The notes below the pieces were generated by a model that saw only the letters and a list, made by a program, of their open reading frames with translations, was not told the DNA's origin and searched no databases. Of a DNA stretch of 64,000 nucleotides, positions 1-64,000 are shown one piece after another. A program made the translations under genes and the position numbers. This stretch comes from an uncultured Pseudoalteromonas sp. (lineage in GTDB: Bacteria > Pseudomonadota > Gammaproteobacteria > Enterobacterales > Alteromonadaceae): contig NZ_CAWUKC010000010.1 of the NCBI RefSeq assembly GCF_963922945.1, positions 9,308 through 73,307 of the forward strand, written 5' to 3'. Position 1 is the stretch's first letter, and each line of letters begins with the position of its first letter.

Positions 1-883
1 TAGAAAACGAAAATACAAACGAGCTAGAATCTGTTTGCTGGTTATATCGCACACCTCCACCTAGGGTTAAATCACTCTGACCATTTGAGCGTTGCAGCGA
101 TAAGTTAGCGGTTTGCTGAATATATTGCTGTTGTAACAGTGCAAATTCAGGCGCTGTATTTACCGCATCGAGCAACTCAGCTTCACTTTTAATAGCGGCT
201 AACTGCGACAAATCGCCAGCATAGTAATCACTCACTTGTACCTCTTGCCAAAGCTCATTAAGCGCTAAGCGGGAACGTTTAAACTCGCTTTCTAACATAG
301 CTGTATCTAGCTCTACTTGGCTTAATGCATAGCGCATGCGGGTTACATCGGCACTTGAGACCGCCCCCGCTTTAGCGCGTTTTTCAATTGCATTAAGTGC
401 CTGCTTAACCGTGTTTTTACGCTCGCTATTTAATGCAATTAACGCCTGAAATTTAAGTACTTGGTAATAACGCTCAGCGGTGGTTGCTAAAAGTGCTAAC
501 CGGGTATTTTTATACTCAATTGTTTGCGCTTTTATATTTTCAGTCGCGTAATTAATACGGTTTTCACGTTTACCGCCCAACTCAATTAATTGGCTTAAAG
601 CCAGGGTATATTGCGCCCCCGAAAACGCATGGGAGCGATGAGTTCCTAAAAAATTTTCAGCTTCAAAACTCAACTCAGGGTTAGGTGAAAGCATGGCTTG
701 GTTTTTCAGCGCCGATAAAATTTTTTGATGATACGGGTAGCGCTTAAGTTGTATGTTTTGCTGCTCGGTATTTTTAAGCGCTTGCTTTAGCGTTAATACG
801 TTTTGCGGCTCGCTTTTTGCCAGAGCGCTTAGTGTTGGTAATGCACACAGTAGCGCCACCAGCATAAGTGGTTTTTTGTTCAT
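1..883 (-). CDS. TolC-family outer-membrane efflux factor, CzcC/heavy-metal RND type (N-terminal part; the gene runs off the left edge)
   Basis: Absent from the ORF track because it has no stop codon in the window. My own minus-strand translation from the ATG at 883-881 gives MNKKPLMLVALLCALPTLSALAKSEPQNVLTLKQALKNTEQQN...YTLALSQLIELGGKRENRINYA...RYYQVLKFQALIAL. This is a signal peptide followed by the helical-repeat pattern typical of CzcC-like outer membrane factors. Confidence 0.7.
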   Translation of the reverse strand, partial: MNKKPLMLVALLCALPTLSALAKSEPQNVLTLKQALKNTEQQNIQLKRYPYHQKILSALKNQAMLSPNPELSFEAENFLGTHRSHAFSGAQYTLALSQLIELGGKRENRINYATENIKAQTIEYKNTRLALLATTAERYYQVLKFQALIALNSERKNTVKQALNAIEKRAKAGAVSSADVTRMRYALSQVELDTAMLESEFKRSRLALNELWQEVQVSDYYAGDLSQLAAIKSEAELLDAVNTAPEFALLQQQYIQQTANLSLQRSNGQSDLTLGGGVRYNQQTDSSSFVFSFS

Positions 884-1031
884 ATAGCATGTCCGTTTTA
901 ACAAACAGAGTTGGCTTAATCACTATGCCTATTTTAAAAACAAGCGCAATTAAGCAACCTAAATATGTACTTAACTAGCCCAATAGCGCACAAGCGCAGG
1001 CAGTTATTTACAACGTGTTTAAAATTAAAAA

Positions 1032-1340
1032 CTAGCTATAAAAATTGGGTGGCGGAACATCTGGCGGATAATTTAAACCGCTATAGCAAGCTGGCTGAGC
1101 TGCTTGGCTTTGCTCAGGGCTTATAGGGTGATTTAGCGAACTGTAATAACCACAGTGGCAATGCTGATGGGCATGAATTTCACTAGGTGATTGTGCGTCG
1201 TCGTCATTGGTATCGCTATGAGCGTGAATATGCGAGGCATGATCAACTTCTTCTTGTAAATGATACGCAGCAGCATCACAGCTAATAAAGCTGTGTACAA
1301 GCACCAAAAGTATCACGACTAAAAAGTAGTTTGAGCGCAT
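1032..1340 (-). CDS. Small secreted His-rich protein, putative periplasmic metal-binding accessory of the CzcC-like operon
   Basis: 102-aa ORF. It has a hydrophobic N-terminus (YFLVVILLVLVHSFISC) followed by an acidic HxH-rich stretch (HASHIHAHSDTNDDD...EIHAHQHCHCG). It lies on the same strand as the CzcC-like gene, 148 nt upstream. Confidence 0.55.
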   Translation of the reverse strand: MRSNYFLVVILLVLVHSFISCDAAAYHLQEEVDHASHIHAHSDTNDDDAQSPSEIHAHQHCHCGYYSSLNHPISPEQSQAAQPACYSGLNYPPDVPPPNFYS

Positions 1341-1456
1341 CCATTACCTAATTAAATTTGAAGTAGGTTCCTATTTTACAAAGTAGGAACAGCGGCATAT
1401 TAAACCCGCACGCGTCTTGAGGTCAATAAACAACGCGCAAAACCGTTGATAAAAGT

Positions 1457-1750
1457 TTACTGGCCTTCGTCTACACAACATTCATTTTGTAAAAAACCAA
1501 TTACATCGTCTAAGCGCTGGTACATAGCCACGCAATAAAGCGTGCGCCCTTCGCGCCTTTGACTAATTAGCCCAGCGTTAACTAAGCCCGATATATGGTG
1601 CGAAAGTGTAGAGCCCGCCATATTGAGCTCCTCTTGTATATTGCCAACACTAATTCCGGTGTGCCCTGCTTTAACTACACGCTTGTATATAGTTAAACGT
1701 GTTGGATGGCCTAATTCTTTGAGTGCCTTTGCAACGTCGATAATTTCCAT
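1457..1750 (-). CDS. ArsR/SmtB-family metalloregulatory transcriptional repressor
   Basis: 97 aa with a winged-HTH signature (LGHPTRLTIYKRV...ISVGNIQEELNMAGSTLSHHISGLVNAGLISQRREGRTLY) and a C-terminal Cys pair (NECCVDEG). A GAGG Shine-Dalgarno lies 7 nt upstream. The gene is divergent from the permease gene. Confidence 0.85.
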   Translation of the reverse strand: MEIIDVAKALKELGHPTRLTIYKRVVKAGHTGISVGNIQEELNMAGSTLSHHISGLVNAGLISQRREGRTLYCVAMYQRLDDVIGFLQNECCVDEGQ

Positions 1751-1762
1751 TACAACCTCGTA

Positions 1763-1782
1763 ATTTCTAAATTATTAGAAAT
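1763..1782. promoter_or_regulatory. 8-4-8 inverted repeat (ATTTCTAA-atta-TTAGAAAT) next to the arsR-like start
   Basis: Perfect palindrome 13-32 nt upstream of the ArsR-family ATG (1750, minus strand). It is a possible autoregulatory operator. Confidence 0.35.
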
Positions 1783-1899
1783 AATAACAATTTGAATCTT
1801 TAAATACAGCTTTATTAGCAAGTAACCTTAAAAGCTAAAAAATAAAATATTTAAAAACAAGGGTATAAAAATCACTTCCATATATCTAGAAATAAAGTA

Positions 1900-1928
1900 T
1901 TGACGATATTATTGCTCATCAATATACT
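1900..1928 (+). promoter_or_regulatory. Candidate sigma-70 promoter of the ArsP-like permease gene
   Basis: TTGACG (1900-1905), a 17-nt spacer, then TATACT (1923-1928). Confidence 0.5.
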
Positions 1929-1945
1929 TCCATAAAATTCGAAAT

Positions 1946-1968
1946 ATAACTTACTTAACGTAAGTTAT
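1946..1968. promoter_or_regulatory. 9-5-9 inverted repeat (ATAACTTAC-ttaac-GTAAGTTAT), candidate ArsR-family operator
   Basis: Perfect palindrome arms just downstream of the predicted -10 and 25 nt before the permease ATG. Confidence 0.45.
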
Positions 1969-1992
1969 ACCTTGTGTACTTTGGAGTGCGTT

Positions 1993-2961
1993 ATGAGTAA
2001 TGAAATGCTAGTTATGGCAAAAGAGGCGTTAGGCATGTTTGCCTTTTTAGCCACCGAGTTAACAATTTTATTTATTGTTATTAGTTACTTAGTAGGTATT
2101 TTGCAGTTGTTTATAACACCTGAGAAAATTCAATCTATTTTGAGTTCAAAAAATGGTAAAGGTTACGTTGTTGCTGCTTTAATGGGTGCTATAACACCAT
2201 TTTGTTCGTGCTCTACCATCCCGTTTTTAAAAGGGTTGTTAAGAGCAAAAGCAGGGTTTGGTCCTATGATGGTGTTTTTATTTGGCAGTCCATTGCTTAA
2301 CCCTGTGATCATTGGGCTATTTGTTATTACCTTCGGCTGGCAGGTTGCTTTATTTTACTTTTTAGTGGCTATGGTGGTGTCGGTTGTAGCAGGCTACACA
2401 CTTGAAAAACTTAGTTTTGAAAAGTACGTAAAGCCAGAAGCTTACAGTTTTTCCCCTTCAAGCAGCTGTGCAGAGCCAAGCTGTAGTGAACCTAAAAAAG
2501 CAGAGGTAAACTGTGCAACCGGTAGCTGTAGCGAGCCAAAAACTGCACAACCTAATCGTTGGGTAAAAGTGTGGCACGCAACATTTAAAGACTTTAAACA
2601 AGTGTTTCCGTACTTGATGTTGGGGGTCGCAATAGGCTCATTTATTTATGGCTTTATCCCTACCGAGCTGATTGCTAAATACGCGGGCAACGGTATGTGG
2701 TACGCCATACCTATTGCAGCCATTATTGGTATTCCACTTTATATTAGAGCCGAAGCTGTTATTCCGCTAAGTGCGGCATTAGTTAAAAAAGGCATGGCGC
2801 TTGGTTCGGTAATGGCATTAATTATTGGCAGTGCAGGCGCAAGCTTAACAGAAGTTATTTTACTAAAATCTATTTTCAAAAACCAAATGATAGCGGCCTT
2901 CTTGTTTGTCATTATTAGCATGGCAATTGGTGCAGGTTTTTTGTATCAAGCTATTTTTTAG
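1993..2961 (+). CDS. ArsP/YraQ-type permease (COG0701 family) with a Cys-rich loop
   Basis: Multi-TM protein carrying the ITPFCSCSTIPF motif, which matches the TPFCSCS signature of ArsP-type permeases. I prefer the ATG at 1993, preceded by GGAG, over the track start at 1972. The central loop reads SSSCAEPSCSEPKKAEVNCATGSCSEP. Confidence 0.75.
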   Translation: MSNEMLVMAKEALGMFAFLATELTILFIVISYLVGILQLFITPEKIQSILSSKNGKGYVVAALMGAITPFCSCSTIPFLKGLLRAKAGFGPMMVFLFGSPLLNPVIIGLFVITFGWQVALFYFLVAMVVSVVAGYTLEKLSFEKYVKPEAYSFSPSSSCAEPSCSEPKKAEVNCATGSCSEPKTAQPNRWVKVWHATFKDFKQVFPYLMLGVAIGSFIYGFIPTELIAKYAGNGMWYAIPIAAIIGIPLYIRAEAVIPLSAALVKKGMALGSVMALIIGSAGASLTEVILLKSIFKNQMIAAFLFVIISMAIGAGFLYQAIF

Positions 2962-3785
2962 GGGTTTATTTTTCTAAATTCAGTGGGTGAAACGCCCACT
3001 GATTTTTTAAACCGTTTAGAAAAATTAAATATATTAGGATACCCCACGTAAGCGGCAATATGGGCAACTGGCCAGCGGGTATTTAAAAGCAAATTTTTAG
3101 CCCGCTTAATACGTAAATAAATAAGCTGCTGCATAGGGCTTTTACCAAATTGTGCCTGGCATAATCTGTGTAAATGCGCTGCTGAGTAATGAACTTGTTC
3201 GCACATAGCCTCTATTGTCCAATCAAATTGCAGGCGCTCTTCTACCTCTAAAAATAAGCTGGTTAATCTATTTTGCCCGCCTATTTGCGGCTCACTTTGC
3301 AGCGTAGTGTTTAAGTAGTGGCTTAAAATAGGCATTACGCCTTCACGCAAAGTAGCGTTTGCCTCGCTGTATAAAAGCTCCATAGCTAAATGTAATGGCC
3401 CTAACTGCTGATTAGTTAATACCTTAGCGTGTGCTAAATTTAAATGTTGCCAGCGTTTAGTATTTGCAAGGTTTAGCCAAATTACATCCCATTTATCGGT
3501 TGCAATTTTTACCTCAAAACTTTGCCGTGCAGGCAATATAGCTAAGCTATTTTCAACCAATGTATATTGGTTATTAGTGGTTTTTAGCGTGCCTTGACCA
3601 CCCAAAGTATAAAAAAGCGTGTGCTCAAGCGGATTAGTACGTGCAACACAATACTCACCCATTAGATTAGAGCAACCTGCCAACTCTATTTCGAGATTTG
3701 GCATTTGCGAGAGTGTACTTAGATCAATAAACCGCTCTGTACACTCTGGGCCAATATCGAGTACATCTACAATGGTGTTACGCAT
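2958..3785 (-). CDS. AraC-family transcriptional regulator (cupin sensor plus C-terminal HTH)
   Basis: The C-terminal AraC HTH reads HLHRLCQAQFGKSPMQQLIYLRIKRAKNLLLNT...VGYPNIFNFSKRFKKSVGVSPTEFR. The gene is divergent from lacZ. Confidence 0.85.
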   Translation of the reverse strand: MRNTIVDVLDIGPECTERFIDLSTLSQMPNLEIELAGCSNLMGEYCVARTNPLEHTLFYTLGGQGTLKTTNNQYTLVENSLAILPARQSFEVKIATDKWDVIWLNLANTKRWQHLNLAHAKVLTNQQLGPLHLAMELLYSEANATLREGVMPILSHYLNTTLQSEPQIGGQNRLTSLFLEVEERLQFDWTIEAMCEQVHYSAAHLHRLCQAQFGKSPMQQLIYLRIKRAKNLLLNTRWPVAHIAAYVGYPNIFNFSKRFKKSVGVSPTEFRKINP

Positions 3786-3852
3786 AATTTAAAATGATAG
3801 TTTTGGATAAATAAAAGAGAGCTTTAAGCATAACCTCAACGCATTATTTTAG

Positions 3853-6996
<3,144 letters not shown>

Positions 6997-7015
6997 CATA
7001 GCACTTAACTCTAAC

Positions 7016-7048
7016 AAAAATAGCGGCTAAATTAGCCGCTATTTTTTT
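7016..7048. terminator. Bidirectional rho-independent terminator between lacZ and doxX
   Basis: AAAAA-TAGCGGCT-aaatt-AGCCGCTA-TTTTTTT. The stem is a perfect 8 bp, flanked by an A-run and a T-run. Confidence 0.85.
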
Positions 7049-7073
7049 AACACTGAATTGTTATTTATTACTA

Positions 7074-7529
7074 CTAAGGCAGCGATTTATTCGCTAACTT
7101 TTTAGCAATTGCGTTATCAACCGATAAGCTACCTGCACCTTGTACAGCCATTGCAGCCGTTGCAACTAACAAAGTAAGTGCGTATTCATAACCGTTATTA
7201 CTCATAAACAAACCATTGTTAATGTGTACACTAAAGATCGCAACTAGCATTGTAAACGCGCTGACCACAGCCGCAGGACGCGTTAGTAAGCCCAGTGCTA
7301 ATGCAATACCACCAAAAAACTCAGCACTGCCTGCCATCATTGCTAACCAATACCCCGGCTCTAGGCCAATGCTTGCCATCCACTGCCCTGTGCCTTCAAG
7401 GCCATAACCACCAAACCATGCAAATAATTTTTGCGCGCCGTGCGCAGCTAAAATTAAGCCAACTGGTACACGTAAAATAAGTGCTGCTGCGCCTGCATTT
7501 GAATTTAATATTTTTTGTAAAAGTTTCAT
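7074..7529 (-). CDS. DoxX-family inner-membrane protein
   Basis: 151 aa with 4 TM segments. The motif HGAQKLF...FGGYGL...GG is typical of DoxX. Confidence 0.75.
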   Translation of the reverse strand: MKLLQKILNSNAGAAALILRVPVGLILAAHGAQKLFAWFGGYGLEGTGQWMASIGLEPGYWLAMMAGSAEFFGGIALALGLLTRPAAVVSAFTMLVAIFSVHINNGLFMSNNGYEYALTLLVATAAMAVQGAGSLSVDNAIAKKLANKSLP

Positions 7530-7684
7530 GTGTTTTATCCTGTGTAAATTTTTAAGGTGTTAGTTTTGCTACCCGATGAACACAGTTTACTATCATCATT
7601 TAAAAACATTAATATCAATATTGTTGGTTAATTATAAACACTGTGTTTTTAATAAAATGGCAACGTTAAGGAGGGTTAGACAAA

Positions 7685-7750
7685 ATGCACTTAAATATAA
7701 AGATGTCGTTTTTAGAGCTTAGTTTTAACAGCTATTACGCTCTAATCTAA
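7685..7750 (+). CDS. Candidate 21-aa small ORF / leader peptide (MHLNIKMSFLELSFNSYYALI)
   Basis: A perfect AAGGAGG Shine-Dalgarno at 7668-7674 sits 10 nt before the ATG at 7685, and the stop TAA is at 7748-7750. The ORF lies in the intergenic region upstream of the GGDEF sensor gene. No homology could be assessed. Confidence 0.25.
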   Translation: MHLNIKMSFLELSFNSYYALI

Positions 7751-7795
7751 TAGCTAAATAGTTTGCCTCTGCTAGTATAAAAAAAGTAGTAAAAA

Positions 7796-9414
7796 TTGGA
7801 TCCGCATATGAGCTGTAAAAGTATTAGAATGATGTTTCATCCTTTAAATAGCAAAGGACGCCTTTTTTATATTCTCATTGCTTTATTTACACTATTTTCT
7901 ACTTTTGATTCTCATGCTGACGATATATGTAAAATAAAGCACTTAAACACATCGACCCCTGTCGAACTACTTAAAATAAATTCCACTTCTACGCTTAAAG
8001 CTAAACGCGGAGTTAATCAATTCCAAGTAAACTGTTTTGTTAAAAATGGTGGCGTACTCAGTTTTTTACGCCCAGGCCTTGATAGCTTTAGTTTGCAGCA
8101 AAATAATACAATAAAAACACCATTAAGATCAGGGCAGCTAGCCTACATGATGGAACCTGGCTCATATATAGCCACAATCACTTTAGAGTCAAAACTTAAC
8201 TACACACCACGGTTTAAATGGCAGGCAACCCATACTTATTTTGAAAAAGCACAACAGCACTCGCTGATTATGGGATCGTTTTATGGACTGTGTATTACGC
8301 TAATTTTTTACGTATTAATTATGGGCTCCAGGCTCAACCAAAGTGTTTTTAAGCTCTACAGTATTTATATTTTTTGCATTGGTAGCTTTATTTTACTTCA
8401 GGAAGGACAACTATATTTATTTATACCACAGCATGTATCTGGCGTTATTTTTAACTTATACCTACTAAGTATTGGTTTAACCGTTCTGAGTGCTACATGG
8501 TTTATGCTCACGCTATTAGAAACAGCTAAACGCTGGCCTTTAGCAACTAATTTACTCAAAATACTCGCATGCATTGTCATGCTATGCGCAGTACTAAAAA
8601 TGCTCGTGAATCACTTATTAGTTTGGACAATAGCAGGGCATGTAATGGCGTATTCTTCGTTGTTTATTGTGGCTGTTATTTTTACTTTAGCTGCAATGCA
8701 GGCTCGTAAAGGTGTACACGAAGCAACACTTGTATTTGTAGCACTTAGTTTTGTATTAGTAAGTATGATTTTTAGAGTTTTGCTTATCGATCACAGCCCA
8801 TTTATGCAGCGCTATGGGTTTGTATTAGCCTTTGCGATTGAGTCATTTTATTAGCCGTTGCCGTATCAAGGCGTATTAGCCGAATGCGAATAGCACAAAA
8901 ACGCGCCGAGACAGAAGCCGACTTTGACCATTTGTGTGGTATTTTAAATCGCAGGGGGTGGGCTAAAAAATCATCGCAACTTATAGGTATGCACGCTAAA
9001 AAAGGCGGTGTATTGTGCTTGATGTATATCGATTTAGATGATTTTAAACAAATAAACGACACTTATGGCCATGCCGCAGGAGATGACGCTTTATGCAAAG
9101 TAGCCAGCAGCTTAAAAGATAATGTACGCAGCAGTGATGCTGTTGGGCGCCTAGGTGGCGATGAATTTGTAGTGCTTGCTCATTTTTATACAAAAGCGCA
9201 GGTAAATCCAAAAACTCATCATATAAAAACCGTCTTAAATAGGCTGACTATCAATCATAACAACAACCCTATAGCCATTAAAGCCAGTATGGGTACTACC
9301 GTATTTAGTGATCCGCCCCACTCGATTGATGAAATTTTAAAAGCTGGCGACACTGCCATGTACCATGAAAAGTTACAACGTAAAGTAAAACCACTCACAT
9401 TAGTAGATGGCTAA
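7796..9414 (+). pseudogene. 7TM-DISM-type membrane sensor diguanylate cyclase (GGDEF) with the reading frame broken at about 8842-8854
   Basis: ORF 7796-8854 encodes a signal peptide, a periplasmic domain and 7 TM helices, and stops at TAG 8852-8854. The -1 frame is open from 8842 (VILLAVAVSRRISRMRIAQKRAETEA...). It continues into a complete GGDEF domain (DLDDFKQINDTYGHAAGDDAL...RLGGDEFVVLA) ending at 9414. The break lies in the T-rich run tcattttatta. Confidence 0.6.
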
Positions 9415-9439
9415 ATTTAAGTGATGCTACTTATTACTA

Positions 9440-10300
9440 TTAAACCGTAACCGGTTGAGCAAACTGTTTACGGTTTACATAGTGACTTGTAATAATGGTA
9501 AATAAAGTTGAACAGGCTGCCGCAACTGCATATACCTGCCAAATAGCTATATCAAACTTAACTGCAAAAGCAATTACAACAAAAAATACGCAACCACCTA
9601 ACGAGCCAATAATGCCACCGTTAAGTACTTTATACGCTGAGTACTTTTTCTCACTAGCATGCGCAATACTGCCCATAACCGCCAAAATTACTGGAAAAGT
9701 TGAAAGCAACCCACTCCACATAGCACCTATATTTGCCGATAAAAACGTAACCAACACAATAAAACTACTCACCATGAGTATTTTTACCGGTAACTCCCAA
9801 GCAGCGGTAAAAGGTTTGGCGTCGGGTGCAAATTGTAACTTGCTAGATGCCAGCGCCAAAACAGCTAAAACGCTAAGTGAAATAACACATGCTAGTGCAA
9901 TATTAATAGGTAACAACAAGGTAAATGCACTAAAAGCGCACCATAATGTTAATGCAGCAAACAGCGCTTTAACCACCCCATATTTTGCAAGCATGGCAGC
10001 ATAACAAAAACAAAATAAGCCAATACCACTCATACCATACAGCGATGCCACAGCCGAATTGCTCGCGAATAACTTCCCTTGCTCAAGCGCAATAAAATAC
10101 GAAATAGGGCCTGACGTAATAGGTAAACCCGGAATAATTCCGCTCACAAAACTGCCAAAGCGTTTTTGAGCATAATGAATTAATAATAAGAGTAATGGCG
10201 CAATCGTCAGTTTTAAAAGCAACATAAACAACCATAAAGTATGAGGTTTACTGATTAGTCTACGTTTTAAATCTCTGGCTGTAGAGTGAATAAATATCAC
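9440..10300 (-). CDS. Polytopic inner-membrane protein of unknown function
   Basis: 286-aa ORF with about 8 hydrophobic helices. The start is uncertain: GTG at 10300 or the internal ATG that gives MLLLKLTIAP. The 169-aa antisense ORF 9495-10004 is judged spurious. Confidence 0.5.
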   Translation of the reverse strand: MIFIHSTARDLKRRLISKPHTLWLFMLLLKLTIAPLLLLLIHYAQKRFGSFVSGIIPGLPITSGPISYFIALEQGKLFASNSAVASLYGMSGIGLFCFCYAAMLAKYGVVKALFAALTLWCAFSAFTLLLPINIALACVISLSVLAVLALASSKLQFAPDAKPFTAAWELPVKILMVSSFIVLVTFLSANIGAMWSGLLSTFPVILAVMGSIAHASEKKYSAYKVLNGGIIGSLGGCVFFVVIAFAVKFDIAIWQVYAVAAACSTLFTIITSHYVNRKQFAQPVTV

Positions 10301-10333
10301 TCATACAGTTTAATTTTTTTCACCTATAGGTAC

Positions 10334-10359
10334 AAAAAAGGCCACTATAGAAGTGGCCT
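10334..10359 (-). terminator. Rho-independent terminator after the VOC gene
   Basis: The minus strand reads AGGCCACT-tctat-AGTGGCCT followed by TTTTTT. Confidence 0.8.
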
Positions 10360-10378
10360 ACTGTTTAATAAATATTGC

Positions 10379-10798
10379 TTACGCTTTTTTAAATAAAACC
10401 TCTGGGTTTACCATGGTTTTCATTTCAAGCACATTGCCGTTTGGGTCTTCAATAAAAAAGGTTTCTTGTTCAAACTCATCATCAACAAAACGACGATACG
10501 GCTTGTCTAAATATTCAAGGCCAGCCTCTTCTATTCGCTGTTTTAAATCGTTAAATTCGCTTTCAGATAAATGAATACCAAAATGAGGGACTGCCACCGC
10601 TCCCATATCTACATCGTGACGCACAGTAGGTAAACGCTCTTCGCTTTGGTGTAATGTAAGCTCGTTACCCCAAAAGTCTATGTCTACCCAGCGGCCTTCT
10701 TCGCTATTGCCTGTTTTGCAGCCAAGCACATCACAGTAAAACGTTTTAGCTACTTTTAAATCGCCAGCGGGTATAGCCAAATGCAAACAGTTAGACAT
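10379..10798 (-). CDS. VOC (glyoxalase/bleomycin-resistance/dioxygenase) family protein
   Basis: 139 aa. The N-terminus HLAIPAGDLKVAKTFYCDVLGC together with HFGI...FFIEDPNGNVLEMK is typical of the VOC fold. Confidence 0.75.
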   Translation of the reverse strand: MSNCLHLAIPAGDLKVAKTFYCDVLGCKTGNSEEGRWVDIDFWGNELTLHQSEERLPTVRHDVDMGAVAVPHFGIHLSESEFNDLKQRIEEAGLEYLDKPYRRFVDDEFEQETFFIEDPNGNVLEMKTMVNPEVLFKKA

Positions 10799-10971
10799 AA
10801 ATTACCTTTAATCTTATATTTTTGTGTATTAATAACCTTCATTATACATAAAAAATAATTTATAAAACATTAACAACAATGTTTAAGCATAGTTAATCCA
10901 CCTGAAAACTCTTCATTTATGCTTTGATAGTCCTATTAAAGTTAAAAGGGTTACTTTAAAATACGCGCGCT

Positions 10972-11340
10972 ATGATTAAATTCTTATTTTTAAAGTTCAT
11001 CACCTTTTTTTTAGGCTTTGTCGCCTGCTTTGCCATGCACACTACGTTTGCATTGCCCTTGGTTATTTCTGCGGCATTAACAGGTCTTATAGGCACATTT
11101 ATTCCTTTTCCTGCGAGTTATAAAAATCACCCGTATGCTGCAATTTATGCTGGCAGCTTTGCCGGTATGTGCTCCAAGTCATTAATCACAAGTTATTGGG
11201 AAATAGCCATTATTTCTATTATTGGCGCCAGCTTATATACACTTACCCTGAATATGTTTACAGGTTTTGGCGGTAAGCTTGGCAGTGTAGCCTTTGCAAG
11301 TGTGGCTATTTTTATATTGGCTAAGGGAATGGTTTTATGA
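10972..11340 (+). CDS. Small 4-TM membrane protein, first of a paralogous pair
   Basis: 122 aa. It shares the blocks IYAGSFAGMCS and FGGKLGSVAFASV with the next ORF. Its stop overlaps the next gene's start (ATGA at 11337-11340). Confidence 0.6.
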   Translation: MIKFLFLKFITFFLGFVACFAMHTTFALPLVISAALTGLIGTFIPFPASYKNHPYAAIYAGSFAGMCSKSLITSYWEIAIISIIGASLYTLTLNMFTGFGGKLGSVAFASVAIFILAKGMVL

Positions 11341-11711
11341 ATTTACAATACCCGTTCATAGCTCTATTGGGGGCATTTTTAACATTTTATTTAGCTAAGC
11401 ATAATCGCTTTGACGGCATACGCGCCTCAGCGTCACTTTCTATCATTGCTTATTTACTATTAAGCGCTTTAAACATAAACCCTGATTTATACTCAATTAT
11501 ATTTTTTGGAGGCACGTTTATAGGTATGAGCGCCCCTCATAGGTTTGGTATTTATACCGTGGCCAGCTCATCTATTTTGTTTTCGTTTTTATTTGAATAC
11601 TTAGTACCAAAACTCGATGGCTATGGCGGTGCGTTAGGAGTCAGTGCATTTTTATCTGTATGTATTTGCCATATGTGTATTTTATTGGGCGCGCCAAGAA
11701 GTAAAAAATAA
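11337..11711 (+). CDS. Small 4-TM membrane protein, second of a paralogous pair
   Basis: 124 aa. The blocks IFFGGTFIGMSA and YGGALGVSAFLSV are paralogous to the upstream ORF. The 4-nt overlap suggests translational coupling. Confidence 0.6.
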   Translation: MNLQYPFIALLGAFLTFYLAKHNRFDGIRASASLSIIAYLLLSALNINPDLYSIIFFGGTFIGMSAPHRFGIYTVASSSILFSFLFEYLVPKLDGYGGALGVSAFLSVCICHMCILLGAPRSKK

Positions 11712-11840
11712 TTATTAATTCATCTCAATATTAAAAAACCTCACTCGTTCAAAAAACAGCCACCCACCTTTGATCCCTTATAAAAAATAGCCCGTGCTCT
11801 ATCTAAATGTTAAATAAACATCACACAAAAGGACCAGGTT

Positions 11841-14030
11841 ATGAATAAGCTATTAAAGGTATGTTTTATTACGTTCCCCTTGATACTACTTCAAGGGTGT
11901 AGCAATGATGACGATGACAATACACAGGCGCAAGTTGAACCACAAACATCCTCGACCATCGTTGATGTTGCTAAAGGAGATGGCAATTTTGCAACATTAG
12001 TTGCAGCCTTAGAAGCGACCGGCTTAGATGAAACGCTTTCTGATACGAATCAAGAATTTACTGTTTTTGCCCCAACAGATGATGCCTTTGCACTCCTCGG
12101 TGATGAAACAATAAACAACCTACTAGCAGACACTGATACATTAAGCTCAATCCTAACCTACCATGTGATTTCGGGAGCCGTTGACGCTGAAACCGCAATT
12201 GGCCTATCAGGGACAACTGTAGATACAGTGAACGGCGGAAAAGTTGCGCTATCTTTAAATGGTGACAATTTACTAATAAACACGAGTACAGTAACCACGA
12301 CAGACATTGAAACAGACAATGGCATCATTCATGTAATCGATGCGGTATTGATGCCTATTAAATCTCCAGAGGCAGCTCCAACGGCAAATATTATAGAAAC
12401 AGCCAGCCAAGCGGGTGATTTTACGACTTTACTTGCGGCATTAGATGCAGCAAACTTAACATCAGCATTGAGCGATGAGTCTAGCGAGTTTACTGTTTTT
12501 GCCCCCACCGATGCAGCATTTGAAGCTATTGGTAGCAAAATGGTAAACACACTTTTAGCAAACCCAGATGTGTTAGCAGATGTGTTAAAACAGCACGTTT
12601 TATCAGGGGCGGTAGATTCGGTAACCGCTATGTCACTCAATGGTCAGTCAGCAGAAACGTTATTAGGAAACTCATTACCCATTACCATTAACACCGAAAC
12701 AGATATGCTTATGTTTGGTGGTGCCAATATTGTGGTTAAGGATATAGCAACCACCAACGGAGTGATTCATGTAATAGACTCGGTCATTGTAGCTGATGTA
12801 ACACTGCCTGAAAGCTTTGGCACTATTGCCGACGTTGCCAGCGACAATGGTAATTTTGACACATTACTTGCTGCATTAGGTGCAACTGGTTTAGATACGT
12901 TAATTGCAGATCCTACCAATACTTTTACGGTATTTGCTCCTACCGATGACGCTTTTGCAGCGCTTGGGCAAGACACCATTGATGCGTTACTTGCAGACAC
13001 TGATACCCTTCGCAATATTTTACTCTACCATGTCATAGCTGATGCAAGTGTTTTGTCTGACGCTGCAGTAACTATAGCAAACAGCGAAGACAACAAAGTT
13101 GAAATGGCAAATGGCGATATGGCAGCCCTTTCATATGTAGATAGCGCATTATTCATCAACGACTCGGCAGTGACCACAGCTAATGTAACAGCTGATAATG
13201 GTGTAATTCATGTGCTCAACAAGGTAATTATGCCGCCAACTGAAGTAGGCACACCTACAAAAACAATTGCCACCGTTGCCACTGAAACCGACGCTCTTTC
13301 AACATTAGTTACCGCATTACAAGCGGCTGACTTGGTTGATACCTTCAACGACACAACCAAAACATTCACTGTATTTGCACCGACAAATGCCGCTTTTAAT
13401 AAAATTCCAACCGACACATTAAACGCGCTACTAGCAGATAAAAACGCATTAACAGCAGTTTTAACTCAACACGTATTAGGCGCTCAAGTAGGCAGTACGA
13501 ATGCATTTGCAGCGAATGGTAAAATGGTCACCACCCTTGCCGAAAATATGCTAAGTGTGAATATTGTCGATTTTACTAACACCACAAACACTGAAACAGA
13601 CAGTGTTGCATACGATGCCGACAATGCGCGTTTAGTAACAGGCATGGCAGATACCACACCGGGTAAAACAGTTTACGTTTTCGACAACGACTTAGGCGAG
13701 TCGATGAGTGTATGCGAAGATACCTGTGCAACAACGTGGCCACCAGTGCTTGGCAACGCTGATTCCATCGAAAACATCCCAGGTTTATCACTTATTGCTC
13801 GCTCAGATAGCACTATGCAGGTAGCGTACCTAGGCCGTCCACTGTATACCTACTCTGGTGATACTGCCCCTGGTGATGAAAACGGCCAAAGTGTTGGCAA
13901 TACTTGGTGGCAGGTGAGTTTACCGGCAACTTCATTACAAGTTGCAGGAAGCAATGTAATAACCACCGATATATACACAAGTAATGGCGTAGTCCATTTA
14001 ATTGATACGGTTATTACTACTGCACAATAA
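11841..14030 (+). CDS. Secreted lipoprotein with four FAS1 (fasciclin) domains and an embedded COG4315/PF03640-like 'secreted repeat' module
   Basis: The lipobox reads LLQGCSN. Four repeats each carry FTVFAPT(D/N)(D/A)AF...(H)V(I/L)...NG(I/V)IHV(I/L)(D/N). Near the C-terminus are GKTVYVFDNDLGESMSVCEDTCATTWPPV and GRPLYTYSGDTAPGDENGQ. Confidence 0.85.
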   Translation: MNKLLKVCFITFPLILLQGCSNDDDDNTQAQVEPQTSSTIVDVAKGDGNFATLVAALEATGLDETLSDTNQEFTVFAPTDDAFALLGDETINNLLADTDTLSSILTYHVISGAVDAETAIGLSGTTVDTVNGGKVALSLNGDNLLINTSTVTTTDIETDNGIIHVIDAVLMPIKSPEAAPTANIIETASQAGDFTTLLAALDAANLTSALSDESSEFTVFAPTDAAFEAIGSKMVNTLLANPDVLADVLKQHVLSGAVDSVTAMSLNGQSAETLLGNSLPITINTETDMLMFGGANIVVKDIATTNGVIHVIDSVIVADVTLPESFGTIADVASDNGNFDTLLAALGATGLDTLIADPTNTFTVFAPTDDAFAALGQDTIDALLADTDTLRNILLYHVIADASVLSDAAVTIANSEDNKVEMANGDMAALSYVDSALFINDSAVTTANVTADNGVIHVLNKVIMPPTEVGTPTKTIATVATETDALSTLVTALQAADLVDTFNDTTKTFTVFAPTNAAFNKIPTDTLNALLADKNALTAVLTQHVLGAQVGSTNAFAANGKMVTTLAENMLSVNIVDFTNTTNTETDSVAYDADNARLVTGMADTTPGKTVYVFDNDLGESMSVCEDTCATTWPPVLGNADSIENIPGLSLIARSDSTMQVAYLGRPLYTYSGDTAPGDENGQSVGNTWWQVSLPATSLQVAGSNVITTDIYTSNGVVHLIDTVITTAQ

Positions 14031-14048
14031 TTTCTTTCCTTAGACAAA

Positions 14049-14080
14049 AAGTTAAGAGTGGATAACCGCTCTTAACTTTT
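14049..14080 (+). terminator. Rho-independent terminator after the fasciclin gene (overlaps the 3' end of the convergent desaturase gene)
   Basis: AAGTTAAGAG-tggataaccg-CTCTTAACTT followed by TT(TT). The stem is a perfect 10 bp. Confidence 0.7.
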
Positions 14081-14917
14081 ATATTTCACGCTATTATCAT
14101 TCTTATTTTGCGCGCTAGTTGGGTAACCAAACAAAACTTTTAACTTAGCTTTTAGTCCTTTAGTTACGTAAGTTAGCCTAATTAAGTACCGCCATTGATG
14201 AAAAGTAATCGTGATTGGATTATTACTATTTAACTGCCCTACTATGCCATATTTGCAGGGCTGATTTTTATCCTCCTCTACAAAGGTGCCAAACAGCTTA
14301 TCCCAAATAATAAGGACGCCGGCAAAGTTTTTATCGAGGTAGTCTTGATTTATTGCATGATGAACCCGGTGGTGCGACGGCGTATTAAATACACATTCAA
14401 ACCAGCCTAATTTACCGACTATTTGTGTATGCACAAAAAATTGATACGCCAAATTAAGGGCCACTACGCTAAATACGGTTAAAGGGTCAAAGCCAAGCAG
14501 TATCATAGGCAGCCAAAATACCCACATGCCGGCTACTGGGTACATTATGCTTTGCCTAAATGCCGTAGTGAAATTCATTTTAGTGGAGCTGTGGTGCACC
14601 ACATGGGCCGCCCACAACCAATGAATATGGTGCGATGCACGATGAAACCAATAGTACAAAAAATCTTGTAGCAAAAATGCAAAAGCAATACTCACAGCGC
14701 TTAAGTTTATATCAAAGAAGCGGTATTCATACAGCCAATAAAAAAATGGCATTAGCAATAATAGGGCAAGCGCGTCTGCACCTTGATGAAGAAGCGCTAA
14801 TATGGTATTTGCTAGGCTGTCTTTTATATCGTAGTAACGTTTAAATTTCACAAACTCAACGCATACAAACACCAGAAATAGTGGGCTTAGAGCAAGTAAA
14901 ATAATTTCTGAGTTCAT
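14072..14917 (-). CDS. Fatty-acid hydroxylase / sterol desaturase family membrane di-iron enzyme
   Basis: 281 aa with histidine boxes HRASHH, HVVHH and HHRVHH, plus several TM helices. Confidence 0.85.
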   Translation of the reverse strand: MNSEIILLALSPLFLVFVCVEFVKFKRYYDIKDSLANTILALLHQGADALALLLLMPFFYWLYEYRFFDINLSAVSIAFAFLLQDFLYYWFHRASHHIHWLWAAHVVHHSSTKMNFTTAFRQSIMYPVAGMWVFWLPMILLGFDPLTVFSVVALNLAYQFFVHTQIVGKLGWFECVFNTPSHHRVHHAINQDYLDKNFAGVLIIWDKLFGTFVEEDKNQPCKYGIVGQLNSNNPITITFHQWRYLIRLTYVTKGLKAKLKVLFGYPTSAQNKNDNSVKYKS

Positions 14918-15360
14918 ACTTTGCTTGCCATAAAGTAATGCTGCAGTTTAATTAATGCCTGGATTATATCTTTACTAATTAGGTGTTTTAGCAAAGCATT
15001 TGGCAGCCACCACGGCGCTTTACAGCGTATACAATAAGTAAGCTCGGTAGTGCTGCTTTTAGCGCCTGCATTAGCAACTAAATAAATATCACCTTGATGG
15101 TGTGCCACAGGCTTATCACCGATTATTTGATAGCAAATATGCCCTGGATTAGCCATGACTATGCGCTCATTAAACGTAGCATTTGCCATTTTCACTTGCC
15201 TAATGGCGCCTTTACCGCCTTTTAGCTCACCACTATTTTGTGTTTGTATTAGCTCAAACTTGGCATTAAAAAAACGATCTAACTGCTGATGATCCAACAA
15301 GGTGGTTATTATTTGCAAAGGTTCTGCATTAAGCGTTTGTTTTATTGATATAAAGATCAT
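14914..15360 (-). CDS. SRPBCC (START/polyketide-cyclase-like) ligand-binding protein
   Basis: 148 aa of size and pattern consistent with the SRPBCC fold. A 4-nt overlap with the downstream desaturase gene indicates one operon. Confidence 0.55.
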   Translation of the reverse strand: MIFISIKQTLNAEPLQIITTLLDHQQLDRFFNAKFELIQTQNSGELKGGKGAIRQVKMANATFNERIVMANPGHICYQIIGDKPVAHHQGDIYLVANAGAKSSTTELTYCIRCKAPWWLPNALLKHLISKDIIQALIKLQHYFMASKV

Positions 15361-15457
15361 TGCTTACAGCGAAGATAATTACTCATGTAACTAGCATATA
15401 AAAATTGAACATGGCAAGCTTGCTCATACACGACCATTTTTTAGCTTTAGACGACAA

Positions 15458-16453
15458 ATGCACACACTGGCTGATCATTACTTTTCGAGTATTTTAGATT
15501 ACTTGCAAACCCAAGATATTGATTCTAATACAGCGCTTGAAGCAATCGGGTTCACTGAATATAGTCACCAGCATACAAAGCAATTTGCACCCCGAATTAG
15601 TTTACAAAGTTACAATGCGCTGCTTGTGTATGGTCAAAAAGCGCTAAACGATGCGCTGTTTGGTTTTACTTTAGGTATGCACATTCGCCCCGCAGATTAC
15701 GGTATATTGGGCTATTTAATAGAATCGAGCGATACCCTAAGTAGTGCTATAGAGGCACTGTTAAATTATGACAGCTTAGTGGCAGATATTGGTAAAGCGC
15801 AGTTTTTGCAAACTGCAGACAAAGCTGCGGTGCGCTGGCATGCTCATCCGCATTGTAATGAGCATGTTGTATTACGAAACATGACGGCCTGGGTAAGCGT
15901 TATTCGCCAGTTAATAAACGCATCGCTTTGCCCAAGCAGTATCAGCTTTATACATAATTGGCCTAAAAGGCACACACAACAGTTAGAGGCGTGGTTTAAG
16001 TGCCCCGTTATAAGCGGCGCAGCACACAACCAAATAAATTTTCCGAGCAGTTTTTTAAGGCTTGCCTTTAAAACCGACAACGCCATTGTAAATGCTACAT
16101 TTAAGCAGCTTTCACAACAGCAGCTATCGCAATTTAAAAGCCAGCGGTGCCTTACAGAAAAAGTTAAGCAGTTGCTTATTGCCAAACCAAGCTTGCAAAA
16201 CTGTCAGCTTATTAGTGTGGCAAGCGCTTTAAACGTAACACCACGCACGCTACAGCGGCATTTAAAAAAGCAACATGTAACTTTTGCGCAATTACTCGAG
16301 CAAGAAAGAAAAAACCGCTCCCACACGTTAATTGGCATGCTCCCGCTTAGCGAACTCGCTAACCTGTTAGGCTTTAAAGATCAGAGCTCGTTTAATCGCG
16401 CTTTTTTACGATGGCACAATTGCACACCCACACAATTTTTAAAACGTAAATGA
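15458..16453 (+). CDS. AraC-family regulator with an N-terminal AraC-type ligand-binding ('Arabinose_bd'-like) domain
   Basis: The C-terminal HTH reads LNVTPRTLQRHLKKQHVTFAQLLEQERK...LGFKDQSSFNRAFLRWHNCTPTQF. The gene is divergent from the SRPBCC/desaturase operon. Confidence 0.8.
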   Translation: MHTLADHYFSSILDYLQTQDIDSNTALEAIGFTEYSHQHTKQFAPRISLQSYNALLVYGQKALNDALFGFTLGMHIRPADYGILGYLIESSDTLSSAIEALLNYDSLVADIGKAQFLQTADKAAVRWHAHPHCNEHVVLRNMTAWVSVIRQLINASLCPSSISFIHNWPKRHTQQLEAWFKCPVISGAAHNQINFPSSFLRLAFKTDNAIVNATFKQLSQQQLSQFKSQRCLTEKVKQLLIAKPSLQNCQLISVASALNVTPRTLQRHLKKQHVTFAQLLEQERKNRSHTLIGMLPLSELANLLGFKDQSSFNRAFLRWHNCTPTQFLKRK

Positions 16454-16552
16454 ACCGTTGTATTATTCACATTAAATAAACATTTATGGTATACCTTTTA
16501 AACAACACTCTTTAAACTAGAGCGCATAATAATTAAAAAATAGGCTAAATTT

Positions 16553-17317
16553 GTGCGTATAGTATTAAGTATTTGTGTTTTTATGCTTTATAGCGCCATG
16601 TGCAACGCACAGACCATTACCTTTGTAGCTGAAGATCTACCACCTTATCATTTTATAAATCAAAACAATGAACCCGATGGCGCATTAGTCGATTTAGCCA
16701 AAGCCACCCTTAAAAACACAAAACTAACCGCCAAGTTTGAAATAATTCCCATGGCGCGAATTTTTAGCTTACTCAAAAGCAATCCAAATGCAGTAGCCCT
16801 TTCGTTGTTAAAAACCCCAATAAGAGCAAAACAGTTTACCTGGTTAGGTGAGTCTTACTTTGCTGATGCTTACCTAGTCAGCCTAAAAAGCCACACTGAC
16901 GAGGTAAGCCACCTCAACCACGCAAAATTTTACCAAGTAGCTACAATACGCGGCTATTCAAGTGCCACATATTTAAAAAATGCGGGCTTTGTAGAAGGTA
17001 AAAATCTAGTTCTTGTAAGCTACTATCAACAGCTATGGCAAATGCTTTATAAAAAACGTATCGACTTTGTACTAACCAACACACTTACGCTAAACAATGA
17101 ATTAAAACAATCAGGCCTAAACCCAGATTTAATAACTAAGCGGATTCATTTAAGCGGCTACCCTTCAAAATTGTATTTTGGCGCTAATATAAATATAGAT
17201 AAAGACAGCGCGAGCACCATCACTCAAGCACTTAACACCCTAAAAGAAACCGGCGAATACCAAGCTATTTTACAAAAGTGGCAACTGCCCTTACCAAGTA
17301 CTGCCAACAAGTTGTAA
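16553..17317 (+). CDS. Periplasmic solute-binding protein, family 3 (PBPb-like)
   Basis: 254 aa with a GTG start and signal peptide. The blocks FVAEDLPPYHF and IDFVLTN are typical of type 3 SBPs. No permease or ATPase gene is adjacent. Confidence 0.6.
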   Translation: MRIVLSICVFMLYSAMCNAQTITFVAEDLPPYHFINQNNEPDGALVDLAKATLKNTKLTAKFEIIPMARIFSLLKSNPNAVALSLLKTPIRAKQFTWLGESYFADAYLVSLKSHTDEVSHLNHAKFYQVATIRGYSSATYLKNAGFVEGKNLVLVSYYQQLWQMLYKKRIDFVLTNTLTLNNELKQSGLNPDLITKRIHLSGYPSKLYFGANINIDKDSASTITQALNTLKETGEYQAILQKWQLPLPSTANKL

Positions 17318-17363
17318 TAAATAGGGGTTATAATTTTAGCAACGCAAACACTGCTACTTTGCT

Positions 17364-18314
17364 ATGCGATCTATCACAACCCCTCAGGGTATAAAACTCA
17401 GTTACCAAGACGAAGGCGATAAAAAAGCACCCGCAATCATACTTATTATGGGTTTAGGCGCCCAAATGACCGTGTGGCCCGACTCGCTTTACTACACCTT
17501 AGTAAAAAAAGGCTTTAGGGTTATACGCTTTGATAACCGCGACACGGGCCTTTCTACCTACTTAGAGCATCACCCTAGCCCGAGTTTATTTAAATCATGG
17601 TTAAGTAAACGCCTGCCCATACGTGCGCAAACGCCCTATTTACTTGATGATATGGCAAACGATGTATTAGCGCTTATGGCGGCGCTAAAAATAAAAAAAG
17701 CGCATTTTGTTGGTGCTTCTATGGGCGGTATGATTGCTCAACTCATTGCAGCTCAGCATAAAAAAAAGGTGCTCAGTTTAACCACAATTATGTCAAGTTC
17801 AAGCTTGCCCCGCCTTAGTGCAAAAAGCATTGGCGTATTTATAAAGCTCGCCAAATTAAAGCCCAAAACCGCCAACCTTGATGAGGCTATAAATTACAAT
17901 ATTAAATTAAATCAACTTATTGGCAGCCCCGCCTACCCGCAATCAGAAGATGCACTGCGGCATCATGCAACCCAAATGGTAACACGCTCACACAATCCAG
18001 ATGGGTATAAACGTCAACTTGTTGCCATGGCCGCAAGCAAAAACAGGCAACATTTAATTCGTAAAATTAAAACGCCCACATTAGTAATTCATGGCAGCGA
18101 TGATGTGGTAATCCCCGTCAGTGCTGGTAAAAAAACGGCAAGCCTAATAAAAAAAGCCAAGTTAAGAGTAGTCCCGGGGATGGGCCATAATTTTGCACCA
18201 GAGCTAATGCCCCTTATGACAAAGTGGATAGTTAAGCATGTAAAAAAGGCGCAGCGTAAACACCTTAATAAAAAACGCAAAAAACAACAGCAACAAAAAA
18301 CCACATTGGTATAA
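17364..18314 (+). CDS. Alpha/beta-fold hydrolase
   Basis: 316 aa with the nucleophile elbow GASMGG, an HG-like ILIMGLG block and a late GMGH. The C-terminus is an unusual polybasic tail (KKAQRKHLNKKRKKQQQQK). Confidence 0.85.
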   Translation: MRSITTPQGIKLSYQDEGDKKAPAIILIMGLGAQMTVWPDSLYYTLVKKGFRVIRFDNRDTGLSTYLEHHPSPSLFKSWLSKRLPIRAQTPYLLDDMANDVLALMAALKIKKAHFVGASMGGMIAQLIAAQHKKKVLSLTTIMSSSSLPRLSAKSIGVFIKLAKLKPKTANLDEAINYNIKLNQLIGSPAYPQSEDALRHHATQMVTRSHNPDGYKRQLVAMAASKNRQHLIRKIKTPTLVIHGSDDVVIPVSAGKKTASLIKKAKLRVVPGMGHNFAPELMPLMTKWIVKHVKKAQRKHLNKKRKKQQQQKTTLV

Positions 18315-18441
18315 CCAAAAAACACTTAAAAAATTATACAAACAAAAAAATTGGTAATATTGATATTTAAAATTGGTATGTTAGATTAAAGTTAAGCGAC
18401 GTTAATATCGTTTATTTTAAAATCATCACACAGAGACAACA

Positions 18442-19530
18442 ATGAAAAATCTAACATCTACTTTTAAACTCACAGCACTGGCTGCTATTACCCCTTTGCT
18501 ATTTATGGGCTGTGCTAGCACAAACACACTTGTTGATAGTAATGTCGTAGTACCTGCGTCAAAATTTGATTTATCACAATGGAAAATTAACGTACCTGTC
18601 GATCTTAATAACGATGGAAAAATAGATACAATTGACGTCGAAGAAATTCAAACTTACGCTCACCCTGATTTTTTCTATCTTGATGATCAAGGCTATATGG
18701 TATTTACCTCGCCAAATAAGGCACTTACCAGCGCCAACTCTACTAATACCCGCAGTGAGTTGAGACAAATGATCCGCGGCACAAATACCAAAATAAAAAC
18801 TAAAAATTCAAAAAATAACTTTGCCTTAGCCGTGCATCCGCTATCGGAGCGTTTTGGCTCGGTAGGCGGAAAAATGGAAGCCACACTCAAAGTTGATCAT
18901 GTAGCACTTCGTGCAAACGATCCGAGTAAAAAAGCCGCATATTCTGTGGTGGTTGGGCAAATTCATGCAGGTAAAGATCAAGCCTTAATCGACACAAAAC
19001 TGGGTTTTGGCTGGGGCAACGAACCGCTTAAAATTTATTACAAAAAATGGCCTGGGCATAAAACCGGATCAGTATTTTGGAACTACGAACGTAACTTACC
19101 AAAAAAAGATCCTAACCGTACCGACATTACTTACCCTGTTTGGGGTAACACCTGGGAAAACCCAGACGATCCCGGTGTGGCGGGCATAGCGCTTGGTGAA
19201 GACTTTAGCTACACAGTAAACGTGCATAAAAACATGATGTACTTAACCTTTAGCGCCCAAGGAAAAAAAGACGTTAACTACGCTATAAACTTAGGTAATA
19301 ACGTAGATGCCTATGGCGAAGTAGATGAAAAAGATCACCCTAATGGCTATGCTGCCGATTGGCACTACTTTAAAGCGGGTGCGTATAACCAATGTAGCAC
19401 CAAAAGCGCTAAAGGTATTTGGTACCCAGGTTGTTTAGGCACGGGCGATTGGGCAACCGACAAACAAAATGGTGATTACGCCCAAGTGAGTTTTAAAAAG
19501 CTAGTGCTAAGTCCATCAACTAAGCCATAA
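18442..19530 (+). CDS. Polysaccharide lyase family 7 (alginate lyase) lipoprotein
   Basis: The lipobox reads LFMGCAS. The three PL7 signature blocks are present: RSELRQM, QIH and YFKAGAYNQ. Confidence 0.85.
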   Translation: MKNLTSTFKLTALAAITPLLFMGCASTNTLVDSNVVVPASKFDLSQWKINVPVDLNNDGKIDTIDVEEIQTYAHPDFFYLDDQGYMVFTSPNKALTSANSTNTRSELRQMIRGTNTKIKTKNSKNNFALAVHPLSERFGSVGGKMEATLKVDHVALRANDPSKKAAYSVVVGQIHAGKDQALIDTKLGFGWGNEPLKIYYKKWPGHKTGSVFWNYERNLPKKDPNRTDITYPVWGNTWENPDDPGVAGIALGEDFSYTVNVHKNMMYLTFSAQGKKDVNYAINLGNNVDAYGEVDEKDHPNGYAADWHYFKAGAYNQCSTKSAKGIWYPGCLGTGDWATDKQNGDYAQVSFKKLVLSPSTKP

Positions 19531-19924
19531 GCGTTGTTGTAGTTAAGTAGTTTTTAAGTGATGTAAACAGTGGCGAGGGCAAATTATTAATATCGCACCA
19601 ACGCCACTGCATACATTTATCAGGCTCGTTTAGTACAGGCTCACCGCCCTCGTAATCGGCTTTTACGTATAAAGTAATGTAGTGTTTATTGTCAGCGCTA
19701 AAAATATCATTAGTAAAATCAAGCTTAGTAATTTTACTTACGTTTAACCCCGTTTCTTCTAATACCTCACGTATTGCGCACTGCTCTAAACTTTCGCCAA
19801 ACTCTAAATGTCCGCCAGGCGTTGCCCATGTATTTGCACCATGCGACCCTATTCGCTCACCTAATAAAATAGTGTTTTGGCGCATTATAATAACCGCAAC
19901 CCCTACTCTTACTACGTTACTCAT
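19520..19924 (-). CDS. NUDIX hydrolase
   Basis: The Nudix box reads GGHLEFGESLEQCAIREVLEETGL. The 3' end overlaps the convergent lyase gene by 11 nt. Confidence 0.9.
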   Translation of the reverse strand: MSNVVRVGVAVIIMRQNTILLGERIGSHGANTWATPGGHLEFGESLEQCAIREVLEETGLNVSKITKLDFTNDIFSADNKHYITLYVKADYEGGEPVLNEPDKCMQWRWCDINNLPSPLFTSLKNYLTTTTLMA

Positions 19925-20109
19925 ATTGTGTTTTCTCTTATTTTAATTGCTCGCCATGCTGAGCCACACGCTTTGTATTGTCAATTTTGTATTTTAAACA
20001 TCCAAAGTGTTGATTAACTTTTAGCCGACCATAGTCGAATACCTATCGGTTAAAAAAAAGCCTACCTTTTGTAAGGTCTCTCACACACATTTAGTATTAG
20101 GAGCCCATT

Positions 20110-21993
20110 ATGTTAGGCCCATATAAACAACAATACGAAAACTTTAAACAAAATCCTGCACAATTTTGGCTTGAGCAAGCAAAGCGCATACCTTGGTATA
20201 AAAAGCCCGAAAACGCCTACTCACAAGACACTGACGGCCTTTACCATTGGTTTGATGACGGCCAACTAAATACTTGTTTTTTAGCGCTCGATCAACACAT
20301 TATTGCAGGCTTTGGCGAGCAAACCGCGCTTATTTACGACTCCCCCGTTACCAACACACAACAAACCTATAACTACCTTGAGTTACAGCAAGAAGTTGCT
20401 AAATTTGCTGGCGTTATGCAATCACTCGGTATTCAAAAAGGCGATCGCGTGGTCATCTACATGCCTATGATCCCTCAAGCTGTCATAGGCATGCTCGCCT
20501 GTGCTCGATTAGGCGCTATACACTCTGTGGTATTTGGTGGTTTTGCCGCTCATGAACTTGCCGTACGTATAGACGACGCTAAACCTAAACTTATCCTCAG
20601 TGCTTCATGTGGTGTAGAGGTAGATAGTGTCATAGAATATAAACCACTGATTGATCATGCTATAGATCTTGCCAATCATAAAATAGATCACTGTATTATT
20701 TACCAGCGTGAACAAACAGCTGCCACGCTTATCCCCACAAGAGATATTAATTGGGATGAGGCAATGCAAACAGCCATTGCCGTAGACCCCGTACCGGTGA
20801 GTGGCAGTGACCCACTTTATATTTTGTATACCTCTGGCACCACAGGTACGCCCAAAGGCGTAGTGCGCGAAAACGGCGGCCATGGCGTTGCGATGCACTA
20901 CAGTATGGAAACCGTTTATGGCATGAAACCCGGCGAGGTATTCTGGGCAGCCTCAGACATAGGCTGGGTAGTTGGGCATTCATACATAGTGTATGCCCCG
21001 CTAATTTATCGCTGTACAACCGTGTTGTTTGAAGGCAAACCAGTGCGCACACCTGATGCCAGTACATTTTGGCGCGTAGTAGAACAATACCAAGTCAATG
21101 CATTATTTACAGCACCCACTGCCTTTAGAGCCATCAAAAAAGAAGACCCAGACGCCGAGGGCTTTAAACAATACAACACGAGTAGTTTAAAACGCATATT
21201 TTTAGCAGGCGAGCGACTCGACCCACCAACGTACAATTGGCTAAAAGAAAAAACTAACTTGCCAATACTCGATCATTGGTGGCAAACAGAAACCGGCTGG
21301 GCCATAGCCTGCAACCCCGTAGGCATAGAAGAATTAGTAACAAAACCTGGCAGCTCTACCGTGCCAACCCCAGGGTTTGATGTGCAAATATTGAATATGC
21401 AAGGCGAGCAATGCGCACCAAACGAGCAAGGCGTAGTAGCTATAAAATTGCCGCTACCGCCTGGCTGCTTACCCACCATTTGGCAAAATACAGCACGCTT
21501 TAAAGCCGGTTACTTATCCGAATATCCAGGCTATTACTTATCAGGTGATGGTGGCTATATAGATGACGATGGCTATCTTTTTATTATGGGCCGCACCGAT
21601 GATGTAATAAACGTAGCGGGTCATCGGCTTTCAACCGGCGAAATGGAAGAAATAGTCGCCTCGCACCCCGCCGTTGCTGAGTGTGCCGTGTTTGGCGTTA
21701 CTGATAGTCTAAAAGGCCAACTACCGATGGCCATGATTGTACTTAAAAACGACTTTACCGGCTCCCCTACCGATGTAGAGCAAGCGCTTGTGCAAACAGT
21801 ACGCAACCAAATAGGCGCTATAGCCTGCCTTAAAACAATAGTCAGCGTAGAGCGATTACCAAAAACACGTTCAGGTAAAATACTACGTAAAAATTTGCGC
21901 CAATTAGTCGATGGCGATGAACTACAAATACCATCCACCATAGACGATGCCGGTATTTTTGACGAAATAAATCAACAGCTCACCCTGCGTTAA
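20110..21993 (+). CDS. prpE: Acyl-CoA synthetase of the acetyl/propionyl-CoA synthetase subfamily (PrpE-like)
   Basis: 627 aa with the AMP-binding motif YTSGTTGTPKG, plus GDGGYIDDDGYLFIMGRTDDVINVAGHR and PKTRSGKILR. The N-terminal FW...A..I.W pattern resembles PrpE. No prpBCD genes are adjacent, so the symbol is tentative. Confidence 0.75.
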   Translation: MLGPYKQQYENFKQNPAQFWLEQAKRIPWYKKPENAYSQDTDGLYHWFDDGQLNTCFLALDQHIIAGFGEQTALIYDSPVTNTQQTYNYLELQQEVAKFAGVMQSLGIQKGDRVVIYMPMIPQAVIGMLACARLGAIHSVVFGGFAAHELAVRIDDAKPKLILSASCGVEVDSVIEYKPLIDHAIDLANHKIDHCIIYQREQTAATLIPTRDINWDEAMQTAIAVDPVPVSGSDPLYILYTSGTTGTPKGVVRENGGHGVAMHYSMETVYGMKPGEVFWAASDIGWVVGHSYIVYAPLIYRCTTVLFEGKPVRTPDASTFWRVVEQYQVNALFTAPTAFRAIKKEDPDAEGFKQYNTSSLKRIFLAGERLDPPTYNWLKEKTNLPILDHWWQTETGWAIACNPVGIEELVTKPGSSTVPTPGFDVQILNMQGEQCAPNEQGVVAIKLPLPPGCLPTIWQNTARFKAGYLSEYPGYYLSGDGGYIDDDGYLFIMGRTDDVINVAGHRLSTGEMEEIVASHPAVAECAVFGVTDSLKGQLPMAMIVLKNDFTGSPTDVEQALVQTVRNQIGAIACLKTIVSVERLPKTRSGKILRKNLRQLVDGDELQIPSTIDDAGIFDEINQQLTLR

Positions 21994-22004
21994 ATCCAAC
22001 CTAA

Positions 22005-22040
22005 AAAAGCCATTTTATATTTATATATCAAATGGCTTTT
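22005..22040 (+). terminator. Rho-independent terminator after the prpE-like gene
   Basis: AAAAGCCATT with a 16-nt AT loop, then AATGGCTTTT. Confidence 0.6.
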
Positions 22041-22196
22041 ACTTTTGCTGAAATTTATTCCTTACTCAATACTAAGAACATTAAACAAAGTAGTATGAAG
22101 GTGCATAGGGTACTTGAAAACACGTGCATACGTATTCACATTGAATTAACAACGCAAGCTTGTGATAGTGCACTTTTTGTATGCTAAGGCGCCAAA

Positions 22197-23144
22197 ATGA
22201 AATTAGTTGCTTTACTGTTTAGCTTATCAATATTTGTAGTGCATACCAGCTATGCAAACACCGCCAATGTGCAAGTAAGCAAAGGCCACATTGAGGTAAT
22301 CGACAATATAAAATCACAGTTTGTAAAAAACCGCTTTTTAAATGTTTGGCTACCGCCAGGTTACAACAAACACACCACTTACGACGTGCTCTACATGCAC
22401 GATGGCCGCATGCTGTTTGACGCCAATAGCACATGGAACAAGCAAGAGTGGCGCGTAGATGAAGTAGCTGGCTCATTAATAGAGCAAGGCAAAGTACGCC
22501 CCTTTATTGTGGTAGGCATTCCAAACGCCGTAGAAAACCGCCACAGCGAATACTACCCACAACAACCGTTTGAGGCCTTAAGCAAGCAAAAGCAAAACGC
22601 CCTATACCAGTTAGAAAAATACCCAGGCCACAAATTATTTGCCTCTAACGTCTACTCAGACAACTACTCACGCTTTTTAGTTAAAGAAGTTATTCCTTAT
22701 ATAGAGTCTAACTACAACGTAAACAAAGGCGCGCAGCACCGCTATATTGGTGGCTCTAGCATGGGTGGGCTTATATCGTGGTATACACTACTTAATTACC
22801 CTAACGAATTTGCCGGCGCTATTTGTATGTCGACCCACTGGCCAGGTATTTTTAGCCACGACGACGAAGTATTTGCCCAGTTTAAGCACTACATTGCCAA
22901 CAACATCGCAAATCTAAGTAACCAAAAAGTATACTTTGATTACGGCGACAGCACCTTAGATGCTATGTACCCTAAGTTACAAGCACAAATTGATGATTTA
23001 TTTATGGAGCACAAGTATCCGGTAAAACTTTGGCAAAGTCAGTACTTTCCGGGTGAAGATCACACCGAAAATGCATGGGCAAAACGCTTACACATTCCGC
23101 TTGAGTTTATGTTTAGAAAAACCAAACAGGCTGAGGCCGAGTAA
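22197..23144 (+). CDS. Secreted esterase, 'putative esterase' (PF00756, enterochelin-esterase-like) family
   Basis: Signal peptide, then YDVLYMHDG and the nucleophile block IGGSSMGG. Confidence 0.7.
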   Translation: MKLVALLFSLSIFVVHTSYANTANVQVSKGHIEVIDNIKSQFVKNRFLNVWLPPGYNKHTTYDVLYMHDGRMLFDANSTWNKQEWRVDEVAGSLIEQGKVRPFIVVGIPNAVENRHSEYYPQQPFEALSKQKQNALYQLEKYPGHKLFASNVYSDNYSRFLVKEVIPYIESNYNVNKGAQHRYIGGSSMGGLISWYTLLNYPNEFAGAICMSTHWPGIFSHDDEVFAQFKHYIANNIANLSNQKVYFDYGDSTLDAMYPKLQAQIDDLFMEHKYPVKLWQSQYFPGEDHTENAWAKRLHIPLEFMFRKTKQAEAE

Positions 23145-23177
23145 TCATTTACCAGTATTATCCTATCAGTAATTACA

Positions 23178-23218
23178 AAAAAGCAGCTTAACGTTCATTA
23201 CGTTAAGCCGATTTTTTT
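23178..23218. terminator. Bidirectional terminator between the esterase and histidine kinase genes
   Basis: AAAAAAGCA-GCTTAACG-ttcatta-CGTTAAGC-cgATTTTTTT. Confidence 0.75.
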
Positions 23219-23233
23219 CATACGCTTTCAAAC

Positions 23234-24520
23234 TTAACTAAAATCAACCACCACTTCGTAGCGCCCTGGCATATCGTTTACATCGTAAACCCAGCCGTGG
23301 CGTTTAATTATTTTTTCGCTTAATTGCAGGCCTAGTCCGTACCCTATACTGGCGGGTTTTGCTGAAGGCGAGATCCCTTTAGGGACATCGTCCTGCTTAT
23401 TACAATTAACAATAGTGACTTTACTGCCTTGCTGCGTAATGTGTACTTGGCCAAATTGGGTATGTTGGTAGGCATTACGAATTAAATTAGTCAGTACAAT
23501 GTGGCACGCAGTAGCATCGGTTGTAATAACGCTCTCTTGCTGGGTGCTTAAAACCACCTCAACGTGCTTCGCATTAAGCAGGTAATTAAGCTCACTACTT
23601 AGGGCCGTTATTTTATCACTCAGGTTTACAGGTTCTGGACTACTTTGCTGATCTTCGTTGCGGCTTAGCCATAATAACGTATCGGTTAAATCGCTCATGG
23701 TTAAACCGGCACGCTCTATACGCTCAAGTGTAAGCTGTTGTTTATCACTTAACGGGGCTTTTTCGCTCAGCCGATTGAGTAGCTCAACGTTACTGCGAAT
23801 AACCGATATTGGCGTACGCAGCTCGTGGCTGGCATAGCTTAAAAAGCGCTGCTCACGCTCTACGCTTTCATTCGCCGAAAGTAAGCTGCTGCGTATTAAT
23901 GTGGCTAAAGTATTTAGTTCGTTATAGGTAAAATCAGGCGGTGTTTGCTGCAGGTTAGTTTGGTTTAACGATTTAGCCCAACCCCTTAACGACTCCACTG
24001 GCTTGGCTATTTTTTTCATTACCATAAACAAAAAAAACGCAAATAACACAATGGCAGCAATGCCTGTAATGGCAATCCATAGCATGCGTTGTTCGGGCTC
24101 TATATTAGCGAGTAATTGGGGTTTGTCTTTTTCGAGCATAATGCGCGATATATAACGCGGCTCGCCTTCGGGGTTTGGATAATACACCACAAAAAATAAA
24201 TTTTCCGGCATAGAAAACATCGACGACTGATCTTTTCTTTTATGTAAAAGCCCCACCTCTGTTGGTTTTTTAAAACGCTGCTGAATTGACTCAGGCATAT
24301 CTTCCCAGCGGCTCGCTACATTAAAACCAACAACCTCTTTACGCTCTCCTGCTTTTACATCAATAGTTTGCGAAAGGTTTAGCATTACCCCGTTTAAGCC
24401 TTTATCTAGACCATCAATAAAGTAATTGACACTTAAAAACGAAAAGCCAGTGGCCATAGTAGAGCTAAGCACCACCATACTGGCAAAAAAGTAGAGCCTT
24501 AGACTCGGCCTTATTTTCAT
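23234..24520 (-). CDS. Sensor histidine kinase (two TM segments, HAMP, HisKA, HATPase)
   Basis: The H-box reads SYASHELRTPISVI, and an N/G-box region follows (LIRNAYQHT, GYGLGL). A 4-nt overlap with the upstream response regulator gene indicates an operon. Confidence 0.9.
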   Translation of the reverse strand: MKIRPSLRLYFFASMVVLSSTMATGFSFLSVNYFIDGLDKGLNGVMLNLSQTIDVKAGERKEVVGFNVASRWEDMPESIQQRFKKPTEVGLLHKRKDQSSMFSMPENLFFVVYYPNPEGEPRYISRIMLEKDKPQLLANIEPEQRMLWIAITGIAAIVLFAFFLFMVMKKIAKPVESLRGWAKSLNQTNLQQTPPDFTYNELNTLATLIRSSLLSANESVEREQRFLSYASHELRTPISVIRSNVELLNRLSEKAPLSDKQQLTLERIERAGLTMSDLTDTLLWLSRNEDQQSSPEPVNLSDKITALSSELNYLLNAKHVEVVLSTQQESVITTDATACHIVLTNLIRNAYQHTQFGQVHITQQGSKVTIVNCNKQDDVPKGISPSAKPASIGYGLGLQLSEKIIKRHGWVYDVNDMPGRYEVVVDFS

Positions 24521-25200
24521 TGTGGCTGCCCTTCATTGGCTGTTATTGCAAAGCCCACACTAGGAATGGTTTCAAGTGTAACTTGGTGTGTGGTTGCTTC
24601 TAATTGCTTACGTAAATGATGCACATGCACTTTTAAACTGTTGCTATCGGGCTGCTCTTCACCCCATATAGCTTGTATAATGCTACTGCGCGTAACAGGC
24701 TGCGGCGCATGGCGTACTAGGGTTTCTAGCAATTTAAATGCAATGGGCGATAACTTTAATGTTTGCCCCTCTACATCGGCACTGCGTTTTGCTAAATCTA
24801 AATTTAAGTTAGCTAAAGTAAGGCGTTTTGCCTCACCACTTTTGCGCTTTGCCAGCACTTGTACCCGCGCTACTAGCTCTTTCATGGCAAAGGGTTTTAC
24901 TAAATAGTCGTCGCTACCGGCGGCAAAGCCCTCAAGTTTATTATCGAGGCTATCGCGTGCGGTCAACATTAATACCGGAATATCTTTACCTTGTTCTCGC
25001 AATGTTTTGCACATTGTTAAGCCGTCCATTTTGGGCATGTTTACATCTAAAATAATCATTTGATAATCATTAATTTGCAGTAAATTTAAGCCCAAAACGC
25101 CATTACTTGCATGGTCACACTCAATGTCTTCTATATCGAGGTAATCAACAATTGTTGTTGCCAAGTCTATATCGTCTTCAACCAGTAGTACGTTTATCAT
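24517..25200 (-). CDS. OmpR/PhoB-family response regulator
   Basis: The receiver domain carries VLLVEDD...IILDVNMPKMDG...LTA, followed by a winged-helix output domain (LSPIAFKLLETLV...GFAI). Confidence 0.92.
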   Translation of the reverse strand: MINVLLVEDDIDLATTIVDYLDIEDIECDHASNGVLGLNLLQINDYQMIILDVNMPKMDGLTMCKTLREQGKDIPVLMLTARDSLDNKLEGFAAGSDDYLVKPFAMKELVARVQVLAKRKSGEAKRLTLANLNLDLAKRSADVEGQTLKLSPIAFKLLETLVRHAPQPVTRSSIIQAIWGEEQPDSNSLKVHVHHLRKQLEATTHQVTLETIPSVGFAITANEGQPQ

Positions 25201-28200
25201 TAAGAGGTTACTCCTTGAATGCGTTTTCCACTTAAAAAGTCTACCACATTGGCAATTAAGCGCTTAATCTCAACTTGAATCATTAGTAAGGCCGGAATAA
25301 GTATTAACGTAATAACCGTAGCAAACAAAATACCATAGCCAAGTGATGCCGCAGCAGGGATTAAAAACTGTGCCTGCATTGAGGTCTCACCTAATAGCGG
25401 CACTAAGCCCGCATACGTTGTAATTGAGGTAAGCATTACTGCACGCAAACGGCTTGTACACGACTCTACAATGGCATCGTGCGTGTTCATATCCTCGTCA
25501 TTTACAAGCTCGTTAAAGCGCGAAACCAGTAATAAGCTGTCGTTTACTACCACCCCGCTTAGCGCCAAAATACCATTTAACGAGAGTATGCTTATGGTTA
25601 AGTCGTTCCACCAATGACCTAAAATAGCCCCCACAATACCAAACGGAATTGCCACCATAATCAACATAGGTTGAATGTAAGATTTAAGCGGAATGGCCAG
25701 CAATACGTAAATAACCAGTAACGCAGCTATAAACATAGTGCCCATTGAGCCTGTGGTTTCGTCTTGCTCTTCGGCTTCACCAGCAAAGTGAATACTTAAG
25801 TTAGGGAACTGCTTAGTAATCTCAGGTACTAAATCTCGACTTAAATTATCAACCAGTTCATTAGAAGCCACTACGTTTTTATCAACTTGTGCACTTAAAT
25901 ATATTGCACGTAGGCCATCAATACGGGTTATTTCATCTTGTTGATATTCGCTGCTTATATTTGCTACGTTAACCAAAGGCACTACGGTGCCATCGGGTAA
26001 TCTAATACGCGACTGCATTATATCAGCCGGTGTTTTACGGGCATTTTCAGGGTAGCGTACACGTACTTTTACTTCGTCTTTATCTCGTTGGTAGCGCTGT
26101 ACAATTGCACCACCGAAAGCTTGTAAAACTTGCTCTGATAGGCTCGCCGTATCCATACCTAAAGCACGCCCCTGTGCGCTTAAGGTAAATTTAAGCTGTG
26201 GCTGACCTGGGTTTAAGTTGTCGTCTATACCATTAACGCCAGCGGTGTTTTGCAAGCGCTCTTTAAATAATGCGCCTGCGGCTATAACGGTTTCGTCATC
26301 CCATGCTTTTAGCTCTACTTTAAAGTTATCAACCATTTTACGTGTAGCCAATATTTGTAGCTTTTTACTGCCCTCAGGCATGCCAGCAAGGCGTTGCCAC
26401 TCTTGTGCAAATTCATTTGCTGTAAAGGCGCCTTCGTTCAGTAATTCAACCGTAACGGTACCACTGGTATCGCTGCTGCTAACCAATTGTAAGCTGGTTA
26501 TTTCGCTCTCTTGCGAGTCGTACTTATCCATTAAATTTTGCTGAGCTTGAAGTGCACTTTGCTCAAGGGCCAACAAGTTTTTATTAGTTTGCCCATACGC
26601 TGCATCGTTTTGCATCACCAGCTCAGCATTCACGGTATCACCGATAATACTTGGGAAAAAACCAACCTTTACTGCTCCGGTCATAGGCATGCCAACAACC
26701 AATATAAAAAAGGCTATAAATGCCGCAACTACGGCATATCTAAAGCGTAGCGAGTATTCAATAACGCGGCGATACACATTAGCGCTAAACCAATTTAGAC
26801 CGCTGTCGGCACCGTGCTGTACTTTTGACCACAAGCCGCTTATGCCCGATTTTAGCTGGCGTTTAGTGCTTATGTGAGCTAAATGCGATGGTAAAATAAG
26901 TTTTGATTCAACAACCGAAAGCAGTAAACAAATCGTCACTACGGTTGCAAACTGGGCGTAAATTTTACCTAGGTTGCCTGATACATTTGAAAGCGCCACA
27001 AATGCAGCCACCGTGGTCAATACACCAAATATGGTAGGTACAGCCACCTTCATGGTGCCTAAAATCGTGTTATTTAGGGTATCACCATGTTTTTTGCGGG
27101 TCGTGTAAATGCTCTCACCGACCACCACGGCATCGTCAACGACAATACCCAGTGCCATAATAAAACCAAAGGTGGTCATTTCGTTTATGGTCAGCGCGGT
27201 GTAGCTGTCGGTCATAAAATACAGTGTGCCAAAAAATACAAATGGCAAGCCACCCGCAACCCACAAAGCTACGCGTACATTTAAAAATATCGCTAAAATT
27301 ACAAACACCATGATAATACCGGTCACGGCATTTTTAGTAAGTAGCGATAAGCGCTCGGTGATCATGGTGCTTTTATCTTGCCAGCTCTCCAGCTCTACAT
27401 TTTGAGGTAACAAGCCGCGCTCGTGCCAAGAGTCAATTACGCTGTGTGCTTGCTCAACAATCGTGGTTATATCGCTGTTTTCATCCATTAAAATTTCAAT
27501 GCCAACCGCATTTTTTTGATTATATCGGCTTAATGAGTTGGTATCTTCAGCGAACGAGTCGGTAACAGTTGCTACATCACCTAATTTAATTTGTGTGCCT
27601 GTTTGCGTTGTTAGTAACACAATATTTGCAAAGTCGCGCTGCCAATAAGCTTGGTCGGCCGCCTTTAAACGAATAACCTTATTGCTATCGCGTAAGCTAG
27701 TCGAAAGCGGGCTTGATGACTCGTTGTTAATCACCTCACTTATATCGCTAATGGTTAAGCCGTAGGCTTGTAATTTACCTTCGTCGATTTCTATCGACAT
27801 CATAGGGGCAAGCACGCCTGATTGCTCTACATCGCTAATGCCTGATTTAGCTAATAAATCAGCTTTTAATTGCTCACCAAGGCTTTGCAATGTATGGCGA
27901 TCGGCATCACCAAATAATTGTATAGATAATGCGTGATCTTGCCTGCGGGCTTTGTCGATCACCGGCTCTTCGGCATCTGCCGGAAAGTTGTTTATAGCAT
28001 CGACTTGGTTTTTAACGTCGGTGAGTAGCTCATCAAGCGAGTAGTCGGTTTTTTTCTCTATGCTCACATGGCTGCCGCTGGCATCTGATGTAGAGGTAAT
28101 ACGCTTAATACCCGGTACGGTTTCAAGGGCTTCTTCTATTTTCAGCGCAATGCCTTCCTCTGCTTGCAGGGCGTCACCACTGTCGTAAACCACCGATACA

Positions 28201-28385
28201 GAAATAGTATCCGGCTCAAGACTTGGAAACGCCTCTTTACGCAAGGTAGAGAGGGACATTATCCCCATTACTATTACACTAATGAGTAATAAATTGGCGG
28301 CCACTGAGTTATTTGCAAACCAGCTAATAATGCCGTGCAAAGGGTTAGTATTATTAGGTAATTGCGGTGCTTGATGCGGGCTCAT
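25200..28385 (-). CDS. RND-family inner-membrane efflux transporter (AcrB/HAE-type)
   Basis: 1061 aa with 12 TM helices and two large periplasmic loops. Conserved AcrB-type blocks are present (GIVVDDAVVVGESI, GVVVNDSLLLV). Confidence 0.93.
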   Translation of the reverse strand: MSPHQAPQLPNNTNPLHGIISWFANNSVAANLLLISVIVMGIMSLSTLRKEAFPSLEPDTISVSVVYDSGDALQAEEGIALKIEEALETVPGIKRITSTSDASGSHVSIEKKTDYSLDELLTDVKNQVDAINNFPADAEEPVIDKARRQDHALSIQLFGDADRHTLQSLGEQLKADLLAKSGISDVEQSGVLAPMMSIEIDEGKLQAYGLTISDISEVINNESSSPLSTSLRDSNKVIRLKAADQAYWQRDFANIVLLTTQTGTQIKLGDVATVTDSFAEDTNSLSRYNQKNAVGIEILMDENSDITTIVEQAHSVIDSWHERGLLPQNVELESWQDKSTMITERLSLLTKNAVTGIIMVFVILAIFLNVRVALWVAGGLPFVFFGTLYFMTDSYTALTINEMTTFGFIMALGIVVDDAVVVGESIYTTRKKHGDTLNNTILGTMKVAVPTIFGVLTTVAAFVALSNVSGNLGKIYAQFATVVTICLLLSVVESKLILPSHLAHISTKRQLKSGISGLWSKVQHGADSGLNWFSANVYRRVIEYSLRFRYAVVAAFIAFFILVVGMPMTGAVKVGFFPSIIGDTVNAELVMQNDAAYGQTNKNLLALEQSALQAQQNLMDKYDSQESEITSLQLVSSSDTSGTVTVELLNEGAFTANEFAQEWQRLAGMPEGSKKLQILATRKMVDNFKVELKAWDDETVIAAGALFKERLQNTAGVNGIDDNLNPGQPQLKFTLSAQGRALGMDTASLSEQVLQAFGGAIVQRYQRDKDEVKVRVRYPENARKTPADIMQSRIRLPDGTVVPLVNVANISSEYQQDEITRIDGLRAIYLSAQVDKNVVASNELVDNLSRDLVPEITKQFPNLSIHFAGEAEEQDETTGSMGTMFIAALLVIYVLLAIPLKSYIQPMLIMVAIPFGIVGAILGHWWNDLTISILSLNGILALSGVVVNDSLLLVSRFNELVNDEDMNTHDAIVESCTSRLRAVMLTSITTYAGLVPLLGETSMQAQFLIPAAASLGYGILFATVITLILIPALLMIQVEIKRLIANVVDFLSGKRIQGVTS

Positions 28386-29530
28386 TATGGCATCTCCTCA
28401 ACAACGGGGTTTACTAACATTTCGTTTAGGTAGCTCACTAACGGGCGTGCAACAACGCGTAAATTGGTATGCCCTTCAATAGGTGAGATATAAACGTAAT
28501 CACCGCGCTCAAATAGTTTTTGTGCTTTAACACTTACTAACGTATTTTGCTCATTTACGTACCAAATTAAGCCACCTTGCGATACGGCTGATGCAGGCAA
28601 TTTAATTACGTTATTAAGTGTTTTACCCGCAATTTGCACCGCTAAAAAAGTACCTGGTAATAACGGTGTTACTTGCTCAAAAGGTTTGTCTAGCGCAACC
28701 ACTACACTGCGCTGACGCGAGCTGTCATCAAGGTGTTGCTCAAAGCGAGCTATATAACCTTGCCACTGATTTTGTGTTGTTACATCACTTAAAATAACCT
28801 CACCCGACTTATCGCTTGCTAAGTTTTGCCACTGGCTTAACGAAAGCGGCACACTAATTTCTACTTTGTCGGTGCTATTTAATGTAGCCAGTGTATCGCC
28901 AATGCTTACATATGTACCTAGATCTATATCGCGCGATAAAATAACAGCATCAAACGGCGCACTTATATGGGTGTTTTTTTCATCACGCTGTGCGGTTTGT
29001 AATGCGTATTGCGCATTATCGGCCGTTGCTTGAGCGGCTTCTAGCTGAAGCGTTCTAAATACTAAGGGTGAGCTAGGCGCTTGGGTAACGCCCGAGCGTT
29101 GCCATTCACGTTTTGCTTGGTTTCCTAAGTCTTGCTCCTCTTGTAGTGCAAGCTTGGCATCTGCCAATGTGGCTTTAGCGCTCGCGACTGTTTGTAAGTA
29201 TTCGGTGTTATCTATTTGTGCAAGCACTTGGCCTTTTTTAACGACATTACCTGTGGCAAATTGCTCACTCATACCCGTTATTTCGCCCTTAACTTGCGCT
29301 TTTAAGCTAAGTGCCCAGTGTGCTTTAGCCTCACCGTGGCCGCTAACATAGGCTTGATACGTACTTGGCACAGCGTTAATAACCGATACATTGGGTGCCA
29401 CAGATTTAGCCGGCTCAGGCTTAGGGCCATTTGCTTGCTGCGCCATTTTTTGGCCGTTATATGAAATAGCAAGCCCTATGCAAACAATGGCAACGATAGT
29501 TACAACAACAGGTACTGGCGAAATTTTCAT
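28385..29530 (-). CDS. RND periplasmic adaptor (membrane fusion protein)
   Basis: 381 aa with an N-terminal anchor and coiled-coil hairpin (LADAKLALQEEQ...AQYALQTAQRDEKNT) followed by beta-barrel domains. The start and stop are coupled to both neighbours. Confidence 0.9.
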   Translation of the reverse strand: MKISPVPVVVTIVAIVCIGLAISYNGQKMAQQANGPKPEPAKSVAPNVSVINAVPSTYQAYVSGHGEAKAHWALSLKAQVKGEITGMSEQFATGNVVKKGQVLAQIDNTEYLQTVASAKATLADAKLALQEEQDLGNQAKREWQRSGVTQAPSSPLVFRTLQLEAAQATADNAQYALQTAQRDEKNTHISAPFDAVILSRDIDLGTYVSIGDTLATLNSTDKVEISVPLSLSQWQNLASDKSGEVILSDVTTQNQWQGYIARFEQHLDDSSRQRSVVVALDKPFEQVTPLLPGTFLAVQIAGKTLNNVIKLPASAVSQGGLIWYVNEQNTLVSVKAQKLFERGDYVYISPIEGHTNLRVVARPLVSYLNEMLVNPVVEEMP

Positions 29531-30888
29531 GACGATGCTCCAAGGCCCAAAGCAAGGCCTAAATCTATACGGTTAGTTAAAAGGGTGTAATTTATTTGGC
29601 TAAGCTGAGCTTGTAGGTCGTACACCTGCTGTTGCACAGTGAGTAGGTCTAAAATATCAACCAAACCTTGCTGGTATTTGCTTTGGTAGTTGCTATAGCT
29701 ACGCTTAGCACTGGCAAGTGCGTTACTGATTTGAAGCTGCTGCTGTGTTAATGATTGCTCTTGCCCTAGTGCGTTTTCTACTTCGTTTACAGCGCTTAAT
29801 AAGGTGTCTTGGTATTCCCAAAACGCTTGTTCGGCATTTAGTTTTGCAATATCAACTTGTGCACGCAATGCGCCACCTTGAAACAACGGCGCACTTAAAC
29901 TGCCTAGTAAGTTCCATACTGGGCTGGTTAATAACGCTTTGCTGGGTGTGGTTGCTAAATCACTAAGTGATGCCGAAAGCGTAATGCTAGGGAGTAAATC
30001 TTTATAAGCTACATCCACTAAATAACGCTTAGATTGAATATTATAATAAGCACTTTGTAAGTCGGGGCGACGCGCTAAATCTTGCTCTGGTAATGCACTT
30101 AGCGGCTCCATAACCTCAGGTAAAACAGCGCTAGATGGTAAGTTTTCAAGTTTATCAACGCCCACTAATAATACTAAAGCGCGTTTTGCTTGCGCTATTT
30201 GCTCTTGGTAATCGGCAATAGTGGCTCTAGTTGAGGCGGTATTTGTACGCGCGGTATCAAGGGCTTCTAAATCACCTAAACCGTATTGGTAACGCTCAAC
30301 AATACTTTGCTCGTTATTTTCTAAAACCGTTAAACGCTGCTGCTCTATGTTGAGTAAATCTTGCTGTAAAATAATATTTAAATACGTGCGTATCACGCTG
30401 GCTACTAAGGTGTCTTTAGCGCTTTGGTAAGTGGCCTGATTACTAGCTATGGTCATGTCTTGCGCGGCAACGTTATCAGCAATTTTTTGCCATACGTCGA
30501 CCTCCCAGCTAACCCCTAGTGATGAGCTGTACTGTGTGCCAGTTGTTTCGTTGCGCTGAGCGTCAAAGTCGGCATTGATGCTAAACCACTGGCTTGCTGC
30601 GGTAACGTCGCGCTGTGCATAGGCAAGTTTTAGCGCCACATGCACTTGATTAAACGACGGGTTATTTGCAACGGCTTGGTTAATAAGGGAATCAAGCCCC
30701 GCTATATTCACTAAATCAGTGATATAACTTACCTCGGTTGCATCTTCTTGTGTGTATTGCCAATTTGCATGCTGCTTTAGCGATTGCTCGGTGCTATTAC
30801 CTGTATAGCTTGGCTGGCTACTACACGCAGCAAGCGTGCAGCTAAGTGCAAGCAATAAAACCGTTGAGCGCTTTTTAAAATAAACCAT
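29527..30888 (-). CDS. Outer-membrane efflux lipoprotein, NodT/OprM family
   Basis: The lipobox reads LAACSS. The protein shows duplicated TolC-type repeats and is the first gene of a 5-gene operon (OMF-MFP-RND-RR-HK). Confidence 0.9.
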   Translation of the reverse strand: MVYFKKRSTVLLLALSCTLAACSSQPSYTGNSTEQSLKQHANWQYTQEDATEVSYITDLVNIAGLDSLINQAVANNPSFNQVHVALKLAYAQRDVTAASQWFSINADFDAQRNETTGTQYSSSLGVSWEVDVWQKIADNVAAQDMTIASNQATYQSAKDTLVASVIRTYLNIILQQDLLNIEQQRLTVLENNEQSIVERYQYGLGDLEALDTARTNTASTRATIADYQEQIAQAKRALVLLVGVDKLENLPSSAVLPEVMEPLSALPEQDLARRPDLQSAYYNIQSKRYLVDVAYKDLLPSITLSASLSDLATTPSKALLTSPVWNLLGSLSAPLFQGGALRAQVDIAKLNAEQAFWEYQDTLLSAVNEVENALGQEQSLTQQQLQISNALASAKRSYSNYQSKYQQGLVDILDLLTVQQQVYDLQAQLSQINYTLLTNRIDLGLALGLGASS

Positions 30889-30934
30889 TTAACTGTGCCT
30901 AATTTACATCATTACACACAGTGTATTAGGGCAA

Positions 30935-30962
30935 GGGTTAAGGATGGGTTAAAAGGGGTTAA
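30935..30962 (-). promoter_or_regulatory. Three helically phased direct repeats (GGGTTAA on +, TTAACCC on the operon strand) upstream of the RND/TCS operon; candidate OmpR-family response regulator binding site
   Basis: Exact 7-mers at 30935-30941, 30946-30952 and 30956-30962 (period 11 and 10 bp). They lie 47-74 nt upstream of the ATG at 30888. Confidence 0.45.
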
Positions 30963-31040
30963 CTACTTTAGATAAATTAATATTTGCCACGTTCTGCCAA
31001 TTTACGTAGGCTTTGGCAAAAATCTTTATACACATCTCAC

Positions 31041-31733
31041 ATGCTAAAATTAATTTTTACTCTTTTTTTAATACTTCCTACTTTATTACAGGCTAAAGTC
31101 ACCTTAAACGATAAAACGCTTATTTATAGTGGTCAAATCAACCAACAAAATAACAATACGGCAGCTGAGTTGTTAAAAAACAACCCCACTATTCATACTT
31201 TTACTATTACCAGCGGTGGCGGAAATATTGATTTAGGGATGGATTTAGCTGAGCTAATTTTGGCGCATAAATTAACCGTAAATATAAAGCAGTTTTGTTT
31301 TTCGTCGTGTGCTAATTATGTATTACTTGCTGGGCACCCAACTATAATAGAGCCCGGTGCAATTATTGGATGGCATGGTGATGCAGCTTCAGCAAAGTGG
31401 TTAGATAGTGATATTGATGCCATGGTAAAGCAATTAAAAGAGCCTCAAAAAAGCCAAAAATGGAAAGAATTACGTGCTCATTACGATGAGGTCATTAATA
31501 AAGCAAGCCTGCGCGAAAAAGCTCTCTACAACAAATTAAACGTAAATCACGACTTACTCACTGTTGGGTTAAAACCCAATTTACGCAGTGCTGCCATAAA
31601 GCAACGTGCTCGTGGTTGGACGTACTCACCTAAAGTGCTTAACTATTTTGGAATTAGCAATATTAGCTATAATAATTGGCAACCTCGTTCAGTTAAAAAT
31701 TTTCCGCTTCTTATCATTAGCGACTTAAACTAA
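31041..31733 (+). CDS. Secreted protein with a ClpP/SppA-like (crotonase-fold serine peptidase-like) core
   Basis: I prefer the ATG at 31041 (MLKLIFTLFLILPTLLQA signal). The block ITSGGGNIDLGMDLAELI...FCFSSCANYVLLAG...IIGWHG resembles the ClpP/S49 INSPGG...GM...S...LLAAG pattern. Confidence 0.4.
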   Translation: MLKLIFTLFLILPTLLQAKVTLNDKTLIYSGQINQQNNNTAAELLKNNPTIHTFTITSGGGNIDLGMDLAELILAHKLTVNIKQFCFSSCANYVLLAGHPTIIEPGAIIGWHGDAASAKWLDSDIDAMVKQLKEPQKSQKWKELRAHYDEVINKASLREKALYNKLNVNHDLLTVGLKPNLRSAAIKQRARGWTYSPKVLNYFGISNISYNNWQPRSVKNFPLLIISDLN

Positions 31734-31778
31734 TAACTATTCCTCTCTTACTAACCTCCTTTTTTACTCATAATAAAG

Positions 31779-31806
31779 CCCTGTTAATAACAGGGTTTTG
31801 CTTTTT
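31779..31806 (+). terminator. Rho-independent terminator after the ClpP-like gene
   Basis: CCCTGTT-aat-AACAGGG followed by TTTTGCTTTTT. Confidence 0.75.
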
Positions 31807-31927
31807 AGGAACATTTTAAACCACCAGCTAATATTACCTATTTATAATACAAATAGAGATTAAACTTTTAAACCTAATTGATATACGTTATCATTCGCAA
31901 CATCATTAACTTTCTATATTAACAATA

Positions 31928-34672
31928 ATGAACAAGCTAATTAAGTTTACCCCAATACTATGCGCCCTTGCTTTAGCTGGCTGTGGAGGCGGCTCTGGCA
32001 ATACAGCCCCGCAGTTTGCACAACCTAATTTAAGCTTTACTGTAAACGAAGACACTTCACTTACTGCTCAAGTAACAGCCACCGACGACGATGCTCTTAG
32101 CTACACACTGGCTAATGCTCCCAGTAACGGCACTATAGCAGTAGAAGCAAATGGTGAATTTACGTATACGCCTTTTAGTAATTACTATGGCGAAGATAGC
32201 GCAACTATTAGCGCAAGCGATGGCAACTTAACCGCAAATGTTGTGGTACGTTTTAGCGTAGAAAATGTTAATGATGCGCCGCAGCTACTAACCACTAATG
32301 TGTTTGTTACCTCTTCAACCACCACGCAAGGGATTATTACTACGCAAGATTTAGATGGTGACACAGTAACTATTAGCTTAATTACACCACCGAGTAATGG
32401 CGTAATGAGCATAAATAGCACCACAGGTGAATTTACCTATGAAGCACAAACACTAAGCAGCATTGATGAGCAATTTGAAATTAGTTACACCGATGGCCTA
32501 ATTAGCGAGCCGTTAACTGCAATTATTTCGTTAAGCCCTTCTTATGTAACTAACGAAGACAAACTTAATTATTACTACAGCTCTAGCCTATCTCACTTAA
32601 AACAAGCTGATGAGCTAAGCGCCAATATTGCTGATGAACTGTCTCGTTACGATATATACGCAACCCAAGCTTCCGCCTATGCGCGTGCAGGATTTTTAGA
32701 TACCGCTAACGACTATTTAGCACTAATAAACGAGCAAACAGCACGTTCTTCGGCACTAAAAGATGTAGCGCAAGCACTTGATGAAATAGGCCAAACAGAA
32801 CAAGCAAACGATTACCGCGACCAAGCGGTGGCGGCCTACAACCAATACTTAGCTGATAAAGGCTTCGATAATATTGCCTCATCAGACGCATCAGCGCTTT
32901 ACTCTTTAGTAAAAAGCTATCTAGGCGCTAATCAAGTCTCACAAGCAAGTAATTTGTTAAACACAATTTCGTTATACGCTGAGCAAGTACGCGAAGACGA
33001 ATACACATCAAGCTATGGCTACTTTTTAAATGGCGTACGCTTATCAATAGATGATGCCCTACAAAGCTATGCGCAAAGCCTAGATGAAAGCGATTTAACA
33101 CAAGCTAAATTACTTGCCAATAACTACGCGCAACTTGCACTAAAAGCGGGTTACAGGCTGGTACGTAGCGGCGAATACGAAGGCCAACCATACGAGCAAT
33201 ACAAAACGTTGCACGGGGCATGGGCTGCGCAATATCTTTATAGAGCTGGCGAATTTGAAGCGGCAAAAGATTACACTAACCAAGTACTTGCTATGTATGG
33301 CTCTACTGGTTTTGATAGTAATTATGCCTATTCTGCATCGCCATATAGCGCCGCTACTTTAGATAACTACACCTACCCGATTCAATTTTTAGCAGGCTTA
33401 ATTGAAGGCTTATACCAAAGCGACGAAAACCCTGCAATATCGCTGTCAGACAGCGAAACCGATATAAACAACGCGCAAGAGCAAGTGTATGGTTTTAATA
33501 TAGCTAACCGCCTACTTGCAGGGGAAGATATAACGAGTGCCGCAGCACAAGCTCGCAGCTTTTTTACTGAAAATGGTGATTACAACGAATTTTTTAGAGC
33601 ACTTACCGAACTTGATAACGTCCCAGGCACAGGCCTAATTTTAAGTGAAGCCGGCAGAAACGACTTAGCACAGCAAATATTTACCTATGCGGGCGACTTT
33701 TTAGCCTCTGATGAATACATAAGCAAAGAGTCATCAACCACATTTTTAACCGGTTCAAAGGGCTGTAAATTGTTAGTTGATTTAACTGCGCAGGTTGGTG
33801 GCGATACAGCAAATGCCGCTAATAAATGCTTAAGCATGCTTAGTACGCTTAATGATGGCGATATACGCACGCTAAGTAATAACTCATCAATTACAGCGCA
33901 TAACCAAGTAATAGTATCGCTTATTAAAGGCGGCTTATCGGAGCAAGTAGCTGGTGTACACAATCAACTACTTAGCTACATTGCACTAGATGAAGATACC
34001 GAAGACAGATTCGAAGCCCGCTTAGAAACTTTAGGTTACTTAGTTAATGCAAACCAAACATCACTGGCAAATACCACTTTAAATGATGCGATTACTGAAA
34101 TAACCCCTGAGCTAAATGCATTAAAAAGCGATCAGCTAGAAACTATTTTAGCCACTGTTAAAGCCGAAGTAATTGGCTTAGAAGAAGCGCAAACAGGTGA
34201 ATTTGAACGTTATTCTATGCTTTCAAGTATGGGTTCAAACGCAGCGAACATTAGCGACTTTTCAGCAAATTATAGTAATGCAAAAACACAAGCTAGCACG
34301 CTTTTAAATACGCTTGAGCCTCTTATTTTGGGCTTTGCCGATACAATTATTGCCGACAATATGGAAGACTTAGTTAACAGTTTTACGTTAATTAACGATA
34401 TTAGCAAAGCACAAAGCTTAATTAGTAACGGGGTTAATGGCGAGGCCGATCAGCTTGAGCTTTACATAGGCATGACTAACTTAGTCGCCTCTCGCGATGA
34501 CTTTAAAGGCATAGCGATAGCAAGCGTAGATACCGACCACGACGGCCTACCTAACTTCTTTTTACCTAACGCCAGCGATGAAGACATAGCCTTAGCTGGG
34601 TTAATTGCCGACCAAGACGCCGATAACGATGGCGTAATTGATAGCGAAGACACTACCCCACTAGGTATTTAA
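31928..34672 (+). CDS. Large surface/periplasmic lipoprotein: two cadherin/Ig-like repeats, a long helical region and a C-terminal Asp-rich Ca-binding (TSP3-like) motif
   Basis: The lipobox reads LALAGCGG. The repeats are FTVNEDTSL...ATDDDALSYTL...PSNGT...NGEFTYTP...VENVNDAP and a second ...GDTVTISLITPPSNGVMSINSTTGEFTYE. The C-terminus carries DTDHDGLPN and DQDADNDGVIDSED. Confidence 0.7.
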   Translation: MNKLIKFTPILCALALAGCGGGSGNTAPQFAQPNLSFTVNEDTSLTAQVTATDDDALSYTLANAPSNGTIAVEANGEFTYTPFSNYYGEDSATISASDGNLTANVVVRFSVENVNDAPQLLTTNVFVTSSTTTQGIITTQDLDGDTVTISLITPPSNGVMSINSTTGEFTYEAQTLSSIDEQFEISYTDGLISEPLTAIISLSPSYVTNEDKLNYYYSSSLSHLKQADELSANIADELSRYDIYATQASAYARAGFLDTANDYLALINEQTARSSALKDVAQALDEIGQTEQANDYRDQAVAAYNQYLADKGFDNIASSDASALYSLVKSYLGANQVSQASNLLNTISLYAEQVREDEYTSSYGYFLNGVRLSIDDALQSYAQSLDESDLTQAKLLANNYAQLALKAGYRLVRSGEYEGQPYEQYKTLHGAWAAQYLYRAGEFEAAKDYTNQVLAMYGSTGFDSNYAYSASPYSAATLDNYTYPIQFLAGLIEGLYQSDENPAISLSDSETDINNAQEQVYGFNIANRLLAGEDITSAAAQARSFFTENGDYNEFFRALTELDNVPGTGLILSEAGRNDLAQQIFTYAGDFLASDEYISKESSTTFLTGSKGCKLLVDLTAQVGGDTANAANKCLSMLSTLNDGDIRTLSNNSSITAHNQVIVSLIKGGLSEQVAGVHNQLLSYIALDEDTEDRFEARLETLGYLVNANQTSLANTTLNDAITEITPELNALKSDQLETILATVKAEVIGLEEAQTGEFERYSMLSSMGSNAANISDFSANYSNAKTQASTLLNTLEPLILGFADTIIADNMEDLVNSFTLINDISKAQSLISNGVNGEADQLELYIGMTNLVASRDDFKGIAIASVDTDHDGLPNFFLPNASDEDIALAGLIADQDADNDGVIDSEDTTPLGI

Positions 34673-34688
34673 CTAAGAGCCGTAATAA

Positions 34689-37367
34689 ATGCAGACACCG
34701 ACTACCCTCGCGTGTCTGCTTTTGCTTTCTCAGGGTGTATACGCCGCAGAGCAGCAACAGCAGACCGAGCCAAAACCACAGCCATGTAACGAACTTAAAG
34801 ATGAGCAAAAAGAGCGCTGTGAAGCACTTGAGCACATTGAAGTAAAAGGCCAGTACATAGGCATTGAAGTACCCGAAGTTATTGGGCGTTCTTACTTAAA
34901 TCGTGATTTTATAAACGCCACACCTAAAGGCAATGGCGATATAAATGAGCTAATTGCATTGCTCCCTGGCGTACAGCTAAGTAACGAAGCCTACTCTATT
35001 GGTAGCTTAGCTGAGATCAGCGCGCCAGAAATATCAATCTCAGGGGCGCAACCTTGGCAAACAGGGTTTTCGTTAGATGGATTAAACTACAATAACCGCA
35101 TAGACCCAGCCAGTAGCAGCCGATTAAGCTCTTCATCAGACGATGTGTCGGGTGGCGTACAAAGTATGAACGTGAACTCCGATATAGTTGAATCTATTAC
35201 TGTTTACGACCATAACATTCCGGCTGAATTTGGTGGTTTTTCAGGTGGTATTGTTGATAGTAAAACCAAAAGCGTATTTGCAAACGACAGCTTTAGTTTT
35301 GGCGTGCGGGGGAATCAAAGTAGCTGGGGGAGTTACCATTTTATAGAGGCCGATCAAGACAGTTCACAGCAAAATGTTGATCAAAGTACGCTTGAAGAGC
35401 CCAAGTACGAAAAAATTAGCTATAACCTGCGTGCTAATAAACAAATTAATGAGCGCCATGGCTTAATGATGAGCGTTAATTACTTAACCAGCGACATCAG
35501 TGATTTATCGCTAGGGGAAGTAAAAACCCAAAGCAGAACAAACATAAATGCGATTGTGAAGTATGGCTACCGAAATGGCTGGGTAGATGCACTCGATTTA
35601 ACACTCATGTACTCCCCCTACGAAGTTGATAATTTTATTACAGATGCCAAAGACAGTGACTTTCATTTAGAAGGCGGTGCTATTGGCGCCGTTGCGGCAT
35701 TAACCGAGCATTTTGACTTTGCATCGTGGCACAGTAATCTTAATTTTAGTATGAGTGACAGCAGCCGAGAAGGCCCTGCGCACTTTTATAGCTGGCTACA
35801 AGCTAAAGGGAAAGATTGGGGGCAATACGCCGACCAAGGCGATGCTCAAACACGTTATTCTCGCCAAGGGGGATATGGCGCCCTAGATAATACCCAATAC
35901 ACCACCAGCTGGAAAAACACCCTTGATTTTAAAACGCTGGAGTTTGCTGGCACTGAGCACCGCATTAAAGCCGGTATTGAACTTATTCGCCAAGAAGTAG
36001 AGCGAGAGCGTATTCAAAATAGCTACAGCTACGACTCCCCTATTATATGGTCTAGCGCGAGTACCCCACTTAATTGCAGCGGTTACACACTGGACTGCCA
36101 AGCGCTGCAAACCACTATTTCTATTGATGAGCTAGCAGCGCAACTAGGCGGCGAAATTGATTTTAATAATCAAGCCCACATTACTGCCTATACAAATAAT
36201 GTAACCGCTACAGCACAGTATTTTAATGGCCGTTTAGTCACCCCTACAGAATACATTAACGTAACACTTAGTCGTGCCTCGTTTTATGCAACCGATAGCA
36301 TCACATTAGGGCAGCTAAACCTAAACTTAGGTATGCGCTACGAATATGATGACTTTTTAGCAAATCATAATATTGCGCCACGTATATCACTTGGTTACGA
36401 TGTTTTTAACGATAACCGCACTATTATTAGCGCAGGCGTTAATCGCTATTACGACTCTGCCATTATTGGTTATAAAGTCAAAGAACAGCAGCGTTTTTCA
36501 TATCGAGAGTATCGCCCAATTGAAAACGGTTACCTGCAAGGGTGGCTACCTTCTAACTATACAGGCGCATTTAAATACCGCTTTGATGATGTAAACACCC
36601 CGTACGATGACGAACTCGCACTAGGTATTGCACATTCATTTGAAAAAGCAGGGAATGTATCGCTTAAATATGTAAAACGTAAAAAGCATCAGCAATTTTC
36701 TCAGGTTACCGATGAAGAAGCTGCTAGCGATGGCTATAAATATATTCGTATGACCAACGAAGGTGATGGTAGCTCAGAGCGCTATTCTATTTCGTGGAGC
36801 GCGCAGTTTGGTAGCCATTCATTATGGGCTAACGCCTCCTACGCTGAAAACAAAGTCTCTAACGACGACTACAATGCCACGGCTGAAAATACCCCTCTTG
36901 ACGAACTCGTTTACTACGTAAATGCAAGTGGCAGCGGCGAGCTTGTAGCGCTTGGACAACTTGAGCAAATTCGTACAAACTTTGGCACTCCTATAACCGG
37001 TGCGCTAGGTTGGAATGTTGATTGGAGCAATTCATTAAGCACCGGCCTTAACGTAACCTTTAGTGATAGCTACACCAGCGCAGTGAGTACTGGCGCAAGC
37101 GAAAGCATAAGCCTTGAACAAAGCTGTGCAAATTGCCCTGTAGAGTCAACGCTTGTTGATGTATACGAAGAACAAGAAGTTCGTGCCAGAACTATGCTAG
37201 GCCTTAGCCTGCGCTATAACCACAACCTGACAAAAACCCAGTCAGTTGAAATAAGAGCAGATATTTCTAACTTGCTGAATGCACGTACTTACACAGTAAA
37301 CGAAGGCGCATCGGGTATTGAGCCTGGGCGTATGTTTTGGCTAGGAGTGAGCTATAACTATGATTAG
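34689..37367 (+). CDS. TonB-dependent receptor-like outer-membrane protein
   Basis: Signal peptide, then plug motifs (IEVKGQ, LLPGVQ, ISISGAQPWQTGFSLDGL, ITVYD). A roughly 700-aa beta-barrel region follows, with a C-terminal FWLGVSYNYD strand. Confidence 0.8.
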   Translation: MQTPTTLACLLLLSQGVYAAEQQQQTEPKPQPCNELKDEQKERCEALEHIEVKGQYIGIEVPEVIGRSYLNRDFINATPKGNGDINELIALLPGVQLSNEAYSIGSLAEISAPEISISGAQPWQTGFSLDGLNYNNRIDPASSSRLSSSSDDVSGGVQSMNVNSDIVESITVYDHNIPAEFGGFSGGIVDSKTKSVFANDSFSFGVRGNQSSWGSYHFIEADQDSSQQNVDQSTLEEPKYEKISYNLRANKQINERHGLMMSVNYLTSDISDLSLGEVKTQSRTNINAIVKYGYRNGWVDALDLTLMYSPYEVDNFITDAKDSDFHLEGGAIGAVAALTEHFDFASWHSNLNFSMSDSSREGPAHFYSWLQAKGKDWGQYADQGDAQTRYSRQGGYGALDNTQYTTSWKNTLDFKTLEFAGTEHRIKAGIELIRQEVERERIQNSYSYDSPIIWSSASTPLNCSGYTLDCQALQTTISIDELAAQLGGEIDFNNQAHITAYTNNVTATAQYFNGRLVTPTEYINVTLSRASFYATDSITLGQLNLNLGMRYEYDDFLANHNIAPRISLGYDVFNDNRTIISAGVNRYYDSAIIGYKVKEQQRFSYREYRPIENGYLQGWLPSNYTGAFKYRFDDVNTPYDDELALGIAHSFEKAGNVSLKYVKRKKHQQFSQVTDEEAASDGYKYIRMTNEGDGSSERYSISWSAQFGSHSLWANASYAENKVSNDDYNATAENTPLDELVYYVNASGSGELVALGQLEQIRTNFGTPITGALGWNVDWSNSLSTGLNVTFSDSYTSAVSTGASESISLEQSCANCPVESTLVDVYEEQEVRARTMLGLSLRYNHNLTKTQSVEIRADISNLLNARTYTVNEGASGIEPGRMFWLGVSYNYD

Positions 37368-38427
37368 GTTATTAAGCATTTTTGTACTGTGCTCATTTAG
37401 CTTAAACGCCAAATCAACAAGTAGTAACGATTTACGTTCACTGTATAGCAAAGGCCAAGCACATTGGCCTGCTATACAGACCAGTGACGGCAGAAGTGTA
37501 GAGCCCATGTCGCTTTTGCCTGTAGCCTCGCCTAAACCTGAGCATGTTGCTTTAGGTGACAAGCTTTTTCATGATGTGCAGCTCTCGCGTAATAATACCG
37601 TTAGCTGTGCCACCTGCCATGAACGCGATAAAGGCTTTCATGATGGCCGCGCAACCGCAGTGGGAATTGATGGGAAAATAGGCACACGTAACACCCCTGC
37701 TATTTTTGGTATTGATCAGTGGCAAAGCTTTTTTTGGGATGGCCGCGCAAGCACCGCAGAGCAACAAGCACTCATGCCCATAGCAAACCCAATTGAAATG
37801 GACTTAGACCCTGAGATAGCCTTAGCGCGGGTAAATCAAGATAAAAGCTACCGTGTATTAAATCAACGCGCTTTTAATAGCAATACCCTCACTTCAGAGC
37901 AAATGGCAAAAGCCTTAGTTGCCTTTGAGCGCACCTTAGCCGCACCAAATAGCCGCTATAAAACGTTTTTAACGCAGCTTAATAAAAACCCACAACACGC
38001 TGTTAGCAGCTTAAGTGATAGTGAACTAAACGGCCTTCACTTATTTAGAACTAAAGCCAAATGTATGACTTGCCATAACGGAGCCTTGCTCAGCGACAAC
38101 CAATTCCATGGTACAGGTTTACATTATTACGGCCGCCGTTTTGAAGATAAAGGGCGCTTTGACGCTACCCAAAATCCAGCGCATATTGGCCAATTTAGAA
38201 CGCCATCGCTTTTAGGGTTAATGCAAACATTTCCGTGGATGCATAACGGCTTATTTGACGATTTAGCCGGTATTGTCGCCTTATACAATCATGGTGGAGT
38301 AAGGCCCAGACCACGAAAAAATCAACTAAACGATCCACATTTTCCCAAAACCACCGACCTGCTTATAAAGCTTAATCTAACAAAGCAAGAGCAAGCCGAC
38401 CTAGTAGCATTTTTACGTATATTATAA
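37360..38427 (+). CDS. Di-haem cytochrome c peroxidase / MauG-family enzyme
   Basis: Signal peptide, two CxxCH haem motifs (CATCH, CMTCH), and the blocks FWDGRA, FRTPSL and PWMHNG. The start overlaps the TBDR stop by 8 nt (ATGATTAG). Confidence 0.88.
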   Translation: MIRLLSIFVLCSFSLNAKSTSSNDLRSLYSKGQAHWPAIQTSDGRSVEPMSLLPVASPKPEHVALGDKLFHDVQLSRNNTVSCATCHERDKGFHDGRATAVGIDGKIGTRNTPAIFGIDQWQSFFWDGRASTAEQQALMPIANPIEMDLDPEIALARVNQDKSYRVLNQRAFNSNTLTSEQMAKALVAFERTLAAPNSRYKTFLTQLNKNPQHAVSSLSDSELNGLHLFRTKAKCMTCHNGALLSDNQFHGTGLHYYGRRFEDKGRFDATQNPAHIGQFRTPSLLGLMQTFPWMHNGLFDDLAGIVALYNHGGVRPRPRKNQLNDPHFPKTTDLLIKLNLTKQEQADLVAFLRIL

Positions 38428-38443
38428 ACGCTGGGCTACTCAC

Positions 38444-38971
38444 TTAAAGTGCGCGTGAGTAGCTTAGCGAGATAAAATCAAGGCCTGGGTTGGGCTTTTT
38501 TATACCTGCGTTTGAATAATGAAAATATTTAAGCGACACGCTGTGTTGCTCACTATCACCAAATTTCATGGTGATGCCGATGCGGTCTTCAAACTGGTAA
38601 TGGGTGCTAATATTTTTACCTGCAAATTTGGTGTCGTCTAATAAGCTTAAACCAACCCCAAATTCGGCGAAAACGCGGTTCCCTGCAATGCTACCAATAG
38701 GATAAAAAATAACTGGTGAGAGCGATAAGCCTAAATTAGCATCGTAGCGTTTTGGGTCATCATATTCAAAAAAGTTGGCATTGGCTTCTAGGTAAATCTC
38801 GAGCTCTTCAAAGCCTTCTATTTGGTAATCTAAGGCATATTGATAAGCCACTTTAACCCCTCGCACGTCTCCTTCACCTTGAATATAGCTCATCGAAAAG
38901 TAATCTTGTGCAGCCGTTGCAGCGCCTGCGTGTAGCGTTATAGCTATTAAAAACAATTTATAAAGTTTCAT
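38444..38971 (-). CDS. Lipid A 3-O-deacylase (PagL-like) outer-membrane beta-barrel
   Basis: I prefer the ATG at 38971, with a GAGGTG Shine-Dalgarno and the signal MKLYKLFLIAITLHAGAATA. The C-terminal HYSNAG matches the PagL His-x-Ser active-site motif. Confidence 0.6.
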   Translation of the reverse strand: MKLYKLFLIAITLHAGAATAAQDYFSMSYIQGEGDVRGVKVAYQYALDYQIEGFEELEIYLEANANFFEYDDPKRYDANLGLSLSPVIFYPIGSIAGNRVFAEFGVGLSLLDDTKFAGKNISTHYQFEDRIGITMKFGDSEQHSVSLKYFHYSNAGIKKPNPGLDFISLSYSRAL

Positions 38972-39127
38972 GTTATTCACCTCAAGCAGCTCTACTTTTA
39001 TTGCCATTGCTTGATCTAAACACAGCAAATATTAAGCAATGACTCTATAAGGTGAATATTAATTGCACTTAACTGTTTTGATAATTGCAATTATAGTGGA
39101 ATAACTTTCTTTATAATTTTGATAATA

Positions 39128-40465
39128 CTAAACATCGATGTTAGCGGCATTAACTTGCGTTGTTAATCGTTTATATTGGCGCATAAATAGTTGCCAGCCC
39201 ACATAACCAGATATAACATTACCGCAGGCCATACCAATAAACAGCCCTGTTAAGCCATAAAAATACGAGCCTAACCAAAGTAGTGGTAAGTAACACAAAA
39301 ATAATCGCAATATTGAAATAAATAGCGCAGTAGTCGGAAACCCTAAGGCGTTACATACCGATACCGTGATCATACACACTCCTAAAGCTGCGTAGCTCAG
39401 GGGGACAAATGCAAAGTAGTTTGCCAGGTTAGCAACAATCTCACCGTTATTACTCAGTGCACTTGCAAGCGGGTCAGCTACACACAGCATAATAACCGCG
39501 AGTAAAATTTGTATGCCAATCACAAAGCCGCAAGCAAGTTTTACAACGTTCATTATTTGCTTAAGCTCGCCACGCCCTTTTAAATTGCCCACAATGGGCG
39601 GCAGTGCCATGGTAAGCGCTAAAATTAAAATAATTGCGATGTATTCAATACGGTTTGCAAGTCCCCAAGCTGCTACAGCAAACCCACCATACGCGGCAAT
39701 AAGTGCGGTGACTATCATGGCTGAAATAGGCGGAATAAACTGAGAAAGTAAAGCCGGTGCCGTCATTTTTGCAATGGCTTTCATTGCTTGCTCGGTGCGG
39801 TTTTTTAAAACACCAAAAGTTATAAGTTCTCGCTTTATAAGTGTGTAAAACACAACGACCAAACCTATTGCAAATGCAATACAACTGGCCCACGCAGCAC
39901 CCGCTAACCCCATATTAAAAGTAAACATAAAAAGTGGGTCGAGCGCTATATTTAACACACTGGTTAGCACCATAATTCGCCCAGGCAATAAGGTTTCGTT
40001 ATGGGCACGGCAAATACTGTAACCAAAATAAAGCAGCGCGCCAAGCCAGCAGCTTGTTAGCCAAGGTAGCCAGTAAAGCTCGGTTAAATTAAATAAAGAA
40101 GGCGTTGCACCCAGCGCTAAAATAATAGACTGCTGAAAAAGCCACAGCGCCAAGCACAATAGCGTTACTATTACAGTGCCAATCAGCACGATTAGGCTGC
40201 CTAAGTAGCGTGCATAGTTAACTTTATTTTCCCCTAGTGCAGTAGAGATAGTCGCGGTTGCAGCAATACCTAAGCCGACTTGTACTCCCACAATAACCTG
40301 AAAAATAGCAATACTAAAGGCAACAACAGCAAGTGGGTCAGCGCCTAGCTTAGCTATAAAAATGCTATCGATCAGCTGGCTTCCCATAATAGAAAATAAC
40401 CCAACCAACATAGGCCAAGTTTGCTTAAATAAATGCTTTAAAAGTAATACTGTATTACGGCTCAT
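39128..40465 (-). CDS. MATE-family multidrug/toxin efflux transporter
   Basis: 445 aa with 12 TM helices. The N-terminal LLKHLFKQTWPMLVGLFS...LIDSIFIAKLG pattern is typical of MATE/NorM. Confidence 0.85.
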   Translation of the reverse strand: MSRNTVLLLKHLFKQTWPMLVGLFSIMGSQLIDSIFIAKLGADPLAVVAFSIAIFQVIVGVQVGLGIAATATISTALGENKVNYARYLGSLIVLIGTVIVTLLCLALWLFQQSIILALGATPSLFNLTELYWLPWLTSCWLGALLYFGYSICRAHNETLLPGRIMVLTSVLNIALDPLFMFTFNMGLAGAAWASCIAFAIGLVVVFYTLIKRELITFGVLKNRTEQAMKAIAKMTAPALLSQFIPPISAMIVTALIAAYGGFAVAAWGLANRIEYIAIILILALTMALPPIVGNLKGRGELKQIMNVVKLACGFVIGIQILLAVIMLCVADPLASALSNNGEIVANLANYFAFVPLSYAALGVCMITVSVCNALGFPTTALFISILRLFLCYLPLLWLGSYFYGLTGLFIGMACGNVISGYVGWQLFMRQYKRLTTQVNAANIDV

Positions 40466-40504
40466 AAGGCAGGCTCACTTAAAAATTAAAACGAGAAAAT
40501 ATCG

Positions 40505-40532
40505 AAAAAAAAAGGCGCTCATGGTAAGCGCC
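40505..40532 (-). terminator. Intrinsic terminator inside the 5' leader of the MATE gene (minus strand)
   Basis: The minus strand reads GGCGCT-taccatg-AGCGCC followed by nine U. It ends 40 nt upstream of the MATE ATG (40465). Confidence 0.55.
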
Positions 40533-40561
40533 ACAGGAAAAGTCACAATGAATAAGTAATT

Positions 40562-40590
40562 AGTATATTTACACAACTAATTATTGATAA
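40562..40590 (-). promoter_or_regulatory. Candidate sigma-70 promoter for the MATE leader (minus strand)
   Basis: On the minus strand, TTATCA (40590-40585), a 17-nt spacer, then TATACT (40567-40562). It lies upstream of the leader terminator, in the LysR-MATE divergent region. Confidence 0.4.
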
Positions 40591-40630
40591 TATAGTTATT
40601 TAAATAATCAGTTTATTGAAAAATTTGATA

Positions 40631-41527
40631 ATGAACATTGCTCATTTAAATCTGTTTGTCAGAATCGCAACAACACACAATATTAGCTTAGCTGGCAAGG
40701 AGTTAGGGTTATCGGCTGCGGTTTCGAGTGCACAAATTAATAAGCTTGAAGAAACGCTCGGCGTTAAACTTATTCACCGTACAACCCGAAAAGTGTCGTT
40801 AACCGAAGAAGGCCAAGCTTTTTTACCCCACGCCGAAGAAGTCCTTGCCAATATTGAAATGGCACGTGCCTCGGTAGGGATTGGCAGCGTAACACCACAA
40901 GGTAAATTACGCATTACCGCCCCCGCTTCGTTCGGGCGCATGCATATTATTCCTGCATTGGCTGGATTTATTGAACAATACCCTGACCTCACCATTGATT
41001 TGCGCCTAAGCGACAGCATTATTGATATGGTCGGCGGTGGTTTTGATATAGCAATACGCGATGCTTCCTTAAATGATTCAACCCTTATAGCTCGAAAAGT
41101 TGCCCGCGATAAACGCTTAATTTGCGCATCGCCTAATTACCTTGCAAAACATGGCACGCCAAAAACGCCGCAAGATTTAAAAGGTCATACTTGCGTTAAT
41201 TTACATGGGTTAACTACATGGTCGTTCATTACACCCGAGGGCACACAAAACATTAAAACCAATAATGTATTACAAGCCGACAACGGTGAAGCGGTGCGCG
41301 ATGCGTGTGTGCAAGGCTTAGGTATTACCTTAATGTCGAGCTGGTGTGCGTATAAAAAATTACAAAGCGGCGAGCTGGTACAAATTTTACAAGACTACCC
41401 ACTTGCATCCGACACTGCTATTTGGAGTGTTTACCCAAGTTCGCGTTTGTTAGCGCCAAAAGTAAGGGCCTTTATAGACTACTTTAGTGGCTACTTTGGT
41501 GACGAACCCTACTGGGAAAAAATATAA
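40631..41527 (+). CDS. LysR-family transcriptional regulator
   Basis: The N-terminal HTH reads MNIAHLNLFVRIATTHNISLAGKELGLSAAVSSAQINKLEETLGVKLIHRTTRKVSLTEEG. I prefer the ATG at 40631 over the TTG at 40616. The gene is divergent from the MATE gene. Confidence 0.9.
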   Translation: MNIAHLNLFVRIATTHNISLAGKELGLSAAVSSAQINKLEETLGVKLIHRTTRKVSLTEEGQAFLPHAEEVLANIEMARASVGIGSVTPQGKLRITAPASFGRMHIIPALAGFIEQYPDLTIDLRLSDSIIDMVGGGFDIAIRDASLNDSTLIARKVARDKRLICASPNYLAKHGTPKTPQDLKGHTCVNLHGLTTWSFITPEGTQNIKTNNVLQADNGEAVRDACVQGLGITLMSSWCAYKKLQSGELVQILQDYPLASDTAIWSVYPSSRLLAPKVRAFIDYFSGYFGDEPYWEKI

Positions 41528-41546
41528 ATATTTAGCCGTAAAATAT

Positions 41547-41575
41547 AAAAGCACAAACCTAGGTTTGTGCTTTTT
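41547..41575. terminator. Bidirectional terminator between the LysR and DUF465 genes
   Basis: AAAA-GCACAAACC-ta-GGTTTGTGC-TTTTT. Confidence 0.85.
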
Positions 41576-41614
41576 ACGTTTTGCGCTTTAATCTTCAAGT
41601 TTCAAACAAAACGA

Positions 41615-41854
41615 TTATTTACTAATTAAACGCTTATAAATGATGTCTTTTAGTACTGCACGATCATGCTTTAACTGATGCATTGCTTCGTCATCAATTG
41701 GCGCATTTTCAAGTTCTAACTCGCGAATTTGTGTATCCAATGCGTTGTATTTTTCAACTTGCTGTGCAAATTTTGCATCACTTTTAATAAGCGATGTGAG
41801 TGTGTCTGTGTACTGTGGAAATTCGTTCGCTACTGAGTGGTTTTCGCCTAACAT
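41615..41854 (-). CDS. YdcH/DUF465-family small coiled-coil protein
   Basis: I prefer the internal ATG at 41854, with a GGAG Shine-Dalgarno. The sequence MLGENHSVANEFPQYTDTLTSLIKSDAKFAQQVEKYNALDTQIRELE...L.LK matches the DUF465 pattern. Confidence 0.7.
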   Translation of the reverse strand: MLGENHSVANEFPQYTDTLTSLIKSDAKFAQQVEKYNALDTQIRELELENAPIDDEAMHQLKHDRAVLKDIIYKRLISK

Positions 41855-41989
41855 AATTGTGCTCCGTTGTTTTAATAGGTAACCCCTTGGGCATATAAAA
41901 TAGTAGCAACTAACCTTTATTTTTATAATACCCATTATAAAAGAGTTACTTTATTGAATAATTTGATAATAGCTTGATATAAACTAACG

Positions 41990-43837
41990 CTAAGTTGGAT
42001 TTTTAGCCCTCCAGGCGTTATCCGTCGCTCTTAGGTTTTCGCTATCTATACTCATTACTTGCTCAAGATGCTGATGATGCTGCTTATACGCCGATATATA
42101 GCTTTCTTGCTCGTTGCGACTTTTATAAAGCTCAGGCATTACATAGGCATCTTTTTGTTTAAACAAGCGTTGTAACCGGAAAGCCTCATAGGGCTCTACG
42201 CCTAATGCTTCTAAAGCGGCTTGCCCCATTTCTAGTGCGCTACCAAATGTTTCTCGGTGAATGCTATTAAGGCTGCTATCCATCAGTTCAAACTCTGCTT
42301 CGCGGTTGTATGCACTAATTACTATTTTAAGCCACGGAAAATGCTTTTTAGCCAGCTCAGCCAAATGTTTGGCTTGCTGAGTATTGCTCATGGTAATGAC
42401 CAGTAGTTCTGCCGATGCCGCCCCTGCTGCATGAAGTAAATCTAATCGCGTGGCATCGCCATAATAAACCTCAAAGCCGAGTTTTCTGAGTAGGTTAACG
42501 TTGTTAGCATCGTTATCTAAAATAACGGGCTTAATACCTGAAGATATTAAAAAGCGGCCAAGGTCTGTGCCTAAACGGCCAAAGCCTGCCAAAATAACAC
42601 GATGATTTTGCTGTGCTATGGTATCGGGCTCTGAGCTTTGTGCCGGTATTGCTTGGTTTTGTGCTAAAAACTTATCATGAAAAATAAATAACAACGGCGC
42701 TAAAAACATTGAAATAGCCACCGCTGATATAAGCGGGTCAATCACGTTATTAGCTAATACACCGTTATTTTTTGCAAATTGAAATAACACAAACGCAAAC
42801 TCCCCACCTTGCGCTAAGGCAATGGCAAATAACGAGCGCGCCCCCGAGCTAATTTTAAATAACTTGCCAACAATTACTAATACCAACCACTTTATGGCAA
42901 TTAAGCCTGTTGTTAAACCAAGGATTAGTAATAGATTAGCGCCAATTAACGCAAAGTTTAAACTCGCCCCAATGGAGATAAAAAATATACCCAGTAGCAA
43001 GCCTTTAAAGGGTTCTATGTCACTTTCAAGTTCGTGTCTAAATTCGCTGTCGGCAAGTACCACACCAGCTAAAAAAGCCCCAAGCGCCGGCGATAACCCT
43101 ACCGCCAGCATTAACAAAGAGGTACCAATAACCAAAGCAAGCGCAGCAGCAACAAACACTTCGCGAATACCGGTTTTTGCTATGGCTCTAAATATAGGCT
43201 GGCTGGCAAATTTACCAATTAAAAATACCGCAAAAATAGCCGCAAGAGTCAGTATCACTCGCAAATAATTAGGCAACGTTGTTATATCAAAAAGCACAGA
43301 GCTGTGGTGCGAGCCGCCCGCTATAGCAAATGTTGCCAGTAACGGCAATGCTGCAAGCATAGGAATAACCGCTAAATCTTGAAACAACAATACAGCAAAC
43401 ACACTGCGTCCTGCTTCGGTATTCATTTGGCCTTTTTCTTGAAGGGTTTGTAGCACAATAGCGGTAGACGATAACGACACGATTAAACCAACCGCTAATG
43501 CTTGCTGCCACGGTAAAAATATTAGCGAAATAGCACTAATAATAATGCTTGTAACAATTACCTGCGAGCCACCAATACCTAAAATAGGCAGCTTTAATTG
43601 CCACAATAAAGACGGTTTAAGTTCAAGCCCAACTAAAAATAGCATCATTACTACGCCAAATTCAGTAAAGTGCATAATGGCTTCTACATCACCAATTAAC
43701 GAGGCGCCAAAAGGGCCAATAATAATACCGGCAATTAAATAACCCAGCACTGACCCTAGGCCTAATTTTTTAGCTATGGGAACCGCAATGGCTGCAGCGG
43801 CTAAAAATATAAATACTTGAAGTAAAAAACCTTCCAT
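41990..43837 (-). CDS. kefB: Glutathione-regulated K+/H+ efflux antiporter, KefB/KefC type (CPA2 plus C-terminal RCK/KTN domain)
   Basis: 615 aa with a CPA2 membrane domain and a Rossmann block [11 protein letters not shown] KefG/KefF-type gene lies immediately upstream. I cannot resolve B versus C assignment by eye. Confidence 0.85.
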
Positions 43838-43839
43838 AG

Positions 43840-44448
43840 CTAATCCCTCCTTATAAGTTTATTTAAATCAGAGTTTAAAAATTCACTGTGCGCCAACTGC
43901 ACTGCATCTAATTTGCTATCTCGCAGTGCTAAAATAGCGCGGCGATATTGCTGAGCATAATTATGTACCTGCTCTGGAGCTAAACCACGGTGCACACCAT
44001 TAATTACAAACGGCGGTAAGCACTGCATTTTGCATAAATTAACCGTGGCTTTAAAAGGCGAAGTGAGCTGCTCAATAGTAAATTTATTTATACCCGTGGG
44101 CGTGTAGGTGTCGGCATCGCCCCCGGTTGTAATGGCCTGTAGCGCCAATTTATTTTTTAACGCATCTCCTTTTGAGCCGTACGCCCAATCGTGCTCAAGT
44201 ACTAGGTCAAACCACTGTTTAATAATGGCAGGGCTTGAGTACCAGTAAAAAGGATGCTGAAAAACAATAATGTCGTGTGCTTCGCACAGTGCTTGCTCGC
44301 GTTGCACATCAATCATCAGATCAGGGTAATGTGCGTATAAGTCATTAACAGTAACGCCTTCAAGGCCTTCTACGGCGCTGCGTAACCCTTTATTTATATT
44401 TGAGCGGGCAGCTGCTGGGTGAGCAAAAATAATGAGTACTTTTTTCAT
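43840..44448 (-). CDS. kefG: KefG/KefF-type flavodoxin-like NAD(P)H quinone oxidoreductase, Kef ancillary subunit
   Basis: 202 aa. The sequence [11 protein letters not shown]...S..N...[17 protein letters not shown] matches the KefF/KefG family. It ends 2 nt upstream of the kef gene. Confidence 0.8.
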
Positions 44449-44542
44449 AGTTTATCGCCTATTGCGCTGTACAAGCAAAGCCTACAGCTGAAGTTAAATA
44501 AAATAAGGCGCACTGCTATGCACTGCGCCTTAGTTAAAGCCG

Positions 44543-45388
44543 TTATTTAACGTCTTGAATTGAAACCACCATGTCGGGCCAATTACGTTGGTTTTCCATG
44601 CTGTACTCTGCACCTTGCTCATCGGCGTATTTAAAACGTCTTAACGCAGGTGTTTGGCTTGTCGCTTGGTATAACCAGTAAGCTTCTGCGCGTAGCGCTT
44701 CTTGAATAGGTAGGTCGATTGACTCGTATACCGCTTGTTTAGTGGCATTAATCGACTCGCTTGGCCAAAGCGCAATGCGTTTTGCAAGTTTATCAACGTA
44801 TGGGCCTATTTCGTCTGGGTTTAGTGCGCGGTTAACGGTGCCGTAAAATTCGGCTTGGTCTGCGTCAAAGTCATCGGCACTCAGTACTATTTCAAGCGCT
44901 CGGCCTAAACCAGTTTGGCGGGCCATACGCGATGCACCACCACCACAAGGTAAAATACCCATGCCCACTTCCATTTGCATAAACTTAGCTTTACCGCGTG
45001 CAGCAAAGCGCATATCGCATGCAAGAGCAAACTCATGGCCGCCGCCTCGGGCAAAGCCTTCTATTTTTGCAATGGTTGCTTGCGGTAATCTACTAATGCG
45101 CTCTAGCACAACCTGAAGGTCGAGCAGTTTTACTTCATTTCGTGGAACAGCCTTATCAGACATGTCCTTTAAAAAGTCGGTATCGGCATGCGAAACAAAT
45201 ATTTCTGGGTGAGCCGATTGAAATACCACCACTTTAATTTGTTTATCGGCTTCTAACTTTTGTGCCAACATTGTTAAATCTGCAAGCATTGGTAAACCTT
45301 GAACATTTACCGGTGCATAGTCAAAAGTAACCGTTAAAATTCCATTATCTGCAATGGTATTGAATGTAGTAAACCCTTCGTATTTCAT
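44543..45388 (-). CDS. Enoyl-CoA hydratase/isomerase (crotonase) family protein
   Basis: 281 aa. It has crotonase blocks (VVVFQSA..., ARGGGHEFALACDMRFA) and an oxyanion-hole pattern. Confidence 0.85.
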   Translation of the reverse strand: MKYEGFTTFNTIADNGILTVTFDYAPVNVQGLPMLADLTMLAQKLEADKQIKVVVFQSAHPEIFVSHADTDFLKDMSDKAVPRNEVKLLDLQVVLERISRLPQATIAKIEGFARGGGHEFALACDMRFAARGKAKFMQMEVGMGILPCGGGASRMARQTGLGRALEIVLSADDFDADQAEFYGTVNRALNPDEIGPYVDKLAKRIALWPSESINATKQAVYESIDLPIQEALRAEAYWLYQATSQTPALRRFKYADEQGAEYSMENQRNWPDMVVSIQDVK

Positions 45389-45694
45389 AGAGTTATCCTT
45401 TGTTGTTTTGTGTAAATCAATAAACGTTAAATGTTGTTAGCAACAATCAAATGAACGATTTACATTCTAGTAACTAAAGATAAATTTGATAATATTGATA
45501 TTAAACGAATTAGTTTACTGTTATTTTTGATAATAATTGGTATTACTACCATCTCATTAGCAATTAGATCTGTATAATTTTTAAACCACTACTTTTTTGC
45601 GAGCTGATTTAAACCAGTAAATAAAACTTTCATTTTATTTGCACAATTTATTGCCATACTAAAACCTACGTATATAAATCGTTCTGGGGTAAGT

Positions 45695-46990
45695 ATGAAA
45701 TCAATAACACGAAGTCGCTTAAAAGCGCCTAGCGTTAACACGACAAAGACTAAGCTCGCATTTTGTTTGCTTGGTGCCACGCTACTTTTATCTGCATGTG
45801 GTGAACACGATAAAAACGACGATACGGCAGCTACCTCTCAAGAAATAACGGCCAAAAACACGCTTATTAATACCGATACATTTAATATTAAAGCCATGGT
45901 AAAGCTGCCACAAACTGTAGATTGCACGCTTGAAAACGGCATACAAACCCAGTGCGCTCAAGTGGTTTTAAAATATCAGCCCGACAATATTGAAGTCGGT
46001 CCTTTTTGCCCAAAAACACTCGACGACACTGGCGGAATTTGGGATTGGGATGGCACCGATGCAGGCCTATATAGATTAGATAAAGCGTTTTTAACCATGC
46101 TTAACGAGCAAGGTTTTACCTTTTACGATGAAAACGGCAACGTACATATTGTTGATAACGCAACCATTCGCCCTACCGTTGATCATGCATGTATTAATGT
46201 ATCGGTAGATAAAAGCGTAGAAATTACTGCCCTTTTACCACTGCACCCTGTAATGTCTGAGCAATCAACAGCGTTGGGCACAGTATCTAAAGTGGGTATA
46301 GCGCTTGCTGGCGTGCCTATATTTTCGGATGCGCCAAGCGTGCAACATACAGGGCATTTACCCGCGCTAGATACGTGCGCAGGCCATATTGATCCAGGTG
46401 GTTGGTACCATTACCACGGTACCGCCAGTGATATAGACAGCGTATATAAACACGAACATGTAAACGCCAACTGTAATAATTTAACGCAAAAGCCAAGCGC
46501 CCTATTTGGTTATGCCTTTGATGGTTATCCAATTTACGGAAGCCAAGAAATTGATGGTACAACCCCTGTCGAGCTTGATAACTGTAATGGCCACACCGGC
46601 CCTACAGGTGAAAGCGGAACATTTACTTACCACTACCATGCAAGTAATACATTCCCTAACTTACCTAAATGCTTAAAAGGCGTGGTTGCGCAAAACAACT
46701 TTATGACTACTGCACAAGCGGGTGTAGGGGCTAAACCGCCCGAAGGTACAAAAATAACACGCCATGAGCCACCTGGTGGCGGTGGCCCAAAAGCGCAGGG
46801 CCCTAATGGCGGCATGTCACCACCTGGGTTTGCTGAGGCTGCTAAAAAGCTAGGCGTTAGCGAAAAGGCACTCATGCAAGCAATGCAAGATGCCGGCGGC
46901 CCTAATGTCGATTTAACAGTTGTAGCAAAAGCACTTAACGTGACACCAGAGCAATTAAAAGCCGCCTTACCCGAAAAACCAAAACGCTAA
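45695..46990 (+). CDS. YHYH-domain lipoprotein with a Gly/Pro-rich linker and C-terminal helical repeats
   Basis: The lipobox reads LLSACGE. Diagnostic GGWYHYHG and FTYHYHAS motifs are present. The tail contains PPGGGGPKAQGPNGG and then two LGVSEKALMQAM / LNVTPEQLKAAL repeats. Confidence 0.75.
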   Translation: MKSITRSRLKAPSVNTTKTKLAFCLLGATLLLSACGEHDKNDDTAATSQEITAKNTLINTDTFNIKAMVKLPQTVDCTLENGIQTQCAQVVLKYQPDNIEVGPFCPKTLDDTGGIWDWDGTDAGLYRLDKAFLTMLNEQGFTFYDENGNVHIVDNATIRPTVDHACINVSVDKSVEITALLPLHPVMSEQSTALGTVSKVGIALAGVPIFSDAPSVQHTGHLPALDTCAGHIDPGGWYHYHGTASDIDSVYKHEHVNANCNNLTQKPSALFGYAFDGYPIYGSQEIDGTTPVELDNCNGHTGPTGESGTFTYHYHASNTFPNLPKCLKGVVAQNNFMTTAQAGVGAKPPEGTKITRHEPPGGGGPKAQGPNGGMSPPGFAEAAKKLGVSEKALMQAMQDAGGPNVDLTVVAKALNVTPEQLKAALPEKPKR

Positions 46991-47277
46991 TTAACCTGAA
47001 CTTTGGTTAAAAGGTTTATTATCCAAAGTTCTGGCTAAACATAAATTACGGCAAGTGTTAACAGCACTTGCCGTAACAATTAGTTACACTGCTTACAGCC
47101 TTATAAAAGTTCCTAAAATCGTCAAAAATGTGAGAAAACGTTGGCTTGTGTCAACAACAGTAATTGTTAGTAAAAAGCTGTAAACATGGCCGCGTTATCG
47201 GTTACATGTCAGTTACCATTCAGCTTAAAGCGCTAGTATTAAACCCAGTTATGTATCTACATACACGAGGCACTAGT

Positions 47278-48045
47278 ATGAAACTAACTCAATTACTCCC
47301 CACTCTACTTGCCATAAGTGCAGTATCTGGCGCTGCATATGCAGCACCCAGTGAGCGAGAACACGCAAAAAGTTTTAATAATGAGCGTGCAAAACGCATC
47401 GAATATAAACGAGATGAGCGCCGCGATGACAAAAAACAGCGTATAGAATATAAAAAAAACGACCGTAAAGAGCGCAAACAAGCCAAACGCGAGCACCGCA
47501 AAGAGCAAAAGCGCAAAATTGCCCACTACAAACAACAGCAACGCACTCGTAATTATTTTAAACATAATCGCCACAACGTAGTAACCTACCGGCCTGGGCA
47601 TTATTTTAATCACTTACCACGCAATAGTGCTTCAATCAGATTTAATGGCGTTACGTTTACTTTTAGTGATGGTATTTACTACAGAAAAGCAAAAAGAGGC
47701 TACCACGTCGTTAAGCCACCTAGAGGCTTAAGAATACGCTCTCTACCAAGGCATTATTCACACTTTAAACGCCATAATACCACTTATTATACCTACCAAA
47801 ATGTATATTACGTGGCAGATAATAACGGTTACCGAGTAGTTGATGAGCCTAAAATAGTGGTTAACAAAGCTATAAAGGTAGGCAGTGCTAAAAATTATGA
47901 GTTAGGCCAAACCTACGACACCCTCCCTATTTCGGCAGAGGCTGTCACGATTAACGAGCAACAATATTTTAAGTACCAAGATATTTATTTTTTACCGCAA
48001 ATAAATGGTGACGAAATAAAATATTTAGCGATAAATTTAGGTTAA
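47278..48045 (+). CDS. Secreted highly basic repeat protein of unknown function
   Basis: I prefer the ATG at 47278, with a GAGG Shine-Dalgarno and the signal MKLTQLLPTLLAISAVSGAAYA. It has tandem KRIEYKRDERRDDKK / QRIEYKKNDRKERKQ repeats. Three Y-rich repeats follow (GIYYRK..GYHVVKPP, NVYYVADNNGYRVVDEP, DIYFLPQ). Confidence 0.55.
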   Translation: MKLTQLLPTLLAISAVSGAAYAAPSEREHAKSFNNERAKRIEYKRDERRDDKKQRIEYKKNDRKERKQAKREHRKEQKRKIAHYKQQQRTRNYFKHNRHNVVTYRPGHYFNHLPRNSASIRFNGVTFTFSDGIYYRKAKRGYHVVKPPRGLRIRSLPRHYSHFKRHNTTYYTYQNVYYVADNNGYRVVDEPKIVVNKAIKVGSAKNYELGQTYDTLPISAEAVTINEQQYFKYQDIYFLPQINGDEIKYLAINLG

Positions 48046-48075
48046 CCCGCCCCCACAACTAAAGAGCAAGCGGCT

Positions 48076-48561
48076 TTATGCATCTTGCTCTTTTGACATT
48101 AAGTCGGCCATTCTCTTGTTAATTTCTTGCTCGCTTAAATCTTCTTTGTGGGTGCCTATGGTCCAAACATGCCCGAATGGGTCTTGTAGGGTGCCGGCTC
48201 TATCACCATAAAACTGGTCGTGCACTGGGCGTACTTCTGTAGCGCCCAGTTCAATGGCCTTTTTAAATACGCTATCTACATCCTCTACATAAAGCATTAA
48301 ACTTACCGGCGTTCCACCAAGTTTTTGTGGGCTTTTAAAAGACTCATCTGGACATGAGTCCGAAATCATAATGTGCGAGTCACCTATAATAATTTCAGCA
48401 TGGGCTATACCGCCCTCTGGCAGCGGCATTTGCATAACAAGTTGTGCATCAAATGCATCGCAATAAAAGCATATGGCTTGCTGAGCACCTTCTATAATTA
48501 AGTACGGTGTTACCGAACTAAACCCTTTGGGAATTGCTGAAACAGTCATAACGCTCTCCAT
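48076..48561 (-). CDS. VOC-family protein, PhnB-like (COG2764)
   Basis: 161 aa. The sequence VTPYLIIEGAQQAICFYCDAFDA...HAEIIIGDSHIMISD...FGHVWTI is typical of PhnB-like glyoxalase-fold proteins. Confidence 0.75.
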   Translation of the reverse strand: MESVMTVSAIPKGFSSVTPYLIIEGAQQAICFYCDAFDAQLVMQMPLPEGGIAHAEIIIGDSHIMISDSCPDESFKSPQKLGGTPVSLMLYVEDVDSVFKKAIELGATEVRPVHDQFYGDRAGTLQDPFGHVWTIGTHKEDLSEQEINKRMADLMSKEQDA

Positions 48562-48718
48562 TATTTTTTATGGGTGTATTATTTAGCCTAAAGGTTAAAA
48601 ATACTTCTTTCAACGTGTTAACTCATTTAAGTCACTATAATTAAATTAGCCAATTTGTAGTCAATAACTATACTAGCTGTAAAATATATCTTACTTTTAT
48701 TTGCTTAGGACTTTTATA

Positions 48719-49735
48719 ATGTTAGCTAAAATTAGCCTAGCCGCTACAAAGTATAAAGTTCTGAAATATTTAGTTTTAAGCTGGTGTGCTTTATTTGCCC
48801 ACCAAAGCGTGGCTAAAGTTGTGATTGCCATTGTAGGTAAAACAAAAAACGACTCTTTTTATCAGCAAGCCTTTAAAGGCTGTTTGCACTTTAGTAATGA
48901 TCACCCTGAAATAGAATGCAAATACGATGGGCCAAAAGACTTTCAAGACATTCGTAGCCAATCTATGGTCATTAATAGGTTAGTTGATCAAAAAATAGAT
49001 GGGCTAATTGTAGCAACAACCGACTCTCAGCATTTGGTCACTCGTTCATTAATGGCGCTTAAAAATAAAAACATTCCTGTTATAACGTTTGATTCTGACC
49101 TGCTAGAAAAACACCAACAGTACCGCCTAGCCTACGTAGGCAGTAACAACTTCGACTTTGGCGTTGCCTTAGGCGAGCAAGTAAAAAAACTGACCAACAA
49201 AGCAAATAATACGCTTTGCATGCAGTCGGGGCACCATACAACCCCAAACTTAAATAAACGTATTGCAGGTGTGAGGTATGCACTTTCTAAGCAATCAACT
49301 GAGCATTTATCTGGTCAAAATGGCTGGCGCGAACATAGTCGCTGCCCCTTATTTAGCTTAGGTAAGCGCGAAGAGTCACTAAAGCAGTTAATGCATTTAT
49401 TAAAAATGGACAACCCACCCATTTTTTTAGCTGTGGCGGGGTTTGCACAGTTTAACCCTCATTACGTAAATGCCTTAGCGCCTTTTAAGCAACGTATAGC
49501 CGATAAAGACATTATTATTGTTTCTGCCGATACAGAAGAAATACAGCTCAATGTGTTAAGCAGGGGGCTCTCTTCAGCTAACATAGGGCAAAACCCTTTT
49601 GAAATGGGCCGCTTGAGCACCAAGCTAATGCACGACTACATTTTATATAATAAAAAGCCTGCGCAATCTCACTACTACACCGACTTTCATTACTGTACCC
49701 AAAGCAACGCCTCACAGTGCACTGTTAATCATTAA
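48719..49735 (+). CDS. Periplasmic sugar-binding-domain protein (Peripla_BP_4 / RbsB-LsrB-like), orphan
   Basis: Signal peptide, then VVIAIVGKTKNDSFYQQ...IDGLIVATTD...IPVITFDSDL. No ABC permease or ATPase gene is adjacent. The start is taken as the ATG at 48719. Confidence 0.65.
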   Translation: MLAKISLAATKYKVLKYLVLSWCALFAHQSVAKVVIAIVGKTKNDSFYQQAFKGCLHFSNDHPEIECKYDGPKDFQDIRSQSMVINRLVDQKIDGLIVATTDSQHLVTRSLMALKNKNIPVITFDSDLLEKHQQYRLAYVGSNNFDFGVALGEQVKKLTNKANNTLCMQSGHHTTPNLNKRIAGVRYALSKQSTEHLSGQNGWREHSRCPLFSLGKREESLKQLMHLLKMDNPPIFLAVAGFAQFNPHYVNALAPFKQRIADKDIIIVSADTEEIQLNVLSRGLSSANIGQNPFEMGRLSTKLMHDYILYNKKPAQSHYYTDFHYCTQSNASQCTVNH

Positions 49736-49797
49736 ACTTTACTCGGTTGAGGGGATGCCTTTTAAGTACAATACAATGCATTATAGCCAGCGTATTA

Positions 49798-50268
49798 TTA
49801 CTCTAAGTTTAAGCGTTGGTACCCTGCTGCAATGCTTTCATCGGGGCATTCATCAAATTGCTTATCGGGCTTTTGGATATGCGGGGTTACCCAACTAGCT
49901 TTACTGGCAAGCATTAAATGAGTGCGCTCTGGCGGTATGGGTAATTCGCTGTCTATTGCACTAGCAAAGGGATGAACTAACTCAGGCCAACGTGCGTCAT
50001 ACAGCCATAAATTACTACTACAATGTTTACAAAAATGGCACTCTGCAGGGCTGGTTGTATCTCCTATTTTGGCATGATAAACCGTAATATGTTTACGCCC
50101 TATTACCTCAAGCGTGTCGTATTGCGCATTTAAATTAATCACAAACCCGCCACTTCCTGTGGTTTTAAGGCAAATAGAGCAGTAGCATAAACTGTAAGGG
50201 TAAGGATGTTTAGAGCTCACACTAAACGTTACTTTGCCACAGTGACAAGCGCCATCAAGTTTCTTAAT
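49798..50268 (-). CDS. GFA (glutathione-dependent formaldehyde-activating / CENP-V-like) zinc-binding domain protein; start codon uncertain
   Basis: Cys-rich motifs are present (CYCSICLKTTG, CHFCKHCSSNLW). The frame is open upstream of the track start (GTG 50220) back to 50280. That extension encodes KLDGACHCGKVTF, the usual GFA N-terminal CxC motif, but it contains only non-canonical start candidates (ATT at 50268). Confidence 0.6.
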   Translation of the reverse strand: MKKLDGACHCGKVTFSVSSKHPYPYSLCYCSICLKTTGSGGFVINLNAQYDTLEVIGRKHITVYHAKIGDTTSPAECHFCKHCSSNLWLYDARWPELVHPFASAIDSELPIPPERTHLMLASKASWVTPHIQKPDKQFDECPDESIAAGYQRLNLE

Positions 50269-50315
50269 AAACCCTAATATTTAGTTGTAAGTTAATACCA
50301 TAACGAGTCAGCCAT

Positions 50316-50343
50316 AAAAAAACCACACCCTTTACAGGTGTGG
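50316..50343 (-). terminator. Rho-independent terminator after katE
   Basis: The minus strand reads CCACACC-tgtaaag-GGTGTGG followed by TTTTTTT. Confidence 0.8.
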
Positions 50344-50369
50344 CTTTTATAAAATTTAAGGCTTATTTA

Positions 50370-52442
50370 TTAACGTTGCCAAAACCTCAAATTACGAAGC
50401 GTTTTAATAAATGTATCGGCCGAATGTGCCTCTAAATCGACCCAACCATCATCTGCTTTGCCATCAAGGCCTGCGGCTTTAAACAAAGGCATTGCCTCTT
50501 GCGTGTAGCCAATGTATTTCATATGAGCAAACGCATCGTTTACAAAGTCTTTAGCCTCAGGGATATCAGCAAGCTTTTTAGCTCCCTCTTGCGTTGCAAG
50601 TACCATCACGGCATCGTAAAGCACCGATGGGCCGCCATTAATAACTTGATCTGCAGCAACATGCTTACCTTTACTACAACATGCGCCACCTACTTGCGCT
50701 GCAACAATTTCGTAATTAGCGCCTTCTGCTTCTAAGGCACTTGTAACCGAATTGAAAATATCAGCATCAAAGCCATCACTCACTAAAATCCCCAACTTTC
50801 GGCCTTTAAACGTATTTGGCGCATTTTTTAAAATACTAAGTGCATCCGACACAGGTAAATCGTTACGCGTTGGCATAGCCGCTTCTGCAGGCTCTGGCAT
50901 GTCTTGCAGGCGTAGACCCTTAGCCACTTCTTGCGCTAATGTTTTGTCTACATTTAATAAATGCGAAATCACTCGCTCACGAATTGCTACATGCTCTACT
51001 TTTGAAAGCTCAAATACAAACGCATATTGAATGTGCGCTTGCTCTACTTCTGTTTGGCTTAAGTAAAACTGTCGTGCTTGGCTGTAATGATCGCTAAATG
51101 TTTCTGAGCGATAGCGCAGTTTATCTCCACCGCTGACTTCAGGCTCACTTGAGCTTTTAAAACCATTTACTGGGCACTCGCGGGGGTTGTGCTCATCGCC
51201 GCTCCACGAGTTGGGTTCATAATTGGCACGCCCTTTAGGGTTATGCATTGCCATATGACCATCTTGCTGAAAATGACGCATTGGGCATTTAGGCGCATTT
51301 ACTGGTATATGTGTAAAGTTAGGGCCACCCAAGCGCTTAGTTTGTGTATCTAAATACGAAAAGTTACGCCCTTGTAGTAATGGATCGGGTGTAAAATCAA
51401 GCCCAGGTACAATGTTTTGTGTACAAAATGCAACTTGCTCAGTTTCAGCAAAAAAGTTATCAACGACCCGGTCAAGCACCATGCGCCCAACTATTTTTAC
51501 GGGCACTTGCTCTTCCGGTATAAGCTTGGTGGCATCAAACACATCAAATTCAAATTCATCTGCAAATTGTTGGTCAAATACCTGTACACCAAGTTCCCAC
51601 TCTGGAAAGTCTCCTTTGCCAATAGACTCCCACATATCGCGACGATGAAAGTCGGGATCTGCACCATTAAGTTTAAGTGCTTCGTTCCACACTACCGATT
51701 GCATCCCAGCTTTTGGTTTCCAATGAAATTTAACAAATTTCTCTTCACCTTTGGCATTAATAAATTTAAAAGTGTGAACGCCAAAGCCTTCCATAAATCG
51801 TAAAGAGCGCGGTATAGCTCTATCTGACATAGCCCACATCAACATATGTACTGACTCAGGCGATAAGCTTACAAAATCCCAAAAGTTATCATGCGCAGTT
51901 TGCGCTTGCGGAAAACCACGATCTGGCTCTGCTTTAGCGCTATGTATTAAGTCAGGAAACTTCATTGCATCTTGTATAAAAAATACAGGTATGTTGTTAC
52001 CCACTAAATCCCAGTTTCCTTCTTGGGTGTAAAACTTGACCGCAAAACCACGCACATCACGCGCTAAGTCAGGAGACCCTTTGTTTCCTGCCACAGTTGA
52101 AAATCTTGCAAAAACAGGCGTTTTTTCACCTTTACGCTGAAAAATATCAGCGCAGGTTAAATCTTCAAGCGTGTCGTAAGTTTCAAAATAACCATGTGCG
52201 CCGTACCCTCTAGCGTGTACCACTCGTTCAGGGATGCGCTCGTGATCAAAGTGAAAGATCTTCTCGCGCATTACATGATCTTCTAGCAATCCGGGTCCGC
52301 GTTTGCCTGCTCGCAATGAGTTTTGATCATCGCTCACAGGGCACCCTTGTGCTGTGGTCATCGTTGGATATTCATCAGATGCGTGTTGGTGTAACTCGCC
52401 ACCATGTCCTTTGTTTCCTGAGTATTTAAATGATTCGGCCAT
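50370..52442 (-). CDS. katE: Large-subunit monofunctional catalase (HPII type)
   Basis: About 690 aa with catalase blocks ([41 protein letters not shown]) and a C-terminal DJ-1/flavodoxin-like domain. I prefer the ATG at 52442, which has a GAAGGA Shine-Dalgarno. Confidence 0.95.
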
Positions 52443-52493
52443 GCTTAGTCCTTCATACAATTAATTTAATGAGTTAAAAATTTAAAAGCGACT

Positions 52494-52505
52494 TTGCAAT
52501 TGCAA
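52494..52505. promoter_or_regulatory. Perfect 12-bp palindrome TTGCAATTGCAA upstream of katE
   Basis: Self-complementary 12-mer, 52-63 nt upstream of the katE ATG. The binding factor is unknown. Confidence 0.25.
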
Positions 52506-52644
52506 AATGAAGGCCACCCGGGTAATGCTGGGTATATGGGGGTTAGCGAGGTGTTATCGGTATAAAAGCACTGAAAAGTTTACAAGGCAATGTAAGTTTT
52601 TCATACAATACGGGCACCAGTACAGTGCCCGTGTTTAAAGTATA

Positions 52645-53478
52645 TTAAGCTTTATCCTCGTTTACTAAAATAACTTTACGGTGTGGGAATGGAATTTCGA
52701 TATTGTTTTCATCAAGGGCTTTTTTAATAAGTTCAGGCACCGTGTATAAAATTTCAAAGTAGTGCTCGCCTTTACAAAATGGCCTTACTAAAAAGTCTAC
52801 CGAGCTGTTGTTTAGCGTTTCTACTTCAACAAAGGGGGCTGGGTCTTTTAAAATATGGGGATGAGCATCAAGCACGCTATCAATTACCTTACGGACTACG
52901 TCGGTGTTTTCATCGTACGCCACACCAAAGTGCATATCTACACCACGAATTGGGTGGTGAGAGTGGTTAATAATTTGCGCGCCCCAAATTTGGCTATTTG
53001 GAATAATAACTTGCTGATTATCGAACGTTTGCAAAATTGTGGTAAACATATCAACCTCGGTAACTTTGCCAAAGCGCCCTGCGGCTTCAATAAAGTCGTG
53101 TACTTTATAAGGTCTAAATATTAATAACATTACACCTGCTGCTAAGTTAGACATAGCACCTTGTAATGCTAAACCAATTGCTAAACCTGCAGCGCCTAAT
53201 AACGCAATAATTGACGCTGTTTGCACGCCAAAGCGGTTTAACACGGCAATAAATACAAACGCTAAAATAATATAGCGCGCCATACTGCCTAGAAATCGAA
53301 ATAGTGTGTCATCTAAATGGTTATATTTATGGCATAAACCAACAATGATCCCTCTTACTTTGCCAGCAAACCATAGCCCTAAAAGTAAAATAACGATCGC
53401 GAGCAATATATTCGTTGCCCAATCAAGTGCCTTAGGTAAGTACTCGTTTAAATTTATAGTATTTATTATGTCGTCCAT
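52645..53478 (-). CDS. Small-conductance mechanosensitive channel (MscS family)
   Basis: 277 aa with 3 TM helices, then the conserved MscS beta-domain (FRPYKVHDFIEAAGRFGKVTEVDMFTTILQTFDNQQVIIPNSQI). Confidence 0.9.
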   Translation of the reverse strand: MDDIINTINLNEYLPKALDWATNILLAIVILLLGLWFAGKVRGIIVGLCHKYNHLDDTLFRFLGSMARYIILAFVFIAVLNRFGVQTASIIALLGAAGLAIGLALQGAMSNLAAGVMLLIFRPYKVHDFIEAAGRFGKVTEVDMFTTILQTFDNQQVIIPNSQIWGAQIINHSHHPIRGVDMHFGVAYDENTDVVRKVIDSVLDAHPHILKDPAPFVEVETLNNSSVDFLVRPFCKGEHYFEILYTVPELIKKALDENNIEIPFPHRKVILVNEDKA

Positions 53479-53729
53479 TGTTGTTTCCTATTGAACTGGC
53501 TTTGAATGTTAAATTAAAAAGCACAACTTTAACATAAAATTAACCAAGCAACGAATTTATACTTCGGCTCCATCACCCTTAACTTTTATGCATCAATAAT
53601 ATTTTTAAACCCTTTTATATGGCTACAAAGTGAGCAAGAAACTATTTTATTGCGTATATGTTATTCAATTTGTAAATAAAGCAAATGTGTTCTAAACCTT
53701 AAAGAGACACCTTGCTGAGGAACATTGTT

Positions 53730-54509
53730 ATGCCAACAACAAAAACTATTAACAAACAATCGGAGTTTGCCCGCTGCATTGAATGTAATAAAGTAAATAC
53801 ATTTGCGGCCTTCCATTGGCTTGCACTTGCGTTTAAAGACATGGCGCGTGCACCTATGTTAAGCCTAGTTTATGGCCTTATATTCACGCTCATTCCCATC
53901 GCAATTATTTACTCTGCTGTATTTACAGGCACCTATTTAGTTATTTTACCGGCAACGGTTGCTTTTGCCTTAATTGGGCCTGCTTTTGCATCAGGACTTT
54001 ATGATGTTGCATGGGAGCTGGAAAAAGGCCACAAGCCTACATTTGGCCACTCTATCAAATCCATGTTTAGAAATCCGGTAGGTGAATGGGGCTTTGCAAT
54101 ACTCTTAATGGTAATTATGATTGCTTGGATGCGCTTGGCTGCGTTAGTGCATGCTTTATATCCAAGCCATGCAAACCCCACCTTTGATGAGTTATCAGCA
54201 TTTTTAACACTAGGCAGCATAATTGGTGGCGTACTATTAGTGACTGTGTTTTCTATCTCGGCTTTTTCGCCACAAATAATGATGGAGCGACGTGTAGATA
54301 TTATGACCGCAGTAATAAGCTCTATGAACGCAGTAAAAACTAATTTTGCCGCAATGTTGGTATGGTCAATATGTATATTTTTATTAGTAGCTATTGGCTT
54401 TGCCACTGGCGCTACAGGCTTTATTGTAATCATGCCATTCCTTAGCTATGCCAGTTGGCATGCTTATATAGCCGTTATTAAAACCAAAAAACCTCGTGGC
54501 TACGAGTAA
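53730..54509 (+). CDS. Integral membrane protein, DUF2189-like
   Basis: About 260 aa with 5-6 TM helices. The N-terminal pattern is W...A..D....P..SL.YG. The family call is from memory of the DUF2189 pattern. The start is taken as the ATG at 53730. Confidence 0.45.
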   Translation: MPTTKTINKQSEFARCIECNKVNTFAAFHWLALAFKDMARAPMLSLVYGLIFTLIPIAIIYSAVFTGTYLVILPATVAFALIGPAFASGLYDVAWELEKGHKPTFGHSIKSMFRNPVGEWGFAILLMVIMIAWMRLAALVHALYPSHANPTFDELSAFLTLGSIIGGVLLVTVFSISAFSPQIMMERRVDIMTAVISSMNAVKTNFAAMLVWSICIFLLVAIGFATGATGFIVIMPFLSYASWHAYIAVIKTKKPRGYE

Positions 54510-54543
54510 TAACTGAGAATTTATAGTTCCAACCACACTGACT

Positions 54544-54573
54544 AAAAATAGCGCCAAATGGCGCTATTTTTTT
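54544..54573. terminator. Bidirectional terminator between the DUF2189-like and Tsx-like genes
   Basis: AAAA-ATAGCGCC-aaat-GGCGCTAT-TTTTTT. Confidence 0.85.
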
Positions 54574-54576
54574 AAC

Positions 54577-55356
54577 TTAAAAAACCCAAATTGCATGTAA
54601 AAAGGGCTGGTTTTCAATTTTATTAGTACCTAGTTTGTTGTACCAATAGCGCCATTCAACACCTAGCATTAACTGTTTTGGGCTTAAATTAAAGTTTTGA
54701 CCAACATCCCAATGTACAGCAGGTTGAGCAAGTAGCCACTCTTTAACTTTATTGCCTTGTTCGTCATCGCGCCCAGAAATATATTCTACATGCCCAGTAA
54801 AATAAAATGCCTGACTGGCTAATGTAAAAGGAGCACCCCATGCAAGGTCTATAAAAATACTGTCATCTTGTTTAGCTAACTGCTCTTTTTTAATCCCGCC
54901 GTTAGCATCAATGTAACCTGCAAAAGTCGTCGTTAAAAAATCAAACCCTGGTGCATCCCAACTAAGCTTTATACCGGGCGTGTATTTCATTAACCCTTCT
55001 TCACCAGCATTAATACCAAACACTAAACCAGTATCTTTTATTGGGCCGTACTTTAATGAGGTATTTAGTGCTTTAGATAAACTCAGTGTTGAGTACCACT
55101 CGCCATAAATTCCCGTATCTTGAAAACCATCACTTAGGCTGTCGTTTAAAAAGTCGATAAAAAAGTAGTTATCACCTAAGCCATGCTCAGATGCATGCTC
55201 TATGGTGTAGGTGCGTGTAAATGATGACTCTCCTGTAAAAGGGTTTAAGGCATCGCCAAAGTTTGTGTGAAGCTGTGTGACGCTCCAATTTTCTGCTGAT
55301 GCAAATTGCGACAAAAGCAGTATAGATGTTGTAAACAGTGTTTTTAAAAAATTCAT
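54577..55356 (-). CDS. Outer-membrane beta-barrel, Tsx/OmpK-like (nucleoside-specific channel family)
   Basis: Signal peptide (LLLSQFASA), alternating aromatic beta-strand pattern and a C-terminal ...HAIWVF. There is general resemblance to OmpK/Tsx. This is a moderate-confidence family call. Confidence 0.5.
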   Translation of the reverse strand: MNFLKTLFTTSILLLSQFASAENWSVTQLHTNFGDALNPFTGESSFTRTYTIEHASEHGLGDNYFFIDFLNDSLSDGFQDTGIYGEWYSTLSLSKALNTSLKYGPIKDTGLVFGINAGEEGLMKYTPGIKLSWDAPGFDFLTTTFAGYIDANGGIKKEQLAKQDDSIFIDLAWGAPFTLASQAFYFTGHVEYISGRDDEQGNKVKEWLLAQPAVHWDVGQNFNLSPKQLMLGVEWRYWYNKLGTNKIENQPFLHAIWVF

Positions 55357-55726
55357 ATAGTATTAACATATACCCCAGTTAAAATGCGGCTGGAGTATAC
55401 CAGTGAGCATTCACTTACTAAATAGTTTAAGTAATAAAAAAAGATTGGTTTTTAAAATAAACAACTAATACAAGCACTAAGCGCTAAAGGGTTGGTTTTT
55501 TATAAAGCGAATACAAAAAGCAGTGTGCATAATTTACAAAAATGAGTGCACAAAATTCACTGTCTTGCTTGCTAGGTTAATTTATAAACCCAAGCTACAA
55601 AAGCAAAAAACCTTTAAAATCATGCATTTTACCCACTTTAAATAGGTAGGCACACGCTTTGCTTTATGTATTTCAAGTTTATTCGTAGCAAAGGCTACGT
55701 GCAGCAAATTACATAATGGAGACAAT

Positions 55727-56242
55727 ATGAGTAACTCACAGCATCCAATTGAATTTACAGCCCCAGGAATGGACAATGAAACTGCAAAAAAAACGATTGC
55801 AACTCTTGATAACCGCTTAGTGGCATTGCTAGACATGCAATTGACGCTTAAGCATATTCATTGGAACGTAGTTGGTCCTAATTTTATTGGGGTACATGAA
55901 ATGTTAGACCCACAAGTAGACGCTATTCGCGAAATGACAGATACCATTGCAGAGCGAATTGCTACATTGGGTGGCACACCACAAGGCACACCTAAATCAA
56001 TTGTTGATCGCCGTAATTGGGAAGAATACTCATTAGGTAAGGCCTTTGTTATCGAACATTTAGGCGCTTTAGATAAAGTTTACAGTGGCGTAAATGCTGA
56101 CCATCGTAAAGCGATTGAAATTTTATCAGACTTAGATCCGGTATCTGAAGATATGATCACTAGCCAGCTTGGCGACTTAGAGCAATTTCAGTGGTTTGTA
56201 CGTGCACACATTGAATCGTCTGCAGGCAAATTAAATCACTAA
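55727..56242 (+). CDS. dps: Dps (DNA starvation/stationary-phase protection, ferritin-like) protein
   Basis: 171 aa. The sequence LKHIHWNVVGPNFIGVHEMLD...ERI..LGG is the Dps ferroxidase-site signature. Confidence 0.93.
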   Translation: MSNSQHPIEFTAPGMDNETAKKTIATLDNRLVALLDMQLTLKHIHWNVVGPNFIGVHEMLDPQVDAIREMTDTIAERIATLGGTPQGTPKSIVDRRNWEEYSLGKAFVIEHLGALDKVYSGVNADHRKAIEILSDLDPVSEDMITSQLGDLEQFQWFVRAHIESSAGKLNH

Positions 56243-56485
56243 TCAAATACCTATTTAGCACTACAAGGAAAGTTAGTAAATTTTAAAGGATTAAAAACTC
56301 TACAAGGACTCGTTACTAAGTAGGTTAAGGATGAAATGCATATTACAAGGATATGTTACTTATTACATAAAGGATGTAATAAATACGTCAAAAATGACTA
56401 AAGCTAACTAACGGATTTGGTAAATTTACAAGGATTGTTAAAATACAAACGCCTAGCATTCGCGTGCTAAGCGTTTGTGTTTTTT
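56243..56485 (+). ncRNA. Candidate CsrA/RsmA-sequestering RNA (independent Csr/Rsm-type sRNA or sponge-like dps 3'UTR)
   Basis: No ORF. There are eight A(A/C)GGA(T) motifs, with GGA at 56267, 56288, 56306, 56329, 56349, 56372, 56413 and 56432. Hairpins presenting GGA in or at the loop lie at 56281-56296, 56339-56355 and 56362-56380. The 3' end is defined by the terminator at 56445-56485. The 5' end is not determined. Confidence 0.55.
56445..56485 (+). terminator. Strong rho-independent terminator closing the GGA-rich RNA (may also serve the convergent phoX-like gene)
   Basis: ACAAACGCCTAGCA-ttcgcg-TGCTAAGCGTTTGT (14-bp stem, one mismatch) followed by GTTTTTT. Confidence 0.85.
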
Positions 56486-56491
56486 ACCACT

Positions 56492-57859
56492 TTAAAGCTT
56501 AAAACTCCCCCACGGACCCGTAATGGCTAACGTTTTGGTTGGCATGTACACATTAACAAACAAAGTTTGCCCATCTGGTGAAAAACATGCACCTGCAAGC
56601 TCGGTTTGCCCGTGTAGTTTAGCAAAGTTATACACCTCTCCTTTTGGCGTAACTCCCCGTAAATGGTTATCCACTGTCTCTGTGTATTGATCCTCACACA
56701 CAATTAAATGCCCGTTAGGCGCTACCGTTAAATTATCGCCAAAGTTGTATAACGACTCGTTTGTACTTTCTACAAATAGTTGTATTTTACCAGGCTCATT
56801 TTGCTCTAACTCAGTGCCTTCTTTTTTTGAAGGTGTGTACTTCATTACCTGACCTAACTGCTTTTTGCCCCCATTAGTACAGCAAAAATAAAGCTCATTT
56901 TTACCCCAATGAATCCCCTCACCGCGTGCAAATAACGCGGCCCCTTTTTTATAGCCTTGCTTACGTAAATCGTCATTAGGGCTTTTAGGATCTGTTATGG
57001 TGATCCATTCAACATCAAAGTTGCTGTGCAGTGGCATAGTGGGTGAATCCCAGTTTCGACTATCAAACTGAGGGTGAGCTTTAATCACCATAGCCTGTAA
57101 TGTGCCACCTTTGTTTAACTTTTCTCGATGATGAGGGATAAAGCGATAAAACAAACTATCGCCTCTATCCTCAGTTAAATAAACAATACCCGTTTTTGGG
57201 TCTATTGCTGCGGCTTCATGGTTAAAACGGCCCATATCGTATAATGGCTCTGGCTTAATAAGCCCTTTCGCACTAGCGGGCACTTCAAAAATGTAACCAT
57301 GTGATTCTGACAAGCCATCGTTTTTATCCATCACCGTTTCTTCGCAGGTCAGCCAGCTTCCCCAAGGTGTTACACCGCCTGAGCAATTTCTAATTGTGCC
57401 ACACAGCGATAAATACTCTTGCTCACGTTTTTGCGTTTTTAAATTATAAATAATATGACTCGTGCCCCCAGGCAAAGCTACGCCATTCTCTAAAGAATCA
57501 TAAGCTAAAGAGGTTTTATGATTACTAATTAAATCAGACGCGCTCTCAATATGTTGAGGATGTAATTCATGATTACGTATAAGCGCTACACGTTCGCTGT
57601 CTAATTCAATACAGCCCATACCATCGGCTCTGTCGGGTACATCAAGGCCATCATCCATTTTATCGCCAAGTTTAGATATAACCTGATATGTAAACCCCTC
57701 GGGTAAATCAAGTAACGCGTTAGTATCGGTGATTAGTGGGCCATAAGCTGGCAACTTAGTCGTTACCTCAGGCAAAGCCACGTTACCCATTGCGCTGCGC
57801 GATAAGCCAATAAAGGCAAGCGAGCCCGCACTAAATAAAAAATCTCTTCTAGAAACCAT
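56492..57859 (-). CDS. Tat-exported PhoX-family / DUF839 beta-propeller protein (putative alkaline phosphatase)
   Basis: The twin-arginine signal is MVSRRDFLFSAGSLAFIG. The beta-propeller-like repeats and blocks such as CSGGVTPWGSWLTCEE and GRFNHEAAA are typical of DUF839/PhoX. Confidence 0.7.
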   Translation of the reverse strand: MVSRRDFLFSAGSLAFIGLSRSAMGNVALPEVTTKLPAYGPLITDTNALLDLPEGFTYQVISKLGDKMDDGLDVPDRADGMGCIELDSERVALIRNHELHPQHIESASDLISNHKTSLAYDSLENGVALPGGTSHIIYNLKTQKREQEYLSLCGTIRNCSGGVTPWGSWLTCEETVMDKNDGLSESHGYIFEVPASAKGLIKPEPLYDMGRFNHEAAAIDPKTGIVYLTEDRGDSLFYRFIPHHREKLNKGGTLQAMVIKAHPQFDSRNWDSPTMPLHSNFDVEWITITDPKSPNDDLRKQGYKKGAALFARGEGIHWGKNELYFCCTNGGKKQLGQVMKYTPSKKEGTELEQNEPGKIQLFVESTNESLYNFGDNLTVAPNGHLIVCEDQYTETVDNHLRGVTPKGEVYNFAKLHGQTELAGACFSPDGQTLFVNVYMPTKTLAITGPWGSFKL

Positions 57860-58069
57860 GTTATAAATCCCGCGTGTTTGTATTAATCAACCTATAGTAA
57901 AGTAATTTGCTCGCTAAAAACGCAGCGCTTTAATAAATTCACCAAATTGTAATGTTGTAACATATTGTTTATGTCAAATACATGTGGGATTAAACTTATT
58001 CATTTGCTCTAAAGGTTTAATCGTAGGATAGTAAGTTATTAATAAAAGAACGGCTTAATTAGGAATATC

Positions 58070-59218
58070 ATGATCAAAGTATTACTAGCAACCAGCTTAA
58101 TTGCCTCTTCATTCGCCACTTTAAGTAATCCACTCACCGTTGAAGAGCAACGTATCAATAAAGCCCAGACTGCCATGCCAAATGTGTTAAGCGCCTTTAA
58201 ACCACAAGTAACAGAGTTTGAGCAACAATTTAAAGCCCTGCAGAACTTTAAAGAAGCCAAAAGCTTAGTGCAAGCGTATGGTTTTGAACTGTGGGAAAGC
58301 GCTAAACAGCGTATTATAAAAACTAAAAACTACGATGACCGGGCACTTTACTGGGCACGCTTGCTTTCAAGCAAGGTAATACGTACAACCGCGACTAACT
58401 TTGACCCATCTGACGCGCAAATAAATACCCTATTACATATGCTAGAAGAAACCAGCCGAGGCCGTACCGACTTAGCTTTTTCATCAGGCAGTGATAAAAA
58501 AATTATTTTGACCGGGTTTGACCCGTTTTTACTTGATAAAAATATCAACCAAAGTAATCCATCTGGGGTAGCCGCATTATTACTCGACGGCCAAGTTATT
58601 AATTACAATGGCGTGAGCGCCGAAATTAACACAGTAATGGTCCCTGTGCGCTACGAAGACTTTGATCAAGGCATAATAGAATCTCTCCTTGCTCCCTACT
58701 ACGCATTGAACAACGTTGACATGGTGGTAACCGTTAGCATGGGCAGAACCGAGTTTGACCTAGAACACTTTCCGGGTAAACGACGCAGTGTCACCGCGCC
58801 AGACAACGCCAATATTGTATACAGCGGCACCCAAACAAGCCCTGTTATACCCAAGTTAAATGGCCGCTCTTTACCAGGCAATGAATTTGTAAAATTTAGC
58901 CTACCAGTAAGCGCCATGCAAAACGCCAAAGGCCCATATAAAGTAATCGACAACCGCGAAGTAACTACACTCGATAAAACCTTTAAAGCGCTTTCGTACG
59001 GCGCGCTAAAAAGTAGTGTTGCGGTAAATGGTGGCGGGGGTGGTTATTTATCTAACGAAATATCGTACCGCAGCATACGCCTACGCGATGAGCTAAACTC
59101 AAGTATACCAACGGGGCATATACATACTCCGCGTATACAACAGTTTGAGCCAGAAACAGAAGCTAAAATAGTAAAACAAATTAAAGCAATGCTAGAACAA
59201 AGCTTAGTTGCGTTGTAG
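58070..59218 (+). CDS. Secreted peptidase-C15 (pyroglutamyl-peptidase I)-like protein with Ser in place of the catalytic Cys
   Basis: Signal peptide plus a ~140-aa helical N-terminal extension. The Pcp-like blocks are KKIILTGFDPF, SMGRTEFDLEHF, GGGGGYLSNEISY (Pcp has GTFVCNH) and PTGHIHTP (Pcp has GFIHVP). Confidence 0.6.
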   Translation: MIKVLLATSLIASSFATLSNPLTVEEQRINKAQTAMPNVLSAFKPQVTEFEQQFKALQNFKEAKSLVQAYGFELWESAKQRIIKTKNYDDRALYWARLLSSKVIRTTATNFDPSDAQINTLLHMLEETSRGRTDLAFSSGSDKKIILTGFDPFLLDKNINQSNPSGVAALLLDGQVINYNGVSAEINTVMVPVRYEDFDQGIIESLLAPYYALNNVDMVVTVSMGRTEFDLEHFPGKRRSVTAPDNANIVYSGTQTSPVIPKLNGRSLPGNEFVKFSLPVSAMQNAKGPYKVIDNREVTTLDKTFKALSYGALKSSVAVNGGGGGYLSNEISYRSIRLRDELNSSIPTGHIHTPRIQQFEPETEAKIVKQIKAMLEQSLVAL

Positions 59219-59243
59219 CAAAGCTAAGTATTTAATATACGTG

Positions 59244-59271
59244 AAAAAGGGCAAAATTAATTGCCCTTTTT
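59244..59271. terminator. Bidirectional terminator between the C15-like and GST genes
   Basis: AAAA-AGGGCAA-aattaa-TTGCCCT-TTTT. Confidence 0.85.
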
Positions 59272-59282
59272 GCTTTTTAGTA

Positions 59283-59960
59283 TTAGCTTTTAGGATAATT
59301 AGAAGGGAAAAACGCGCGTTTTGCCTCTTCATCAAACTCTTTTTTAAAGGCGACATCAGTGCCAATTTTGCGCGCACGTGCAACCGCCGGGCGGCTATCA
59401 ACGCTTTCAAACCAACGCTTTAAATTAGGGTATGGCGCTAAACCTTCTTCACCAAGCACTACAGCAGCTTTATCAATCCAACCCCAAGCAGATACATCAG
59501 CAATGGTGTATTCATCGCCCACTATAAAGTCGCGACCTTCAAGGTGTGTATCAAGCACTTCGTAGTGGCGTTGTGCTTCACGTAAATAGCGATTAACGGC
59601 ATAATCAAGCCCTTGTGGCGCCATATGTCTAAAGTGCACACTTTGCCCTGAGTATGGCCCAAGGCCCGATGCAATAAACATTAACCACGAGAGCATTTCG
59701 GCGCGATCTTCCACTTTACCCGCTAACTTACCGTGCTTTTCACTTAGGTACATTAAAATAGCGTTCGAATCAAACACACGGGCTTCCCCATCAACAATAG
59801 CAGGGGCTTTTGCATTAGGATTTATGGCTTTAAATTCGGGTGTGTGCTGCTCACCTTTTAAGGTATCAAGTGGCACAAGCTCAAACGGTAACCCTGTTTC
59901 TTCTAAAAACAATGCAACCTTCATTGGGTTAGGTGTGTGGTGAAAATAAAATTTGATCAT
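59283..59960 (-). CDS. Glutathione S-transferase
   Basis: 225 aa with an N-terminal thioredoxin-like GST domain (IKFYFHHTPNPMKVALFLEETGLPFELVPLD...INPNAKAPAIVD...VFDSNAILMYL) and a helical C-terminal domain. Confidence 0.9.
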   Translation of the reverse strand: MIKFYFHHTPNPMKVALFLEETGLPFELVPLDTLKGEQHTPEFKAINPNAKAPAIVDGEARVFDSNAILMYLSEKHGKLAGKVEDRAEMLSWLMFIASGLGPYSGQSVHFRHMAPQGLDYAVNRYLREAQRHYEVLDTHLEGRDFIVGDEYTIADVSAWGWIDKAAVVLGEEGLAPYPNLKRWFESVDSRPAVARARKIGTDVAFKKEFDEEAKRAFFPSNYPKS

Positions 59961-60258
59961 AAAACGCTCCTAAAAGTAGTAGCTACAATTAAACCACAAC
60001 TTGAGCGGTTGCTCAATAATTTACTTTCAAAGTGAATAACGACTAGCAGAGCCCTCATCTTACTTTACTAAGCTTGCTCATTCGAAAAGTGTCTGAAAAT
60101 TACATTTTTTAAATTAAGGAAATAAATACAAACCATTAATAACATTGCGTTTACAAGTTTTTTTGTTTATAAAGGCGTTTAGAATGGATTCTTAAACTTT
60201 TTTATAGAGCTCCTTTCTAAATTACTTCTGCATTTATTTAAACGGATATAAAAAACTT

Positions 60259-60939
60259 ATGCGCATTAGCAATAAACACATTAAAACAATAATAATTTCT
60301 GCATTAACTGCATCTATATTATCTGGCTGTGCTACTACATCGTCAAAAGTAGTTGAAACGCCAACGGTAGCAAGCTACAACACCACTTACTCTGGCACAA
60401 AAAGTAAATTAGTCGTAGGCCAATTTGTAAATCGCTCTAGCTTTCAGAACGGCATATTTTCTTCAGGACAAGACCGTTTAGGTAGCCAAGCTAAAACTAC
60501 ATTAATGAGCCATTTACAACAAACAAATCGATTTAGTGTTCTAGACCGCGACAATATGGCAGCCCTAGCAGAAGAAGCAAAGTTAACAGGTACAAAACAG
60601 GTTCTGAGTGGCGCTAAATTTGTAGTAACAGGCGATGTAACAGAGTTTGGCCGAAAAGCCATTGGCGATCGCCAACTGTTTGGTTTACTAGGTAAAGGTA
60701 AATCACAAATTGCGTATGCAAAAGTAACTTTAAATATTGTTGATGTAACAACTTCAGAGGTTATTTACTCTGTTCAAGGCGCTGGCGAATACAGCTTGTC
60801 GGAACGTGAAGTTATTGGCTTTGGTAGTACAGCATCATACGATGCAACCTTAAACGGAAAAGTACTCGATTTAGCGATTCGTGAAGTAGTTAATAAGCTT
60901 GTTAGTGGTTTAGAGTCTGGCCAATGGGGTGATAAATAA
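60259..60939 (+). CDS. CsgG-family (curli secretion channel-like) lipoprotein
   Basis: The lipobox reads ILSGCAT. The pattern VGQF.N.S...G......LG.....L...L...NRF.VLDR is typical of the CsgG/HfaB family. Confidence 0.7.
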   Translation: MRISNKHIKTIIISALTASILSGCATTSSKVVETPTVASYNTTYSGTKSKLVVGQFVNRSSFQNGIFSSGQDRLGSQAKTTLMSHLQQTNRFSVLDRDNMAALAEEAKLTGTKQVLSGAKFVVTGDVTEFGRKAIGDRQLFGLLGKGKSQIAYAKVTLNIVDVTTSEVIYSVQGAGEYSLSEREVIGFGSTASYDATLNGKVLDLAIREVVNKLVSGLESGQWGDK

Positions 60940-61286
60940 TGAAAAAGTTATTACCACTCGTTGTCGTTTGTGCTGCGCTTGTAGGTTGTAATTCGACTAA
61001 AGAGCCGATTTACTATTATGGCGATTATAGCACTGCTGTTTATGCCTATTTAAAAGCGGATGAAGTAACCGCTGAAGAACAAATTACCATGCTTGAGCAA
61101 ATTATTAGCGAAGCCGCTGGTAAAAACAAGCCTGTTGCGCCAGGGCTGCATGCTCACTTAGGTATGCTCTATTTTGAAACAGGTAATCCTTCATTAGGTA
61201 CAAGTCACTTTGAAACAGAAAAAACACTTTTTCCTGAGTCTGTGCAATACATAGACTTTCTATTAAAATCAGCGAAAGGTGCTTAA
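60939..61286 (+). CDS. DUF4810-family small lipoprotein
   Basis: The lipobox reads ALVGCNS. At 115 aa, YYYGDYSTAVYAYLK...GLHAHLGMLY matches my memory of DUF4810. The start overlaps the CsgG-like stop (TAATG). Confidence 0.6.
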   Translation: MKKLLPLVVVCAALVGCNSTKEPIYYYGDYSTAVYAYLKADEVTAEEQITMLEQIISEAAGKNKPVAPGLHAHLGMLYFETGNPSLGTSHFETEKTLFPESVQYIDFLLKSAKGA

Positions 61287-61287
61287 C

Positions 61288-61965
61288 ATGTTCAACTTAA
61301 AAACACTTACAACAGCAGCATTACTAGCACTACTTGCAGGTTGTGTATCGCCCCCACCAGCACACGATTACACTGCATTTAAACAAGCAGACCCTCATTC
61401 AGTAATTATTTTGCCACCATTAAATAATACACCTGAAGTTATAGCGCCATACAGTGTTATGACACAAATGGTTGCCCCTATAGCTGAGTCTGGTTTTTAT
61501 GTTTTCCCTGTAGCGCTTGTTGAGCAAACGTTTAAAGGTAACGGCCTTACAGTGGCAAGTGATGTACACCAAGTACCCGTTGAAAAACTGCATAATATTT
61601 TTGGTGCCGATACAGCCCTTTACATTACCATCGAAGAATACGGTACGAGCTATGTTGTAATATCGAGCGAAACAGCAGTAACGGTTTCAGCATCCTTAGT
61701 AGATTTACGTTCCGGTGAAAAACTATGGCAAGGTAAAGCAAGAGCTTCATCAGCAGAGCAGCAAAATAACAGCGGTGGCGGATTAGTTGGTATGCTAGTA
61801 GTTGCGGCTATTAATCAAATTGCAGAAACGGTGACCGATAAAGGGTTTGAAATTGCAGCAATTACTTCAACTCGTTTACTATCGTCTGATACTTACAATG
61901 GCCTGCTTTACGGACCTCGCTCACCAAATTACGGTAAGCCAGCACCAAGTGAAAAACAAAAATAA
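61288..61965 (+). CDS. DUF799 (GNA1162-like) lipoprotein
   Basis: The lipobox reads LLAGCVS. The sequence VIILPPLNNTPEVIAPYSVMTQMVAPIAESGFYVFPVALVEQTFKGNGL is typical of DUF799. The ATG at 61288 is 1 nt after the DUF4810 stop. Confidence 0.65.
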   Translation: MFNLKTLTTAALLALLAGCVSPPPAHDYTAFKQADPHSVIILPPLNNTPEVIAPYSVMTQMVAPIAESGFYVFPVALVEQTFKGNGLTVASDVHQVPVEKLHNIFGADTALYITIEEYGTSYVVISSETAVTVSASLVDLRSGEKLWQGKARASSAEQQNNSGGGLVGMLVVAAINQIAETVTDKGFEIAAITSTRLLSSDTYNGLLYGPRSPNYGKPAPSEKQK

Positions 61966-61990
61966 CGAGTACCGTTATTAAGCAAAAATC

Positions 61991-62025
61991 AAAAAGGCCA
62001 AACTAAATATAAGTTTGGCCTTTTT
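61991..62025. terminator. Bidirectional terminator between the DUF799 and acpH genes
   Basis: AAAA-AGGCCAAACT-aaatata-AGTTTGGCCT-TTTT. Confidence 0.85.
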
Positions 62026-62614
62026 AATATGACCTTTCTAAGGCATGTTCGTTAACATGCTCAATCAACTTAGGAAAAAACGCTAAAAAAATAGCCTCTA
62101 ACTCATGGTAGTTTTGCGTTATATCCTCAGCAGTACCAGCAAAGTTATTAGTAAAGCGAATACGTTTGGCTATGTTATCAAGCGCAAGCCCTACCCCTTC
62201 TATCGTTTCGTACTCTTTAAACCAATCGTTTTTAGTCATGCTGGTTACAACATGCTGCATGCGCGGTGGCATAACCGCTATGCGATCATTTAAAAGTGCG
62301 TAGCTGCTGCGTTTAAAATCATTTAAAGGAAGTTTGTTAAAGTGTTGCCAATGCCTAATTAAAAAATGATCAAACAGCACGTCAATCGCTACGCCTGCAA
62401 AGCGTTTTCGCTCGGGCGAAAAGTACTGTTTGGCTTCTTTTACTAAAGGGTGTGAGTCGGTAAACTTATCAACTAAGTAGTGATTTTCTAGTGCGTTTTT
62501 AACGCTACTTGGCAGGTGCTGTGCATACCTGCGGCCGCCAAAATCACCCAGTAAATTTCCAAAGTGCGAATCGGCTGTAGGCTTTGCTAAATAAAGGTGA
62601 GCTAAGTAATTCAA
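62024..62614 (-). CDS. acpH: Acyl carrier protein phosphodiesterase
   Basis: 196 aa. The N-terminal MNYLAHLYLA...FGNLLGDF signature matches AcpH. Confidence 0.8.
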   Translation of the reverse strand: MNYLAHLYLAKPTADSHFGNLLGDFGGRRYAQHLPSSVKNALENHYLVDKFTDSHPLVKEAKQYFSPERKRFAGVAIDVLFDHFLIRHWQHFNKLPLNDFKRSSYALLNDRIAVMPPRMQHVVTSMTKNDWFKEYETIEGVGLALDNIAKRIRFTNNFAGTAEDITQNYHELEAIFLAFFPKLIEHVNEHALERSY

Positions 62615-62711
62615 AGTGTTCTCAGTTTATTGTGCTTTTTAAATAGTAACTTAGGGATCTAACCTATACTATGCTTAGTATAAGTTTTATTTAATTATAA
62701 AGTTGATAAGC

Positions 62712-63188
62712 ATGGAAAATATATTCCAAACTAGCCGTTTTTTAGTTGTGATTGCGGTTATTACCGCAGCAATATCATCACTTCTTGTTTATGTTTCGTG
62801 CATTAATATTGTTTTTAATAGTGTGGCTTCAACCATACTCAATTTGCCCGATTCAGCAAAAGCCGGTAAAGCCCTAATCGTTGAACTACTTAAAATCCTC
62901 GATTTACTCTTAATTGGTATTACTTTACAAGTTATAGCCATTAGCTTATATCGCCTGTTTGTATCACCCATCAAATCAAAAGAAAGTAAATTTTTAGCCG
63001 CTTTTAATATTAAAGATTTTCATGATTTAAAAATAACCCTAGTACAAGTAACTTCTGTGGTACTCGTTATACTATTTTTGGAGCATGCAGTAGAATTTGG
63101 CGGCACAATAGAAACTCTTTATCTAGGAATAGCCATTGCCATTGTTATTGCTGCCTCTACATTTGCATGGCGCTCAATGAAAGACTAA
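62712..63188 (+). CDS. YqhA/UPF0114-like small membrane protein
   Basis: About 158 aa with 3-4 TM helices and a layout similar to YqhA. The start is taken as the ATG at 62712. Confidence 0.45.
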   Translation: MENIFQTSRFLVVIAVITAAISSLLVYVSCINIVFNSVASTILNLPDSAKAGKALIVELLKILDLLLIGITLQVIAISLYRLFVSPIKSKESKFLAAFNIKDFHDLKITLVQVTSVVLVILFLEHAVEFGGTIETLYLGIAIAIVIAASTFAWRSMKD

Positions 63189-63375
63189 TTACACAATATT
63201 GAACATGTTTAGTACGTTTGCCAAATTCACCCTGTACAAACCATTTTAGTACGTTTTGTACTTGTTTAATTTAGGCTTTATTACCTTTGGGTATGTAACT
63301 TGCTGATACTCATATTCTTACTTTAAAAGTTAAACGTAAATAACGCTTATTGATATCTATTAAAAGGAGGACATT

Positions 63376-63621
63376 ATGAGTAATAAACAACTAATTACGA
63401 CGATAGGTGTAGGTTTAGCAGCGGCTTCTGCCGGTATGCTAACAAGGAAAACTTTACAAAAATCGTGGGAAAAGGTTACCAACGAGCCCGCCCCAAAAGA
63501 CAAGCCAAGCGAGCATACAGATCTTAAAGAAGCCGTTACATGGGCGGTGGTATCTGGCATTGGTGCAGGCGTGGCAAGAATGGCCGTACATTACGTACTA
63601 GACAAGCGCAAGTCAAAGTGA
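63376..63621 (+). CDS. DUF4235-like small membrane protein
   Basis: 81 aa with a strong AAAGGAGG Shine-Dalgarno. It has two short hydrophobic helices flanking a charged loop (W..V...P...P......A..WA..SG...G..R). Confidence 0.5.
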   Translation: MSNKQLITTIGVGLAAASAGMLTRKTLQKSWEKVTNEPAPKDKPSEHTDLKEAVTWAVVSGIGAGVARMAVHYVLDKRKSK

Positions 63622-63689
63622 GTCAACATTTAGCCTAGTGCATTTAAAACACACTAGGCACTGCAATTCAATATAACATGCAAACATAG

Positions 63690-64000
63690 CTACTTAGACC
63701 AAGTTATTTCGGCTAATTGATTGGTCGCTGTTTGATGAATAATGAGGCCGTTATTACCCATACGCATGTGCCTAATTAGGCCAGAGTAAACGCCTTCTTT
63801 ACTCGGAATTTGCCAGCTTTGCATGGTTTGAGTTTTTAAATCAAACCTAACTAGTGTTTCGGGGCGCTTGGCCGACTCATTAAACCAAATAGCATTATCG
63901 GCATATTCAATGGCATACGGGTGGCTGTTTGCGCCGCTGGGATTATCCCACTGCGTTATTTTACCTTTTTTGGGGTTATAGCGGCCCAATTTCCCCATGC
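63690..64000 (-). CDS. C-terminal part of a beta-propeller repeat protein (Vgb/streptogramin-lyase-like or SMP-30-like); the gene probably continues beyond the right edge
   Basis: The frame is open to the window end. The repeats (YAIEYADNAIWFNES..., LVRFDLKTQT, GLIIHQ) resemble Vgb-type propeller blades. Confidence 0.4.
   Translation of the reverse strand, partial: MGKLGRYNPKKGKITQWDNPSGANSHPYAIEYADNAIWFNESAKRPETLVRFDLKTQTMQSWQIPSKEGVYSGLIRHMRMGNNGLIIHQTATNQLAEITWSK

What the first reader, a model, noticed from the sequence alone, without database searches (positions are those of the whole stretch)
56243..56485. GGA-motif array with loop-presented GGAs between dps and a strong terminator: candidate CsrA/RsmA sponge RNA
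Seen in sequence:
- The 243 nt after the dps stop contain no credible ORF.
- They carry eight copies of A(A/C)GGA, six of them as AAGGAT. The contexts are ctACAAGGAaa, ttAAAGGATt, ctACAAGGAct, gtTAAGGATg, ttACAAGGATatgt, atAAAGGATgt, taACGGATt and ttACAAGGATtgt.
- The first six are spaced about 18-23 nt apart. A 41-nt gap follows, and the last two are 19 nt apart.
- At least three sit in or at the loop of short hairpins: TTTTA-aaggat-TAAAA (56281-96), CATAT-tacaagg-ATATG (56339-55) and ATTACAT-aaagg-ATGTAAT (56362-80).
- The unit ends in a 14-bp-stem, U-tract terminator (56445-85).
- There is no terminator between dps and this region.

Established knowledge: CsrA/RsmA/RsmE bind A(N)GGA, preferably in hairpin loops (SELEX consensus RUACARGGAUGU). 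CsrB/CsrC/RsmX/Y/Z sRNAs are arrays of such sites.

Inference: this is either an unannotated Csr/Rsm-type sRNA or a dps 3'UTR that doubles as a CsrA sponge. I could not find the usual GacA/UvrY upstream box (TGTAAG-N6-CTTACA) or a convincing promoter. That would make its regulatory wiring atypical, possibly transcribed with or processed from a stationary-phase dps mRNA.
Basis: partly seen in the sequence, partly recalled or inferred. Interest (0 to 1): 0.75.

Follow-up and report, generated by a model that had tools for sequence, protein, structure and literature searches.

The report
CsrA-sponge RNA array behind dps
The roughly 240 bases after the dps stress-protection gene carry eight conserved, evenly spaced binding motifs for the global regulator CsrA and end in a strong terminator, so they most likely act as a decoy RNA made as the tail of the dps message; this is a new, lineage-restricted example of a known kind of regulator.

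Summary
Eight A(A/C)GGA motifs lie on the + strand at 56265-56434, where about 0.08 are expected (P about 6e-14). All four TACAAGGA octamers in the window are in this stretch. A -22 kcal/mol hairpin with a U-tract follows. No terminator, credible ORF, sigma-70 promoter or GacA box lies between the motifs and the dps stop.

Comparative data add three points:
- **Distribution.** The array occurs only in a narrow Pseudoalteromonas clade (the window species, P. atlantica, P. sp. P1-25 and two metagenome contigs), always as dps-array-terminator-phoX. Other Pseudoalteromonas species end dps with its own terminator 20-40 nt after the stop.
- **Selection.** All 24 GGA bases are identical between lineages. 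Spacers are 77% identical, and about half of fourfold-degenerate sites differ.
- **Turnover.** Relatives carry 9 or 11 sites through one point difference and one 39-nt tandem duplication.

It is not Pf1, Pf2 or Pf3, the verified Csr sRNAs of the genus, and it matches no Rfam family.

Best reading: a CsrA-titrating RNA transcribed with dps, perhaps cut out of its 3'UTR. P. aeruginosa RsmW works this way. I classify it as a new member of a known kind. Nothing here is tested experimentally.

The parts
55650..55726 (+). Conserved dps promoter and 5'UTR block, the presumed source of transcription for the array
   Evidence: Nearly invariant among the window, L001, L002 and L093, while the rest of the upstream intergenic region is diverged. 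The promoter assignment is inferred.
55727..56242 (+). dps coding sequence (171 aa)
   Evidence: ORF. Matches NCBIfam NF006975 Dps equivalog at 124 bits against a cut-off of 114 and Pfam Ferritin.
56243..56261 (+). Linker between the dps stop codon and the first CsrA-type site, with no hairpin or T-run
   Evidence: Sequence and terminator scan. Species without the array have a hairpin and T-run terminator at this position.
56262..56437 (+). Array of eight A(A/C)GGA sites, with GGA at 56267, 56288, 56306, 56329, 56349, 56372, 56413 and 56432; four are TACAAGGA
   Evidence: GGA is 24/24 identical to P. atlantica against 77% for spacers. Mean unpaired probability of GGA is 0.62 against 0.41 for all positions.
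56338..56356 (+). Hairpin GCAUAUU-ACAAG-GAUAUGU presenting site 5
   Evidence: -4.3 kcal/mol, z = -3.0. Not kept in L001.
56360..56382 (+). Hairpin UUAUUACAU-AAAGG-AUGUAAUAA presenting site 6
   Evidence: -6.2 kcal/mol, z = -4.6. Kept in L001 through a G-U change.
56390..56394 (+). Degenerate ninth site: AAAAA here, AAGGA in P. atlantica, P1-25 and L093. This explains the 41-nt gap.
   Evidence: Alignment A2 and spacing table.
56445..56485 (+). Intrinsic terminator: 8 + 6 bp stem with one mismatch, a 4-nt loop, then G and six U. Probably bidirectional and also serving phoX.
   Evidence: -22.4 kcal/mol, z = -7.0 on the + strand and -21 kcal/mol on the - strand. 39/41 identical to L001.
56492..57859 (-). 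Convergent PhoX-family gene (context only; its 3' end shares the terminator)
   Evidence: ORF and Pfam PF05787 PhoX.

Best explanation
The roughly 240 nt after dps (56243-56485) are transcribed as the 3' part of the dps mRNA, starting from the dps promoter and ending at the only terminator. They work as a CsrA-titrating sponge RNA.

The RNA carries eight high-affinity-type CsrA sites (consensus UACAAGGAU) about 20 nt apart, with nine to eleven in relatives. This spacing suits bridging by CsrA dimers. The RNA would act either as the full dps-array transcript or, more likely, as a stable sRNA of about 200-240 nt cut from the 3'UTR by RNase E and protected by the terminator hairpin. P. aeruginosa RsmW is made this way.

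Conditions that induce dps would then lower free CsrA independently of GacA. In other bacteria those conditions are stationary phase, oxidative stress and iron stress.

**Shown here:** motif array, spacing, terminator, absence of an intervening terminator, purifying selection centred on GGA, clade restriction, and unit turnover.

**Inferred:** transcription with dps, processing, CsrA binding, and the physiological coupling.
For: - **Motif density.** Eight A(A/C)GGA lie in 170 nt where about 0.08 are expected. All four TACAAGGA octamers in the window are here.
- **Motif quality and spacing.** The motif profile is U-A/U-C/A-A-A-GGA-U, with spacing of 18-24 nt (51).
- **Conservation.** Against P. 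atlantica, GGA is 24/24 identical and ANGGA 39/40, while spacers are 127/165 (Fisher P = 0.003 and 0.001). Spacers are themselves more conserved than fourfold sites, where 113/241 differ (P = 6e-7).
- **Transcript layout.** The terminator is strong. No terminator and no sigma-70-like promoter lies between dps and the array in the window, L001 or L002.
- **Relatives without the array.** In eight of the nine other Pseudoalteromonas loci read (L003, L005-7, L010, L017, L018, L031), dps is followed within 20-40 nt by its own hairpin and T-run.
- **Accessibility.** GGAs are more accessible than average, 0.62 against 0.41 (36).
- **Turnover.** Site number changes by a 39-nt tandem duplication (L091) and by one GGA/AAA difference. 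Sponge arrays are expected to evolve this way.
- **Precedents.** RsmW has 7 GGA, no terminator after pa4570, is RNase E-processed and is not GacA-activated (PMC4950607, PMC13622538). FimR2 is another 3'UTR-derived CsrA antagonist (PMC9723502).
- **Genus context.** Pseudoalteromonas has CsrA and verified Csr sRNAs with 9-25 GGA (PMC11882849).
Against: - There is no transcript, binding or genetic data for this locus.
- Only two well-separated lineages carry the element, so covariation cannot support a defined fold. RNAalifold found 2 compensatory pairs out of 58, with a covariation term of -0.72.
- Only 3 of 8 GGAs sit in hairpin loops of the MFE structure, and only one hairpin is conserved.
- No Rfam Csr/Rsm family matches, even at E <= 10.
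- Failing to find a promoter by consensus scan does not prove there is none. Reduced third-position divergence in the last 20 dps codons (4/20 against 41%, P = 0.045) could mark an internal promoter.
- csrA is not in the window, so its presence in this genome is assumed from the genus.
Confidence: 0.55

Rival explanations
1. The same CsrA sponge, but made as an independent primary transcript. Its own promoter would be embedded in the last 100 nt or so of the dps coding sequence or at the stop codon. This would be a type-I 3'UTR sRNA or a stand-alone sRNA gene inserted between dps and the terminator, using a non-canonical or activator-dependent promoter.
For: - Pf1-3, CsrB/C and RsmX/Y/Z all have their own promoters.
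- The last 20 codons of dps have fewer synonymous changes than the gene average (4/20 against 70/172, P = 0.045).
- Weak candidates exist: TATGAT at 56152 with a poor -35, and TTGAAT-17-AATCAT in L001 and L002.
Against: - No site reaches 9/12 matches to the sigma-70 consensus between 55858 and 56417 in the window, and none does in the equivalent stretch of L001 or L002.
- The L001/L002 candidate loses its invariant T in the window, where it reads AATCAC.
- No GacA/UvrY box with 3 or fewer mismatches lies within 800 nt upstream. The 3-mismatch site at 55402 is not conserved.
- With no terminator after dps, dps read-through transcripts must carry the array anyway.
Confidence: 0.25
2. A cis-acting 3'UTR. 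CsrA binding to the array mainly controls the stability, translation or termination of the dps mRNA itself, so dps would be a CsrA target and the array would not meaningfully titrate the cellular CsrA pool.
For: - The array is physically part of the dps transcription unit and no terminator intervenes.
- CsrA binding to UTRs that alters mRNA fate is established knowledge. RsmA also affects pa4570-rsmW transcript levels (PMC4950607).
Against: - Eight to eleven sites at sponge-like spacing is far more than known cis targets use, which is typically 2-6 sites at the 5' leader or Shine-Dalgarno sequence.
- In P. fuliginea, only the dedicated sponges have more than 4 GGA among 111 CsrA-associated sRNAs.
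- Site number is expanding by duplication.
- dps in sister species does without any such UTR.
Confidence: 0.12
3. Not a CsrA element. The array would be a degenerate AT-rich repeat, a site for another RNA-binding protein or the ribosome (AAGGA resembles a Shine-Dalgarno sequence), or a remnant of the rearrangement that placed phoX after dps.
For: - The element is young and clade-restricted, and it coincides with a local rearrangement.
- It has no Rfam match, a weakly conserved structure and a very AT-rich composition, 28% GC against 41% for the window.
Against: - Selection acts specifically on GGA (24/24) and on the region as a whole relative to synonymous sites.
- Half of all G residues in the stretch are in GGA.
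- The motif matches the CsrA SELEX core beyond GGA.
- Tandem Repeats Finder finds no simple repeat (35).
- There are no similar sequences in plasmids or elsewhere in the held loci.
- No small ORF follows the Shine-Dalgarno-like motifs at a proper distance.
Confidence: 0.08

Closest known systems
RsmW of Pseudomonas aeruginosa (3'UTR of pa4570)
   Same: - A multi-GGA sponge (7 GGA) lying directly after a protein-coding gene, with no terminator in between.
- Not activated by GacA and lacking a proximal GacA box.
- Released from the mRNA by RNase E and more stable than the mRNA.
- Induced by stationary phase and low iron (PMC4950607, PMC13622538).

The layout proposed here is the same, and the host gene here is also linked to iron and stress.
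   Different: - No sequence relationship, and a different host gene (dps against a small hypothetical protein) in a different order of bacteria.
- The sites here are more regular (about 20-nt period) and closer to the UACAAGGAU consensus.
- Nothing about this locus has been shown experimentally.
Pf1, Pf2 and Pf3 of Pseudoalteromonas fuliginea (equivalent to csrB1, csrB2 and csrC predicted in P. haloplanktis)
   Same: - Same genus and the same presumed partner, CsrA.
- GGA arrays ending in a rho-independent terminator.
- Pf3 has 9 GGA, like the P. atlantica version of this element.
- Pf1-3 bind CsrA and complement in the E. coli glycogen assay (PMC9927453, PMC11882849, PMC1488887).
   Different: - **Locus.** Pf3 lies between cytochrome c4 and a YihI-type gene, which is the csrC position.
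- **No detected homology.** In strain P1-25 the Pf3 match is on contig LKDW01000009, and no Pf1/2/3 match falls on the dps contig LKDW01000024.
- **Absent in P. fuliginea.** Its dps has its own terminator (L005).
- **Promoters.** Pf1-3 have verified own promoters and a conserved upstream box. This element has neither recognisable feature.
- **Distribution.** Pf3 is in about 70% of the genus. This element is in one small clade.
CsrB/CsrC (Enterobacteria, Vibrio) and RsmX/Y/Z (Pseudomonas)
   Same: The principle is the same: many A(N)GGA sites in loops and single-stranded stretches, a terminal intrinsic terminator, and sequestration of CsrA/RsmA dimers.
   Different: - No match to any Rfam model of these families, even at E <= 10.
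- No UvrY/GacA upstream site.
- Not a free-standing gene.
- Shorter than CsrB (about 200 nt with 8 sites against about 370 nt with about 18-22, from memory).
FimR2 (E. coli and Salmonella)
   Same: A 3'UTR-derived, RNase E-generated, stationary-phase RNA that antagonises CsrA (PMC9723502).
   Different: FimR2 is a short fragment with few sites that also base-pairs with mRNAs. It is not a periodic multi-site array.

Membership tests
CsrA/RsmA-sequestering sRNA (five sequence criteria of Kulkarni et al. 2006, PMC1488887) | (i) Located in an intergenic region | tested here: met
   Lies between the dps stop (56242) and the phoX stop (56492), with no credible ORF.
CsrA/RsmA-sequestering sRNA (five sequence criteria of Kulkarni et al. 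2006, PMC1488887) | (ii) High concentration of AGGA/ARGGA motifs | tested here: met
   Seven AAGGA and one ACGGA in 170 nt where about 0.08 are expected. It is the top GGA-dense 200-nt window on either strand.
CsrA/RsmA-sequestering sRNA (five sequence criteria of Kulkarni et al. 2006, PMC1488887) | (iii) Rho-independent terminator at the 3' end | tested here: met
   Hairpin 56445-56478 plus six U, -22.4 kcal/mol, z = -7. Conserved in relatives.
CsrA/RsmA-sequestering sRNA (five sequence criteria of Kulkarni et al. 2006, PMC1488887) | (iv) GGA repeatedly in loops and unpaired regions of the predicted structure | tested here: inconclusive
   Mean unpaired probability of GGA is 0.62 against 0.41 overall. 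Three of eight are in MFE hairpin loops. Two local hairpins are significant and only one is conserved. There are too few lineages for covariation.
CsrA/RsmA-sequestering sRNA (five sequence criteria of Kulkarni et al. 2006, PMC1488887) | (v) Conserved upstream activator site (csrB, csrC or rsmY type; TGTAAG-N6-CTTACA) | tested here: not met
   No match with 3 or fewer mismatches between 55420 and 58369. The 3-mismatch site at 55402 is not conserved in L001, L002 or L093.
CsrA/RsmA-sequestering sRNA (functional definition) | Binds several CsrA dimers and relieves CsrA-mediated repression | not testable with these tools
   Needs EMSA, RIP or a genetic assay.
CsrA/RsmA-sequestering sRNA (functional definition) | csrA present in the same genome | not tested
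   csrA is not in the 64-kb window. The genus has csrA (D172_RS15050 in P. fuliginea, PMC11882849).
Rfam CsrB, CsrC, RsmX, RsmY, PrrB_RsmZ and other curated Csr/Rsm families | Covariance-model match at or near the gathering score | tested here: not met
   No hit at gathering thresholds anywhere in the window. At E <= 10 on 55400-56700 there were only spurious miRNA and OrzO-P hits on the terminator hairpin.
Pf1/Pf2/Pf3 of Pseudoalteromonas | Sequence homology (the authors' BLAST criterion, e < 1e-5) and a conserved locus | tested here: not met
   This test is indirect because the Pf sequences could not be fetched. In P1-25 the Pf3 hit is on LKDW01000009 and there is no hit on the dps contig LKDW01000024. 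Pf3 lies at the cytochrome c4 / yihI-type locus. P. fuliginea dps has no array.
3'UTR-derived Csr/Rsm sponge (RsmW type) | No terminator between the upstream ORF and the GGA-rich RNA, with a single terminator after it | tested here: met
   Eight of the nine other Pseudoalteromonas loci read terminate dps right after the stop codon.
3'UTR-derived Csr/Rsm sponge (RsmW type) | No own promoter; the short RNA arises by RNase E cleavage of the mRNA | tested here: inconclusive
   No conserved sigma-70-like promoter was found by consensus scans. An unusual internal promoter cannot be excluded, and processing is not testable here.

The most novel reading that the evidence does not exclude
[quoted passage not shown] Stationary-phase, oxidative or iron stress signals that switch on dps would then directly lower CsrA activity. 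The array is still changing in site number (8, 9 or 11) through point changes and a 39-nt unit duplication. It would be a natural snapshot of how a sponge RNA is born and grows at the end of a highly expressed gene.
Probability: 0.45. Interest if true: 0.6.

Novelty: new member of a known kind. Interest (0 to 1): 0.45.

Why it matters
If confirmed, this adds a lineage-specific input to the Csr network of a widely studied marine genus. CsrA activity would be tied to dps expression rather than to the GacS/GacA pathway that drives the canonical sponges.

With RsmW, it would be a second, independent case of a multi-site Csr/Rsm sponge carried on an mRNA 3'UTR linked to iron or stress. That would suggest a recurring evolutionary solution.

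The element is absent from close relatives and varies in site number among strains, so it could serve as a model for how protein-sponge RNAs originate and expand.

Practically, neither homology searches with known Csr sRNAs nor Rfam detect this element. Motif-density scans of 3'UTRs are needed to complete Csr regulons.

Tried and rejected
- **Rfam.** Searched at gathering thresholds on the whole window and at E <= 10 on 1.3 kb. There was no Csr/Rsm family, only chance miRNA and OrzO-P hits on the terminator hairpin.
- **GacA/UvrY box.** Nothing conserved was found. The site at 55402 (AGTGAGCATTCACTTACT, 3 mismatches) resembles the Pf1 box core but is not conserved and is no better than chance.
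- **Small-peptide reading.** The 26-aa ORF at 56331-56411 is kept in frame in relatives. It was rejected because differences fall 7/4/4 by codon position, 8 of 26 residues differ, and it has no spaced Shine-Dalgarno sequence.
- **Simple tandem repeat.** Tandem Repeats Finder found nothing.
- **Mobile or plasmid origin.** No blastn match in PLSDB.
- **Other copies.** An nhmmer profile of the element found nothing else in the window or in the 93 held loci.
- **Consensus structure and covariation.** Only two diverged lineages are available, so the result is uninformative.
- **Minus-strand function.** Rejected as the primary reading. The minus strand has no terminator downstream of the array (it runs into dps), and the motif is strand-specific.
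- **Sigma-54 or other promoter motifs in the dps 3' end.** Read by eye, none fits.
- **Fetching Pf1-3 for direct alignment.** Not possible. I relied on the authors' BLAST table instead.
- **Metagenome pattern scan.** One of the four hits (L090) is a chance match inside unrelated sequence.

Full report

Yes. The + strand after the dps stop codon (56240-56242) carries eight A(A/C)GGA motifs at 56265-56434. The other 63 occurrences in the window are spread over 128 kb of both strands. About 0.08 are therefore expected in 170 nt, giving Poisson P about 6e-14, or about 4e-11 after allowing for all windows.

The stretch is the most GGA-dense 200-nt window on either strand. Half of its G residues are inside GGA, and it is very AT-rich at 28% G+C against 41% for the window. 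All four TACAAGGA octamers in the window lie here.

Successive GGAs are 21, 18, 23, 20, 23, 41 and 19 nt apart. The motif profile is U-(A/U)-(C/A)-A-A-GGA-U. This is the core of the CsrA SELEX consensus RUACARGGAUGU, which I cite from memory.

A hairpin at 56445-56478 followed by G and six U folds at -22.4 kcal/mol with z = -7. It folds nearly as well on the other strand, so it probably also terminates the convergent phoX-family gene, which ends at 56492.

The upstream ORF is a genuine Dps, matching the NCBIfam equivalog above its cut-off.

- AAGGAT occurs five times, not six.
- The hairpin proposed at 56281-96 has no stability on its own.
- The other two hairpins are significant (-4.3 and -6.2 kcal/mol), but part of each GGA is paired, and only the one at 56360-56382 is kept in P. 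atlantica.

**2. What surrounds it, and where else does it occur?**

A scan of one genome per species with the Dps protein returned 80 loci. Only the two closest carry a GGA-dense stretch after dps. These are P. atlantica NBRC 103033 (L001) and Pseudoalteromonas sp. P1-25 (L002), with 94-95% Dps identity.

A metagenome scan with a conserved 22-mer added two further variants (L091, L093) and copies identical to the window. One hit, L090, is a chance match. An exact-protein look-up gave near-identical contigs.

In every case the order is DUF2189 gene, a 259-aa gene, dps, array, terminator, phoX (convergent) and a PA0049_N-domain gene.

Of the nine other Pseudoalteromonas loci read, eight (L003, L005-7, L010, L017, L018, L031, including P. 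fuliginea KMM 216) follow the dps stop within 20-40 nt with their own hairpin and T-run, and none of the nine has an array. In three of them, phoX lies upstream of dps and divergent from it.

The element is therefore young and clade-restricted, and it coincides with a local rearrangement. In the clade that has it, dps has no terminator of its own.

**3. Is it under selection?**

Yes. The figures below compare the window with P. atlantica.

| Class of sites | Identical | Source |
|---|---|---|
| GGA bases | 24 of 24 | |
| A(N)GGA positions | 39 of 40 | |
| Spacer positions | 127 of 165 (77%) | |
| Terminator positions | 39 of 41 | |
| Fourfold-degenerate sites, dps | 31 of 67 | |
| Fourfold-degenerate sites, phoX | 97 of 174 | |

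- GGA is more conserved than the spacers (Fisher P = 0.003, or 0.001 for the 5-mers).
- The spacers are more conserved than synonymous sites (P = 6e-7).

Site number also varies. The window's 41-nt gap holds AAAAA where the atlantica group has AAGGA. Those relatives therefore have nine sites at 18-24 nt throughout. L091 has a 39-nt tandem duplication that adds two more sites.

A 26-aa ORF that stays open in relatives is not coding. Its differences fall 7/4/4 by codon position, and the AAGG abuts the ATG.

**4. Structure**

The whole stretch folds better than shuffled sequence (z = -3.9), but so does its complement. GGAs are more often unpaired than average, 0.62 against 0.41. Three of eight sit in MFE hairpin loops.

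With only two diverged lineages, the consensus fold is uninformative: 2 compensatory pairs out of 58. The structural criterion is only partly met.

**5. How is it transcribed?**

No sigma-70-like site with at least 9 of 12 matches lies on the + strand between 55858 and 56417 in the window, nor in the equivalent stretch of L001 and L002. A laxer scan finds only weak or non-conserved candidates.

No TGTAAG-N6-CTTACA box with 3 or fewer mismatches lies within 800 nt upstream. The 3-mismatch site at 55402 is not conserved.

The dps promoter and 5'UTR block at 55650-55726 is conserved.

There is no terminator after dps, so dps transcripts must run through the array to 56485. That is the main argument for a 3'UTR origin.

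One weak counter-hint is that the last 20 dps codons show fewer third-position changes than the gene average (4/20 against 41%, P = 0.045). An embedded promoter or a processing element would both explain this.

**6. Comparison with what is known**

Rfam 15 has no match, either at gathering thresholds for the window or at E <= 10 for the locus.

Pseudoalteromonas fuliginea has three verified Csr sRNAs: Pf1 (PMC9927453), and Pf2 and Pf3 (PMC11882849). They carry 25, 21 and 9 GGA and are the only CsrA-associated sRNAs in that strain with more than four GGA. They correspond to the csrB1, csrB2 and csrC predicted for P. haloplanktis in 2006 (PMC1488887).

Pf3 lies between cytochrome c4 and a YihI-type gene, which is the csrC position.

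The present element is a different locus:
- P. fuliginea has no array after dps.
- In strain P1-25 the authors' Pf3 match is on contig LKDW01000009.
- None of their Pf1/2/3 matches falls on the dps contig LKDW01000024.

I could not fetch the Pf sequences themselves, so distant paralogy is not excluded.

Of the five sequence criteria that Kulkarni et al. give for CsrA-regulating sRNAs, this element meets intergenic location, motif density and terminator. It partly meets loop presentation. It fails the conserved upstream site.

The closest functional analogue is RsmW of P. aeruginosa:
- seven GGA;
- no terminator after pa4570;
- not GacA-activated;
- cut from the 3'UTR by RNase E;
- more stable than the mRNA;
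- induced in stationary phase and by low iron (PMC4950607, PMC13622538).

FimR2 is another 3'UTR-derived CsrA antagonist (PMC9723502).

**7. Verdict**

| Reading | Probability |
|---|---|
| CsrA sponge carried on, and probably processed from, the dps 3'UTR | about 0.55 |
| Same sponge made from its own cryptic promoter | about 0.25 |
| Mainly cis-acting control of dps mRNA | about 0.12 |
| Not a CsrA element | about 0.08 |

Csr sponges in this genus and 3'UTR-derived Rsm sponges are both published, so I rate it a new member of a known kind. What is new is the dps linkage, the apparent independence from GacA, and the visibly recent birth and growth of the array. All functional steps (transcription, processing, CsrA binding, phenotype) remain to be shown.

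Noticed in passing
L091 8137-8214 (JGI24025J20009_10001990): A 39-nt unit holding two GGA sites (ATACAAGGAATGTTAATAAGAGTTAAAGGACTAATAAAG) is tandemly duplicated relative to L001 and L093, giving 11 sites. This is direct evidence that the array grows by unit duplication.
   Followed up: partly
window 56417-56444 (also L001 and L002 3692-3719): A conserved promoter-like site, TTGGTA-16-(TG)TTAAAAT, sits immediately 5' of the terminator hairpin, inside the most conserved part of the element. A start there would give only a transcript of about 35 nt. It is probably a coincidence of the conserved last two GGA sites and the A-tract.
   Followed up: no
window 55521-55558 and 55650-55726: Two blocks upstream of dps are nearly invariant among the window, P. 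atlantica, P1-25 and L093, while the rest of the intergenic region has diverged. The first contains a TGCAC-N15-GTGCA dyad and the second a GTAGCAAwGGCTAC dyad. They are likely the dps operator and promoter. Whichever regulator binds here would also control the array.
   Followed up: no
window 56183-56242 (last 20 codons of dps): Third-position divergence is lower than the gene average (4/20 against 70/172 compared with L001, P = 0.045). This is a weak hint of an overlapping constraint, such as an internal promoter, a processing site or RNA structure.
   Followed up: partly
L010, L018, L041 (phoX at about 1300-2700, minus strand) compared with window 56492-57859: The phoX-family gene is upstream of dps and divergent from it in P. 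shioyasakiensis and two other species. It is downstream and convergent in the clade that has the array. L003 (P. sp. FUC4) keeps the upstream synteny but has neither phoX nor the array after dps. The array's appearance coincides with this rearrangement.
   Followed up: partly
Literature: P. fuliginea D172_RS16040/RS16045 (Supplementary Data 3 of PMC11882849): Pf3 lies next to a K09894 (YihI-type) gene. This is the conserved csrC neighbourhood noted by Kulkarni et al. in 2006. Pf1-3 therefore look like the csrB1, csrB2 and csrC predicted for P. haloplanktis, a link the 2025 section I read does not spell out.
   Followed up: partly
window 55402-55419: AGTGAGCATTCACTTACT shares the GTGAG-N6-CTTAC core with the putative GacA box reported for Pf1 (CGTGAGACATCTCTTACA). 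It lies 325 nt upstream of the dps start codon, is not conserved in relatives, and is within chance expectation.
   Followed up: yes
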